Assembly (NCBI GenBank): GCA_965153285.1
Contig: OZ229112.1
Strand: one strand, 5' to 3'
DNA: 64,000 nt
Source of the DNA: Podarcis tiliguerta
Taxonomy: Eukaryota
Positions 1-64,000 of this stretch are shown piece after piece. Made by a program: the position numbers and the translations under genes. The notes beneath the pieces were generated by a model. It had not been told where the DNA came from, did not search any database, and was given only the letters and a program-made list of their open reading frames with translations. Position 1 is the first letter of the stretch. Every line of letters starts with the position of its first letter.

Positions 1-436
1 TGATTTAATAATGTGTACAACTTTTACATTACTAGGATATTGCAGGTTGTAGGTACGGAAACAGTCAGGCAGCAAGCAGTGCTAATCTAAACTCCCAAGC
101 ACCCCATGAAACCTCAGCCACTTTTCTCAGCTAGCTTTGAAACTCAAAACTAACTCCTTTTTCTCTGGACAAATGTAAAAGTTATCCTTTGTGGGTCCTG
201 GCAGTACTCTGCAAGTACAATATAATACAGTCGAAAAACCTTGAGCAGCAGTGGTCAGTTACATGAGTTATTCTGATGACTGGAAATGGTCAAGCTTACT
301 GAAAGACTTTCTCATTCATCAGAAGATGTTTATAATAATATGATCGAACCAGCATATTGGAACATGAATTCTGTTGCATTTGGGGCTCTCTCTCTCTAGC
401 TACCCTTGTGCACATACTATGAATAGAAGCTATTAC

Positions 437-637
437 TTTTTGTTTCTCAAGCTTCAAAGCATCTCGTATCACGTCCCCAGATACCAGCTCCGCTTCCAGA
501 CACATCAATTGATCGTGAAGTGTCTCAGATTTGTTTTCTGCTTTTCTGGTCCTCTGCAAGACTTCCTGGTGTGATACAGCCTGAGTCTCCAGTGCCTCAG
601 TCAGTTTAGCTATTTGGCTTTCAAGCTGGGATACCAT
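437..637 (-). CDS. CCDC170: CCDC170 exon 7 (201 nt)
   Basis: cttag|ATGGTA...CAAAAA|gtaata; encodes MVSQLESQIAKL...LEAELVSGDVIRDALKLEKQK. Confidence 0.95.
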
Positions 638-3600
638 CTAAGGGGGGCGGGAGGAGAAAGCAAACTAAAGTCAGAGGCTGAGCTTGAAACTAAACTGTGG
701 TGCAAGAGAGGCATTGCCAAACTTTCAGAAATAGATTACACAACAAATAAGCATATGACAACTAGCTATTTGTTATTTATTCAAATACAGTGTTAAAATG
801 CTATTTCAAGCCTGAGATTGTTTGCCAACCAGCTCTTAATTATGTATTTGATTACTTGATTGTAATACAGGTAGATGACATCTTATATTACCAATCAACC
901 ATCACTGAACCATCACTGGAATTTGCAGTTCATGTGAGGCTTATAGATCAGGCTTCCTCAGACTTGGCCCTCCAGATGTTTTTGGCCTACAACTCCCATG
1001 ATCCCTAGCTAGCAGGCCCAGTGGTCAGGGATGATGGGAATTGTAGTCTCAAAACATCGGGAGGGCCGAGTTTGAGGAAGCCTGTTATAGATTGTGCCAG
1101 GCTGATTCAGTGTGCCAAGAACGTACAAAACTTAACTAATGGGGATCTGTCTACATGGACAGAAGTCCTTCTCAGAAACAAAAGGCTGGGTGCGGCGGGG
1201 GATGAGAGACAGATAGAAGACTAATAGGCTTTGGGCCACAGTTTGTGGCAGGCAAGCTGGACAATGAACTAGGCTTCAAATTGGACAGATAGCCAGAGAA
1301 AATAAACAAAGGCTGGTCTGACAACAAAATCCCATTCCATCATTGGCAGGCAGACCTGGGCCAGTAGACCACATACCAATAAAATATGACAGGCCATAGT
1401 GTGAGAAGCCAGTAAGACCATGCTCTGCCGAAATACCCAGGAACAAGGGTGTGGTCTATTAAATTGTATAACTTAAAAGCAGCTGAGGCATGAGGCAAGC
1501 AATAGATTAACTTTTGGAATGAACTACTTAATATATTTTAAAAACATATTTGACATTAAAACAGGAATGCTTTTAAGACATGCATTTTGCGCCGACTTAA
1601 AACAAAAAACCTAAAACCAGGGTAGCCAAAGCCAAAAAAGCAGACTAAACCCTATTATGCAAGCCCGTATAAATGATTAAAATGTGTTTTAACTGTTAAC
1701 TTTACAAATCTTCCATTAGACTCTTATAATTAAGAGTATTAGATTCCACTCACCACATTAATAGGATGGTTTAAATTTAATTGTACTTCTCTGTAGTGGC
1801 TTAGGTATTTATTTGTACAGTTTTAGCTCCATTTAAATTGTGTTAAATTGTGTTCCTGATTAGCAGATGTAAACCTCGTGTTTGCAAGCTGGCCTGATTT
1901 TGCAAGCATTTATGCGCACAACTTTTCCACTGCCCGCTTCAGCACTTAAAGATTGCAACATTTCAAATACAAACGAGTTGTGTTACCCGAGACTGAGGCA
2001 CACAGGGTAAAGGTTGTATATAAATGCTATGAAACGCAAACAGCAACAAAGAGATGCAAACAAGTGAGCCGCACAGTTGAAAACATCAAGCCAAGCAATA
2101 ATAAGGCACAAACCAAGCCAGCTGTTCCTAATGGAAAGATGGAAAAACCTGGCAATCCACCACCCAACCAGAGAATGTGGGTCGTTCCCCCCCCCCTTAG
2201 GGCCATTATGTAAAGAGATAGGGCAATGGAGGAATCTCGTTCAAATAACAGTCTGAACAAGGGCACAAAGTAAATGACAAAAGTCTTGTAGCAAATTTAG
2301 TTAAAGCAATTAAAAATTAATGCTGTAACTTTTTAGTTTTGGTTAACAGGACAGTAGGGAAAAAAATCATATGCCAGCTTCCTGTGAGACTTAGTGAAGG
2401 CTAGAGATCAGGCAGGGTAACATCCTTGCAGCTTCCCATTGGCTCTCTGACTGTAGCCTAATGTAGCAAAATGGATTTGGTTATTGATTTTTTTTTGGTG
2501 AGGAATGATGAAAGAATTGAAGCTTTGAGGCTCATCTAAACAAAGTGACAGCAGCAGTGGGGTGTTATTTGTTCTCTACTTCCAGCACAATAATACAACC
2601 CGCCCAGGGTGCAGGCGTTATGAGATACCACAAGAAGATTATTATATCATTTTAACCTTCTCAAAAATATAGAACCACATAGTTTCCAAAGCTTCCACAC
2701 GCTACTTGACTTTACCACCATTGCATTTCACGGTGAAGTGTGATTTTGTGGTGTGTGTATGTGTGTTCACTGCTTTTTAACTTTTCAATGTAGTTGAGAA
2801 CTCAGAAAGAGCAGCTTGACAGCAAAGAGCTACACATGAAACTTTTGCGCCAGAAGATAGCACAGATCAATAAAAATGATCAGTTTCACTTTTTGGAGGC
2901 CTGTCCATCTGTATATTGTGCAAGGCTGCTTTTCATTGTTAAAATTTCACTGAACTGGAACTCAGTGACTGAGCAGAACTGTGTATATTGATGATATAAT
3001 TTCATTTCATTTCAATTTATTGCTAGTGGGAGATCTCAGAGTGAAATCACAAATCAAGTAATAATAGCAATACTGAATTTTATCAACAACTTTTGCTCCT
3101 CCTGTGACTTATTTTTTAATTTATTATGGGTCTCCATATTAATCTTTATAGCTGTCACAGCAGAATCCTACTCAGAAGTAAATCCCATTGACTTCAGCCT
3201 TGCACTGCAGTGTATACCCACTTACTTGAGAGAAAGAGTCACTGAAATTAATGAAACTTACATCTGAGTAGTATATCATGTGGTGCAGCACCCAAAGTGA
3301 AAATTTGCTTATTGTAAGACTTTCCGACTTTCCAGTTGAAAATGCATTGAGTTAAAATAACAGTATCAGCACCAGTTGTGACTGGTGTTTTATTCAGCCA
3401 ATCCAGGAAACAACTTAGCTTCCATGTTTTTGCACTAAGGGTGGAGAAGCTTTTCGACTCTTCAGGGGTGCTGTATATTGGGATATCTGTTGGACACTGC
3501 ATGTCCACAGTGGCCAGGAGTAAAAAATTGGTGTCGTCCACATGTACCGCACCCCTAATACATGCACACACATCCATCAATTCATTCTCTCTCTCTGTGG

Positions 3601-6113
3601 CTTGAAAACCACTTCTGATGACACTGCAGAGGGAGGTGCAAGCTGTACAGGGAGGCCCTGCAGGCCACACCCTTGCTTTATACTAACTGAAGTTTCTGAG
3701 TAGCCTTATACATTGTGTTAGACTTAGGTGGAGGTTACCAGTGCATAGTTATCTATGGCTGAGAAAAGTGCCAATGGCAAGTTGATTGTGAAAAGCACCA
3801 GTGGGGAGTTCACTGAGGAATCTGGCAAATTAGCTGAAGCACCAAGGTGTCTTGAAGGTTGGCTGGGTTTGGTTTTCCAGAAGGATTCTGAGCCCATGGC
3901 TCATGAATGCTGAAAAAGTGGGCTTGGCAGAAACATTTGGGGCTACCACAGAAAGTAGGGTGCATACTTGTCCATATAGAAATGGCCACTCTCAGTGAAA
4001 GCAAAGATGGAAAAGTACTGAGTGGATTTGCTGAAGAAAACTTAGCCTTAGACAAGCACATAGTACAGATTTGTCCTGCTTACACGGCCCCAGAATGATG
4101 TCTGTCAATAAGGAAGAGTGCACTTCAGCCCCTGGAGAGTTCCTATTTGAAGGTCAGGAACTGAGATAACAGTGTCAGAAAAGACTTGAGCATACTCCAA
4201 ACTTGTTTTTCTAAGGGAAGTGCTATCAGGTTTTTTGGCTGGAGTGCAGATACACTTATACTTGATCGATCATCTTCTGGCCTCTTCAAAAAAAGGAAAA
4301 AAGAAAAAAGAGTGTAAAATCAAATCTAGTGTGCAGTGTTTAGGTGCAAGGCTCAAACAATATATATTTTTAAACCCACAGAAATTCTAGGGTTTGCTGT
4401 TAAATATGTTATCTAATATTTTTGCCTATATTCCAACAATTCATTGAGATAGGCGAGGTGGTAGAAGTGAGGCTTTGAGGCCCACATTTTAAAATAGCTA
4501 GTGTAGGACGGTGGACAGATGGACAGGCCTCCAAAAAGTGAAACTGATCATTTTTATTCCTTATAACTCACCTGACAGACTTAAAATTTTGCCCATAATT
4601 TGCCTGTTTCATTTAAAATGCCGCACATGAAGTCTTCAAAGACAGGGAAGAGTGGGCTCTGGAAGTTTTGTCAACAGTTATAGAACCAATTCTTATCAGT
4701 AATGAACGGGAATTTAAGAGACCAAACAAAAATATAAGATAATGATGAAAAAAGAGAATGATTTAGTATTGCGGTGGGATATGCTGTTGCAACTTGAAAT
4801 CCGACAGGGTTCATATATTCTGCAAAAGCCTTGTGATCTGGCAAAGCTCTGAACATCTAATGCTGTAATTCATGCATGCACATGCTTTCATCATGAGTTT
4901 ACATATCAAAATTCTCATGCAACAGAAAGGCCACAGGGCATAAATAATTGTATGTGCATAGATCGTTTTCCACCAGAGGACTTTTCTTCATTCTACTACT
5001 ACGATTTTTGAAGGCAGCCTCCATCCATGCCACTACTATGAGTGCCTGTTTGCAGCTCTGCCTCTCCCTAGTTAGATTCTTCGTATTTAGATCATCTTCC
5101 CTGCAATGGAAGAGAGGAAGGCTCTCTATTGTCAGGGAAAGTAGGCTCTGCGCCATACACCCAGGCTGGCCAAATATGTTCAGGCTGGCCAAATTGAAAT
5201 GTTTAGGGCAGCAGCACTACTGCCAAAAAATGCATTCTCTGTGGACCTGTGGTCAGGGAAAGGATTGGATCAGCTTTGATTTAATTGGACATGCTTCTGA
5301 TATGGGGCTCTGGGATTGTCTGCAAAGTACCCGTGCTTATTTTCCGGGATGATGAGGCAGATGCTGTGGTGCTTAAACTCCAAAGCTGAAAGGCTTAGAT
5401 TTGTTTTGTTTCTTGTTGTTTTGCAAAGGGTCTATGCAGAACAAGGCAGCCAACATGTGCAAGGTTCCAATTCACACAGAAAATAAGCTACAGAAAATCA
5501 AGCATCTCAAGCAATCACAGTAGACATCCACATACTGTTTTTTTGCTCTCCTCCATGCGGATCATTTCTCGAATTTTTTCTACAATGTCCTCCTCAGATC
5601 GGCTGGCTATAATGCAGCTGCTTCCAAGCAGGGTGATGATTTGCTCTTTAAAGGCATTGTGCAGACGCTTTTCAGCCCTGACCTCTTCCATGCTTGCTTT
5701 CAGGTTCTCTTCTTTCTCATGGCAACCTTTCTTTAGGTGGCTCACTTCTTCCTGCGAGACTTCCCAAGCCCTTTGACTTGCAGCCAGTCTCTCTTGGAGG
5801 GTTCTGATCTCCCTCTCGAGGCTCTGGTTAGCTGCCGTGGTGCTGCTCAGATCCTAAATAAAAGCCACAGCAATCATATTGTAGCCCCAATTTTCCTTTT
5901 CTATATTAATGCACAAAGTTTGCAGATTCTGCATTCAGGGTAATCAACATGAAGTTTAGGGGCCATGTCCACCGCTCACCGTACTTTCCCCTTTGAACAA
6001 CCATGATAGGACAATAAAGCACAGCACAAGCTAGGAGAAGGGAATATTTGGGGATGAGGACCTGGGCTTGCTTGTCCTACTCTATGCCATTCATAGAAGT
6101 CTAGATTACATAC

Positions 6114-6144
<31 letters not shown>

Positions 6145-6419
6145 AAGAAGAAGAAGAAGAAGAAGAAGAAGAAGAAGAAGAAAAAGAAGAAGAAGAAGAA
6201 AATATTCTTATATTTCATAAAATGATGTAGTCCCACCTATAAATCACTAGATGACACTTACTTTTAATCCCTTTAAGATTCTTGCATACTTATGAGGATT
6301 CTCTGTCCCATCACAAACTCTCCATATCAGCTCAGAATGGCCTTCTGTGCACAGACGATGCTTTGGAGAGGCACTGTTGCGGTAGAGTCTAAAATTTAAG
6401 CAAGCGCCGCGCACGCACA

Positions 6420-6453
<34 letters not shown>

Positions 6454-9400
6454 GTGCTTGGTTCTCATTCATAGAATGTGCTTCCAAAACTCACTGCCTC
6501 AGAGAAAAAATACTGGCAAAGCAAAATTTTGGTGATATTTAATGAAACGCTGTGGGAGTTTGGCAATAAAAACATTAGATGCTTGTGGACACAGAAACAA
6601 ACTGTTTAAATTAGATGCAATCTATAAAAACAGCAATGGCTATTAATCCTACAAGTTTAATGCACCTTGTGATTAACAACTGGGAATAGGAAATACTTTT
6701 ATTCTATGCAAAGTGCAAGAATTAGACAACCAGCTGAGTGCATGTTGAAAGGGTGTTCTTTTTTTTATGACTGGTTCTGGTTCTGGATGCCAAATGGGAA
6801 GCGGAATGCTAGATTTGAAGGGTCAAGTTTATTTCCCTAATTATCCCAACTCTAAGAATAGATTCTTTATAAGAAGAATGAGAAGTGTTAAGTGCATACT
6901 TGTCACCACTCAAGCCTACTCTAATTGGAGACGTCACATTCAACAAAATCTGCCTTTGTATATTTTGGCATCCTTCCATTTAATTTAATTTTCCTGCTAC
7001 TTTTCTTAAAAGATCTTGGTGGGGAGGAATCTAATCCAGTGCCAAGAATTAAATTACTGATATTACAGAAAATTGAGGAAACAATTTCAGATTGCAATAT
7101 TATTTCAACAAATGCACTCTTTCCTCATCGCAGGTGCAGCACAACATCGTTTAGAAACAAAGAGAAACAAATGGACAGATTCTTCCAAACACTCCTGTGA
7201 GTAACAGAAAATGTTGCTATTCATATGCAAGGCCCAGAAAGCAGCCACGTCCCTCACACATGTTGGCGCATGTGGGGCACAGAGACTTTTCCCTATATGT
7301 AAAACTCATACAGAAAAGAAAGTTATAATCTGTGGTGCACTCTTTCATATTGGGGCAATGAAGGACAAAATTAAGGTCAAATTACAATGATATTGGTTAG
7401 GATTCAGCTTAATTTGAAATCTCTAAAGAAAAACAGGATGATTACAATCAGCCATCCTGCATTTAATGAGAGAAAAACAAACATTCCAGATTACATTTGT
7501 TTCATTCTTTGATGAAGAACTGCGGACAGTTCTTGGCACTGTAATTCAAAGAGTATACCAGAGAGGAAAGAATTCAAAGAGAAGAACAGCCGATAAGAAG
7601 CCTGAAAGAAACATCATCTGAGGAAGGACTGAAGGAGCTTGGTGTGCCTATCCTAGAGATTTTCAAGCATTTTGTAAAAGATGCAAGAAAGGAAGCAACA
7701 AAAAACTGTTTTTCAGAACCATGGAGGTGGGGAGGTTTAAGAGGGGACGACAAGCAAAAGCGATGACAGGGAAACTGATTTAGATCAAACCATTAGGAAA
7801 CGTTTCCCAACTACAGAAGAAAGTTAACAGAAAGCTGTGCCATTTTCTGGTTTTCAGGGAGACTAGAGAGGCAAACATCCATTGCAGGAGAAAGAATCAA
7901 AATGGGGAACCCTTCTGCATTTTGTGGGTAGTGTCCAACAGCTTCCATCCACTGCAGAATGTGTCAGTGCAATCAGGCAAAGAGGAATTTTTCAGTTATT
8001 CCCTCCTCTCTGCAGACCCCTGTGCCCCTAGCAGATGTAGGGGAGGCACAGGGGGCTTCAGAGGAAACAACAATTTGCCAAAAATTGCCTCCCACCCCAG
8101 TTCTGTTGATGAATTCTTTCTGTTTTCTGCTGGATACTACCTTATGGGTTTCAGAGCTAAAATCCATAATGCTCAAAAAGGCAAGGAAAGCAGAGATATC
8201 CTAGCATCCATGTTTACTGCATGCAGTGATATACATACTGGCAAGAAAGTATACAAGCTACTTTACAGGAAAGCACCTTACAGCAAAATTCACCAATTCT
8301 CAAAAAGTGACCCACACTTTCAAGTTATAATGTGATCTCCTACTTCAGAACAGCCTTCTAATCCTAGCCTATCCAGTGCTAAGGAGTAAGTTTTCTTTTA
8401 CTAATTTCAAACTTCAGTTAACTATTTTGTAGCACCCGTTATTAATTATAACTCAGACAGCAGCCTTTGCCTAACAAGCAATATGTTCATTTGTTTGTGG
8501 CACAGCTTTTCTGCTTGTGACGTGAATTAATTATCCACAGTTAAGTGCATTTAGCACAGTAAACACACAGTACACAGCTCACAGGATCCAGTAGCTTAAC
8601 AGTGAACTTGAAAGAGCAGAAACACTCTGGTCCTTCTTGACTTTACTTCCAAACTAGAAAACTATTGTTACTGCAAACCATGTCCCTTTTCGTTCGTGCA
8701 ATGGTCCATTTGAATACTATAAACCTATAGTTTGCCAAATATCAGGAATGAAAACTCAGTTCAAACTATGATTTACAATCCTACTTGGTGGGTGAACTGT
8801 GATTTACATAAAGCATAGGTTGCTTGGCTTGGATGGAATGCCAAACTATGGCTTGCTATTAAACCGGAAGTGAAATGGCAAATTAATGTTTGTACAAGCA
8901 CATTTGCAAGCAGTATTTATTTATTATAAAAATTTCTATAACACTCTTCTATGGAAGATTCCATAGAGTTATGTGAACTGACCCTTGAAAATGCTTTTAG
9001 AGAAACTAGATATTAATTCAATACAATGTAAAAGGGAAGGGGGGAGTGATAGTACCGCCTTTGAGGTTGGAACAGGTCTCTGTATTAAAAAAAAAGATTG
9101 TTTTTTAAATATATGTCCCAAGGAGCAACTGAAGATGTATAAATTACTTCAAGTTCCTTTTTGACAAAGTTTTCAGATACTCTGGGGTAAAAAATCCCAA
9201 GGAAACAGAATTATTTTTTATAACTTGAATTTTTGTCCCCTATTTAAACAAAGAAAAAGTGACATTGGCAAATGGTCTAAATGGCAGCTATCTACCCTCT
9301 GTCCAAATGTAAATTGTTCCTAAATTATTATTCTTGTTTCAGGTTCTTCCCATGACACTTCATCTGGTCAAAGCTGTTACAATGATCTTGTATTTTTAAA

Positions 9401-12400
9401 AAGAGACCAAAATTTGCAATGACATTATACAAAACCAGATAAAGGGGGGTGGCGCTCCTTTATTTAAAGCTATACTGCACAGTGTTTCACACACACCAAT
9501 TAGCCTTTATCATGATGAAGGCAAGAAAATATCAGTTGAAGATGGAAGAAGATATGTTGAATCAAGTTCCATTATCAAGTTTCACCCAGTTTCAATTCTT
9601 TAAAAAGTCATTGTTGCTGTCTTGACTGTTTTAATGGTTTTCTTATTTTTTAATAGTTTTAAAAATTGTTCTTACCTGCCCCAAAATCACGTATGATGAA
9701 GAGTGGGATCTTATAGGTGAGTGGCTTGAATGCAAGTGTTCAAAACAACTGATATATTAAGATCTGATCATGTTTCCAGTATCTCATGAAATAAAACGAA
9801 ATGTTAATATTTGACAGATAAGTCACTGCTGTATTCTCCATTGTGGTTTTGGCAGGCAGTCTATGCTTACAAAACAGACTTTCCAAAGGGCCATATTCCT
9901 TCCTTTACAACAATTCCTAAGTGCACCACAGTTCCTGTAAACATGTGTGACATCTATGCTGAACATTTTAAAAGGGCTTGAATTGAGTGACATAACTGTA
10001 CAAGAGATCTGGGAAGTTCCATGACCACTAACCCCGAAAGCAGTGTTCTTACTTCAATCCAAATCATTTATCAAATGTGTTCTATGATTTCATAAGTTGT
10101 ATGACTGACCACATCCCTTAATAAAGAACATATTTGTTCCTCTAAGTACTATCACCAACAGTATAGAAGTTTTGGGACTGTATTGAGTTCAGCTGAGATG
10201 TGATCTGATGCGTGCCTTGTGTCTTTTGACAGAATCTATGTTTTCTGGAAAGCCAATATCCCACAAAGGTCTTGTTGTTATGCAAGTTAAATGTGACCGA
10301 GTTCCATTGTTTACCATTAAAGTTTTCAGACAAAACATAAGTTTAACTTTATATTTTGATGTACTCCTGAAGTGTTTTCAACAAGATTCATGTGACATGT
10401 TTATTGTTCCTTTTAAAAAAAGCATTAACTCATTTAATGATGCATTTTAAAAGCATTTACCCATTTAAGATCTATTAGATAAATCAGCCTTTAATTTAAG
10501 CCAGATCAGCTGAGTGACTCATGATCTTTTCTCTTTGCTCACCTTCTCATATCTAATGCTTGCCTGAACATCTGTTTCAGTAACTCTTGAACTCTTCCTG
10601 CACTGAGAACCACTACAACTTTGTGCGGACAACCACATTTGCTTACCTTATTACCATTACATGACCGGTTGCTTGAATGGCTTCTGGATTAAAATCCAGT
10701 AGCTACAGGTGTCCTTTGTAGCTGTAGTCAACCAGTTTGGGGTTTTTGTATCTGACTCAAAAAAATCAAACCGAGGCACCCCTGTTCTCAATGACCCATA
10801 CAGAGATGGAGACCAGAGGCAGGAAAATAATTCCCATCTGGAACCTGTGCATATGTTTGTGGGTGTGTGCTTACTTCAATGTAACAGCTGCCCCTGATTA
10901 CAGTTGCTTGTTTAGCAGGAGAATTCAGAAACTTATCAATTTTTAAATGTCATCTGGCAGCTCTTTCACTGTAAGACGGAAGCTGCAAAGAATCAGGGAC
11001 ACCTGCAGTTGGTATATGCTAAAACAAAGAAATGTCTGTGTCCTTAAGTACAAAGTTTTTAAAAACAAATGGACAGTGTGAGGGGGTCTGATCTGGATTG
11101 GAACCCAAGTATGGAGAGTAGGGAAGCTTCAACTTAATTTCTCCTGCTATGTTCCTGATCTGAATTTGGATCAAGAACAAGGGTTAAAGAGTTAAAGCCC
11201 CTCTAGGATTCCAACTTTCCTAAGGAAAAAACTCCCATTCACATCAATGAGACTTTTTCTCGCCACATGGAAATCAGGCATGGGGCTCCAAGTTCAGATA
11301 GGGACCATTGTGAAGTGCAAAGGGTTAAAGCCCTATATGACAATTTCTCTGTTAAAAATGCTTGCACTTGTCTAGTTTGATTCTAAGAAAACATTTTGTC
11401 ACATATACTTCTCTCTCCATCCCCAAACTTGCGACAAGTGACCACATAGCTCTCTTCAAAGTACTGTAAGCCTTTGCATAAAGACTCAATGCCCCACAAC
11501 AGAAAAATGAAAAAGACTTACATTACTTAACTTTTCCATGTCTTGACAGCAGGATGCTACCTGCCTCTGTTCTTTGCTCAGTTCTGAGACGAGCCTCATG
11601 ATGGTTTCTCTATTTGCTTTTGACTCCATGTCATGAACATTTGTGGTCTCCTGGAGTGTGGCAATCTGTCTTTTTAGTACTTTATTTTCTTCGTGCATGT
11701 CACTGATCTGGAAGCATGGAAGCTAGTTAAAAGTGGTTATTTAACACTCTTCCCTCCCCCTCCCTGGTTTATGCACATTTAAATACTCTTGCTTATCAAA
11801 TTATAATTATTTGCTTTTAAACTAAAGCCATGATTCAATCACAGTTAAACTCTTTCAAGTAATACAAATGCTTTCGGCCATAACCTAAACAACCTTACAG
11901 CTCTGCGCTATTGCTATTCCGTGGGTCTCACAACATAGATATGTACACTTTACTGGGTCACATCTCACACATCCTAAAGAATAACCATTTCTGGATAAGT
12001 ACGAAGCATTGCTTTGATCAGGTATGCTATATCCACTCGCTGGGTTTACTACCATAATTACATCCCTTTTCAAGGTTGACAGTTTCTCTACCTCTTGGGC
12101 ATTGAGCTGTAAAGCAAGGCTAAATGTGTGGTGGTGGTGAATATGGAAGAACCTGTCTTATGTCAAGAAACGTTGCAAGGAGCTTGCTTAGGGCCAACCA
12201 CCTACAAAATGCTAGATTGTGCTCTATGGCATTGCTCAGGCCTTAGGTCTTTTGCTGCTTTCATTATTACCATACATATTAACCACTGGAATACCTTTAC
12301 CACTGGCTTGTTTCAGGGGGACAGGATTGTTTGGGGTCCATTTGGCTATCAGAATTATATTACCTTGGAAATGTGCTTAGCAGGCTATAGTAGGCTCCTT

Positions 12401-15400
12401 GTGAATGCCTGGGAAAAGGAAGAGCTATCATTAAGGTAATAAGGGGTATGCAGTAGAATTGTGGCAGAAGGTGGACATACCAGGTAAGGGGAAGACGCAG
12501 CTGGTTCTTCTGGTCAATCATTCAGTTTCAATAACACTCTGTGGTCCCACAAATCACAGAGATGCTGCTTTTAAATGTCAGATCAGTTAAAGGGTAAAAC
12601 AGCAGCTATTTGTGATTTAATATGAAAATAACATGCCAATCTGGCATGTAAAACATGGCTAGATGGAGAGGAACAATTGAGAAGCTCTTGATGTGTCCAC
12701 TAGTTTTCCAGATGTAACCTCAAACTCAATGTGGGCGGGAAGAAGGGGTTGCTATTATCATTAAGGATTCCATCTCCCTTCCCCAGATATCCCTTTCAGC
12801 AATCTGCCCGTTTTGAATGCCTGTACCTAATGCTGGGCTCTTGAAACAGGACTGGGATTCTCCAAGGGATTTTCTGAACTAGGCCTGTGGCCCTGGATAA
12901 GGAAATGAGCTTGACCTTCCAATATGAATCTGGATCCATGCCTGCATTTTTTTCAGAACCATGTCCTTTCTTGCAAAGTATGCTTTCCTGCTCTGGCACG
13001 TCCATTGTTGAATATTTTTGGTTTCAGACTTTCTCCTCCTCAAAACCCCTACGACGCTATGTATGTCACACTTTCTCATTAGACTCTTCAATCATCTGCA
13101 CATGACATGGTAAAAAATGGGAACTCTGGGTTCGGTGTGGTATACATACAAATGTGGCTATGTCTCAAATTATTATATAAAACATAAACCTTTGAGAGCA
13201 GCATTTCCTGTGGCTCTTCTTTCTCTATTATGCTCATGTCAAAGAAATGACAAAGGTGTGCAATGAATTCATTATGCACCCTGCTGGCCTTAGAGGCTTG
13301 GGTCTTGCTCTCTTCGGACTCATTCAAATAGGTTCTAAAAAGATATAAAACAAAACAAAAAAAAAACAGCTTATATGATGGACACAAAACAAAGAACATT
13401 TTTACATCAACACAGTGGAAACTTCAGCTGGTGCAGAATTCAGCAGCCAGGCTGCTCTCTGGGACAAGACAGTTTGAGCATACTGCACTAATCCTGGCCC
13501 AACTGCACTGGCTGCTCGTTAGTTTCTGGCTTTGACCAATAAAGCCTTAAACAGCTCAGGACCTCAAGGACCGCCTCTCTCCAAAGGAACTAACCTGCAC
13601 CCTGTGTTAATCATCTAAGGCCCTTCTTTATGTGCCCACTCCCTAAGAGGCCTGAAAGGTGGCAACACGAGAACGGGCCTTTTCTGTAGTGGCTCCCTGC
13701 TTGTGGAATGCTCTCTTCAGGGAGGCTTCACGGATGTCACCCTGAACAACTTGCAGGAAAAGTGGGATGTAAATGTAATTAAACTAAACCAAATCAAAAT
13801 TCCAGTTCTAAAACATCTGCCCTCCATCGGAAATCAGGTCACAAACTATACTCAATAGGAGTCTAGGTCAAACTCCATAGTGCATTTACAAAGGTTTTTA
13901 CATCATACCTCCCTATCTCTAGGCACCAAAGAAACAGGATAAAACCAACAAGCTACTAAGATCTAGTTACAAGCTTCATATATCAGGGGAATGCTGTGGA
14001 TGTGGCATATCTTGATTTCAGTAAGGTTTTTGACCAAGTCCCCATGATAGTCACCTAAAACAATTACCCAAAAAGCTAGTGTTATTAAGCCTATTAGCTC
14101 TCACATACAAGCTCTCATCTTCCAACTGACCACAGAAACTAAAAAAAGTCAGTGGAAAATACATGTGCTTCCCCAACTTTGTGCCCTCCAGATGTTTTCC
14201 AATATAACTTCTACCAGGCTCCAGCCAGCAAAGTGTGGTCCAAAACATCTGGAGAGTAGCAGGTTGGGAAAGGCTGCTCTAGGGCAATTATTTTAGGTTA
14301 AGATGTCAGTTTGTTTGATGTCATTACCTGACTTTACTTTCCAGTTCACTGGTTTTCTCTTTCAGTTCCAAATTCTCCTGGAGAATGGCCTGGGCTTTCA
14401 AGTCTGTTTGTTTTTTAGAAAAGGCAATTGTTCCAGATTCCTTCTCAATCTCCTGGAGTCTGCTTTGCATGGAGAGGAGTAGAGAAGATTGCCTAGCATC
14501 ATTCTCCTTATAGCTTTCAACGTCAGCCTTCAGTTCCTGAACAGATACTTCTTTAGAGGCTATTTTGGATTTAAGATCTTGAAGCTATAAACAGAAATGG
14601 ATCATGAAATGCAGGCATGCAAGGAAAATCTCAATATGACCCAGTGCATATTTTAACCATTTTCAAGTATCAGGAGAGGGGGGCATAAGTTAATTACTTG
14701 TTATTAAGTTATTATCTTAATTACTGCATTTCTTCCTTCCCAGGACAGTTTTAAATTTGCCTGTTCACTTAAATTTGTTTTAATGTCTTGCATCAGTGTA
14801 TTAAATTTAACCAGCAGGGTGGACTGCGCGTGAAAAGAACAAGCCTGATACAACCCTATGCACATGAATTTGAGAGCAAGGACTACTGAAATCTGTGCCT
14901 TTCACTTCTTAGTAAATGTGCATAGGATTCGTTTGAAAGTACCATATGGAAGAAATATTTTACCCCACTATATCAATCAGGGCATGTTAAGTAGACCAAG
15001 TTTCTTCAAATACATTTTCTTTGCAAAACATGCCCCAAATGAACTACTACTACAGATTAGTTTTATAGCACCTTCTTGCCCCTAAAAACGCTTCTGGGCA
15101 AGCAACACAACATAATAAATCTTCCATGTCTGAGTATCAATGTGAGGCTCTGCCTCCCCTCACACTTTTTTGGGGGGGGGGGGTGTGCTTCTTTCAGTAT
15201 TTAAATCTTTCTTTAAAATTACTATGACGCTAGCCACTTCCCAAACTTCTGACAAAGGAAGATGATTTTAGCAAAGATTGTTATTCTTATTTCACATGGA
15301 ACTCATAAATGGAAGCCATCCTGCCTCATCAACATTACTTTTTCTGTATTATCTGAACAATGATTTTAAATTTTTTAAAAAATCACATAAATTAGTTATT

Positions 15401-18400
15401 CAAGCTAAGATATGGTTACGGAACAGCAATTTGAGTCCTTAAAGAACAATTCTCAATTTCCCAGTTAAAAGCTCATAGAGGAAGATGGAGTCAAAGTGTG
15501 AGTTGCAGAAATGAAATTAGCTACTCGGGGAAGGTTTTGCCTTCTACTCACAGCCACAGGACCTTCTCAAAGTGGCTCTCGCACCAAACTAGTTGAACCA
15601 AAGTGATTGACTGAATATAAAGTCAATGCTGCTTTATTTTGCAAATATCTGCTGAAACGTGTTCAGGATGAGGGTTTTAAACCAGATTATTAAACAGGAA
15701 TAAAGAGAACCACTGCAGCATTTACACAGTTAAACTTTAATCTGCACAATAAATATAATGGAACTGCTATTAACAGAATTTATGGAAACAGGTGCTTGAA
15801 AAGCTTCAGGTTCACCATATGCTGAAGTGTGACATTTGCACTTCAAAATCGTGGGAACTATACTTAACATGCTAACAAGATGCAATAAGGAAAGAAAATC
15901 ACTTTTCGCTCAAAAGTTAATTAAATGGATCTGGCAACAACAAATGTATTCACTTTTGCAACTATGTAATATGTTTTGTGTTTTCATGCTGTAAACAGCC
16001 CTGTGATATTTGGATGAAGGGCAGTAAAGTAATTAAGTGATTGATTGATTGATTGATTAAATTCAAAAGACTAGTAAACTATACCTCTTAAAGCAATAAC
16101 CTACACCCATAATAAAAGAACAAGACAAAGGAACCAACTATTGAATGTGCTGGATTTTGCTACAACGTTAAAGTTTATGCATTAAAGCATATTCTCTTAC
16201 ATGTAATTAATGGACTGTCCATTAATTAAAAACAGAAAATGTGGAAAAAGCAAAAAAGTCTGCAGATTATTTTCTTATTTTGTCATGTGTGACCTACATT
16301 TACAATTTGATGGACAAATGCATCAGATTGACCTGCAGATCAAGTAAATTATACTGCTTACCCATGTATTGAAGAAGATTCACACTGCCACCCTCATTTC
16401 ATGGACAGAAGTTGACTGGAATTGCAGCTGAGTCAACACTAGCAATGGGATTGTGTTCTCCACTGCACTTGAGGGCAGCAGGCTACATTAGGGGATGTAT
16501 GATAAGCCTCTGGCACACATTCTCCAGCAGAGGAGAATGGCCAAGGGACTTGGGACCAGCTTGGGCAGAGAGACTGCTGCTGCCCACATCATCTGCCACC
16601 TAAGGTGATTGCCTCACTCTACTTAATGGTACCAGCCCAGTCCTAAAAAATGTCCTTAGAAGGTCCAGTCCACACATGATCACTTGAAAGTCGCTTCCAC
16701 TACCTTCACAACCTTAAGACTAGAAAACCACCCTGAAATCTGAAAATTAGAGGATGAGAAATGCCAATTTTAGTGCTTAGGCCATGCAAATTGTAGAAGA
16801 ACACCGTCGTGGATATAGCAAACACTGTACATGTGCTTATTCATGCACAGGGATGTCGCGGCACTCATGCTTCTTGCCTGAGAACAACTTCCTGAAGCCT
16901 GCAGTTTGCGTGCTGTGAATGGTTAGTTAGGCATGGCCAATACAAAGTCTTATTAACCAGGATAAACCATTTTAAAACAGGGAATGCCCTTTTTCTGAAA
17001 GCTCAGAGAGCAGCTGCCAGTCAGGGTAGACGATACTGAACTAGTTGGACCAATGCTTTGACACAGTATAAAGCACCTTCAGCTGTTCCTCTGCCATCTT
17101 GCTCGCATTCCATTCACTTCAGTAAGATTTAAGTAGTATGTGGGCTATAGGACTTGGATGGCTAAGCCAAGGGGAAACAAGACTAAGGTTATAGTCCAGT
17201 ATCAGTCATTCTTACTGAACTCAGTGAAACTTCTGGTTTGTAGTCTAAGGCCTAAAAGAAAGTTTGGAGACTTCAGAGGAGACAAACCTCTGGGCACAAG
17301 CCAAATACACTAACCATGACCAGGATACCTGTAAAATGAGGCATTTATCAGCATGTACCATCTGGTAAGTGCAGCTCACTGGATGTTTTCTGTGGGTCAA
17401 GAAACATTTGTGATACAAAAAGGTTAAGAAACATTTTCATGTCAATTCCAAACTTACCTCTGCCTGGGAACATTCATACTTCACCAGGAGTGCTGCTAAC
17501 TCACTACGAGCCGTTTCTGCTGCATTCCGATAGTGGCACAGCTGCTCTCGAGTAACAGGAACATCCGACAGAAAATAATTATGAGCTCCCTAGTGAAAAT
17601 AGTATAGTCAGGGTCAAAGGCAAAGAATAAGAACTCCTTGTTTTCTTTTCTTCTGTTATTGCTTCACTTAGGATTGCAAAGGACCAATTTTAAAGACAGC
17701 TTTCCAAACGGGTGCATGACCTGGGCAAGAAAATCAACTGGGGGGAGTGCTGTCATGTTAATTTTCTTGGGCCTCTCAGGGACTTTCAATGCCATCAGCC
17801 ATGGTAGAATTCTGGATTGCCTTGCCAGAGTGGAATTTGCAGCTAAAGTATTATGATGGCTATGATGGTTTCTGGAGGGATTGACCCAGGAAGTGGGGTT
17901 GAAAGGCCTCTGTTCTATATCATGGCTATTGGTCAATACTCAGCTTGCAAACTGGTGCTTGCAAATTGCTGTGAGCCAGGCTTTCCAGGTATTGCCAATC
18001 AGCTGATAAGAAGTGCCTGCAACCCTGTGGTCCAGCCACAACTTTGCCTGCCCTAATGGGTGATGCCATATATGACATCAGGTGTGCAGTGTGCACGGCA
18101 AGTTTGTGTGGCTAAGTCATAACAGCCTCATGGGTCAAAGTAGACATTCTATTAAAGTGGAAAGGTAGAATACAGTTTTTAAATGAATACATGTTTGGAT
18201 TTTTATTTTTTTGGCTGACACAGTACTCAGGATGTTGGTGGTATTTTGTAGTTTTGTACATTTCTCTTGCTGTACCAGAATCCTGAATGTTGTTTCTATA
18301 GTCTGAGAACAGCTGGCAACAGTTATCCCCCAAAGCCCAATTATCTTAAATAAAAGCAAGGATTTGTGAAAGTGAGAACAATCAAATACGTGCCTTCCAA

Positions 18401-21400
18401 ATATGCTTCTAACATGACATCTGGGTAACTGTTGCATTGTTTATTTGAATAAAATTAAACCTAATGTGTTTTTGGAGCAGAATTGTATTTAACGCTATGA
18501 AGAAAAGATAAACAGTACAACTATGATTTGAGGTTTAAGGAAGGCTGGGGTTAATCTTTATGTGTATAAATAATCAGACAAAGGCATCTAAACAAATTTC
18601 AGCTAACCATTCAGACGGCTCAACATGCATTCAAGAGAATGTGAGTAGAAGCCCCATGTAAACATTCCCTGCTCAATACAGTGAAGGCTGGGAACTAAAC
18701 TAACATGGTGATATTCATGGGGACGGAGCATGCCTGCCTGCCTCTGCCCCCACCTCCCCAAATACCCACAGATACAGTGTTTGCCTGAACACACCTTGTG
18801 TCTTGGCTTCAATTTGTCTACACTCTGGACTGAATGAAAAATAGAAACCTAAACCTTCCAGTGCTTTTATTTCAGGCTTCTTTTCTGCAATTTGTCCGCT
18901 TGTTGTAGGCAACAAGGAATTCTGTGCTGGTAAATGAGTGGGATGGCAGAAGAGGGACAGATTGTTCTGTTCTTCCTCCCTTCTTTCCGCTACTCCTTGC
19001 AACATTTTGGTTTCCGTGATGACCACACCAAAGGGAACCCCCTTTCTCTGCTGCTAGCTTGCATGGAAGAAACAAGCCTCATTTCCATTCTGGTTCCAGT
19101 CCAGAAGAGAAGGCTTTCAGTCTTTTCCAGACAACATGGAAATTATGAGACTCTTAGGTTGACAAAATAAGGTGCAGGCTAGTAACTTTTGTGGGCTTAT
19201 TTACAAGGATGTTCTGTACTCAAATGGTATGATGCTCACAGACCCAGGAAGGGGTTCATGTTTCATATTGTTATGGCTTAAATATTGTTGATTATTCCTT
19301 TAAGCACCTCATCTGAGAGGTTTTTACGCCATAATCACTGCTTTCCCCCATTATTGTATACTCTCCAACTAGCACAAGGTCAAATAACATAGTCTAAAAG
19401 CCAGCAGTAAACTTAAGAAAATCATCTCAGTTGAACCATTCAAATCCTTTCTGAAGGCCAGAACTAATGTGACTGAGTTCCAGAGATTAGGGGCCATCAC
19501 TGAAAAGGTCCTGTCTTTATTACCTACTAGGTACACCTGGCATGTGAGTTGTATTTTGTTGCATTAGAAAAACACAACAAACAGTACTGGATGGGATGGG
19601 GGGTAATGGCTGTTAGATTATGTTTAGCAAGGCTCCTAGGCCTTTAAAAGCTGTATATTAAGAAATTGTACAGCACCTAGATTGTTTCTGGTGCTTGGCA
19701 AATTTTTATACATTACTATTTTTGTTTGTTTGTTTGTTTGTTTAAAGCAGCTCCTGCTGTTTTAGTTGTTATTTGTAGGTTGTATTATTTCACCAACAAA
19801 TGAGTTTTTCCCAAACGTGAAGTGTTGGCCTGTCTGTTGAATTTCTGCACAGATGGTCACTAAAGTATATACAATTAAAAGGTTACTGTAATCAGATAAT
19901 ATTTTAGCAATCGTAAATCCACTGAGATCCAAGAAACAGGCTGCATAAAATAAAGCTGGGAAAAATGCACAAAGCAAATACCTTTTGCTCATTTCTGTTC
20001 TAAACTGCTGGATGACTGGGCATCAAAAACCAGGTAAAGTAATGAGGTAGTGGTTTCCTCTGCTCTACGTCCATATGAAATGCTATAGTAAAAGCGGCCG
20101 AGAGACAAGAACAACCACTCCGAACTGATCCATGTGCCTAGACTGTGTGTCAGAATAGCTTTGGAACTACAGAGCCTAACACATCCCATCCACTATGTGC
20201 TCAACCATCTCCTGTGTTTGCAGTTCCAGTCAGGCAGCAAACCCAGGATATTTATGGAGCCTAGCATATATGGGTGGTTTAAAAGTTACAAAGGCGAAAG
20301 CAGAGCATGCCTCCCAATCTATTATACTAACTGTCCTCACAAGATCTAGGTAGCATCCCTGCAACATGTGGCTGAGAACACGCCCACCAGCTTCCCCCAT
20401 TGTGCAACAACCATTGCGTCAACCTTATATAATCATCTTAAATGTGATATGTGATTTTTGGATATTTCTGTTTCCCTTTAGTCTATGTGCAAGGAAAAAC
20501 AGACCTTGACATGTTCTGCTGGGTTGGATCTATAAATCAGATATATTCATTTATTTTGGACTCTAATAATGTCTCCATCTTCTTGGGATTACGCTTTACT
20601 GGCAATCTGTTTAAAATAAAGCATACAGCTTTGCCTACATGTTATTCATAGACACATTACTCCACACCAAAAACATTTAAAGAGAGAGAGAGAGAAGGGA
20701 TGGGAAAATTAAAGTTCAATCGGGGATAGGGAAAGAAATACAGAATAAAAATAAGTTTTAAAAAGAAAATATTTCTGTGATTTATTTTTTACCGAAATCT
20801 GGATGATAAGCAGCTGAAATGCAAACAAAAGAAGAGTCTTGCTTGGATGCCCGCTGTGTCTTTGAAATTCCAAAAGTTACAAAGCACAGATTTATGACCA
20901 CAGGCAAAATTGCTTTCATCATACACAGAGTTTGCAAATTGCTTTTCTGGCAGCAAAAGCTCAGTGGTTTTTTATGGAGAGTTTCAGAACCTAACAGATC
21001 GATTGGGTCATCAAAGGAAATATTACCTTACTGATGACCAGTAACCTTCAGGTTGACCAGTTTTATACTTGCATATCCCAAAAGCAACCCACAGAAGAGA
21101 AGAGTTTTATGAAATGGACAGGTAATAAATGCAAGTAAAACCGCACCAAATGGTGAGCAGATGGTTACACTTGTCCTGGATCCCACCCCTGTCCCAATAG
21201 GTTAGCCACTTTCCTACAGAAAAATAATGTCCATTAAGAGAGGAAGTAGCCTGCTCTGCATGTAGATACCTCATATGTAAACGGATAAGTTTTTGACGAT
21301 CAACTGATAAATACATTCTGTTAAATAAATAAATAAAAATGTATGACATTCACACATTTCATGCCATATATTTTAAGTTAAGTAGCTACAATTGACTGCA

Positions 21401-24400
21401 ACAAAAGAAACACACGTGATCTGCATGCAAGGTACATGTCACCTTCTAAACACAAGGGCTTTCCATGCAGCAAACATATATGCCTAAAAATAAGGTGCTC
21501 ACAGAGTTATTTTATGTTGATTGTTTGTACACTTTACAAAATCACATCAGCCTAGGAGCCAACCACGCAAACACACCCTTAGGATTTAGAATATAATCGG
21601 TGATTTTAGAATATAATCAGTATTGAATCAGTGTGCGGTAGTGGTTAGAGTGCTGGTCCGGGGACTGGGAGACCAGGGTTCAAATTCCCATTCAGCTATG
21701 TAGCTCATTGGATGAGCTTGGGCCAGCCACTGTTTCTCAGCCTAAGCTACCTCATAGGGTTATTGTTGAGATTAAATAAGACGGGGGAGAACCATAAATG
21801 TCACCTTGAGCTCCTTAGAGGAAAAGTAGGTTTAAAATGTAATAAATAAGGAATGTTGTGGCAACAGTGTACAAGAAAACAGGTCCCTGTCCTGAAGAGC
21901 TAACAATTTAAAATTTGACAACGGGGAGGTTATGCCAAAGGCTTAATAGGAAACCGTTACTTGCTACTAGAAGGTGCAGATGAGGAGCTTAATTTGTCTA
22001 CTATAAAATAATAACAAATCCTATAAAAGGCCTTGCCTTTGTAGAGGAAGGGAGCCTGAAAAAAGAAGAAAGAACAGAGATAAGTAGTTGCTCACTGGCA
22101 AAAAAAAAAGTGGATTGGTTGTTTTTGTCTGGCTGCTACTGTTATAAAAAATGTATAAAGATGTTTGTTTTTTTGCTGTAACTGAACAATAGATCCAATA
22201 AATCAATATGCTCAATTTTGCAATTGTTGCATGTTTATGAATCCAGGACTGCTGGTAATTATCTGGATATAGAGAAAAACAACACCAAATGTCAATCCAG
22301 AATCTTGACATGAAGGGTGCTTTCAAACAAGGAATTTCCCCATGGAAATCTGATGTGGTTACATTCACACAAACTCATATTTATGTTGCATCCCATCATG
22401 GTTTGGTATCAATGAAGAGAGAGCTATAAATCCTGTGGGTGGGTAGGCGGGTAGACGGACAAACAAACAAACAAACAAACAAACAGAACAATCCACTTCC
22501 ATGACTGTCATCCATTTTAGGTATTTCACTCTCCTACCTCCATATTCCAAGATTATGCTCCCACTTTATTCCTGGGCTTGCATTACATGTGCACTGAGAA
22601 TATGTTATTACAAAAGTACCCAGTGCTTTGTGGGACCCCTTCAGGAGAAGAAAAGGCTAAGGAGTATACCCTACAAATATGTGGAGTGCAGTCCCTAAGG
22701 TGGTTGGATGATGTGGGATATTTCTTTTTAGAGGATGCAATTGCAGTTCTAATTTTAATTATAAATATCAATGAGTTTGCAGTATACACTATTATTATGG
22801 ACTCTACAGAAAAAGGTTAGCATAAGTTAAAGTGAACATATGAAAACCACAAAGTGACTTGTCTCCATATGTTATGTGGAGACTGGGTATTACATTACAG
22901 GTGTTGTAACTATATGCAGTGTAAGTGTAGTGCAAATAAAATGCTACACATGAAATCTTAGTCTTTTGCCCCATCATCTGGAAAGGTCCTATGAGAAACT
23001 TGAGCAACAATCTTCCTGGGTTTCTCTGAACTTTAGATCAAAGCCTTGAGTTGGATGAAAGATAAAGAACTGAAAAGAGGAAAACCTTGGATAAATACTC
23101 CCTCTTGCAGCATTTTACAAGAAACAGTTTAGTCCTTGAATTAGGAAAGATAAGCTTTAATAACCAAGCTGTACCTAAGTATAATTGAAACAATAATCTT
23201 TAGTGCTTTATACCATACAAGGCACACTGCAGCTGTGCTCTATGAAATGAAACAGCAAATGAAATGGATTGATCTGCTACCAGACCTTGAGAACTGACAC
23301 AGAACAATTCTTTTTAGGGAGGGCCTTCCCTTTTGCTGCTTCCAAAACTTTTACTAGTAGTTAGCTTTCTTGTCCAAGAAAAATACAAATGAAGCAAGTT
23401 ATACTGAACAGGTACTGAGTGGTCAGACAAGTTGATGATGTGTGGGTTTCTTCCAACAAGAGAGGAACACAAACGGAAGACTAAGACAACATTCAGTCAC
23501 CCATTCACATTAGTGACATAATATGTAAGCTAGTAAAACAGGGACCATACACAGAGTAACTCCTTCATGGAGCTACAATTTCCAGAGTTCCATAGGCATG
23601 AAGATTGACTGTTAAACCACTTTGGGATAGGGAACTACGGGTCTCCTAACAGCCGTCAGCATCTTGAACAAACGACAGTTCCCAGCATTCTTTGGAGGAA
23701 GCCATGACTGTTAAAGTGGTAACAGTGCTTTATATGATGGGGTGGATGTGGTAATAGATCTTTACAGCAGCTGTATTCATAGTTTACAAACAAAACCATG
23801 TTACATTGCTCACATTATTGAGTCCAATATAACTTGTGAACTAAGGCTGAGTACACACAATATACTAAAAGCACATCTCCCCCAAAGAATCCTGGGAGCT
23901 AATGTTTACCCCTCATAGATCTACAATCCGTAGGACCCTTAACAAACAGCAGTACTCAGGATTCTTGGGAGATGCTTATTTGTATAGTGTGTACTTAGCC
24001 TAACTCTCAGAATTTCTGTAGAACACGTTTTGCTCTAAAAAACCCGAAAGACATCTGGCATCTTCGGTCACAGGTCTCAAGCGGCAAGTTTAGGAAAGAC
24101 CTTTGCCCAGAACCCTAGGCAACCACTTTTTTTATTTTTTTTAAAAGGATGCTTGCAATTTGATACTGATGAGAAATAAAAAGATATAGAATTCTCCTAT
24201 ATAGTAATTTACCCAACAAGCATTACAAAATACAGCGTAAAATTATACAGTGGTACCTTGGGTTAGAACTTAATTTGTTCTGGAGGTCCGTTCTTAACCT
24301 GAAACTATTCTTAACCTGATTAACTGTTCTTAATCTTTAGCTAATGGGGCCTCCCGCTGTTGCCATGCCGCTGCTGTGCGATTTCTGTTCTCATCCTGAA

Positions 24401-25937
24401 GCAAAGTTCTTAACCTGAGGTACTATTTCTGGGTTAGCAGAGTCTGTAACCTGAAGCGCCTGTAACCCGAGGTACCACTCTAGTCTGTTCCTTATTATTC
24501 GTGAGCAGTTTGTATTTATCTTTTATTTATTATATTTATATACCACCCTTCATCTGAGTATCCCAATTTGGCTCTGGTCTCTAACTTGTAAAGACTCAGC
24601 AGTAGGTTCTGAATGTTGAACAACTGCAACTCCAGTGTGCATTTGTGCGCATTAACAATGCTTTAAATGTTTTATTTATATCACGTTCCTGGTGATAATG
24701 CTTAAGGTAGCTCATCATCTTTTTTAGAAAGATCATATAAAGAAAATAGTTGACAATTTAACAACGGACGTTAAAAACAGCGGCAAAAACCCCAACCAGC
24801 ATTTGTCCCAGGAACTTAAAATGGCTTTCTAGTATCTAAATGACAGTGTAGGCACCAAGCAAAATTCATGGGGTAGGGGGATGACATGTTCTCTGATATG
24901 GCAAACACCCTGCTCCAATTGCTGCCTGTTCAGCCAGGAGCAGCTGAAGCAGGACCTTCAAGGTTGGTCCAAACAGGGATCAGGAACCTGTGGCCTTCAA
25001 GATGTGGCTGCACTACAACTTCTATCATCCCTGACCACTGGCCACACTAGTTGTACCTGATGGGAGCTGGTGCCTAACTGTGCGGACCATTTTTTATCAC
25101 TGTAACTTGGTTGAATACTGTCACCTGCGTAATTATAGTCAAGGCACATGACAAACACCGTAACCAGAGGCTTGCAGCACTGAAGACTGGGCCAGAGTTA
25201 AAACAGGACTTCAGCCATGACATCAATAAAGGGTCTAAAAACGGAACTGGAAAGCAAAGTGCAAGCTAGGGGGCACATCTGAGCTACTGCAGCGACACAG
25301 AGGGAACTACAGCACATCCCAACTTGTACTGTACCACGATTGGAGTCGAAACCTTTTCTTTCTGTCTTTTTCTTGGTGATGCTGCTATGCCTATAACAGC
25401 TGTGTGCTGAGTAAAATTCAGGAGGTGCCACTTTTCCTACCATGGAGATTCAGCGATGAGGAAACTTTCACCTGTTGAATTTAGGAAAAGGGAGGGTGCT
25501 GGCAACCACACAGTTACACATTTACTCACGTAAATAGTCAACATGTACCAACGGAATGTATTAATAGGATTTCTCTTTCGATACCAAGAGAAAACCTTGC
25601 CTCTGGATCAGGCACCCCCAAACTTGGCCCTCCAGCTGTTTTGGGACTACAACTCCCATTATCCCTGACCACTGGTCGTGTTAGCTAGGGATGATGGGAG
25701 TTGTAGTCCCAAAAAGCTGGAGGGCCGAGTTTGGGGGTGCCTACTCTGGATATTTTGGCCTGCCCAAAGCACTGAGCCGCGCACCAGTAGCTCAGGACTG
25801 GAGCTGGGGGTCCATACCTCCGCTTCTAGCGAGGCTGCCGCCGAGGCAGGTGGCAGCAGCAACGGCGCGTTGCTGGTCACATCGATGAGCCTGGCAGAGG
25901 CAGAGCCCCCGCGGGAGCTGCTGCTGCTGCTTCTCAT
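437..25937 (-). CDS. CCDC170: Coiled-coil domain-containing protein 170, exons 1-7 (3' part continues beyond the left edge of the window)
   Basis: Coding exons at 25937-25818, 17589-17458, 14584-14328, 13334-13190, 11707-11522, 5853-5536 and 637-437. All introns are GT-AG and the joined frame is open (1359 nt, 453 codons). Peptides such as DVPVTREQLCHYRNAAETARSELAA, RETIMRLVSE and LEAELVSG match recalled vertebrate CCDC170. Exon sizes 257/145/186/318/201 match the recalled human structure, and synteny with ARMT1 and RMND1 agrees. Confidence 0.95.
949..1084. mobile_element. hAT-type MITE
   Basis: Long TIRs CAGGCTTCCTCA.../...TGAGGAAGCCTG; perfect 8-bp TSD TTATAGAT. Confidence 0.9.
2775..2865 (+). 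pseudogene. CCDC170: Inverted partial duplicate of a downstream CCDC170 exon (human exon 9 equivalent) with its acceptor site, inside intron 6
   Basis: ttttaacttttcaatgtag|TTGAGAACT...; 2794-2865 reads LRTQKEQLDSKELHMKLLRQKIAQ, matching recalled human LKTQKERLESKELHMSLLRQKIAQ. It lies on the strand opposite the host gene and is truncated after 24 codons. Confidence 0.85.
2869..4558. repeat. Perfect 44-bp inverted repeat pair (arms 2869-2912 and 4515-4558)
   Basis: aataaaaatgatcagtttcactttttggaggcctgtccatctgt at 2869-2912 is the exact reverse complement of 4515-4558. Confidence 0.95.
5536..5853 (-). CDS. CCDC170: CCDC170 exon 6 (318 nt)
   Basis: tttag|GATCTG...AAAACA|gtatgt; encodes DLSSTTAANQSLEREIRTLQERL...EKIREMIRMEESKKT. 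Confidence 0.95.
6115..6200. repeat. (AAG)n microsatellite, about 28 units with one AAA interruption
   Basis: Read directly from the sequence. Confidence 0.98.
6410..6450. repeat. (CG/CA)n microsatellite
   Basis: Read directly from the sequence. Confidence 0.95.
7520..7870 (+). mobile_element. Degraded CR1 LINE 3' fragment
   Basis: Resembles recalled CR1 3' consensus (ggcactgtaattcaaaga, tgaggaaggactgaaggagcttggt, attaggaaa). Confidence 0.55.
11522..11707 (-). CDS. CCDC170: CCDC170 exon 5 (186 nt)
   Basis: tccag|ATCAGT...AGTAAT|gtaagt; encodes ISDMHEENKVLKRQI...RETIMRLVSEL...EKLSN. Confidence 0.95.
13190..13334 (-). CDS. CCDC170: CCDC170 exon 4 (145 nt)
   Basis: tttag|AACCTA...TCAAAG|gtttat; encodes TYLNESEESKTQASK...EMLLSK; phase fits exon 3. 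Confidence 0.9.
13500..13730 (+). mobile_element. L2 LINE 3' fragment
   Basis: aaagccttaaacagctcagg...gggccttttctgtagtggctccc...tgtggaatgctct, typical of squamate L2 3' ends. Confidence 0.7.
13987..14048 (+). mobile_element. CR1 reverse transcriptase fragment
   Basis: Translates to GNAVDVAYLDFSKVFDQVP, the YLDFSKAFD motif of CR1 RT. Confidence 0.85.
14328..14584 (-). CDS. CCDC170: CCDC170 exon 3 (257 nt)
   Basis: tatag|CTTCAA...GTCAG|gtaatg; encodes LQDLKSKIASKEVSVQELKADVESYKENDARQSSLL... Confidence 0.95.
17005..17090 (+). mobile_element. Squam2-type SINE 3' fragment
   Basis: gagagcagctgccagtcag...tggaccaatg matches the body of the copy at 30720-30905. Confidence 0.65.
17458..17589 (-). 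CDS. CCDC170: CCDC170 exon 2 (132 nt)
   Basis: actag|GGAGCT...GCAGAG|gtaagt; encodes GAHNYFLSDVPVTREQLCHYRNAAETARSELAALLVKYECSQAE. Confidence 0.95.
21628..21849 (+). mobile_element. tRNA-derived CORE SINE (Squam3/MIR-like)
   Basis: A-box-like gtagtggttagagtg, B-box-like ggttcaaattcc, core sequence ctcagcctaagctacctcatagggttattgt, taataaataa tail. Confidence 0.85.
23845..24000. mobile_element. PIF/Harbinger-type MITE
   Basis: TIRs GGCTGAGTACACAC / GTGTGTACTTAGCC; TAA TSD. Confidence 0.8.
24248..24480. mobile_element. Tc1/mariner-pogo MITE (CAGTGGTACCTCGGGTT family)
   Basis: TA-flanked TIRs; same family as 56489-56703, in the opposite orientation. Confidence 0.9.
25609..25743. mobile_element. 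hAT-type MITE about 75 bp into CCDC170 intron 1
   Basis: TIRs CAGGCACCCCCAAACT / AGTTTGGGGGTGCCTA; 8-bp TSD CTCTGGAT; related to 949-1084. Confidence 0.9.
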
Positions 25938-26135
25938 GCTCCCCCGGGGCCGCCACGCGCTAGACCTGAGCTGCGCGGCTTCCAATGTTCGATCAGAACT
26001 TTACCCGGGAAATCGACCGCGCGCGTCCTCAGCACAAATCTTGCTAAGCGACGCTGGTCTCCAGGGAAACAGGCACACACTGCAGAGCTTGTAGATTGGA
26101 GGGGACGGCTGATTAGTTCTTCTCGCGAGAGGTCT
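25770..26135 (-). promoter_or_regulatory. CCDC170 CpG-island promoter with two RFX X-box-like sites, a CCAAT box and a TCTCGCGAGA palindrome
   Basis: CpG-rich island. GTCTCCAGGGAAAC at 26057-26070; CTTGCTAAGCGAC at 26040-26052 (GTCGCTTAGCAAG on minus); ATTGG at about 26095; TCTCGCGAGA at 26121-26130. Confidence 0.7.
25818..25937 (-). CDS. CCDC170: CCDC170 exon 1, coding part (40 codons)
   Basis: ATG in a CpG-rich patch with A at -3 (GGAGCATGA); encodes MRSSSSSSRGGSASARLIDVTSNAPLLLPPASAAASLEAE; phase-0 donor GAG|gtatgg matches phase-0 exon 2. Confidence 0.75.
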
Positions 26136-26867
26136 TGAAGTTGGATTTTATCCAACTGAATAACGTTTGTTTGTCTTCCCCTCCAAATGTTTGGGAACTG
26201 GGCAAGGAAAGCATTGCCCTCCGTATCAGGTTAGGCTGGTGGTGGCACCAGAAAAGCTGGCGAGGCTTAATGACTTCCAACAGTTTACAGGCTGAGTTAG
26301 AACGAAAGTTAATTTGTAATTTCCTGCAGGTGGGTAGGGAGAATTTGAAACGCCTTTTCCACACATTGTATTGTTGCGCTTTAAAATCTTGTATTCTTAG
26401 CAAATTCTCTATGCGTTTCGTGCACACTTTAAGTGCTATAGGCGATATACACCTAAGTATGAAACAGTCCTAAGTTTAGAGCTTTGACGACAAATGGCTG
26501 CTCTTTTTTATTCTTTCTTTTAAAATATTATATCCTGTTTTCCTGTTTCATTGTTTTTTTAATGATAAAAATGTAAACATATCAAATATATTAAAAGCTT
26601 AAACACTTTAAAAGGAGAGCAGATACAGCATCATAGGTATTCCACGGAGCAAAAAAATAGAGTTAGAAGGAAGCATGAAGGTTTTTTAACCAAATTCTCT
26701 GCTAAATGCACAGTCTGCAGTGATGCAACCACAGTATAGTCGACAGATATTGCTGACATACGGCTGGCCAGCCTCTGCTTAAATACCTCCAGCAAAGGAG
26801 AGCACTTCTCCCTAGGTAGTTGGTTCCTTGTTGAACAATTTCTACCTTGGGAAAGTTTATCCTAGTG

Positions 26868-26989
26868 CAGGGATGGCTGGCCTTTCAGATGTTGTTGGAC
26901 TGCAATTCCCAACTATTGGAAATGCTGGCTGGGTCTGATGGAAATTGGAATCCTACACCATCTGGAGGGCCACAGGTTAACTATCCCTG
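26868..26989. mobile_element. Older hAT-type MITE
   Basis: CAGGGAT...ATCCCTG ends; TSD TCCTAGTG/TCCTATTG. Confidence 0.75.
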
Positions 26990-29830
26990 TCCTATTGTTT
27001 ATCTGAAATCTGCTTTTCTGCAGTTTCCACCATTGGTTCTTCTTTTGCCCTCTGGAGCAGTAGGGAACGAGTCTTCAGATATCTGAAGACTGCCATAATG
27101 GCACATCACATCAATTGCTCCACTTTTGCCTCCATCTCTAACCGGTGGCCCCCAGAAGGTTGCCCAAAACGGAATGTGGCCCTTGGGCTGAAAAAAAATC
27201 CCCACCCCTGCTGTGACTAACACATAAAGTTTGTAAGTACCTAGCACAAATGATCCTGGATTTCTTTGCCTGAAATCTGGCACATTTCTTACCTTTCCTT
27301 ATGCCTGCAATTTTCAGACTGATTGCCCTGCCCCGCAATGTGAACCTTGCCCTTTCAGGAAAGCCACTGCAGCTATCCTTCTGAAATTTGGCAGGAATAA
27401 TGTCCCCAGAAGGGACGCTATTTCTTGCAAATTTCATACAGTTCTTTCTTTATATATATATATAAATTAGAGAGTGATCCTTTAAGGTATTTAATCAGCA
27501 ATGGAACTTCTGGATTTATTTGTCTGTAATTTATCCACTCTGGAGGGGCTACCGTGCCCTCAGATTTCATCTGCTTTTATAAAGGGGGTATGAAGGTATA
27601 CCCGTTGTTTGAATTCCTGCTAGTGAAGTGGGGTCTGGGGAGAGGAGGTAGAGAAAATGAAGTGGACTCGAATGGATGAATTGGATTGGAGAACCCACTA
27701 ATACACTGAATGGAAGCTTTCTGTTTTACAAACTGCTGAATCCAAACTGAAAATTAGGCTGGTACATAACCATATTATTTTACCTTGCTAAGTAGGTAAG
27801 GAGAGAACTGATGGCATGAAACAGTGTTTCAAATAATGACCATTTTAATGATTGATATCCTACCTTGTCCTCCCAAATCGTGTCTTTTAACTTAATACGC
27901 CAAAAATTGGGATCTTAAAGTGCCGACTGCGAAAGAATTCAGCTTCTATTCCCAATTACAATTAACTAGTTAGAACTGAGGCCAGCTTATGAAATTCATT
28001 AGACTTCTAGGTCATCTCCCTTAGAAATCATATTTCAGCCCATAAAAGTCTATTGGTAAAGGTTTGTAAAATCCAGAACACTTAGTAAAAATCTCAGATA
28101 AGCCTTTAATCTTTTTGTGGAAACTTAGAAAACAATTTAAATTTTCTACTTGGGCAAGCTTCCACTAGAGTCCACTACTCATTTTTTAATTATTTATCAG
28201 TAGTGGGAGTGTGGGATTTTCATGACCCTCTTTAGATATATTTTAATCAGCTTTTTAAAGTGTGCCAATTTCCTTTCCAAAAGGAGAACTCTCTCCTATT
28301 AATAAAAAGAGAAAGGAGGGAACAAAGCCTTTGTTCTTCTTGTGGACCACTTTGCCTTGTCTATGATAATCGCCAGAACTTTGGACAGGATGTTAGATAG
28401 ATTAGATTTTTTTTTGCTGACTACCAGATATCCATGTACCCAAGATTTATTACAAACTGGCATTCTACCCGTAACATATGTAGAATCTTGTTTATAGAAG
28501 ATCTTCAGAAAGAGGGAGGGGAGCAGATATAATTAGTATGTTTTTACTACCACTACATTGCATGAATAGAGATGTTATCATCAGGAAGATCAAGCTTTTG
28601 AGCTAAGAAAAGTACTGCGTTTTCAGACTAAAATGTTGAAAATGCATTCTATTTAATTGCCTCTATTTCTAGAGAACATAAAAGATTCTAGCATTTGCTA
28701 AGCACAAAACCTACAGTAACACAGAGAAACTGTGACTTGGCTTCTGACATGTCTGAATATGTATATATTATTTGTGTAGTTATCACTTCTGCATGCATTT
28801 ATCCCATGCAGCATCAGTAATTCTTAAACCTGTAAACTACTATGAGACCTCATACACAGATGAACACGTGTAATACACTGAAACCATATACTTTATGTGT
28901 ATTTTGTATGCATTGTGAGGAGCAGCAAGTCTACAAATAAAAATGGCTTTTGGTGCAAAAATTCACATTATTTGGCAAAGTGAGACCTTTTGTTCAGTCT
29001 ACAGGACTCTGTAAAGTGTCATGTACATTGGTAGCATAATAAGAAACTGTACCAACACCTGAAAGTTCTTATTATAATGGTATGATTTAACTGTAGTCTA
29101 GTGATGCTGGTGTATGGGACACTGGTACAAAAACTGTCAGATACAGGGAATGTATGGCTCTCCAACAGGTGCTCAGTACCCCTGAACACCCCTGGTGTCT
29201 GCTGTGGGCCAAAGAAAAAGTGGTCTCACGTATGTTTATGTTCTTGCCTACAATATCAATTTTAAATATAAATATATAGCAAACACACATACACATACAC
29301 AATTTTCATCAGGGCCATAATATGCAAGAAGGAGAGATTCCATATTTTCATCTTCCAACACAATCCTAATGAAATACAGACACAGAGCTATTAGACTTAG
29401 GAGAAAAGCTCAGCTAATAACTTAATTTTTTTCATAAGGCTTGTGGTTAAGAAAAAAATGGGTTAAAGTTAAACCTCCCCTCTGCATGTTGTGATCTTGA
29501 TGGCAATCATGTTCTCTTGCTGCTGGTGTGGCTTCTAATTAGCATTTTGTATCTCATCTAGTTTGATTGTGTGTTGTCCCTATAAAGTAGTGATGGATAA
29601 TGCATATATTAAATGCCACAACAAATACAATGGGTGTGTGGCTAGCTCCAAAGCTAAATGGTGACATAATTTTATGTCTTTGAATATGATGGGGCAAAAA
29701 TCTAATTGAAAGACAACCATAGGCTTTGGAATAAAAAAATTTTTTACACACCAGGAATGGTAAAGATTCAAGGATTTTGAGGATCTAAATGCAAGACCAC
29801 ATGTTTAGATCTATTTAAAAAGAAAGCAAA

Positions 29831-30370
29831 TTGAAGGCTCAATATCTGAGGGCTCACACAAGGCCTCAGATAGTGATATGTCTAAAGGCAACACTTGCCC
29901 ACAGAAAGGTGGGACAGTGGCAGCACTTATGGAGGTCGATTAGAGACTCTGATTCCTATACTGACAGAATTTGCCAAGCCCTAATATGTGACTGGACCAC
30001 TGCATTGGCACCACTTGCACAGAAATTTGAAAACCTTTCTAATCAAATAAAAGACATCTTTCAAACTGCAAATGAAGCACTGATTTTTGCCACCACTAAT
30101 CAGTCTGAAATACAATAACTGCATATGGCCACGAATTCTTGCCCTACAGCTCGAGGAACAACCAGAAAGAAATAGATGTAAACATTTTTAATCAGCCTAC
30201 CAGAGAATTAGGAAGGGTGAGATATGACCAAATCATCTGTGGAACACTTTGGGTGGATTGGATACTAACATTGAATATAAATACCCTCAATCAATAACAG
30301 ATGTGGAGAGGCACACAGAGTCCCTGGAGGCTTAAATATTATGCAAAATGTGATTAGAGGTGATATTATG
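29831..30370 (+). mobile_element. Degraded L1-clade LINE ORF1 remnant
   Basis: Coiled-coil-like ORF at 29831-30118, then LISLPEN*EG*DM (30188-30226) and a frameshifted VERAHRVP (30303-30325), which are hallmark L1 ORF1 RRM motifs. Confidence 0.6.
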
Positions 30371-30719
30371 TACTATGCAAATTGATGATGCTATATGGAG
30401 AACAGGGTTTGTAGATTGTCTCAAAAAGTCATTATTTGTCACAGTACAATAGACCTAGTTCTCACAAACAGTACAAGAGCTGGTAAACCTATGTCTGGAC
30501 AGTTCCATTTTGGACTGTGCATGTGATTTAATGATTTACCATTCCATCATATTGAAAAGTGGGGATAAGGGTTTCTACACATAGAAAACATAGGTTATCC
30601 TTGACCATTAGCAATGATGACTGGGGCTGATGGGAGCTGTAGTCCAAATCATCTGTGGAACACTGTGTTGGCTACACAAAGAGGCATATTGGTAACATTG
30701 TATCAGAGAAATTGAGACA

Positions 30720-30905
30720 CAGCTGTAGCTCAGTGGTAGAGTAGCTGTTTTGCATGCAGAAGGTCCCAGGTTCAATCTCTGGCAACTGCTGGTAGGGATG
30801 GGAGAGAGCCCCTATCTGAACAGCAGCTGCCAGTCACTATAGACAGTATTGAGTTAGATGGACCAATGGTCTGACTGAGTGTAATGTAGCGTCCTATATT
30901 CCTAT
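30720..30905 (+). mobile_element. tRNA-derived SINE (Squam2-type)
   Basis: tRNA-like head gtagctcagtggtagag...ggttcaatctctggca, SINE body, CR1-like tcctatattcctat tail. Confidence 0.85.
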
Positions 30906-31308
30906 AAAGGTTATTAGAAACTGAACTTTGTTTCACGAACATCTTCTAGTTTAAGGTACAGACTCAGGTATACGTCTGTTGGAAAATAGCTATTGTGATT
31001 TTGAGAGGCTACCTTAAATAGACATTGTTTCCATCCCAAACATGGGCCTGAAATTGGATTTGAATGTATCCTAATTATCATCCAGAGCCATCCAAAACAC
31101 TCCCTCTCCTGTTTCTTTAATCCACGGATGGGGAAGCTATGGTTGTCTAACTCCAATCAATTCTTAACATTGGGGCTGATAAGAGTTGGAGTCTCAAGAA
31201 CATCGGAAAGGGCCACAGATTCCTCATTTCTGCTTTAATCTACTGTTGACCAATGCATGCAGCTGCTATACTGAAGAAATTATTGAGATGCTTATTTACA
31301 TGTGTTAT

Positions 31309-31314
31309 TTTATT
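31309..31314 (-). terminator. Candidate polyadenylation signal of ARMT1-A
   Basis: AATAAA on the minus strand about 375 nt after the stop, a similar distance to that in copy B. Confidence 0.5.
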
Positions 31315-31688
31315 AAATTTTGTCCAAAGCAGCTATAAAAATGTCTGCTAAAGAACTGTAAATGTAACATATAACACAAGGCAAAGTGCTGCACTGTAAT
31401 AACTAAAACAGTATAAGAAGACAGATGCAGGCAAACCATTAAAACATGCACTTCTTGACCCTACCCAAAAATATTTTAAGAATAGAGGAAAGATAGCCTT
31501 TAAGATGGTTCTGATACTTTAAGAATAACAGGGAAGGGTTTGTAAACTTTCACAATTGCACACAACTTTAAAAATCTGAAGATCTGTAGAAGAAAATAAA
31601 TAACATTAATATTGAACCCCAGTAAACCTTCCAATCTTAAACATCATAAACAGTGTTCATGAACAGTGCAATGCTTTACACAAGCCAA

Positions 31689-32450
31689 TCATGAAGCAGC
31701 ATCAAACTGAATTATTCCATATTTCCCAATGATCATCCATTCAGGTTCAGTTTTAGTAAGCTGTTCACCTTGCCCAGGTTTCAGCCCAACCTGGATATCA
31801 CATTTTAGCGTTCTTAAGCTACAGAGAGGGGCAGGGTGAAAATTGTTCAAGGCTTGATGGAACGGCACTGTGAATTCCCACTTCCGATCAGCTATCAACT
31901 TTCTGTAGTTCAAATCACCTTTAAAAACAATTAAATTTGACTTCTGCAATTCACTGTACAAATCAGGAGCCACTTGAGCCATCCTACAATATTCATGCGG
32001 CGAGGTCCAGAACAAGTGATCATGATAAATCCAAGCGCCATTTTTCAAATAGCCCTCCCAGCAGACACCACACCTAGACAACCCCTTGTGATTAGCTGAC
32101 TGCATTTGCTTAATTGTCCAATTCAGGTCACGCCTTGTAGTATCTGACACATACCATGGGATGCTTTTTCCATGGAAATGAATTTCAGTAGCTAACTTGG
32201 AGGATAACAAGAAGTCAGCCAGTATAAGGTCAGCAGTAAGTTCAAAACCAGCATTATCCAGGACTATGTCAAGTCTAGTAGTCTGCTTATTCATGTTCTT
32301 TTTGTTTATAAGCAGTGACCAAAGCATTTCCATGTGATCCACCAAGATAAAAGGTTTTAACTCTTCCACAGACAGTAATGGGTCAGACTTCTGAGAATTA
32401 TCTGCCCCAGCTGACATTGACAGGTCACACTTATTACCCCACAGAGAAAC
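31689..32450 (-). CDS. ARMT1: ARMT1-A exon 5 (catalytic domain, 762 nt including TGA)
   Basis: tttag|GTTTCT; encodes VSLWGNKCDLSMSAG...LDNAGFEL...GDLNYRK...RTLK...QFDAAS*. Confidence 0.97.
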   Translation of the reverse strand, partial: VSLWGNKCDLSMSAGADNSQKSDPLLSVEELKPFILVDHMEMLWSLLINKKNMNKQTTRLDIVLDNAGFELTADLILADFLLSSKLATEIHFHGKSIPWYVSDTTRRDLNWTIKQMQSANHKGLSRCGVCWEGYLKNGAWIYHDHLFWTSPHEYCRMAQVAPDLYSELQKSNLIVFKGDLNYRKLIADRKWEFTVPFHQALNNFHPAPLCSLRTLKCDIQVGLKPGQGEQLTKTEPEWMIIGKYGIIQFDAAS

Positions 32451-35400
32451 CTAAAGAAGGAAAAAGTACACCTTAATCTGTATGCCAAGTGATCCTTGCT
32501 CTACTATACACCATGTGCATCTTCGAGGACTGCAGTTGAGGGGCTACTGAGAGTTCTGCTTGTTGTAACAGGAGAAAGTAGGTCAGAATTGGAGTATTTC
32601 TTTTTACTTCCATTGAAACCAATGTGAAAAGGCAGTGGGTTAATTCCCAAGAGGCAAGTATAACATTAATAAAATTTAATAAGAAATGTAAGAAAAATGA
32701 GAATTAATCCACTTCTTTTGACCTTGAACAGGCTTAGGAAGTAGCAGTTTCTCTGCCAAGACGCACTTACTGTTCTTTCAGGTTCCAATCCACTAAGCTA
32801 GGGAACCTCAGGCTCAGGGGGCCAATGTGACCCTCCAGTTCTCCTTCCTCCTTCTAATGTGTTATGTATGAAACACCTGTTAGTGAAAGAACGTAACTAG
32901 TGATTTTGGGACGCAAACCACAGAGCCTAGGACTTGCCGATCAGAAGGTCAGTGGTTCGAATCCCCACAACGGGGTGAGCTCCCGTTGCTCAGTCCCTGC
33001 TCCTGCCAACCTAGCAGTTCGAAAGCACGTCAGAGTGCAAGTAGATGAATAGGTACCCCTCCGGCAGGAAAGTAAATGGCATTTCCATGTGCTGCTCTGG
33101 TTCGCCAGAAGCGGCTTAGTCATGCTGGCCACATGACCCGGAAGCTGTACACCAATGCTCCCAATAAATCGAGATGAGCTGTACGCCAATAAATCGAGAT
33201 GAGTGCCGCAACCCCAGAGTCGGTTACGACTGGACCTAATGGTCAGGGGTCCCTTTACCTTTAACAAGTGATGTTACAGAAAAGTTGAGGCCAAAGTGTA
33301 ATTAATATAGTTTCTGCTGATGCATTTAGCAGTTTTCTGCAGATGGGTTATATGATTAATCTCTCAGTATAAAGCAGACTCCTGATTTAGCTAAGAAGGG
33401 ATGGGGAACCTGTGGCCCTCCCAATGTTCGACTTCTAACTTCCATCATCCCCATCAAACATGGCCAATATATGTGCCTTCCTGTAGCCCTATTTCATTTT
33501 GGAGAGGCCTTTAAATGTTGTAGAAACTTTCTGAACCTTCTCTCTCACAGTAAAAGCTGTGGCAATATTTTTGGCAGCATGCCCTAATCAGGTTTTGGCA
33601 AAGGAGAGATCAATACCTATGAATTAATAGTTTGGCAAACTACAAAAACAAGAAGCAAGCTAACGATAATAATTGATATACTGTTTTCTGAAGAATCATC
33701 ATAGGAAGGTATGTGTATGACTGAGAATAAATGCCAGAAACTCTCCATAAAAATATTTTTGCCTTAGTTGTTAAATCCACTATGTGCATGGAACAGATTT
33801 GGGGTTCCATGTATTATTCCAGGTCATTTGTCATGCTTGTTTCTGGGTCTCAGTAGTAACTGAGGTTTATAAGATAGGAACTCACTTAAAATGATTCTGA
33901 TGGCCTGAATAGTTTCTGAACATATTATCACTAATGGTTTCCATTAGGTCATATTTGAAACTAGATATTTAAACTGGATTTTAACATTACAGAATATGTG
34001 CAACAGATAAATTATTTAAACAAAAAGTACTGCCAATTTTACCTGTAGCAGCTTCAAAAATTCTTCCTTCAGGGATTTTTCATCTAGGCCCTTTATGTTT
34101 TTCAACAGCTCTTGTAGATAGGTGCTTAAAACAATAATAGCTTCCTGAGATTCAAAGAAACCATGATCCTTTTCTTTTTTAAATACATCATAGTCACTGA
34201 TGGGTGGACTAAACAGAAGGGATAGAAACATAATAATACATTAGTCTTTGACATCACTAAATGCCAAAAACTTTCTCCCATAGCCGTTGCAGTCTCTGCT
34301 GAGACTGTAGTATGTCATGTCTAGTATGGTGCTGTGGGATCAATGTAAGCTGATGGGGCCTGAAGATGTGGACACAGTCATGGGTGTAGCAAGGATTTAT
34401 GGGGGGGGGGCAGAACCTCGGTTAGTTAAGTATTTTTATTGATTTACTTGCTCGGGGGGGCAGTTGACCCCCCCCCGACTACACCCACGGACACAGTGCT
34501 TGCAGCAGTGTGTTCAAGCTCTCTTGACAGGATAGGTTCAGAATGTAGCTCACAGTTCTCTGTATAAGGGTCCCAGGTGTCCTGAAGGAGAGAGTAGTGT
34601 GGTCACTTCCTCTTTTTTTTTAAAGAGATTTTCTTGTGTTACAAAAGAAACAAATAAATGGGGAAAAGTACATATAGCATCTCAGTTTCTGAGCCTTTTT
34701 CACAGTTCATTTACATTGTGTATGAGACACTGTCATTCTAGAAATGCAGTTGGGGGAAAAGAGAGGGGAGAGGTGGAACAATAACGTTACAGTGGATGCT
34801 CAGGTTGCGAACGTAATCCGTTCGGGATGCACATTCGCAACCCACAGTGGCGGGTCTGCACATGCATGGGTTGCGATTCGGCGCTTCTGCACATAGCACG
34901 ATTTAGTGCTTCTGTGCATGCGCGACCGCTGAAACCCGGAAGTAACCCCCTCCAGTACTTCTGGGTTTCGGCAGTCCGTAACCCCCCCCCCAAAAAAAAG
35001 CAACCTGAAGCATCTGTAACCCGAGGTATGACTGTATTTTGTTCTATTGCATAGCGTTTGTGTATGTTATCATGTCAGCATCATATGGGTAGAGCTTTTA
35101 TTTGTACATTTAATTTTTATTGGCATTGCGAGAGAGGGTCCAGAGCCTGGTTGGTTGCATTCAGTTGGTTTCAGGATGGTTTGTTTGTGAGTGTGAGGGT
35201 TGTTGGGTCAGGTTAGTCATATTTCATATGCTGCTTGTGGAGGGGATAGGTTGTTGTCTTGTGCTGTGTATGTGATAAAGGGGAACCACTGGGATGAAGG
35301 CGTCACTCTCCACTTGATAAGAGTTGTGTGCTGCTGATGGAAAGCCTGTTTAAAAACCTATCTTGGCTGACTATAGCCTACCAGGCCAAATTCACAGTTT

Positions 35401-38400
35401 TACTGTTAGTATATAGACCTAAACAGCTTGGAATCAGCTGACTTGAGGAACCACCTTTCCCCATATACCTGATATTTTAAGTTGGAGATGCAGCTAAGGG
35501 TTCCATGTTTGTGTTGCTTCTACAAGACAGAAGGCATTTAAGCATGATTGCACCTAGGTTGTGGAACTCCTTGCCTATTACTATTAAGCAAGCACCATTG
35601 GTACTTTGTTTCAGCTGCCTATGTTAAGACTCTTGTTGACACAGTACTTTTCTGCTATATAAAGTAACTCAACTGTCCAGTGATATGCAGTTTGCTGCTG
35701 GCAAACTATTTTTGTGTTGTTTTATGGATGTGTTATGCTCGCCACTGCTTACTATCTGTTATATAAACCTATGTACTTACTTCTGAGCGAGTGCCTCATG
35801 AATTCTACGATACATATAACACTCTGTATATAGCCAAGGAGACTGAAACCAGCTTGGTGGTCCATCTGATAATTTTTGATGATATTCTAAGCACTGGTTC
35901 CACAGAGTGGTGTCAGGGAGGCTGTCATTCAAGGCAGTCAGTGGCTTGTCTGCCTGCAGCTCATCTCGTAACTTGGTCAGAAGGACTATAACTTTCTTCT
36001 CTGCTTCAATACCTTTCTAAAATAAAGTAGGAAATTAATATTTTCAATCAAATGTGTGTGTTGATAAAACTTACTCCCCCCCCACAAAAAAACAAATCTT
36101 ATTTGATAAATAAAGTGCTTTCAGCACCAGAACAGCTATAAAAAGTCTTTTTCTCAGGAGTTCCTATCAAAAGTGCAAATCCAGAGGGCATAGCTCTCAG
36201 AGCAGGGAACATGACAAACAACATAGTATTTGAATTAAGCTGAAAGAACATTGGCATTGCTAACCTGTCTGTGATACTGGATGTTAATCAAGTAAATATG
36301 ATTTAAAGTTAGAAACAAATTTCTAAGATGGGGGTTGCCAACCCATGGGACATGGTGGTGCCTGAAAGACTTTAACTGGTGCCCCTAGACACGGTAAGTT
36401 ATAAAGGAAAATGTAGATATGCTTATAAGCAATTTCTGTGAAATGAGCAAACCTGGCTGCTTCTGTCAGGTGTTTTTGCTGATGAGTGAAGTCAGAGCTG
36501 TGGTTTGGGCACTAGGTAATAGGAATCCACAGTCTTAAAGAGAAGCTGTTTCTACCTCCCCTTAAATGTCCTTTTCCTTTTCCTGCTTCTGTCTTGTTTT
36601 GTGTGCAAAACTTCAACAGATTAGGCATGCAGTCCTGGGAAGTTTCAGTGTGATTGTATCCTTAATTTTGTGTTATGCCATAGCCACTCCCATAGCAGTC
36701 ATGTTGCTATATTACACCTCCCATGGTAGCCATTTTGTGACAGGAACCCCCAGCATGGTCTCAAAGTTAAAAACTTAAGGCCAATGAAAATACCTGGCAG
36801 CAGATTCAGGACAAAAGAAAATGCTTGTTCACACAAAGCATATTTTATTGATATCACTGCGCACAATATGTGACTGCCACAAGTTAAATGGCTTGAATGG
36901 GAATGGCAAATTCATGGGGAAGAAAAGTCTTATCACTATCTAATAGTAACAATGGCTACAGAGAACCTCCATGTTCAGAAACAGTTATGCTACTGCAAGC
37001 CAGTTGATAGTGAAAGGCAGTGGAAGTTGCCTATTCCCTTCATAGTATCTAGTTTGCCACTGGAGAAGCATAATGCTGGATAAGACAGATCTCTGGTCTG
37101 ATCTAGCATGGCTCTTCACAAGTTCAAATGAAAGCTGATGTTTTCTAGGCATTTGAAACAATTATCAAAAGGTACAGGAAGACCTAAGATTTTCAATAAA
37201 ATATCAAGAGAGAAAAGGTCAAATATACTTATTTCTTACTTCACCATGTTCTTCAAAGAATTCATTTTTATGTTGCTCCAGATTATTGATAACTCTAGTC
37301 AGGATTATTGGCAGCTTGTCTTTAATTGTATTGTATGCAAAGGATCTATGAAGAACAAAATATTATATCTATATAATATCTAAATGTATTTGTATTGTAA
37401 TGTATCCTTTTCTTAGGATTTAAATATTTTTAATATCTCAACTTTCTCCCTGTGTAGGACCCAAAGTGGCTCGCAGCATAAATTAAAACATACAACTAAA
37501 AACATAGTTATAAAGAAACATTCCCTGCATAGTCTGCTTCCTAAACACACATCACAGTAGGGTTGGTTGGCCCATTATGGAATATAGAGCACTGTCCTAT
37601 CATCGTCTTGGCTCCTGCCTTCTAACATAGCCAGCCCAGGGGGTGGACCTGGTTGTCAGTTTCCTCCTCCTTAGCCTCAGTGCTTTCTTTGTGGAGTTTG
37701 GAAGTAATGCGAATGGGTACAAAAGTAGGATTAGTTGGTCTCCCCTGTCATTAGCTTTACCTACTGTTGGCTCCCTACCAGTCATCAGGTCAGGAATAGA
37801 ACTATTAACGTCCTATGTGGACACTTCCACATAGCAGTTTCTGGAGTGAAAAAACAAAAAGCCAAAACTATTGGATTTTCCAAAAAAACCGTAAATTCAT
37901 GTTAAATAGGGAAATACCTTGGTACATTTTGATGTGGCTGTGAGGATTCAGGTAAGGAGCACAGTGTGCACATCACACTGCTGTATGGAAGAGCCTTCAT
38001 TCCCTTCATCCAACTGTCATTTCCCAACTGTCACTCCATGCTCCCTCCAACTCTTATATTCTAAGTTGTTTTTATTATCTGTATTCTAAAACGATTCGTT
38101 TTTCTATTGTTTTAATTCCCTTACACTTTTATTAAGATCATTTTTGCAAGTTTTTAGCTTTTCATATTTCATCCGCCTTGTTGTCATTTGTGCAAGCCGC
38201 TTTCAATCCCGGTCGGGGGGGGGGGAGGGGAATATAATAACAACTGTCCTGTTGAACACAGTGGGATTTATGCCATGAGAGAGAAAACGCTTACGATGCT
38301 CTTGCTAGTCAAGGAGCATGGAAAAGTGATTTAAGATAAAATCTTATTAAAGCCTTGCGCGAAAAAGGAGACTTTGGACACCGGCCATGTGCCCAAAGCA

Positions 38401-38577
38401 AACGTGGCACAGGAGCTCAGGGTCTTGGTAAGAGCGGGAGGAAGACCCTGGAAGAGACCTGGACACACGCTCCCTCTCCCAGCCCCATTTCGCAGAGCCC
38501 CAACGAAGCGGCGGCACGCACCCCTTGAACTTGCCCGCGAGCTGAGGCGGCAAAGTTGCCGCCACCGGCGCCGCCAT
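31689..38577 (-). CDS. ARMT1: ARMT1 paralog A (downstream tandem copy), DUF89-family damage-control phosphatase, 441 aa
   Basis: Exons 38577-38522, 37345-37240, 36016-35781, 34208-34043 and 32450-31689 (1326 nt, open, all GT-AG). Motifs present: ECYMYRRI, LWGNKCDLS, VLDNAGFEL, PWYVSD, FKGDLNYRKL, RTLK. Confidence 0.95.
32908..33263 (+). mobile_element. Sauria SINE (lacertid/Podarcis-type) in ARMT1-A intron 4
   Basis: GGGACGC start, B box GGTTCGAATCC, body matching the recalled consensus, CCTTTACCTTTA tail, degenerate TSD aactagtgatttt/aacaagtgatgtt. Confidence 0.93.
34043..34208 (-). CDS. ARMT1: ARMT1-A exon 4 (166 nt)
   Basis: tttag|TCCACCC...CTACAG|gtaaaa; encodes PPISDYDVFKKEKDHGFFESQ...FLKLLQ. 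Confidence 0.95.
34379..34489. mobile_element. hAT-type MITE
   Basis: TIRs CATGGGTGTAG / CTACACCCACG; 8-bp TSD GACACAGT. Confidence 0.85.
34790..35034. mobile_element. Tc1/mariner-pogo MITE
   Basis: TA|CAGTGGATGCTCAGGTT...AACCCGAGGTATGACTG|TA; related to 56801-56985. Confidence 0.85.
35417..35630 (+). mobile_element. L2 LINE 3' fragment
   Basis: gacctaaacagcttgga...gcacctaggttgtggaactccttgcct. Confidence 0.55.
35781..36016 (-). CDS. ARMT1: ARMT1-A exon 3 (236 nt)
   Basis: tttag|AAAGGT...CAGAA|gtaagt; encodes KGIEAEKKVIVLLTKLRDELQADKP...WLYTECYMYRRIHEALAQ. Confidence 0.95.
36796..37120 (+). mobile_element. Degraded CR1 3' fragment in ARMT1-A intron 2
   Basis: ggcagcagattcaggaca...ttcacacaa...caaattcatggggaagaaaagtc...ctggtctgatctagcatggctcttc. 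Confidence 0.7.
37240..37345 (-). CDS. ARMT1: ARMT1-A exon 2 (106 nt)
   Basis: catag|ATCCTTT...GGTGAA|gtaaga; encodes SFAYNTIKDKLPIILTRVINNLEQHKNEFFEEHGE. Confidence 0.95.
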
Positions 38578-39040
38578 TTTGCTCACTGAGGCGCCTTCCC
38601 GGCACGCCACCCGGCGCAGCTACGCGCTTTCCCAAGCAACGCCTGTTCTCATTGGTCGGCGGGTGTGTTCCCTCGCGCAGCGGCCTTAGAAAGGGAGCAG
38701 AGCGAAGCAGCTCCTTCGGTAAGGAGGCAGAGAAGAGGGGCGGGGGGCGGGGTTGATGTAGAGGAGCGGAGGATCCTCCTTCTCCCCCCGCCTCGGGAAA
38801 AAGAAAAAAAGGTAACAGGTCTCGTTCTGAGTGGCTATTTGAGATGCGCGCGCATGGAGACGGCTCCGATTAAAGCGCCCGTCCCAGGACTGCGGCGGTT
38901 CCCCTGAAAGAACTTCATCTGTCCTCTTCCGCCCTCACTAGGACCAGGCACAGCTGGCTTCCGCCAGCAATCCTTGGCGCTGAGTAGCTGCGGAGCGAAG
39001 AGACGCGAAGTGAGCGGGGGAGGGGAGGGAGTTGCGACTG
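38480..39040. promoter_or_regulatory. CpG-island promoter of ARMT1-A (duplicate of the ARMT1/RMND1 bidirectional promoter)
   Basis: CpG-rich. YY1-type CCGCCATTTT at 38571-38580, CCAAT box at about 38651, GC boxes at about 38737-38752, NRF1-like TGCGCGCGCA at about 38845. Alignable by eye to 49310-49860. Confidence 0.8.
38522..38577 (-). CDS. ARMT1: ARMT1-A exon 1, coding part
   Basis: AAAATGGCGGCG start; encodes MAAPVAATLPPQLAGKFKG; donor GG|gtgcgt in phase 2 fits exon 2. Confidence 0.9.
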
Positions 39041-40279
39041 TAGGTTACAGCTATTCCTAAAAAGTAAGCTGCAGAAGGTAGTTAGGATTCTTGTGTATAT
39101 TCTATAACCGCAGATTTACAAAACGGGACACGCAAGGGAGAAGGGACCGAGAGGGAGAAGAAAAGAAAAATTTAAACTCAGGCGCCAATTCTTAGAACAG
39201 TTGTTCTTATAATGACCAGCTGGCACAATTGATGGGTAGGAGGTGCCTGATAGAGCTAGGCTTTCAACAAAGCTGATGATGGAAGGAACCTTCTGCCTCC
39301 CAGCTCGCCCACTGAGACAGTTTGGTGGAATGGCTACACTAAGGGGACAGTTGAGGAAGAGGATGGAGCCAGAGCTGGTCACAGCAGAGCCAATGGAGTG
39401 AAGTGCTTCTAAATTATATATGCAGGCAGCTACCTTTTTGTGCACCTCCAACTGATGCATGACCCCCAACACGTGTTGTTTTCAGCACTGGAACAGGCTT
39501 AAGTGCAACCACAGACAGGGAGTTGCTTGTCATTAATGGCTCAGTTTAGATTATCCCATGTAGTCAGTATCCCTGAACAAGAGTCTGGGCTCTGCAGTAG
39601 ACTTAAAGCTTAAGATCAATCTAGGCAAGACAAACTTGGAGGAAGAGGGACAGACTATACAGATGAGGAAATATTGGTCCTGGGTGCATACTCTTTTTTA
39701 AGGATGAAGGAAGACCCTTGGACCTGAGATTGTTATTGGAGAACCAGGTGGCAATATTAGCTGATTCTTAATAATTACAGGAACAGAAAATAGATATTGT
39801 CACTGTCTCAGTGGCAGGGAGGTACAGAGGTGACAACCCAACTTAGGTGCTCGTGTAATTTTGTACTGTTTGCATCCTAATGGACTCCAACTAAAGAAAC
39901 CACTGCCAGACCACAATTTTAGCATCAATGTGGGTGTACTAGAGGGAATGTTGAAAATCCATTTTGATTCTACACTTAAAAGATAAAGCTGCTTGACTAT
40001 CCTTGCACCATGACTTTGAGGAGGTCCGCTGATAGATGCTGGTGTTGGAAAAACAAGAGCTTATTGGGATTGTGGGACTGTTTCAACAACTGAAAGTACA
40101 ATTGAAAACCCAGAATGTATCTAGAATTGTGTAAGATGACTGCACCTGAATACCTTGTTGTATCATAAACCCATCTACTCAATAGTACTAGATTAATTTA
40201 TAATAATCTAAAGCATATTATACCATAAACTGTTTCACAAGTCTCGTTCTTTAAAATGCGGACTACAGTAGTGTGTGTA

Positions 40280-40582
40280 CAGTGGTGCCCCGCAAGACGA
40301 ATGCCTCGCAAGACGGAAAACCCGCTAGACGAAAGGGTTTTCCGTTTTGGAGGTGCTTCGCAAAACGAATTTGCTATGGGCTTGCTTCGCAAGACGAAAA
40401 TGTCTTGCGAGTTCCTGCGGGGTTTTTTCCCTCCCCCCCCTTTTCCCCAAGCCGCTAAGCCGCTTATCAGCTGATCCGCTAATAGCGCTAATCCGCTAAT
40501 GGGCTTGCTTCGCAAGATGAAAAAAACCGCAAGACGAAGAGACTCGCGGAATGGATTCTTTTCGTCTTGCGAGGCACCACTG
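40280..40582. mobile_element. Tc1/mariner-pogo MITE with reiterated GCAAGACGAA motifs
   Basis: 22-bp TIRs CAGTGGTGCC(C/T)CGCAAGACGAA; TA TSD. Confidence 0.92.
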
Positions 40583-41202
40583 TACTTCTCTTGGGAATTC
40601 ACTGTTGTGATTTCATAGACTGCCTAACCAAATAGACAAAAACCACTCTTGGATATTCTTAGCAGCACCAAAGTGGCCTCACTGGAGCGCAGACCTGAGC
40701 AGTGTGTACGAAGGTCCCTACCCCCCATTGTTGACCTCGCTGATGTAGTCCAAAGGAAAATAGAGCGTACAAGGTGCCATCCAACCCAATGACAATTGTT
40801 TTCCAACTAAATAATATAACTGCCTCCCAAATGCTTAAGCAGGGTAGGGAAGGCCCTTTCCTCCTCACATTTTCCTCTCCTATCTGCTGCAACACTCATC
40901 CATTGCTAGATCTCCTCCTCTGCAATTAATGAAATTACTACCTACCCCATCTCTCAAAGCGCCTGAGCGTAAGCAGGAAGGGGAAAATGGGAATGGGGTC
41001 TCACCCAATTGCCAATAATCATGTCAGGGCAAAGCCTTCCATCTCTATTTGTAGTTAACCACAGTGCTACTTAAAGCATAGCGTAGCTAGCAAGTGGAAA
41101 AAGGTGTTCCTTATATGCCAGGTTACTTATTTAAACTACCACCAACTGATGCAGATACCTCTTATACTGGAGAAAGAATTCAAGTCAATCCATTTGAATC
41201 CA

Positions 41203-41212
41203 TTTATTTATT
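41203..41212 (-). terminator. Candidate polyadenylation signal of ARMT1-B
   Basis: Overlapping AATAAATAAA on the minus strand about 390 nt after the stop. Confidence 0.5.
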
Positions 41213-41597
41213 TAAGCTAATCTTGACCAGAGAGGTTCAGGCAGCTTAAAAGTAAGACTTGAGCTACAGAAAAGCAAAAATTTTTAGCAAATCAAAGTGC
41301 AATATTTTGCCGTTAATGTTAGAATAGAGGTCAGACAAACCGCAGCTACTAAAGCTGCTCTCAGTGTTTCCTCTGTCAAGTATTTTTTACTTATAAATAT
41401 CTAAGAATAATGACATTTTCGTTTTTTAAGACCATGAATACCAGAAAAGGGTTTGTAAAATGTCACAATTGCACACAACCTTAAAAATAGCAGTAAGACC
41501 CGTAGAAGAGAACATGCACATTGAAAGCCAGCGGTCTTTCAACCTTGACCAACAAAAGCATTTAGCACAGCCCTGTCCTTTAAACTTTGCATATCAA

Positions 41598-42359
41598 TCA
41601 TGAAGCAGCATCAAACTGAATTATTCCATATTTCCCAATGATCATCCAATCAGGTTCAGTATTAGTAAGCTGTTCACCTTGCCCAGGTTTCAGCCCAACC
41701 TGGATATCACATTTTAGCGTTCTTAAACTACAGAGAGGGGCAGGGTGAAAATTGTTCAAGGCTTGATGGAACGGCACTGTGAATTCCCACTTCCGATCAG
41801 CTATCAACTTTCTGTAGTTCAAATCACCTTTAAAAATAATTAAATTTGACTTCTGCAATTCACTGTACAAATCAGGAGCCACTTGAGCCATCCTACAATA
41901 TTCATGCGGCGAGGTCCAGAACAAGTGATCATGATAAATCCAAACGCCATTTTTCAAATAGCCCTCCCAGCAGACACCACACCTAGACATCCCCTTGTGA
42001 TTAGCTGACTGCATTTGCTTAATTGTCCAATTCAGGTCACGCCTTGTAGTATCTGACACATACCATGGGATGCTTTTCCCATGGAAATGAATTTCAGTAG
42101 CTAATTTGGAGGATAACAAGAAGTCAGCCAGTATAAGGTCAGTAGTAAGTTCAAAACCAGCATTATCCAGGACTATGTCAAGTCTAGTAGTCTGCTTATT
42201 CATGTTCTTTTTGTTTATAAGCAGTGACCAAAGCTTTTCCATGTGATCCACCAAGATAAAAGGTTTTAACTCTTCCACAGACTGTAATGGGTCAGACTTC
42301 TGAGAACTATCTGCACCGGCTGACAGTGAAAGGTCACACCTATTGCCCCACAGTGAAAC
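41598..42359 (-). CDS. ARMT1: ARMT1-B exon 5 (762 nt including TGA)
   Basis: tttag|GTTTCA; encodes VSLWGNRCDLSLSAG...LDNAGFEL...GDLNYRK...RTLK...QFDAAS*. Confidence 0.97.
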   Translation of the reverse strand, partial: VSLWGNRCDLSLSAGADSSQKSDPLQSVEELKPFILVDHMEKLWSLLINKKNMNKQTTRLDIVLDNAGFELTTDLILADFLLSSKLATEIHFHGKSIPWYVSDTTRRDLNWTIKQMQSANHKGMSRCGVCWEGYLKNGVWIYHDHLFWTSPHEYCRMAQVAPDLYSELQKSNLIIFKGDLNYRKLIADRKWEFTVPFHQALNNFHPAPLCSLRTLKCDIQVGLKPGQGEQLTNTEPDWMIIGKYGIIQFDAAS

Positions 42360-45300
42360 CTAAAAGAAGAAGAAAAAGTACACAATCCCTGTGAGCTGAG
42401 TAATGCCTTGTTGCACTACCTATCACATATATTTAGATTCAGATTTAACGGCACACTTGAAAAAGCTGGATTCCCAGTAGTCAGCTGTTTAGCAGAGAAG
42501 AGCGTCTGAATCAATCTCCTTACTTCTGAACAACTGATTGAGGGGATTCAATCTTACTTTAAAAATATCAACTACCTTTGTTGGATTAATCTGGGGAACC
42601 ACGCACACAGCACCCATTTACATAAGCTATTCCATATCACGATAGGGTTAAGGATAGGGATATGGACACTGAAGCCTCCTTCGAAGTACATATATCCCTT
42701 ATTTAGAGCAGGATGCTGATTTATGTGGGGGGGGGGGGGAATCATTTTATTATTTATTCAATTTATATTCTGCCGTTCCCCAACCCAGGGCAGCAAATCA
42801 TCTTCTGAATTGTGGAGCACAGCTAACTCCCAAGTTTCTAAATTCAAAAGCAAAAACTACATCCATCATACTTTAGTCTCAAGTTTAGGTAATGTTTATT
42901 AGTTTTCAACAAATGAGCATCACATCAATAACTTTGTCAGGACACCAAAATCAGGTTCCAATGAGGGATAAGTGACAACAGATTATAAGTGAGAGAAGAA
43001 AAACAGAAGGAATGTAAATGCTATTTTGTGAAAGATAATCAGGGGAAGCCATGGGTATAGCAGAAAATAAATTTCAGAGAAATTAACATCTCAAAAACAT
43101 CTATTTCAGAGCTGTGAAATAATTATGTGCATGAAAAAGAATTATGTGCTTGTTTCTGTGCCCCAATATTAGAACTGCAGCCAATGATATAAGAATTTTA
43201 CTCACCGTTTAAAACAACATTGCAGAGAACAGTATATGAGTTGTTGAAGGATCTCAACTTTCTTACAATTATTCTGCTGGCATGGAATAATTTTTCAACA
43301 TTTCTTATCAGAAATGTGATACGTCTCCTGTTTTACATTAGGCCATCTTTGAAACAAGAAACTTAAAAATTATAGAATATGTGCAACATTAAATAAACAG
43401 TAAGTATTAATAGTTTTACCTGAAGCAATTTAAAAAATTCCTTTTTCAATAAATTTTCATCTAGCTTCTCCACGTTTTTCAATATATCTTGCAGATAAGT
43501 ACTCATTAGAATTATAGCTTGTTGAGATTCAAAGAAATTGTGTACCTTTTCTTCTTTAAACACATCAAAGTCACTGATGAGTGGACTAAACAGAAAAAGG
43601 GGAAAACATTAGTTTTTGACCTTAATAAATACTGAAGACCACATCCACATGTTGAGCTCCCCGCCCCGCCAATTGCTTACCCTGTGACATGGTGCTATGT
43701 TGTATACTTCCACACCCCAGCTCAAAGTCATTGGCCTCATTCACAAAATGCTAAGCCAAACCACTGCTAAATATACATAAACAAGTATACTTGTGCAAAA
43801 CTAGGGCACTTCACTCCTTCTTGGGTCCTGCTGTTGCTCCGCTATTGGGAGCTAAGCCATGGTTTGGCTTAGTGTTACCTGTGAATCTTGGCTTGTGGTT
43901 TGTCTCACTCCAAACCTTAGTTATACAGCTCATTGTCTGTCTAGAGAAAAACAAGCTAGGAGCACATTTGCACATAACCCTAAGCCAAACCATGTCCTAG
44001 CTCTTGGTAGTGTAGCAGCAGCGGGAGGAGTGAACTACCTGTGGTTTCCTAACCGCACTAGCACATTTGCTTATTTATGTTAAGCCACGTTTTGGCTTAG
44101 GGTTATGTGTGAATCAGGACACAAAATGTAACATGTAACACTCAGCCAAACCATGGCTTAGCTCCCAATAGTGTAGCTACAAAGAACAATACGAAGTTCA
44201 ATCCTTAGTCAAACAGGTTTAATTTTACTATGTAAATGTTAGAAAGGTGTTTGAGAACAAATACAAAAGTTCTCAGATTCTCCCTGCCCCAGCTCATCAT
44301 ACTTGTAGCATTCATCATAAATACACCAATCCCTCCCACCACTACTCTCTTTTTTTGGCCAAGAGCAGAAAGCAAGAATGTTTAATCTGCAGTTCATATT
44401 TACCAAATAAGATGCATGCACTAGATAAATAAAATCAGAAGCTGCCTTCTACATTGGTCCAATGTAGTTCAGTACTGTCTACACTGACTGGCAGCAGCTC
44501 TTCAGACAGAACCTTCCCATCCCTACATGGAAATGCCAGAGATTGAAACTGGGAGCTTCTGCTTGATAAGCAGATGCTCTATTACTGAGCTGCCGTTGTT
44601 CCCTATTACCCAACTCTGACCAGTGGTTTGGTTGTGGTACACAAATGCATGAGAAGGAAACAATAGCTTGAGTTATAAATATACCAGGAATATTTCATAT
44701 TTTTTCCTCCCTTATTAACACACATGGCCCCTGTCTAATAAAAATGATAGAAATACAGAAATCAAATATCTGAAGTTGTTCAATATAGAATGTTTCTTGT
44801 TATTTAAAATAATTAATTCATAAGCAAAGCACACATTTCTTGACATTTTAATGAGCTTATACGACCTTTTATAGAGAAACAATTCCAAGCAATAATATAT
44901 AACAAATAAACATTGTAATTATGAAACACATAATGGTTTCAAAATTGAAACGAACTTTACATTTTTTTCTTCCCAAGAAACAAGGTATTCCTTCATCCTT
45001 CCAGGAACATGAGAAAAGAATGTTAACAATGTTTCCCTCATCATTTCAATGTCATCTGATAGGACTCCACATGCAATCTGTACTCCAGATTTGGGTAACT
45101 ACTATATCCTGAGGCACTGTATAAGCTGTGAAAGTGGGTTATAAGTTACGTAAATTAATATAGTTATTCTTCACACATTAACTTTACAGTATTTTTCAAC
45201 TGATTTTTAAATTTTATTTGATGGCTGTTTTTCTATGGGTGGGGTTCAAAAAAGAAAGTAGCCAACAGTTTTTGTTTCATTCAATTAAGCTGTAGGCTAA

Positions 45301-48300
45301 AGTGAACAAATCACTTTACAGGTCTATCATTAATCAGAAAGCAAAGGAAGAAGAGAATTACAAGGACTTCAAAATTTGTAGCAAGAAGTGACACTAAAAT
45401 TCCAACTTGTAGTTATACTATACCTACTAAATTAGGTTTTGAGGTGGATTAGAAAATATTTAAAATGCATGAAATAGACAAGAGTCACTAGGAAGGAACA
45501 AAGTTCACCTTCCCCAGTCTTCAGATGTTCCACTGGCACTCTGCTGATCTGTGTACCGCATAGCAGATTTCAGAGGAAATAACCGAAGCCCAGAAATGGC
45601 TGTTGGAGTCCTTCACGGGATGGTGTCTATTTACCCAAACTGCTGCTATGTTGCTCTGGCTCTTGGTGCCAGATGCAAGAGGCAACTATCACTCTGTTGC
45701 TGACTAGAAGTCAGGAGAAGGAATAAAAAAAGGAAAACAGCTGGCACTTAAGATTGAGTTATTTTCTCTGTTTTACCTTAAGCTTGAACTTTATTTCCCA
45801 ATTCCCCATCCCACAGACGGAAACGATACATAAGCAAACAACACACATGCTTACTTTTGAGCAAGTGCCTCATGAATTCTACGATACATATAACACTCTG
45901 TATATAGCCAAGGAGACTGAAACCAGCTTGGTGGTTCATCTGATAAACTTTGATGATATTCTAAGCAATGGTTCCAGAAAGTGCTGTCAGGGAGGTTATC
46001 AGTCAAGGCAATCAGTGGTTTGTCTGTCTGCAGCTCATTCCGTAACCTGGAGAGATAGGCTATAGCTTTCTTCTCAGATTCAATACCTTTCTAAAATTAA
46101 GAGAAAATGAAGAGATAAACAAATGTTTTCAATCTGAATGTTTTGTTCATAAAGTTATGAAGGGTTGCAATAACTTGACTGAATTCCAAACAAAAGTGCA
46201 AGTCCAGAACCCAAGTATCAAACATGACAACCAAATGCTTTAGTCCATAGGTAGGCAACTTGTGGCCTCAGGGCCTAGGGTGACTGAGACGTTACAGGTT
46301 TATAAACTTATGCATGGCATGGGAAAAGTGGACAGAGAATTCTAGAACTTAGGGTCATCCGGTCAAACAGATGGCAGCAGATTCAGGACAGAAAAGTACT
46401 TGGTCACACAAGGAATAATTTATGTAATTCACTGCCAAAAGTTGTGATGAGGGCCACTAGCTGAAAAGGCTTGAATGGAAAATTGAGACAAATACATGGG
46501 CCACTAAGGATACTGGTCTTTAGTTTGTGCTAGCAAGGCTCTTTGTATGTTCTTATGGAAGCAGAAAAATATTTACTTAAGCATGCAGAAATAATTACAC
46601 AAAGTTTGATTTGCTTAAGGTTTTTAAGAGAACAACATTGAAAGAGAAAGAATAAAAGGCAGCAATTTCTTACTTCTCCATGTTCTTCAAAGAACTCATT
46701 TCTGTGTCGATGCAGAGTATCAATAACTTTAGTCAGGATTAGAGGCAGCCTATCTTTAATTGTATTGTATGCGAAGGATCTATGAAGAAAAAAACAATAT
46801 TGTTTTAGGCTTGTAAATAGCCACTTCCATCACCATCAGAATCACCATCAGGCAACTTTATTAAAGTTACCGTATTTTTCGCCCTATAGGACGCACTTTT
46901 TCCCTTCCAAAAATGAAGGGGAAATGTGTGTGCGTCCTATGGGGCGAATGCAGGCTTTCGCTGAAGCTTGGAGAGCGAGAGGGGTCAGTGCGCACTGACC
47001 CCTCTCGCTCTCCAGGCTTCAGGAAGCTATCCGCAAGCTCAGCGCCCCCCAGGCTTCAGGCTTTGCGCAGCTCTCCCACGGCTTGTGGAGAGCTGCCTGT
47101 TCTGGGGGCTGGGGTTGGGGGAAGCTCGGGCTTCTCCCGCCCAAGCCCCGCGCCTGGGGGAAAATAATTTTTTTTTCTTTATTCCCCCCCCCAAAAAAAA
47201 ACCTAGGTGCGCCCTATGGGCCAAAAAATACGGTAATTTCTACACAGAAGGAGTAAACTGCTGTGTTCAGATATCATGGTAACCCATAATTATGTTGGCT
47301 CACAAAGTGAGCCTCGCCTCCTCCCAATCTTGCATACTCCTTCCCTCCCTGTTGTAGATAAGACAAGCTTAGAAAGTTTTACTTCCATTTTCAATAAACC
47401 AATGCTCATCTTCTTGCTTGAACTTGACGAACTGGTTAAACTTTGTTTGAAACATGCCATATTTAAGATTAACCACCATTTATGGTCGTAAAAAATTGAA
47501 ATTAGAAGTGAAAGCTTCCCATCACCGCCTTGTGGCTCTGGAGGAGAAAGAGCAGAGGGAAGGAGCCCAGGTCTATTATTCTTATACACAATAAATTATG
47601 GTTTATCATGATGTCTAAACACAGACTTTTTCTAAACCTCTCATACCCCTCCACACCACATCTCAATGCAAACACAGTATTTATCACACTGAAACATTGA
47701 AGCCATTAAGATTTTGCCCAACTGATATGCAGTCCTAAGCAATACACTGATTCCATATATGAAAATTAAGCAGAAATATTACTTCCAAGTGTCCAGACTT
47801 GCAGGGGAAAAGTTTTGTGGTCTTAATCTCACACAGTTTACCATGGAAAACATCTTCATATGTACACAGCAACTTTCTTAAACCATGTCCCAGACCAATA
47901 AGAACTTGGTCAAATAAGCTAAATACTCTAATTCATATCTAAAGGATGGTATTTATGACTCTGGGTAACACTTTTAATAATCTTTATCTTAAAACCAAAA
48001 TGTCAGTCTTCAAATATTCATTGGAAGCCGCCTAGAGTAGCTGGGGTTACCCAGTCAGATGGGCACCATATTATTATTATCATTTCTTTACTATTAACAA
48101 ATAAACAACTTAGTTCTCTTCAAAAAAGAGGAGAGAGGGAGACAATGCCTTGTTTCTGATGTCAGTACATCTGAATTATTGTCTAGAATAGTAAGAAAAT
48201 GTATGATTTGTTAATCAATAGCAATTCAAGTATTATTGCTGGGTTTCACAGTAGATAAACATATTTTCAAAACTGGTTTACATAGAACTGTACAGTTGGA

Positions 48301-49387
48301 AGGGACCACAAGGATCATCTTGACACCCCCTCCCCAAGCCCTTGCACTGCCTTCCCAAAGCAAAATAAGGAGGCACTTGGCTTTGGGAAGGAGGCATGAG
48401 GGCTCTGACAGGGTCCTAGAGCTCTCACGCCTCTTTCCCAATGCCTAGTTAGCACTTCCCAGCTTTGAGGAGGCAGCAGGGCTCTAGGACCCTGCCAGAA
48501 GGTTATGGTGTGTGTCAAATTTTGGCCTCACTACACCCCCCCCCCCAGCGCCCCACCTCCCATGACAAGCAGCATGCAGCCCACAGGTTCTGTGTCAAAT
48601 AAAACTGCATGGTTAAAATAAAATGTAATACGCGAGAATACAAACATATTGATTAAATAGTCCTCTGTCAAAGACATTGCTCAAATCATGATCTGGACAT
48701 CTCAAACTTAGCTTCACATACGCTCTGTTCCTCTGACTTAACTTCCGGGTTTTGCCTCAAGCCTGAATTGGAAACTCACTTCTAATTCTGGCTCAGAGAC
48801 ACGTATGGCTTATGCTTTGTTGCGACGTAATAGAAAACTTGGTTTTGCAAACCACCGAGTGATTTGCAGAAGCAGGGAAGACTTGAATACTCGAAGTACG
48901 AGGGGTGGAGCGGAACCCAACCACCCACTGACAGCCGAAAAAGGCCACTGTGTTCCTGGATTCTGTTGCGAAACCTCCCTTTCCCAACCAGAAGTGGTTC
49001 AAAGGGCGGAGAACAGACACCCCCCTGAGACCGCAAATGCCACCCTCCCAAATAATTCGCGGGGGCAGCTCCGAATCTGGAAGCCGGCTTTCCGTGCAAA
49101 GCGAACTGGGGCTCGGAGGAAGAAGAGCAGAAATGGAAAACAGCGGCTCACTAGAGTGCCGCGTTTTCAGCCGCCCCGGCTCTCCGAGCGAGGAGGGGAA
49201 GAGACCCGGACATAGCTCCCTACCCTTGTCCCCTGGTACTCTACAGCTCCAGCCTCCCCGCGAATGGCCGACGGTTCACCCCTCGCCCACCCATTTCTCA
49301 GAGCCCCCGACGAAGCGGCGGAGACGGGACGCACCCCTTGAACTTGCCCGCGAGCTGAGGCGGCAGCGTTGCCGTCGGCGCCGCCAT
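41598..49387 (-). CDS. ARMT1: ARMT1 paralog B (copy head-to-head with RMND1), 440 aa (443 aa if the in-frame ATG at 49396 is used)
   Basis: Exons 49387-49335, 46779-46674, 46090-45855, 43585-43420 and 42359-41598 (1323 nt, open, all GT-AG). All DUF89 motifs are intact. Confidence 0.96.
43420..43585 (-). CDS. ARMT1: ARMT1-B exon 4 (166 nt)
   Basis: tttag|TCCACTC...CTTCAG|gtaaaa; encodes PLISDFDVFKEEKVHNFFESQ...FFKLLQ. Confidence 0.95.
43734..44120. mobile_element. Degraded palindromic MITE with AAACCATGGCTTAG-type repeats
   Basis: Ends ggcctcattcaca / tgtgaatcaggac; internal inverted taagccaaacc/ggtttggctta motifs. Confidence 0.6.
44437..44603 (-). mobile_element. Squam2-type SINE
   Basis: Reverse complement resembles 30720-30905 (head agctcagtaatagagcatctgct). 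Confidence 0.75.
45855..46090 (-). CDS. ARMT1: ARMT1-B exon 3 (236 nt)
   Basis: tttag|AAAGGT...CAAAA|gtaagc; encodes KGIESEKKAIAYLSRLRNELQTDKP...ECYMYRRIHEALAQ. Confidence 0.95.
46290..46502 (+). mobile_element. Degraded CR1 3' fragment in ARMT1-B intron 2
   Basis: tatgcatggcatgggaaaagtggacagaga...ggcagcagattcaggacaga...gacaaatacatggg. Confidence 0.7.
46674..46779 (-). CDS. ARMT1: ARMT1-B exon 2 (106 nt)
   Basis: catag|ATCCTTC...GGAGAA|gtaaga; encodes SFAYNTIKDRLPLILTKVIDTLHRHRNEFFEEHGE. Confidence 0.95.
46870..47233. mobile_element. Tc1/mariner-pogo non-autonomous element (CCGTATTTTTC ends)
   Basis: TA|CCGTATTTTTCGCC...GGCCAAAAAATACGG|TA. Confidence 0.9.
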
Positions 49388-50040
49388 TTTGCTCATCGTA
49401 GCGCCGCCCGGCGCAGCTGCGCGCTTTCCCGAGCAACGCCTGTTCCCATTGGTTGGCGGCTGGGCTTCCTCGCTCAACGGGCTTAGGGAGGAGGGGCGCT
49501 GCAGCAAACCAGCCCCTTCGGTAAAGGAGGGCGGGCGCCAAACGAAACGCGAGGCCTTGGGGGTAATCGCCTCCTCAGGAGGAGGCGGCGACCTTCATCG
49601 GCGCTCTGGGGCGGGGAATATGACGTCGCGCGTCAACCGCACAGACGGAGGGGGCGGGGCTGACTCTGTGGCTCCGCCGGCCCTCTGTGGAGAGAGCGGG
49701 TCCTCCTCCCACCTCGTGCTTCGGCGCCAGGTTGGTAAAAGGCTCCTGCGCGTGGAACTGGGTCTTCCTCTGATTGGATGGTGTTTGGGGAGCGCGCATG
49801 GGGCAGAGTGCGAGCGGAGGGGGGGGGGTCATTCCTCCCGCACCCGCTTAAAACGCCCTAATACTGTGATCGTCCCCTGCGGCGGGTCGCCTCTTGCGCT
49901 CGCAGTATGGTTCCCAGCGGAGTCCTTCCCCGCAACCTTCCGGTCTTGTTAGTGGGAGGGATGGAGGCAGCGCTCGTATAGCATGAATGCGGAAAGCGGT
50001 GTGGGTTTCACCTTTAATTTCACCTGTCACCTGGGCGCTG
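48800..50040. promoter_or_regulatory. CpG island / bidirectional promoter shared by ARMT1-B and RMND1, including the probable non-coding RMND1 exon 1
   Basis: About 1.2 kb of CpG-rich sequence. YY1-type CCGCCATTTT at 49381-49390, CCAAT box at about 49448, CRE-like TGACGTCG at 49621, GC boxes. Candidate plus-strand donors CAG|gttggt (49731) or TTG|gtaaaa (49735). Head-to-head layout as in mammals. Confidence 0.85.
49335..49387 (-). CDS. ARMT1: ARMT1-B exon 1, coding part
   Basis: (ATGAGCAAA)ATGGCGGCG; encodes MAAPTATLPPQLAGKFKG; donor GG|gtgcgt. Confidence 0.9.
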
Positions 50041-51239
50041 TAAGGGAGGGTTTCAGCGCAGTGCTAGGAAGATACTGAGGCCCTACGGCTCCCATGATCC
50101 TGGTCATTTGCCATGTTTCCTGTAGTTCCTGTAGCTTTTTCTCATCCAAATAATACTAATATGATTGGTGCAGGAATGGCCTGGCCTGAGGGAGAAAATT
50201 CTGCAGTGAAGGAAAGATTGGACCTGTGTTGAGATATCCGGCAGTTGTAGGGGGAACGATCATGTGAGTGACAGTCAAATGCAAGATAGACCATTAAGGC
50301 AGCACTTCTCAAGCTCTTTGGAACTGGGTTCTTCTTCTCAGTTACCGTAATTCCATTCCACCCAGCTCAGCGCTGACAATCTTTATGCAGGCAAGTGCCT
50401 AGTTCTTTCACAAAGCTGTGTTTATGTGGCCTGAAGCTAGGTAATATGGCAGTAGCTCCTCCATCTGTACTTTGAGCAGAGCCAAGTACATTGAACAGTT
50501 CCAAGTCTCACCTGCAGGGATGAGAAGAAGTGGAAAGTATCATATGAGCTTCTGTCACTATAATTTCATCTCCTCACACCTCACAGCAAAGTTGTGCCAT
50601 CTACTTGAAGGCAGAGGTGACTGAAATGCCAAACCTTCACTAGTGGACCCCAGCTACTGTAGGGCCATCCCCAAATAATTTTCTTTTAGGTGCCCTATGC
50701 CACACCACAATCTAAGAACCTAGGGTCTAAGGAATACATTGTGACCTTATTCAGTCAGAGTACCATGCTATTCAATGTGTTTCAGTGTATGATGTGGTCT
50801 AATTTATTAGCCTATCCTGCTTCTCAGTTGGTGAAACTGAACTATCACTGTCTTAGTCATTGGCTGACTCACAGATTCTGTAGAGTATAGACTGCATTAT
50901 TTACCTTTGGCTGGTTAAAGTTATGCTACAAGGAAGAAAGAGGCATCTCCCTGTTTGCCATTAACCAAATTTTAATATGTTTGAGAACAGATATTTTGAT
51001 AAGAATATTCTGATCTGACCCCGTGTTTGGCCATTATGTTGCTGTGGTGGGTAAAGTAAACGTACTGCTGCAGTCTTCCTTGCTTGCTTCACTTGAACCT
51101 GAGCCTATGAATGCAGAACGAGCCCTAATATTGATGTGATTGACTTGCTGTAGTTCAGAACTGTTTTTATAAAATGATAAATATTGCTCGTCAGAAAATT
51201 GATGCACTATAACTCTCTCATTCAGGACACAGTGAAAAG

Positions 51240-51737
51240 ATGGCAAGTAAACTACTGAGATTCCTGGCTAGATCTTCACACAAAACAAGCAACTGCCAAC
51301 ACTTGCATAAATATGGGCTTTCAGCATCAAGCAACAATCTTCAAGGGGTGTCAAGCAATTCTTTATTAGCATGTAGATCCATCAGTATGTGCATTCCAGA
51401 GGCAACAACATCTTGCTTAAGCAGGCTTTGTGTGCAAGCCAAGGAATGGCAGAGACCACAAGCTAACGTTCCTACTGCAGCAAAGACTGTGAATTATTTG
51501 AGTATGCATGTTTGTCCTCCACACAGGGAACAATTTTGTGCTCTTAAAAACACAAGTTTCAAGCACAATGCAAAGTGTTTGAGAAAATTTACAGATATAC
51601 CAAATAGACATTATTCAGTTTTATCAAGTAGTAAAATTATGCCAAATCAACATATTTTGCCAGCTAAAAGGCTACCAAAAGCATCGAGGACCAAGCAGCC
51701 GTCTAGAGCTAATCTGCCACTACCGTCTGAAACTGAG
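51240..51737 (+). CDS. RMND1: RMND1 exon 2, coding part (exon starts at 51226)
   Basis: ttcag|GACAC followed by 14 nt of UTR, then ATG. Basic, S/L-rich N-terminus typical of a mitochondrial presequence. [10 protein letters not shown] motif. Donor GAG|gtaaag. Confidence 0.92.
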
Positions 51738-54700
51738 GTAAAGTATTAAAACTTTGAAGTGTAGTACTTATAACACGGAAGGGTTATGAAGACCAGAATA
51801 ATGTTTCATAACAAGTATTATGCAGGAATGAGAAAACTCCTGTCTTCCTAACAGTACAGGGTAGGCCAGCACATGAAAGCATGAACTCTTTCTTGACCCA
51901 GTTCCTCAACTTTGGCTGTGTCGATGACTGCAATCTAAGGAAGAGCATTCATGCACAAAGATGAGGTTTTCTTTTCTTTTTAATGAAGTCCCTATGGCTC
52001 TTGTCATGTTACTTCTATTTTCATTCCTGCCTTAGTGGTGGCATTTGAGTGCTGTTGAAGATATGTTGCATCAGTTTTGGTGTGAGGGGGCTTGCTAGGC
52101 ACAGTTTAAGACCCTCTGTGAATTAAAAATAATATTCACTTAAAATGCATGATAAAAACCCTAGATAGAACAAAAATGAACCTGCTTAAATTGTGAAAAG
52201 AAAACCAGTATTTGAATAGATGTGGCATTTAAATATACTCAGCAAGCAACTGCTTCAGGGATAGGGAATTGAATCTGGATGGTGATTTGGATTCCTAATT
52301 CCCTCAATCCCTGCAGGCCATCTTGGACAGGTGGGAAGGAGCACCCACTCATAATGACATCAGGTGATTGGTACCTGTTAAATCTGAAAGGAGGTAGCTG
52401 TATCTGCCAATCAACTGATTGGTGGATTTGGCAACCTCCTTTGAAGATGTACTTTCAGCACCAAGCAGCTGATTGCTCCTTGGAGCGTGTCTTCAAAGAG
52501 GCTTGCTGTAAATACTGATTGGCTGACTGGCAGCTACAAAGAGCCCCTCTGAAATCTATGGGTAAAGTGGGCTTGCTGCTCTCTAGAAATAAAGAGCAGG
52601 CAGAAGGCTCTTCTAACATCAGAAATACCCCCTGCCTGCTCTTTAAGAGTAGAAGGCAGCATTTCTACCTACCTTCATTCCAGCGCTGAAGTGGGATGGA
52701 GAGAAATACAGCTGCTTACTCTGCCAAGTACCGTGGTGCCCCGCAAGACGAATGCCTTGCAAGACGGAAAACCCGCAAGATGAAAGGGTTTTCCATTTTC
52801 AGAGGCGCTTCACAAGACGAATTTCCCTATGGGCTTGCTTCGCAAGACGAAAATGACGAAAATTTTTGAGTTTTTTTTTTGCTCCCCAGCCCCTTTTTCT
52901 GAAGCGCTAAGCTGCTAATAGCCTTTTAGCAGCTAAACCGCTAATCCCTTAAGCCTTAAAAAGCCGTTAATAGCCCTTAAACTGCCAATAGCACTAATCG
53001 CGCTAATCCGCTAATGGGCTTGCTTTGCAAGACGAAAAAACCGCAAGACGAAAAGACTCGCGGAACGGATTCTTTTCGTCTTGCGAGGCACCACTGTAAA
53101 AGGCAGTGTTTTCAGCCACCTGGAGTGGACAGACATGGAAATGTTGGTTATGTGGCTGCACCTGTGTGTGCATGTGTTTATATGTGAGAGTGTATGAATG
53201 CATATATTTCAGAGAGAGAGACAAGAGACCATCATGTCTAGTGAAAGTATATATGTGCGTTGTGTATGTGTGTCTGTGGTGAGGGGTGTGTATAGAGTGT
53301 GTGTATACAAATGTGAATATGTCAGCTATGCACGCCACTGGCATATAACCCTTAGAGGGGTGGTTGACCGTCTCTTGGGCCAAAGCAGTTTAGCCACTGC
53401 TGCACTGTAGAGCACAGCTCTGAAAACCCTTCTGGGTCGCAGATGGTATCAATATAGACTAACGATAAACTATGGTTACTTTTCTAGGCTCAGTCTAAAC
53501 CAGGGGTCAGCAACCTAAGGCCCATAGGCCGGAAGTAGCCCACAGAGGTCATTTGACTGGCCCACGAGCCGTCCCCAAACCGAGCTGCCTGCTCATGCAC
53601 TGCGCTAAGCTGGTGCAGCATGGCACAGGGACTTGCTTCCACAGCGCTGAAAATCGTGTCTGCGCAGACGCAGAGGCCGAAAATTGCATGCACGCGATCT
53701 GGCTCACGGAGGGATCTCCGTGCGACTGAACAGGCCCAGGCAAGATAAACCTAACTGACCCCTGGTCTAAACCATTCCTTTTTTTAAACATCTGCAGTGA
53801 ACCACATTGTGAAGTAGGTATGAGAATTGTAGTTGGAATTGATACCTGACAATATTTTTTACTAGTCAGCTGAAATGTGCAAAAAGTGACTCTGAGCACA
53901 GGCAAGAATGCTTTTATCTTCCCACCAAACCTCTCCTGCCTCAAAGAAAGAGAAGGGCTTTCATCAGACAGAAGGCTTCCTCCCAGGCTGGAGTCACTGT
54001 ACTTTCCTATTTAGAAGCTACACTACCTGCCCCCGCCTCCCTTGCAAGTATCCTCAATACAGGAACTGAAAAATACAGACACCCCATCCAGAAATAAAAG
54101 AAAACCACCATTCCTTCCAAATCAAGCATCTTTTTATAAAAATGTTTCCCCCAGAGCTTGCCAACTTTTTCTTTGGCCCTAGGCAGTACTTTTTTTCATA
54201 ATAAATGTTTAGGGCTACTCTCATTTTGACTCAAGAAAATCACCATTTTATAGTTCAAAATAAATACAGTAAATGGACAAAAGTACAAAGATTTACAAAA
54301 TGCGTTGGGGTATGCGTACCCCCAGGAAAAAAAGCACTGGCCTTAGGTAGGTTCTTTTTTTGCTCCCTCCCCCAAAGAGCATCGTTTTTTTCATAATTGT
54401 TATATACGGTGAAATTTCTGTGTAACTCGTGATGCAATCTCCCACGTGCTGCTCCTGGTCAAGTTACATTGCGACAAGCGTTTGTGTGTACGTGTGTGTG
54501 TGTGTGTATGCACGCACATATTGTGCTGTGTGGAGTATGCTCTTAAGTTTCCATGTCACTGAAATGCAGGTTGGTTTCTGAAAACACTGATGTTTTAAAC
54601 ACCCAAAACGTTTGGGGGGTTGTAATTACCGTACACACAAATAAATGTTTTGCAGACACCTTTTTCTGTTGCTGTGGTTTTTTCCATCTCAAAAATTAAG

Positions 54701-57700
54701 GGCAAAGTGTCAGACATGGTGAAAGGGTAGGTTACTTCAGTGAAAGCTGCCACATGGAAAAACCTTGTGCCAGAGATTGCACTGACTCAGACTATGGTAC
54801 ATAAAAACATTTGGAGTTACTAAATTGTCTCTTTCTTTGATGCAGAGCACCACCTGCTGGATGTTAATGTTGGATTTTTTGTGAGGGCAAGTGTTAATCT
54901 TGACACACACCAGATAACAAAATACTTGTCAGTAACCCTTTTTTTTAGATTATATGAAGTGCTGAAGTTAACCAAAAAATACTTTATTCCAGTTACAGAA
55001 AATGAGAGTAATCTTTATAATGCTGCCTTTTTAAGGGGAGAGAAAGAAGGGGATAAAACATTTGGGCAGTAATTTACTCAAGTAATTCACTTGCAGCCTG
55101 GTTTTATTTATTTGGAATTGAATCCTACAAAATCTGTTGGTCTTGCACCCAACTAAGTTTGTATAGGATCATAGCCATATTGCATTTGAGTCTTTTGCAT
55201 CTCTCTACACCCTGCAAACTCCCGGATGCTTCCAAAGGGCCGCTCTGGGTCTTGTTCAACAGGCAAAATGAATAAATAAGCCTATTGCAAGATCTTACAC
55301 ATGGAATCTTATACCATGGTATTCATGAAAGGCTTGCAGTTTGAAACTTAATTATAGGATTTGTGAAGCACAGTGATTTTACCTATTAGCAAAAATCCTA
55401 GGATAGCTCTCCTAGTATTTGTGTGACATTTGCATTTTGATACCAGGGGTCATAGAACAGTCGAGTGTATCACAGTGCTGGTGAATAAGCCAAATAAATG
55501 TCCTCTAAATATATCACTTGATTGTTTTCTTAAACTAAACTTTGTTCCTTTGGCACAGGATCTGATGCAGTGCACAGCCTTTGCAACAGCAGAAGAATAT
55601 AATCTTGGTACCCTATGCCATGATCTGACGTCATATGGCTATGTTGAAATAACAACATTACCTAGAGGTAGACCTCTGAACAGTTTGCCCCTCTTCTGTT
55701 GAATGCATGGAACACAGTTCCTCTTAGTAATAAAACTGCAGTGTTTATATCAACTGTGGAATAATGATTATCACCTTGTAAAATTCTCTTTCAAAACTTT
55801 CTGAACAGAAATGCATCTTGAAACATGCTCCATTGCATGCTGTAATGTGGCTTAGCTGCTACTGCACCAAAAACATACCTATTTAATCTTTCTAATGCTA
55901 TGAATTGAGACAAACACTTTAAATACTTAGAAGCACATTGGCAAAACATTTTCCTATGATCTGTTCTTTGTAGTAATTCTCTCCACTTTCTTGTATATTT
56001 TCTGATATTTTTCCTGAGCTGTTTAAATTCATAAGAGCAATTTGGTAGGCAAGCACTGTAAAGTAATTCGGAGATATTATTTATTACATGTGTAAACTGA
56101 GGAAGGGCCTTGTATAACGGCTTATTTGTTCTTAAATTGAACATAAATTGTCACTCTAGATCAGAGGGTAAAACAATACCACTGTTGAACATACTTTTAT
56201 TTGCAGATGTTGACAGCATTTCTTTTCATCAATGCCTGTAGATCTTTAATCTGAAAATAGCACTTGTACACATGTACAAGTGAAAAGAAAAAGTTTCCAT
56301 GTGTATTCTGCATGCAATAGAAGTACTCCTATTCGCATCACCAGCCATCCTAGAGCATGAATTCTGTAATGCTTTTGGAAGCGCTGTACTGCAAACTTCC
56401 TCTGCTGTGCTATATAGTGCTAAAGGGCTTGAGGCTTAGGTGTGGAGCTGTATGAGTACTTCAAACCCCTAATTCTGTTTTCAGTATACAGTGGTACCTC
56501 GGGTTGCAGACGCTTCAGGTTACAGACTCCGCTAACCCAGAAATAGTACCTCGGGTTAAGAACTTTGCTTCAGGATGAGAACAGAAATCACGCAGCGACG
56601 GTGGGAGGCCCCATTAGCTAAAGTGGTGCTTCAGGTTAAGAACAGTTTCAGGTTAAGAACAGACCTCCAGAACGAATTAAGTTCTTAACCCGAGGTACCA
56701 CTGTACTAGGAACTATTATGGACTCAAGTAGGCCAAATCTCTCTCTCCCCACATCAGCAAGTGGTACCTTTAACATTTCAAAGGTTCTGAAATAGGACTA
56801 CAGTGGTACCTCTAGATGCGAATGGGATCCGTTCTAGAGCCCCGTTTGCATCCAGAAGCGAATGCAGCCTGTGTGCGCGCGGGTCGCGATTTGCTGCTTC
56901 TGCGCATGCGCGTGACATCATTTTGACCGCAGCACGCAACCCGAAAATACTTATCCCAAAGCTACTTCAACCCGAGGTATGACTGTATATTAAATGGACA
57001 CATGCAATGCAACCCAGTAGTTTTACTTAGCTGTAATCACCACAGTTCTCAGTGGGGTTTAGCCCAGATAATTATATGTCGGGTTGTAGGGTAAATGTTT
57101 TACAGGGTTTTAAACGCTGTTTCTGTGTCTCAGAATATGATTCCAAATCTGCTTTCTTTTAAACAAGATGCAGCAAACGTTTTGGTGATTGGTACAGAAA
57201 GCTCAGCGAAAGAATATGATCCTGGAATAATTTTTTTCTTCAGGTAAACAATGCCCAGCAGTAAAGTGCATGTGAACTAAAAAAATTATTGTAACACAAA
57301 ATGATAGGTTTTATTACTTAGCTTGATAGCAACTCTGGGACTTGGCTTCAAAAGGCCTTAACCCCCAAGCAACTACGGATCTTTCCCCCTCCCTCTTTGC
57401 TGTAATGAAGGAGGCTGGGGTGGCAGCGCTTCCCTAAGGCCATCAGCTATACACAAACTCCAGAGTAATTCCCAATGAGTACAGGGGCAAGGACTGACAA
57501 TTGCAATTTCATGCCTTTCTAGATATGTATAGAATTGTACTCTGTGATGGCCAGCCTCTGCACTCTTTATATTTTTTTGAGAATAAATAATTTCAGCCAT
57601 TTAAAAGTTTTTTTAAAGCTATTTAATATTTTCTGAACCCTCATAAACACACCACCACCATAGTAATTGGTTAATTGATCACACGAAGCCAGATAACTTA

Positions 57701-60700
57701 AGATTTAAAATTTTGGATGAGTTGAGGACTGTATGTTTAACAGTCTATTTTCAGTCTGCGTCAGTTTCACATCAGTACAGTCATAAATTGATTCCATGCT
57801 GTTTCTGCCTTATTCTGGGTTTTTTAAAAGTCCATTAAAAATTGTACTTATGTACTTATTTTTTAATCACAAAATATTATTTAAATATGTATTTTCGACC
57901 TCAGTGTATGGATCTGTATGTTTCTGGGTCAAGTATTGCCACTAAAATCTTAAAGTATAATTTTGTTTTGATTGTGTATTAATTTCGGTGTGAATTATGT
58001 CAGTTCACTTAAAGTGGAACAAACTAAATTCTCCATCCTTATCTAGACTAGAGTATTTATTCTTGCCAAGAAATACACATGTAAGCATGAAACATAATCT
58101 GTGCTGCTAACACCACCTTGAAATTCTGTTCATACAGGGAAGGATCTGTTGTGTTCTGGAATGTTGAAGAAAAAACAGTAAGTGGAAGCCAAATTTTATG
58201 AGGTAAACTCCATTGGTCTTTCCAGTTCCATAAAATAAAATGGTTTGGCTAGATTTAAGTGTAGATTTAGCAAATGCTATTAATGTATCTTTTTACATTT
58301 TACAGTCTTAATTTTTCAGTTTTTTAAAAAATTGTATATGAAGGGCAGTGGGAGTTTTTGTCCCATGTCTTTTGATGCTTTTAGTTTTTTTAAAAAACTA
58401 AGTTATTCACAATGATGTATTTCTGCAAGTTGTTATTTGAGAATAAAGACAATGTTGTCCGTGTAGAAAATTGTAGGAAATCGATGAGATGAGACAGAAG
58501 ATATTATGGGTCGTGGCCATGTGCAAAGTAGAGCCAGACTCTGAGAGGAGTTACCTTTTGCCTTTGCAAACACAGAGTCCCACATCTGCGCCTAGCAAAG
58601 TTGTGGTGTCAGAGGTTGCTTGTAGGGGGGAAAGTAGTAGGAGGCAGGGATGCTTAAGCCCTCTCACACCTACCATTTTAGCCTTCCTTCACACACCCTC
58701 CTCTTTTTAAGGTTTATTCCTCTAATGGGCTTGCTTCCAGTTTCAGAGCCCAGATTAAGAAAAAAACAAAAACTGCCTGAGACCATTTTTGGGGGGAGGG
58801 ATTGAGAGATGAGAAGTGTGAAGCATTTCCTCTCCTAGGTCAATTCTCCCTTTGTAAGTATGCCTCTCTCTGCCCTTGTATTTGCATTGTAAGGAAAAGC
58901 TGGAGTTGTTTTCCTTGTGATGTGCAGTTCCACCCTCCCTCTCCATGGTATTTCAAAACTGGCTGAAGGCACCAGGACTGTTAGCCTGCAGGTTTATATG
59001 ATGACCTCCTAGCATTTGTCAGCAATTCTAATATGCAGGATCTTTTCTAGATGAAGAGTATCATGCAAATGCTGGAAAGGCATGAAATTCAGCCATATGA
59101 AGTTGCGCTTGTTCACTGGGAAAATGAAGAGATGAATTACAGATTAGGAGAGTAAGTGTTTGTATGTCATCAAGTGCTAGTTTCTGTGCAATGTAGCTTC
59201 TTGCATATATTTGTTTCCTGAAAACATTGCTAAATATTTACGCTACTCTGCCAGCTTGTTTAGACCTCCCATAATCTTTGTAATAAAGCTGCATTTGCAA
59301 TTCCTTTGCAAAGTAAGAAAGTATTGCCATTGCCATCTTTGAGACAGGGAGCACAAAAATATTCTTATTTAAATAATAATAAAAACCTTTAGGGAACTGG
59401 GGACCACTGCCTCTCGTAATGAGGTACTGTATTAATAACTTCATTCGTCCCTTTCTAAGCCACAAGGGACATGGATCAGCAAGCGATTGCACACATCCAA
59501 CCAGTATCTTCAGTCTGCACCAACTGACACTCATTCCAAGATAAATTAACCTTGAGAATCACCTGCACTAACTTAAGAGAAGGTAATGGTGGATACAACT
59601 GACCTCAGAAAGGAATTGCAATGGCCACTGAGAGTTCTGTCGCCTCAGTCGGCCAGCATATATACTTGGCCCTTTAAAAAAAAAATTCCCAAATAACTTG
59701 CTAAGCAGCTTTTGAAACTCCCTGTTCAGGTGAAGAGCTTTTCTTGTTTGACAAATAGAGTTGAAAAAGAAGCTCAACAAGTGTGAAGTTTACTTCCATT
59801 ATCTGTGACGGGAACTAAGCATGTTCTTAGGTGCTCTGATTTGTTTTTAAAGTATAGTATGGCTAGTTCCTATGTGTCATGGATTCATACTAGGCATATT
59901 CTGTTTTGGTGCATGTGGTCAATTAAAGTATTCCTCTTGCTCTTTACAGAGCACAGTCAAAGCTTCATAGAGGAGAAATCCTGATAAATTCGGAACTAGA
60001 TCCTGATGAAATTACTCTAGAGAAGTTTGCTTTTTCAAATGCTCTTTGCCTTTCTGGTAAGTGATATATTGCACCAGGCTTTCTAAGCAGCATTTTGCAT
60101 CAGAATTTGGGATGTGTAGCATGTGCTGCGAAAAACTTTCCCCCAAAGTGTTACCTAAAATGTGTGTATGAGGATAGCTTGGGAATGTGCACCAGAGATA
60201 AGTTATGTATAGTAGTATTACTTCGGCATGATGCAAAGAACTTGAACTGAACTTCAGAGATCATTACAGAGGTACACTGATAAAGTATTCTTAAAATGTG
60301 TGTCGCTATGTCTGTTTTGGACAATTCCTTCTTGATATCAAATTCAAATGATAAGCAATTTCTTGAGTTACTTTTGGAGTTCAGTGCCACTTAAAGCAAT
60401 TCAGCTTTGCAGGAAGTAGCCTAAGGCTAATAATTTGTGGTGGGGAGGATTTAGATTGGGAGTTTAGCACCTGTTACCTGCTGTCACTTCTAGAATAAAA
60501 CCTGGACATCCCTACTCCATTGCTGTTTTAAAGTTTGTTTTTAATTCCTAACAACTGGGAAGTCTGATTGCACGTCTCCCACCTGACATCTGTTTTGGCC
60601 CTCAAGCATGCATTTTTTAGGTTCCTTGCGAAGACATCATATACCATATTTTTCCATGTATTGGACGAGTTTTTTTGACTCAAAAATCATGTTAAAAAAT

Positions 60701-63159
60701 TGGGGTCATCCAATACACGGATAGTGGCATATGGGGGGGGGGGGAGCAGGTGCTACCAGCCAGCCAGTCGGCAGGAGCGTGGCTTCCCCCGATGCCGCAG
60801 CGAGCGATCTGGGGGGTGATTCCTGCCCGCATCTGCGGGGGGGGGGGGAGAGAAGCTGCATGCAGCCAGCCAGCTCATTGGCGGGAGTGCAACTTCCCCG
60901 ATGCTGCTGCACATGGTGGGTGCTCCCTGGGTCATTTCCCGTGTGCGGCGGCATTGGGGGAGGTTGCACTCCCGTCAACCGGATGACTGGTGAGAGTGCA
61001 ACTTCCCCTGATGTCGCTGCAGGTGGGAAACGATGCAGGGAGTGTTTCCTGCCTGCAGCTGTGTAGGGGGAGAGGCTCAACAACTTTGGGCCATCTCCCC
61101 TTGTTTTCCTAAAATTGAGTCCCCAAAAATGGGGGGGGTCCTTATACTTGGGGGTGTCTTAAAGTCGAAAAAATACTGTAATTGAAAGTAGGGACTTGGT
61201 TTTGTGAAAACATTAAAGGGTAGTGAACGTGAATAATAAATCTCTTGTACTTTTCCCTAATGTAGTGAAGCTGGCAATTTGGGAATCGTCATTGGATAAT
61301 TTTGTAGAATCTATCCAGTCAATACCTGAGGTATTCACTACTTCATTGGTCTTACGTACTATTATTAAATTGAGCTATTTGCAACATATATTCGCTCTTA
61401 ATGTCTCGCTACTCTCTTTTTAACAGATACTAAAGTCAAGAAGGAAGGTGAAGCTCTCTCATGCTGATGTGATGCAGAAAATTGGGGAATTATTTGCGTT
61501 GAGGTATCTTCATTAAAACAAGGAAACTTAACTTAATTCCCAGGACACTTCGTTGTTATTTATTTCAATTATAAATAGCTTCCCACAAGGCATCCTGAAG
61601 ACATTTACAATATATTTTGATCTTTTACATCCAGCGACCTTCGTTTTCTACCCCCTGCCTTCACTACCAACACAGTTATTGGTTCCCTTTTAAGAAGCAA
61701 AACTTCCTATAGAAATCTAGCATCATCTTTTTAAAGATATCCTAAGCTCACACCCAAAGTCAAGCGATTTAGGGCACCAAGGATTAGAAACAAAAATGTT
61801 AAATACAGTGGAAGAGCACAATGCAGTCATGTCTCTTCCTACACACCCCAGTTAGCACCATATTATCTAAACACTTGGAAATACGTACCCTGTTAACTGG
61901 TGTTTATTAAACATGAAACTAGAATCTTCAGTTGAATGGAAAACTTATTGAATAACATTATGGATTTATTGTAACAGTTTTTAAGAGCTACAGTGTACGG
62001 TGCAGCTGCATTTAAGCCTTCATATGTGATAAGAGCATAAGCAAGTGTGTCGTTAAAACCTTGACAAGGTCTGTATTTTCCCCAAATCCTGTTTCTGGGA
62101 TTGTCTGTAATAGACCGGTATGATTTGTGAAGGGTAATGGTAAATAAAGCTTAGATCAGCTGCTGAGAGCAGGGAATCTCTTTTTGTTTAGAGATGGGAG
62201 ATAAGCCCTAAATCCTTTAATCATAAGAATTTAGAAGTACCACTGAGAAGTACTAATCATGAGAAGTCCTGCTGCAGGAACAGGTCTTAACCAGAGAGCA
62301 GGATTGTTTCCAGATCTTATTGGTAGGATAGTGTAGTCAAGGGAAAAAAGCGGTTCAGTAGCATAGTTGTTTGTTCAAAAATAATGGGTGGAATTCAATG
62401 TCCTGCTATTCCAAAAGTTCCATCTGCGCAAGTGTATCAGTGTGCCAGACAGAACAATTTCCATGTGCTGTTCTGAAGCTTCTCCTGCGCCAATGGGGGG
62501 GGCATGTGGGGGGGGGAGCCCTGTTGTGGAACCCCTTCTGCAGGACTTCCACTGACAGGATTCATTAGGTGAATTCCACCCAATTTCTTACTTAAATTTG
62601 TACCTTTTTAAAGTAATGAATATTTACTTTTTACTTCCTCTCAAAGAAGCCCATAAGGGAATACGAAAATCATCACTTTGTTTTGAGTGACCAGTATAGC
62701 CTTCATAGAGCCTTCATGGTTTGGCACAAAAAGTAGCCTGAAATACCCCTTTTTCACTGTGATAAAATCATATTTTCCTGGTGTGAGGCACACCATAGGT
62801 TGCCATTTTGTTGGTACTGGAAAATTATTATTTTTCTTCAAGCAAGTGAAGCAGCTGTAGCATGTGATAGAAAAATGGATTGTGTAAGCCTGAGAGTTTT
62901 CCAGTGCTTATTCATTTTGTGTCAAACCATGGTTTGGCATTACATCTGAACCACCTAGGTATAATTATTAACTCAGATTAGGAGGGAAGAACCACCCATA
63001 ATTGCTCTGAATCTATGTATTTACCTACCTTTCCTCAGGCACCGCATAAATCTGAGTTCCGACCTGCTGATGACTCCAGATTTCTATTGGGATAGAGAGC
63101 ATCTTGAACAGTTATATGATAAAACTTGCCAGTTTCTCAGCATTAATCGCAGAGTTAAG
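51240..63159 (+). CDS. RMND1: Required for meiotic nuclear division 1 homolog (mitochondrial, DUF155), coding exons 2-10; continues beyond the right edge
   Basis: Exons 51240-51737, 55559-55667, 57168-57243, 58138-58177, 59051-59151, 59950-60056, 61266-61330, 61427-61503 and 63039-63159 (1194 nt, open). Sizes 109/76/40/101/107/65/77/121 match the recalled human structure. Motifs [65 protein letters not shown]. Confidence 0.96.
52731..53096. mobile_element. Tc1/mariner-pogo MITE, same family as 40280-40582
   Basis: TA-flanked TIRs and GCAAGACGAA repeats. Confidence 0.92.
53501..53764. mobile_element. hAT (Charlie-like) MITE
   Basis: CAGGGGTCAG / CTGACCCCTG TIRs; perfect 8-bp TSD GTCTAAAC. 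Confidence 0.92.
54184..54339. mobile_element. hAT-type MITE
   Basis: CAGTACTTTTTTT / AAAAAAAGCACTG ends; TSD GCCCTAGG/GCCTTAGG. Confidence 0.8.
55559..55667 (+). CDS. RMND1: RMND1 exon 3
   Basis: cacag|GATCTG...AGAG|gtagac; encodes [23 protein letters not shown]. Confidence 0.95.
56489..56703. mobile_element. Tc1/mariner-pogo MITE
   Basis: Perfect 17-bp TIRs CAGTGGTACCTCGGGTT; TA TSD. Confidence 0.93.
56801..56985. mobile_element. Tc1/mariner-pogo MITE
   Basis: TA|CAGTGGTACCTC...GAGGTATGACTG|TA. Confidence 0.85.
57168..57243 (+). CDS. RMND1: RMND1 exon 4
   Basis: acaag|ATGCAG...TTCAG|gtaaac; encodes (D)[25 protein letters not shown]. Confidence 0.9.
58138..58177 (+). CDS. RMND1: RMND1 exon 5
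   Basis: tacag|GGAAGG...AAAACA|gtaagt; encodes [13 protein letters not shown]. Confidence 0.93.
59051..59151 (+). CDS. RMND1: RMND1 exon 6
   Basis: tctag|ATGAAG...GGAGA|gtaagt; encodes [30 protein letters not shown]. Confidence 0.95.
59950..60056 (+). CDS. RMND1: RMND1 exon 7
   Basis: tacag|AGCAC...TTCTG|gtaagt; encodes [34 protein letters not shown]. Confidence 0.95.
60644..61178. mobile_element. Tc1/mariner-pogo non-autonomous element with a GC-rich internal repeat
   Basis: TA|CCATATTTTTCC...CGAAAAAATACTG|TA; same terminal type as 46870-47233. Confidence 0.85.
61266..61330 (+). CDS. RMND1: RMND1 exon 8
   Basis: tgtag|TGAAG...CCTGAG|gtattc; encodes [22 protein letters not shown]. Confidence 0.95.
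61427..61503 (+). CDS. RMND1: RMND1 exon 9
   Basis: aacag|ATACTA...TTGAG|gtatct; encodes [26 protein letters not shown]; preceded by a 96-nt intron. Confidence 0.95.
62386..62581. mobile_element. MITE with 3-bp TSD (Harbinger-like)
   Basis: 12-bp TIRs GGGTGGAATTCA / TGAATTCCACCC flanked by AAT. Confidence 0.75.
63039..63159 (+). CDS. RMND1: RMND1 exon 10
   Basis: ctcag|GCACCG...GTTAAG|gtaggc; encodes [40 protein letters not shown]. Confidence 0.95.
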
Positions 63160-63841
63160 GTAGGCACACAATTCCAGCTTTCCTGCCTCAGCGAAAACTT
63201 CAGTTTTTGCCAATTGTTCACAGATTGGTTCACCTCAAAGAAGTCTTAAACTTTTCATCCTTCTCCATTTTCTTCTTCTGTTTTCTTGGTCATCTTGGTC
63301 GTGTGTGTCACCTTGGGCTTCTTGGAGGAAAGACAGGACATAAAATTAAGTAAATAACGGCACTTGATGTGTACAAGTATTTCATTGTTGATGAGCAAGA
63401 ATATGGGCATGGACTCAAAGTGACCCATGTGTAGTTAGAAGATACTTCTGCCTAGTATTGGCTGGGGGATTGTTGATTCTTCCCACTTCACAGGGCGTAT
63501 ACTACCCTCTTTACAGGCCATTCCAGAGGGTCCACCAAATTTTGGGAGCATCTTTTCTAGGAGCAAAGGGCTTCCATGGGGCAGTGCACATGCAGAACAT
63601 TACGTGGTTTGGGGCTTCATGCCATTAATTTTAAACAAACAAAAAAACCCAATCCCAGTAGTAAACTGGTATTCTGTTTGCTTTCTTAGCAAGGTGAAAT
63701 ATTTGGAAATCTTATTCTCTCTCTCTCTTGGGTAATATGTCCAGTTTTTTCCATTCCTACTCAGAGCTGGCTTGCTGGTATTGTATTTAATTTTGTTAAT
63801 TACAGTATAGTTTTCTCATATAGCAAGCTCATCCCGCATTA

Positions 63842-63993
63842 TAGTGGTACCTTGGGTTAAGAACTGTTCTTAACCTGAGGTGCCACTTTAGCTAATGGGT
63901 CTCCTGCCGCCACTGCACGATTTCTGTTCTCATCCTGAAGCAAAGTTCTTAACCCGAGGTACTATTTCTGGATTAGCGGCGTCTGTAACCTGA
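63842..63993. mobile_element. Truncated Tc1/mariner-pogo MITE
   Basis: Same family as 24248-24480; internal deletion and right TIR absent. Confidence 0.8.
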
Positions 63994-64000
63994 TTCCCAC

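Follow-up and report, generated by a model that had tools for sequence, protein, structure and literature searches.

Probable interlocus gene conversion in the catalytic-core exon of an old tandem ARMT1 pair in lacertid lizards and Rhineura

Non-allelic gene conversion has very probably homogenised the exon-5 catalytic core of an old ARMT1 duplicate pair, independently in lacertid lizards and in the worm lizard Rhineura. The pair was analysed in a stretch of 64,000 nucleotides of Podarcis tiliguerta (contig OZ229112.1 of assembly GCA_965153285.1), which is called the window here.

Results

Two ARMT1 (DUF89) genes were found in the window. Both are intact, have five exons with canonical splice sites, and are arranged in tandem on the minus strand. 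The ARMT1-like gene is named copy A and ARMT1 is named copy B. Copy A was located by tblastn with P0001 and by its splice sites, with the coding part of exon 1 at 38522-38577 (ATG at 38577), exon 2 at 37240-37345, exon 3 at 35781-36016, and exon 4 at 34043-34208. In copy B, the coding part of exon 1 covers 49334-49396 (ATG at 49396), where the limits are those of the tblastn match and the donor site is approximate. Its exons 2, 3, and 4 were placed by tblastn and splice sites at 46674-46779, 45855-46090, and 43420-43585. Exon 1 lies inside a GC-rich promoter island in both copies, with a GC content of 0.63 at 38500-38999 for copy A and 0.65 at 49000-49999 for copy B. Copy A sits between copy B and CCDC170. 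The NCBI models present both copies as isoforms of one gene, and some of these isoforms skip both exon 5 copies. The 'isoform' naming masks two genes. Run X17, guessed to be RNA, was rejected as expression evidence; its depth is high into intron 4 of copy B, and it looks like capture or genomic DNA.

A first-pass annotation had claimed that the last 708 nt of exon 5 are nearly identical between the copies. This was reproduced, with 11 differences between 31689-32396 and 41598-42305. Its other figures were confirmed as well: 8 differences in the first 54 nt of the exon, about 76% identity in exon 4 (76.5% in our alignment), and a collapse of identity 3 nt past the TGA. Three of the 11 differences are synonymous and eight are nonsynonymous. 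Its argument that such a low synonymous share speaks against protein-level constraint as the cause of the identity is correct, on a count of 11 sites only. As both genes run on the minus strand, the last 708 nt of exon 5 have the low coordinates.

The identity between the copies is 84.9% in exon 2 (dS 0.41) and 89% in exon 3 (dS 0.19). The dS value of the window copies thus ranges from 0.19 to 0.94 in exons 2-4, the upper value being that of exon 4. Within exon 5 it drops from 0.52 over the initial 54 nt to 0.021 over the other 705 coding nt (3 synonymous sites). Outside the tract, the same genes are therefore 20-40 times more diverged at synonymous sites. Of the 100 coding differences in exons 2-5, the 708 nt contain no more than 11, although they account for 56% of the sites (binomial p = 8e-21). 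At synonymous sites, about 3 of 144 differ in the tract versus about 37 of 116 elsewhere (Fisher p = 1e-11).

The best placement of the tract is 31686-32373 in copy A and 41595-42282 in copy B, both on the minus strand. It is 688 nt long with 10 differences, and consists of exon-5 codons 27-253, the stop codon, and 3 nt of 3' UTR. The preceding 77 nt of exon 5 (32374-32450 in copy A and 42283-42359 in copy B, by alignment, dS, and residue comparison) carry 9 differences and are unhomogenised in lacertids. Nucleotide 77 of exon 5 (codon 26, L vs Q) differs in a paralog-fixed manner across all lacertids, and therefore this difference was placed outside the tract. On the other side, the 3' UTR and downstream sequence of copy A (31300-31685) is old-diverged from that of copy B (41200-41594), as seen in the alignment and in A-unique contigs at single-copy depth. 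The identity directly past the stop codon is about 50%. About 110 nt deeper in the 3' UTR, the copies re-align at 80-89% (31523-31575 vs 41436-41488). Because of this patchy realignment, the UTRs are old homologues and not unrelated sequence. The exon 5 start and the 3' UTR patches align at 77-89%, so that the tract is embedded on both sides in older homologous sequence. Therefore, it is not a younger segmental duplication. A signature of GC-biased conversion was sought in GC3, and there was no clear excess (0.43 in the tract versus 0.31-0.42 in exons 2-4).

The tract was also seen in short reads. In two independent sets (X1 and X4), the flanks of A and B have about single depth (8-12). The A and B paths merge at 31686 and at 32373/32374 into one contig, with depths of 19.9 and 26.5, and the loose ends of the contigs match copy B at 41565-41594 and 42365-42394. 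In run X1, alternative letters in the tract occur only at known A/B sites, and each of them is the letter of copy B. Logan contigs are mosaic or collapsed over the tract and can drop variants, so the 10 sites are unphased. In both X1 and X4, one contig at full depth spans the tract, as would be expected if the individuals sampled had identical copies.

The cross-species comparison was carried out at the protein level, with the trees built on proteins from four other lacertids and Rhineura. The tree of the N-terminal part (exons 1-4) was built from full-length database proteins with exons 1-4 of the window left out, and exon 5 of the window was taken into the tract comparisons. Both paralog types are present in P. 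raffonei, P. muralis, P. lilfordi, Zootoca, and Rhineura, and the B type alone was retrieved for Lacerta agilis. A search of annotated proteins with the N-terminal 188 residues of P0001 found no type-A copy beyond lacertids and Rhineura; only a B-like protein was seen for Salvator. For A and B of the same species, the identity is 73-80% in exons 1-4 and 95-98% in the tract. Between lacertids and Rhineura, the tract identity is 88-89% whichever copies are compared.

It had been predicted that exons 2-4 would cluster by paralog and exon 5 by species. The discordance was obtained at the level of lineages. Exons 1-4 group by paralog, with a type-A clade of Rhineura and lacertids (support 100/99), and a Rhineura A+B clade is rejected (AU p = 0.0099). 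The tract groups by lineage: Rhineura A and B are sisters (94/88), all lacertid A and B copies form one clade (100/99), and type-A monophyly is rejected (AU p = 1.8e-8). Within lacertids, however, the tract still fits a grouping by paralog, and it does not cluster by species among Podarcis. The diagnostic sites agree with the trees. Exons 1-4 have 12 paralog-diagnostic sites and 1 lineage-diagnostic site, and the tract has 0 and 15, respectively (Fisher p = 4e-7). Among the 15, nine are derived in lacertids and four in Rhineura.

The exon-5 products were compared with the DUF89 family. Exon 5 of each copy matches Pfam PF01937 with 206 and 205 bits against a cut-off of 25, and in both copies it aligns to residues 187-439 of the 441-residue human ARMT1 (E = 1.7e-120). 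All of the 36 sequences compared carry D197, N254, and D291, and nearly all carry D253. The motifs LDNAGFE, VSDTT, and NKCDLS are found in both window copies. The roles of the Asp-Asn-Asp metal ligands and of the lid aspartate were taken from PMC9062747. From these sequence features, both copies are predicted to be DUF89 subfamily III phosphatases. In the structure model, residues 1-193 are all helical. The following residues 194-211 correspond to a low-confidence lid, and the alpha/beta core extends over residues 212-441, where all seven strands and the metal ligands D253, N254, and D291 are located (model and PMC9062747). On this model, the tract encodes the alpha/beta catalytic core, from about residue 215 to 441. 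The unhomogenised start of exon 5 codes for the final part of the last N-terminal helix and for the beginning of the lid, where the lid aspartate D197 lies. The earlier description of a shared core with two different caps thus fits the structure, with the helical part (1-193) standing against the alpha/beta core (212-441) under the tract.

Discussion

Three explanations other than an exchange between the copies were considered and rejected. Near-identical paralogous segments are a known polishing risk, and mis-mapped reads may have homogenised exon-5 copies that are truly more different. This concern had been raised with the first description of the tract, and the short reads largely exclude such an artefact: in both read sets, the A and B flanks join precisely at the edges of the tract, where the depth about doubles, and run X1 holds no other letters outside the known A/B sites. 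In addition, the same near-identity between paralogs is found in independent assemblies of five other species. An assembly error is therefore given next to no probability. The same negligible weight is given to a generally low substitution rate or a nucleotide-level constraint on exon 5, such as an overlapping functional element, without any exchange. No part of the protein family is more conserved than the core, as such a constraint would have it. However, 24-28 of 235 tract residues differ between lacertids and Rhineura, and only 4-12 differ between the paralogs within a species. The 15 sites fixed differently by lineage are identical in both paralogs, and the rejection of type-A monophyly in the tract also argues against it. 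Exon 5 may also have been shared at first, with exons 1-4 duplicated as alternative 5' sets and exon 5 duplicated later in each lineage. The NCBI models of one gene with isoforms, some lacking both exon 5 copies, would suit such an arrangement. It is nevertheless very improbable, because the dS of 0.52 at the exon start and the 3' UTRs, which align only in old patches, make exon 5 and the UTR part of the old duplication.

A single old replacement in each lineage is a more serious candidate, although we regard it as rather unlikely. Under this explanation, one conversion or double crossover took place in the lacertid stem and one in Rhineura. Slow divergence followed, and private residues shared by both copies are parallel changes. 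Several groupings within lacertids agree with it. A weakly supported branch (46/41) of the best tract tree has all their A copies on the same side. Window A is in one clade with the A copies of P. raffonei and P. lilfordi (100/95), and the Podarcis B copies are a clade as well (87/87). The P. muralis reads of type B have 5-6 differences from window B, compared with 11-12 from window A. On the other hand, both Zootoca copies carry two adjacent private substitutions (I129 and S130), both P. muralis copies carry A118, and P. lilfordi copy A has the B-like N233 and D237. Zootoca A and B differ from each other at 4 tract residues, versus 6-11 from their orthologues. The dS of 0.021 also looks young for an event before the split of Zootoca and Podarcis, on 3 synonymous sites only. 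Later events within lacertids are indicated by these few sites only, and the weak A grouping and the P. muralis reads do not point to frequent or ongoing conversion.

Repeated gene conversion is thus the preferred reading. The duplication is older than the split of lacertids and Rhineura, as the trees show. The core was homogenised in at least two independent events, of which one belongs to the lineage of Rhineura and the other dates from the lacertid stem at the earliest. The initial proposal of recurrent ectopic conversion is upheld as far as conversion itself (dS, flanks, discordant trees, and diagnostic sites) and at least two events are concerned; the expected grouping by species is absent among Podarcis. 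By a rough comparison of dS (0.021 vs 0.4-0.9), the last tract-wide event in the window is much younger than the duplication. It appears to be older than the split of the window species from P. muralis.

The following course of events is well supported. The whole ARMT1 gene, from promoter to 3' UTR, was duplicated in tandem as a unit of about 10 kb in an ancestor of lacertids and amphisbaenians. Copy B retained the ancestral position and sequence type, and copy A gained a distinct N-terminal helical domain. Thereafter, introns, UTRs, and the short exons 1-4 diverged freely. For the long last exon, the other copy has served as repair template in non-allelic homologous recombination (interlocus gene conversion), and about 690 nt for the alpha/beta core were overwritten separately in the lacertid and Rhineura lineages. 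Given such independent homogenisation in both lineages, the core evolves in concert and the N-terminal domain by paralog. The confinement to exon 5 is probably a matter of exon length, as several hundred well-matched bases are required for conversion, and exon 5 with its 762 nt would supply them. Exons 2-4 (106-236 nt), which lie amid unalignable introns, would be too short. Homology runs out at both ends of the tract, in the 3' UTR downstream and in the diverged exon start and intron upstream. With every new round of homogenisation, the substrate would be renewed and the edges sharpened. It is rather doubtful, though conceivable, that the confinement is more than a by-product of exon length. 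Selection may have kept a paralog-specific N-terminal helical domain and lid on a core that stays interchangeable through conversion, and with them a modular two-enzyme system, since before the lacertid-amphisbaenian split. Conversion may also still be segregating in populations, which the single contigs of X1 and X4 would fit. The A-specific exon-5 residues M12, N18, and L26, fixed in all lacertid A copies, would be in keeping with such selection.

The ARMT1 pair is a well-bounded natural case of domain-wise concerted evolution, in which one core is combined with different N-terminal and lid modules in two lizard lineages independently. Trees or orthology calls made from the ARMT1 C-terminus in Lacertoidea will mislead. 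The pair can also serve as a natural domain swap for probing the roles of the DUF89 N-terminal domain and lid. A literature search on ARMT1 duplication or conversion in reptiles found no report. The process is well known and the gene pair is an undescribed new example, which leaves the knowledge of gene conversion itself unchanged.

Interlocus gene conversion is known from the primate gamma-globin and alpha-globin pairs, RHD/RHCE, and the red and green opsins. Further reported examples are the deer-mouse haemoglobin paralogs (PMC4379404), newt sodium-channel exons (PMC8476164), and the ETCHbox genes (PMC8208926). Like these pairs, the ARMT1 copies are old duplicates with a young, sharply bounded tract of near-identity inside the coding sequence. 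The tree of the tract is likewise discordant with that of the rest of the gene, and lineage-specific substitutions are found in both copies. The ARMT1 pair differs from them in its persistence from before the lacertid-amphisbaenian split, in the independent homogenisation of one domain in two lineages, and in a tract where no clear GC-bias signal is seen. The fission-yeast genome likewise has two DUF89 paralogs with a common catalytic core, Duf89 and Duf8901, with a mobile three-helix lid that bears a metal-contacting aspartate (PMC9062747). The yeast pair was used solely for locating the lid and the metal ligands in the lizard proteins and not as a parallel for concerted evolution. In humans, ARMT1 is single-copy. 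The lizard genes resemble human ARMT1 (C6orf211; PDB 6UMQ and 6UMR) in the conserved D-N-D metal ligands and lid aspartate and in the same CCDC170 neighbourhood. In the lizards, unlike at the human locus, a further intact paralog of long standing, whose N-terminal helical domain is divergent, lies between ARMT1 and CCDC170.

Results

The minus strand carries two intact ARMT1 genes of five exons each, delineated by tblastn with lacertid proteins and by splice sites. In copy A (ARMT1-like, the 441-aa type), the coding part of exon 1 lies at 38522-38577, and exons 2 to 5 lie at 37240-37345, 35781-36016, 34043-34208 and 31689-32450. Copy B (ARMT1, the 443-aa type) begins with an ATG at 49396 in exon 1, and its exons 2 to 5 occupy 46674-46779, 45855-46090, 43420-43585 and 41598-42359. 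Where copy B has this first ATG (49396-49387), copy A carries GTG (38586-38577). The start codon of copy A is the second ATG, and this explains part of the difference in protein length. A GC-rich promoter island is present at both copies. A repeat scan and a BLAST comparison between the halves of the region indicated a tandem duplication of about 10 kb. Its homology is now only patchy, in 31523-32471/41436-42383, 33879-34218/43256-43595, 35776-36055/45850-46126, 37231-37366/46665-46800 and 38472-38727/49280-49530.

Both open frames matched the ARMT1-like damage-control phosphatase domain PF01937 in Pfam (205-206 bits) and aligned to residues 187-439 of human DUF89/ARMT1 (PDB 6UMQ, E=1.7e-120). 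Exon 5 of the window was searched alone, and its top matches were lacertid, with 98% identity to Podarcis raffonei 'ARMT1-like' and 96% to P. muralis 'ARMT1'. The window thus derives from a Podarcis-like lacertid, but its proteins are identical to none of those of the matched lacertid species. The N-terminal comparisons used full-length database proteins, without exons 1-4 of the window. The N-terminus of copy B resembles outgroup ARMT1, and that of copy A is the diverged one.

As in the human ARMT1 neighbourhood, exons of CCDC170 follow downstream in the same orientation. Three predicted NCBI proteins of Lacerta agilis, P. muralis and P. raffonei (P0142-P0144, 749 aa, 'CCDC170-like isoforms') fuse exons 1-4 of copy B to CCDC170 exons, leaving out both exon 5 copies and the whole of copy A. 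All exons of this read-through model are found in the window on the minus strand (49396-43420, then 17589-17452, 11710-11522, 5853-5521 and 637-389). Such models explain why the annotation names the ARMT1 copies as isoforms X12 and X13 of a single gene. In tblastn, residues 528-558 of P0144, within its CCDC170 part, gave a further short match at 2794-2886 on the opposite, plus strand (81% identity).

The divergence of the pair is very uneven. The first-pass annotation had proposed gene conversion confined to the last 708 nt of exon 5 (31689-32396 versus 41598-42305), and the 11 differences counted there were reproduced, as were the 8 differences in the first 54 nt of the exon. Nei-Gojobori dS between the copies is 0.41 in exon 2, 0.19 in exon 3, 0.94 in exon 4, 0.52 in nt 1-54 of exon 5 and 0.021 in nt 55-759. 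The 708 nt comprise 56% of the coding sites yet hold 11 of the 100 coding differences (binomial p=8e-21). Nucleotide identity of exon 4 is 76.5%, close to the 76% estimated earlier. Direct alignment showed that hardly any of the intron upstream of exon 5 can be aligned and that the moderately diverged start of the exon is followed by about 690 nt of near-identity. As had been noted, identity is lost 3 nt past the TGA; the 3' UTRs realign at 80-89% about 110 nt further on. Only three of the 11 differences in nt 55-759 are synonymous and eight are non-synonymous. The earlier argument that protein-level constraint cannot produce the pattern therefore holds (Fisher test on synonymous differences, p=1e-11).

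The dS of exon 3 is the lowest among the N-terminal exons. Its nt 156-227 (35790-35861 in A, 45864-45935 in B) form a stretch of 72 nt with zero differences, which encodes the invariant SWFQSPWLYTECYMYRRIHEAL motif; the preceding 143 nt hold 24. This stretch could be under strong constraint or could be a small second conversion patch.

The tract was delimited to 31686-32373/41595-42282, 688 nt with 10 differences. At nt 77 of exon 5, codon 26 (L in A, Q in B) is a fixed paralog difference across all lacertids, and codon 33 already shows a lacertid-derived state common to both copies. A stable 5' edge is therefore placed between nt 78 and 97. It is not universal, since the two copies of the amphisbaenian Rhineura floridana resemble each other at the start of exon 5 as well (1 difference in 18 residues).

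Such near-identity might be a polishing artefact of the assembly. Logan contigs of X1 and X4, two independent short-read sets of one organism, were placed on 31300-32700 and yielded exactly the same tract limits. For contigs found only on the A flanks, depth is 11.4 and 9.3 in X1 and 11.8 and 7 in X4, and loose-ended contigs match the B flanks 41565-41594 and 42365-42394 (10.1 and 8.45 in X1). In X1, the A and B paths join at 31686 and 32373/32374 into one contig with a depth of 19.9. In X4, the merged part has a depth of 21.9-26.5 and is interrupted at 31710-31821 by a two-armed stretch that stays unresolved. The six deviating letters within the tract in X1 each correspond to the B letter at a known A/B difference, and X4 has two private variants in addition; contigs can drop variants, so the ten tract sites cannot be phased from them. 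Strongly differing copies would be kept apart by the contig graph, and the same pattern occurs in five independently assembled species. The merged graph and the five-species pattern thus remove the polishing worry. The collapsed X4 contig at 31792-32373 has a depth of 26.5 against about 7-12 per unique flank, nearer three copies than two. At about 9x, this excess may be noise in coverage, or the individual may carry extra copies.

Trees and site counts across species were made at the protein level. Both paralog types were found in databases for P. raffonei, P. muralis, P. lilfordi, Zootoca vivipara and Rhineura; only the B type was retrieved for L. agilis. Copies A and B of the same species share 73-80% identity in exons 1-4 and 95-98% in the tract. 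For the tract, any lacertid copy is 88-89% identical to either Rhineura copy. In the N-terminal tree, Rhineura A joins the lacertid A copies (branch supports 100/99), and forcing the Rhineura copies together was rejected (AU p=0.0099). In the tract tree, the two Rhineura copies are sisters (94/88) and the eleven lacertid copies, including the two of the window, form one clade (100/99); a tree constrained to A-copy monophyly is worse by 74.7 log-likelihood units (AU p=1.8e-8). Exons 1-4 contain 12 paralog-diagnostic sites and one lineage-diagnostic site. The tract contains none of the former and 15 of the latter, nine derived in lacertids and four in Rhineura (Fisher p=4e-7). The predicted clustering of exon 5 by species and of the upstream exons by paralog was thus borne out between lacertids and Rhineura, but among Podarcis species the tract does not group by species. 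The discordant trees and diagnostic sites show that the duplication is older than the lacertid-Rhineura split and that the core was homogenised independently in both lineages. When the A-type N-terminus was used as query, teiids and other squamates yielded no additional A-type cluster.

Conversion had also been called recurrent. This stands for the two lineages; within lacertids the signal is weaker and lies in few sites. In the best tract tree, the lacertid A copies fall on one side of a poorly supported branch (46/41), and the A copies of the window, P. raffonei and P. lilfordi form a clade (100/95). B-type reads and contigs of an organism with P. muralis-specific residues have 5-6 tract differences to window B and 11-12 to window A. 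Considering these reads and the lacertid grouping, homogenisation of the whole tract seems to have last occurred before the window's lineage and P. muralis separated, a rough dating on very few sites. Private residues shared by both copies (I129/S130 in Zootoca, A118 in P. muralis) and B-like N233/D237 in P. lilfordi copy A suggest patchy later conversion, again on few sites.

The A protein of P. raffonei was modelled with AlphaFold from a 36-sequence alignment (pLDDT 87.5, pTM 0.90). Residues 1-193 are all helical, residues 194-211 form a low-confidence segment, and residues 212-441 form an alpha/beta domain with seven strands. Fission-yeast DUF89 structures have a mobile three-helix lid directly after the WGN motif, with a metal-contacting aspartate, and a core Asp-Asn-Asp that binds metal (PMC9062747). 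With these as a guide, the lid aspartate is D195 in the human protein and D197 in the lizard. The corresponding metal-binding residues are D253, N254 and D291, invariant or nearly so in the alignment of 36. Residue 189 is the first that exon 5 encodes, and the tract sets in near residue 215. Judged from these domain limits, homogenisation covers the complete alpha/beta core, metal site included, and the helical N-terminal domain and the lid's first half remain paralog-specific. The earlier phrase of a shared core with two caps is therefore a fair description.

In X24, a stranded RNA run of raw reads from a P. muralis-like organism, 57 reads fell on exon 5. All are oriented as minus-strand RNA and carry B letters at diagnostic sites (17/17 at 32234 and 9/9 at 31752, for example), and 11 extend into the 3' UTR of copy B. 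In this one run, neither an A-type read nor a read on the copy-A 3' UTR was found over 31300-32700. Orthologue conservation between Podarcis and Rhineura is 85-87% for copy A and 85-86% for copy B. The intact frame and a conservation equal to that of copy B argue that copy A is a working gene, perhaps tissue-restricted.

Discussion

The analysis shows an old duplication with a young tract set within old homology, the core having been homogenised independently in two lineages. Conversion may be confined to exon 5 because no other exon provides a well-conserved homologous stretch of several hundred bases; exons 2-4 measure only 106-236 nt and are surrounded by introns that cannot be aligned. The tract would stop where homology stops, and every conversion event would restore the substrate for the next one. 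The confinement may in addition reflect selection for distinct lids. No clear GC-biased signature is visible in the tract.

Conversion restricted to an exon is a classic process in tandem duplicates. A literature search found no report of ARMT1 duplication or conversion in reptiles. The ARMT1 pair is a well-supported further case of this known process.
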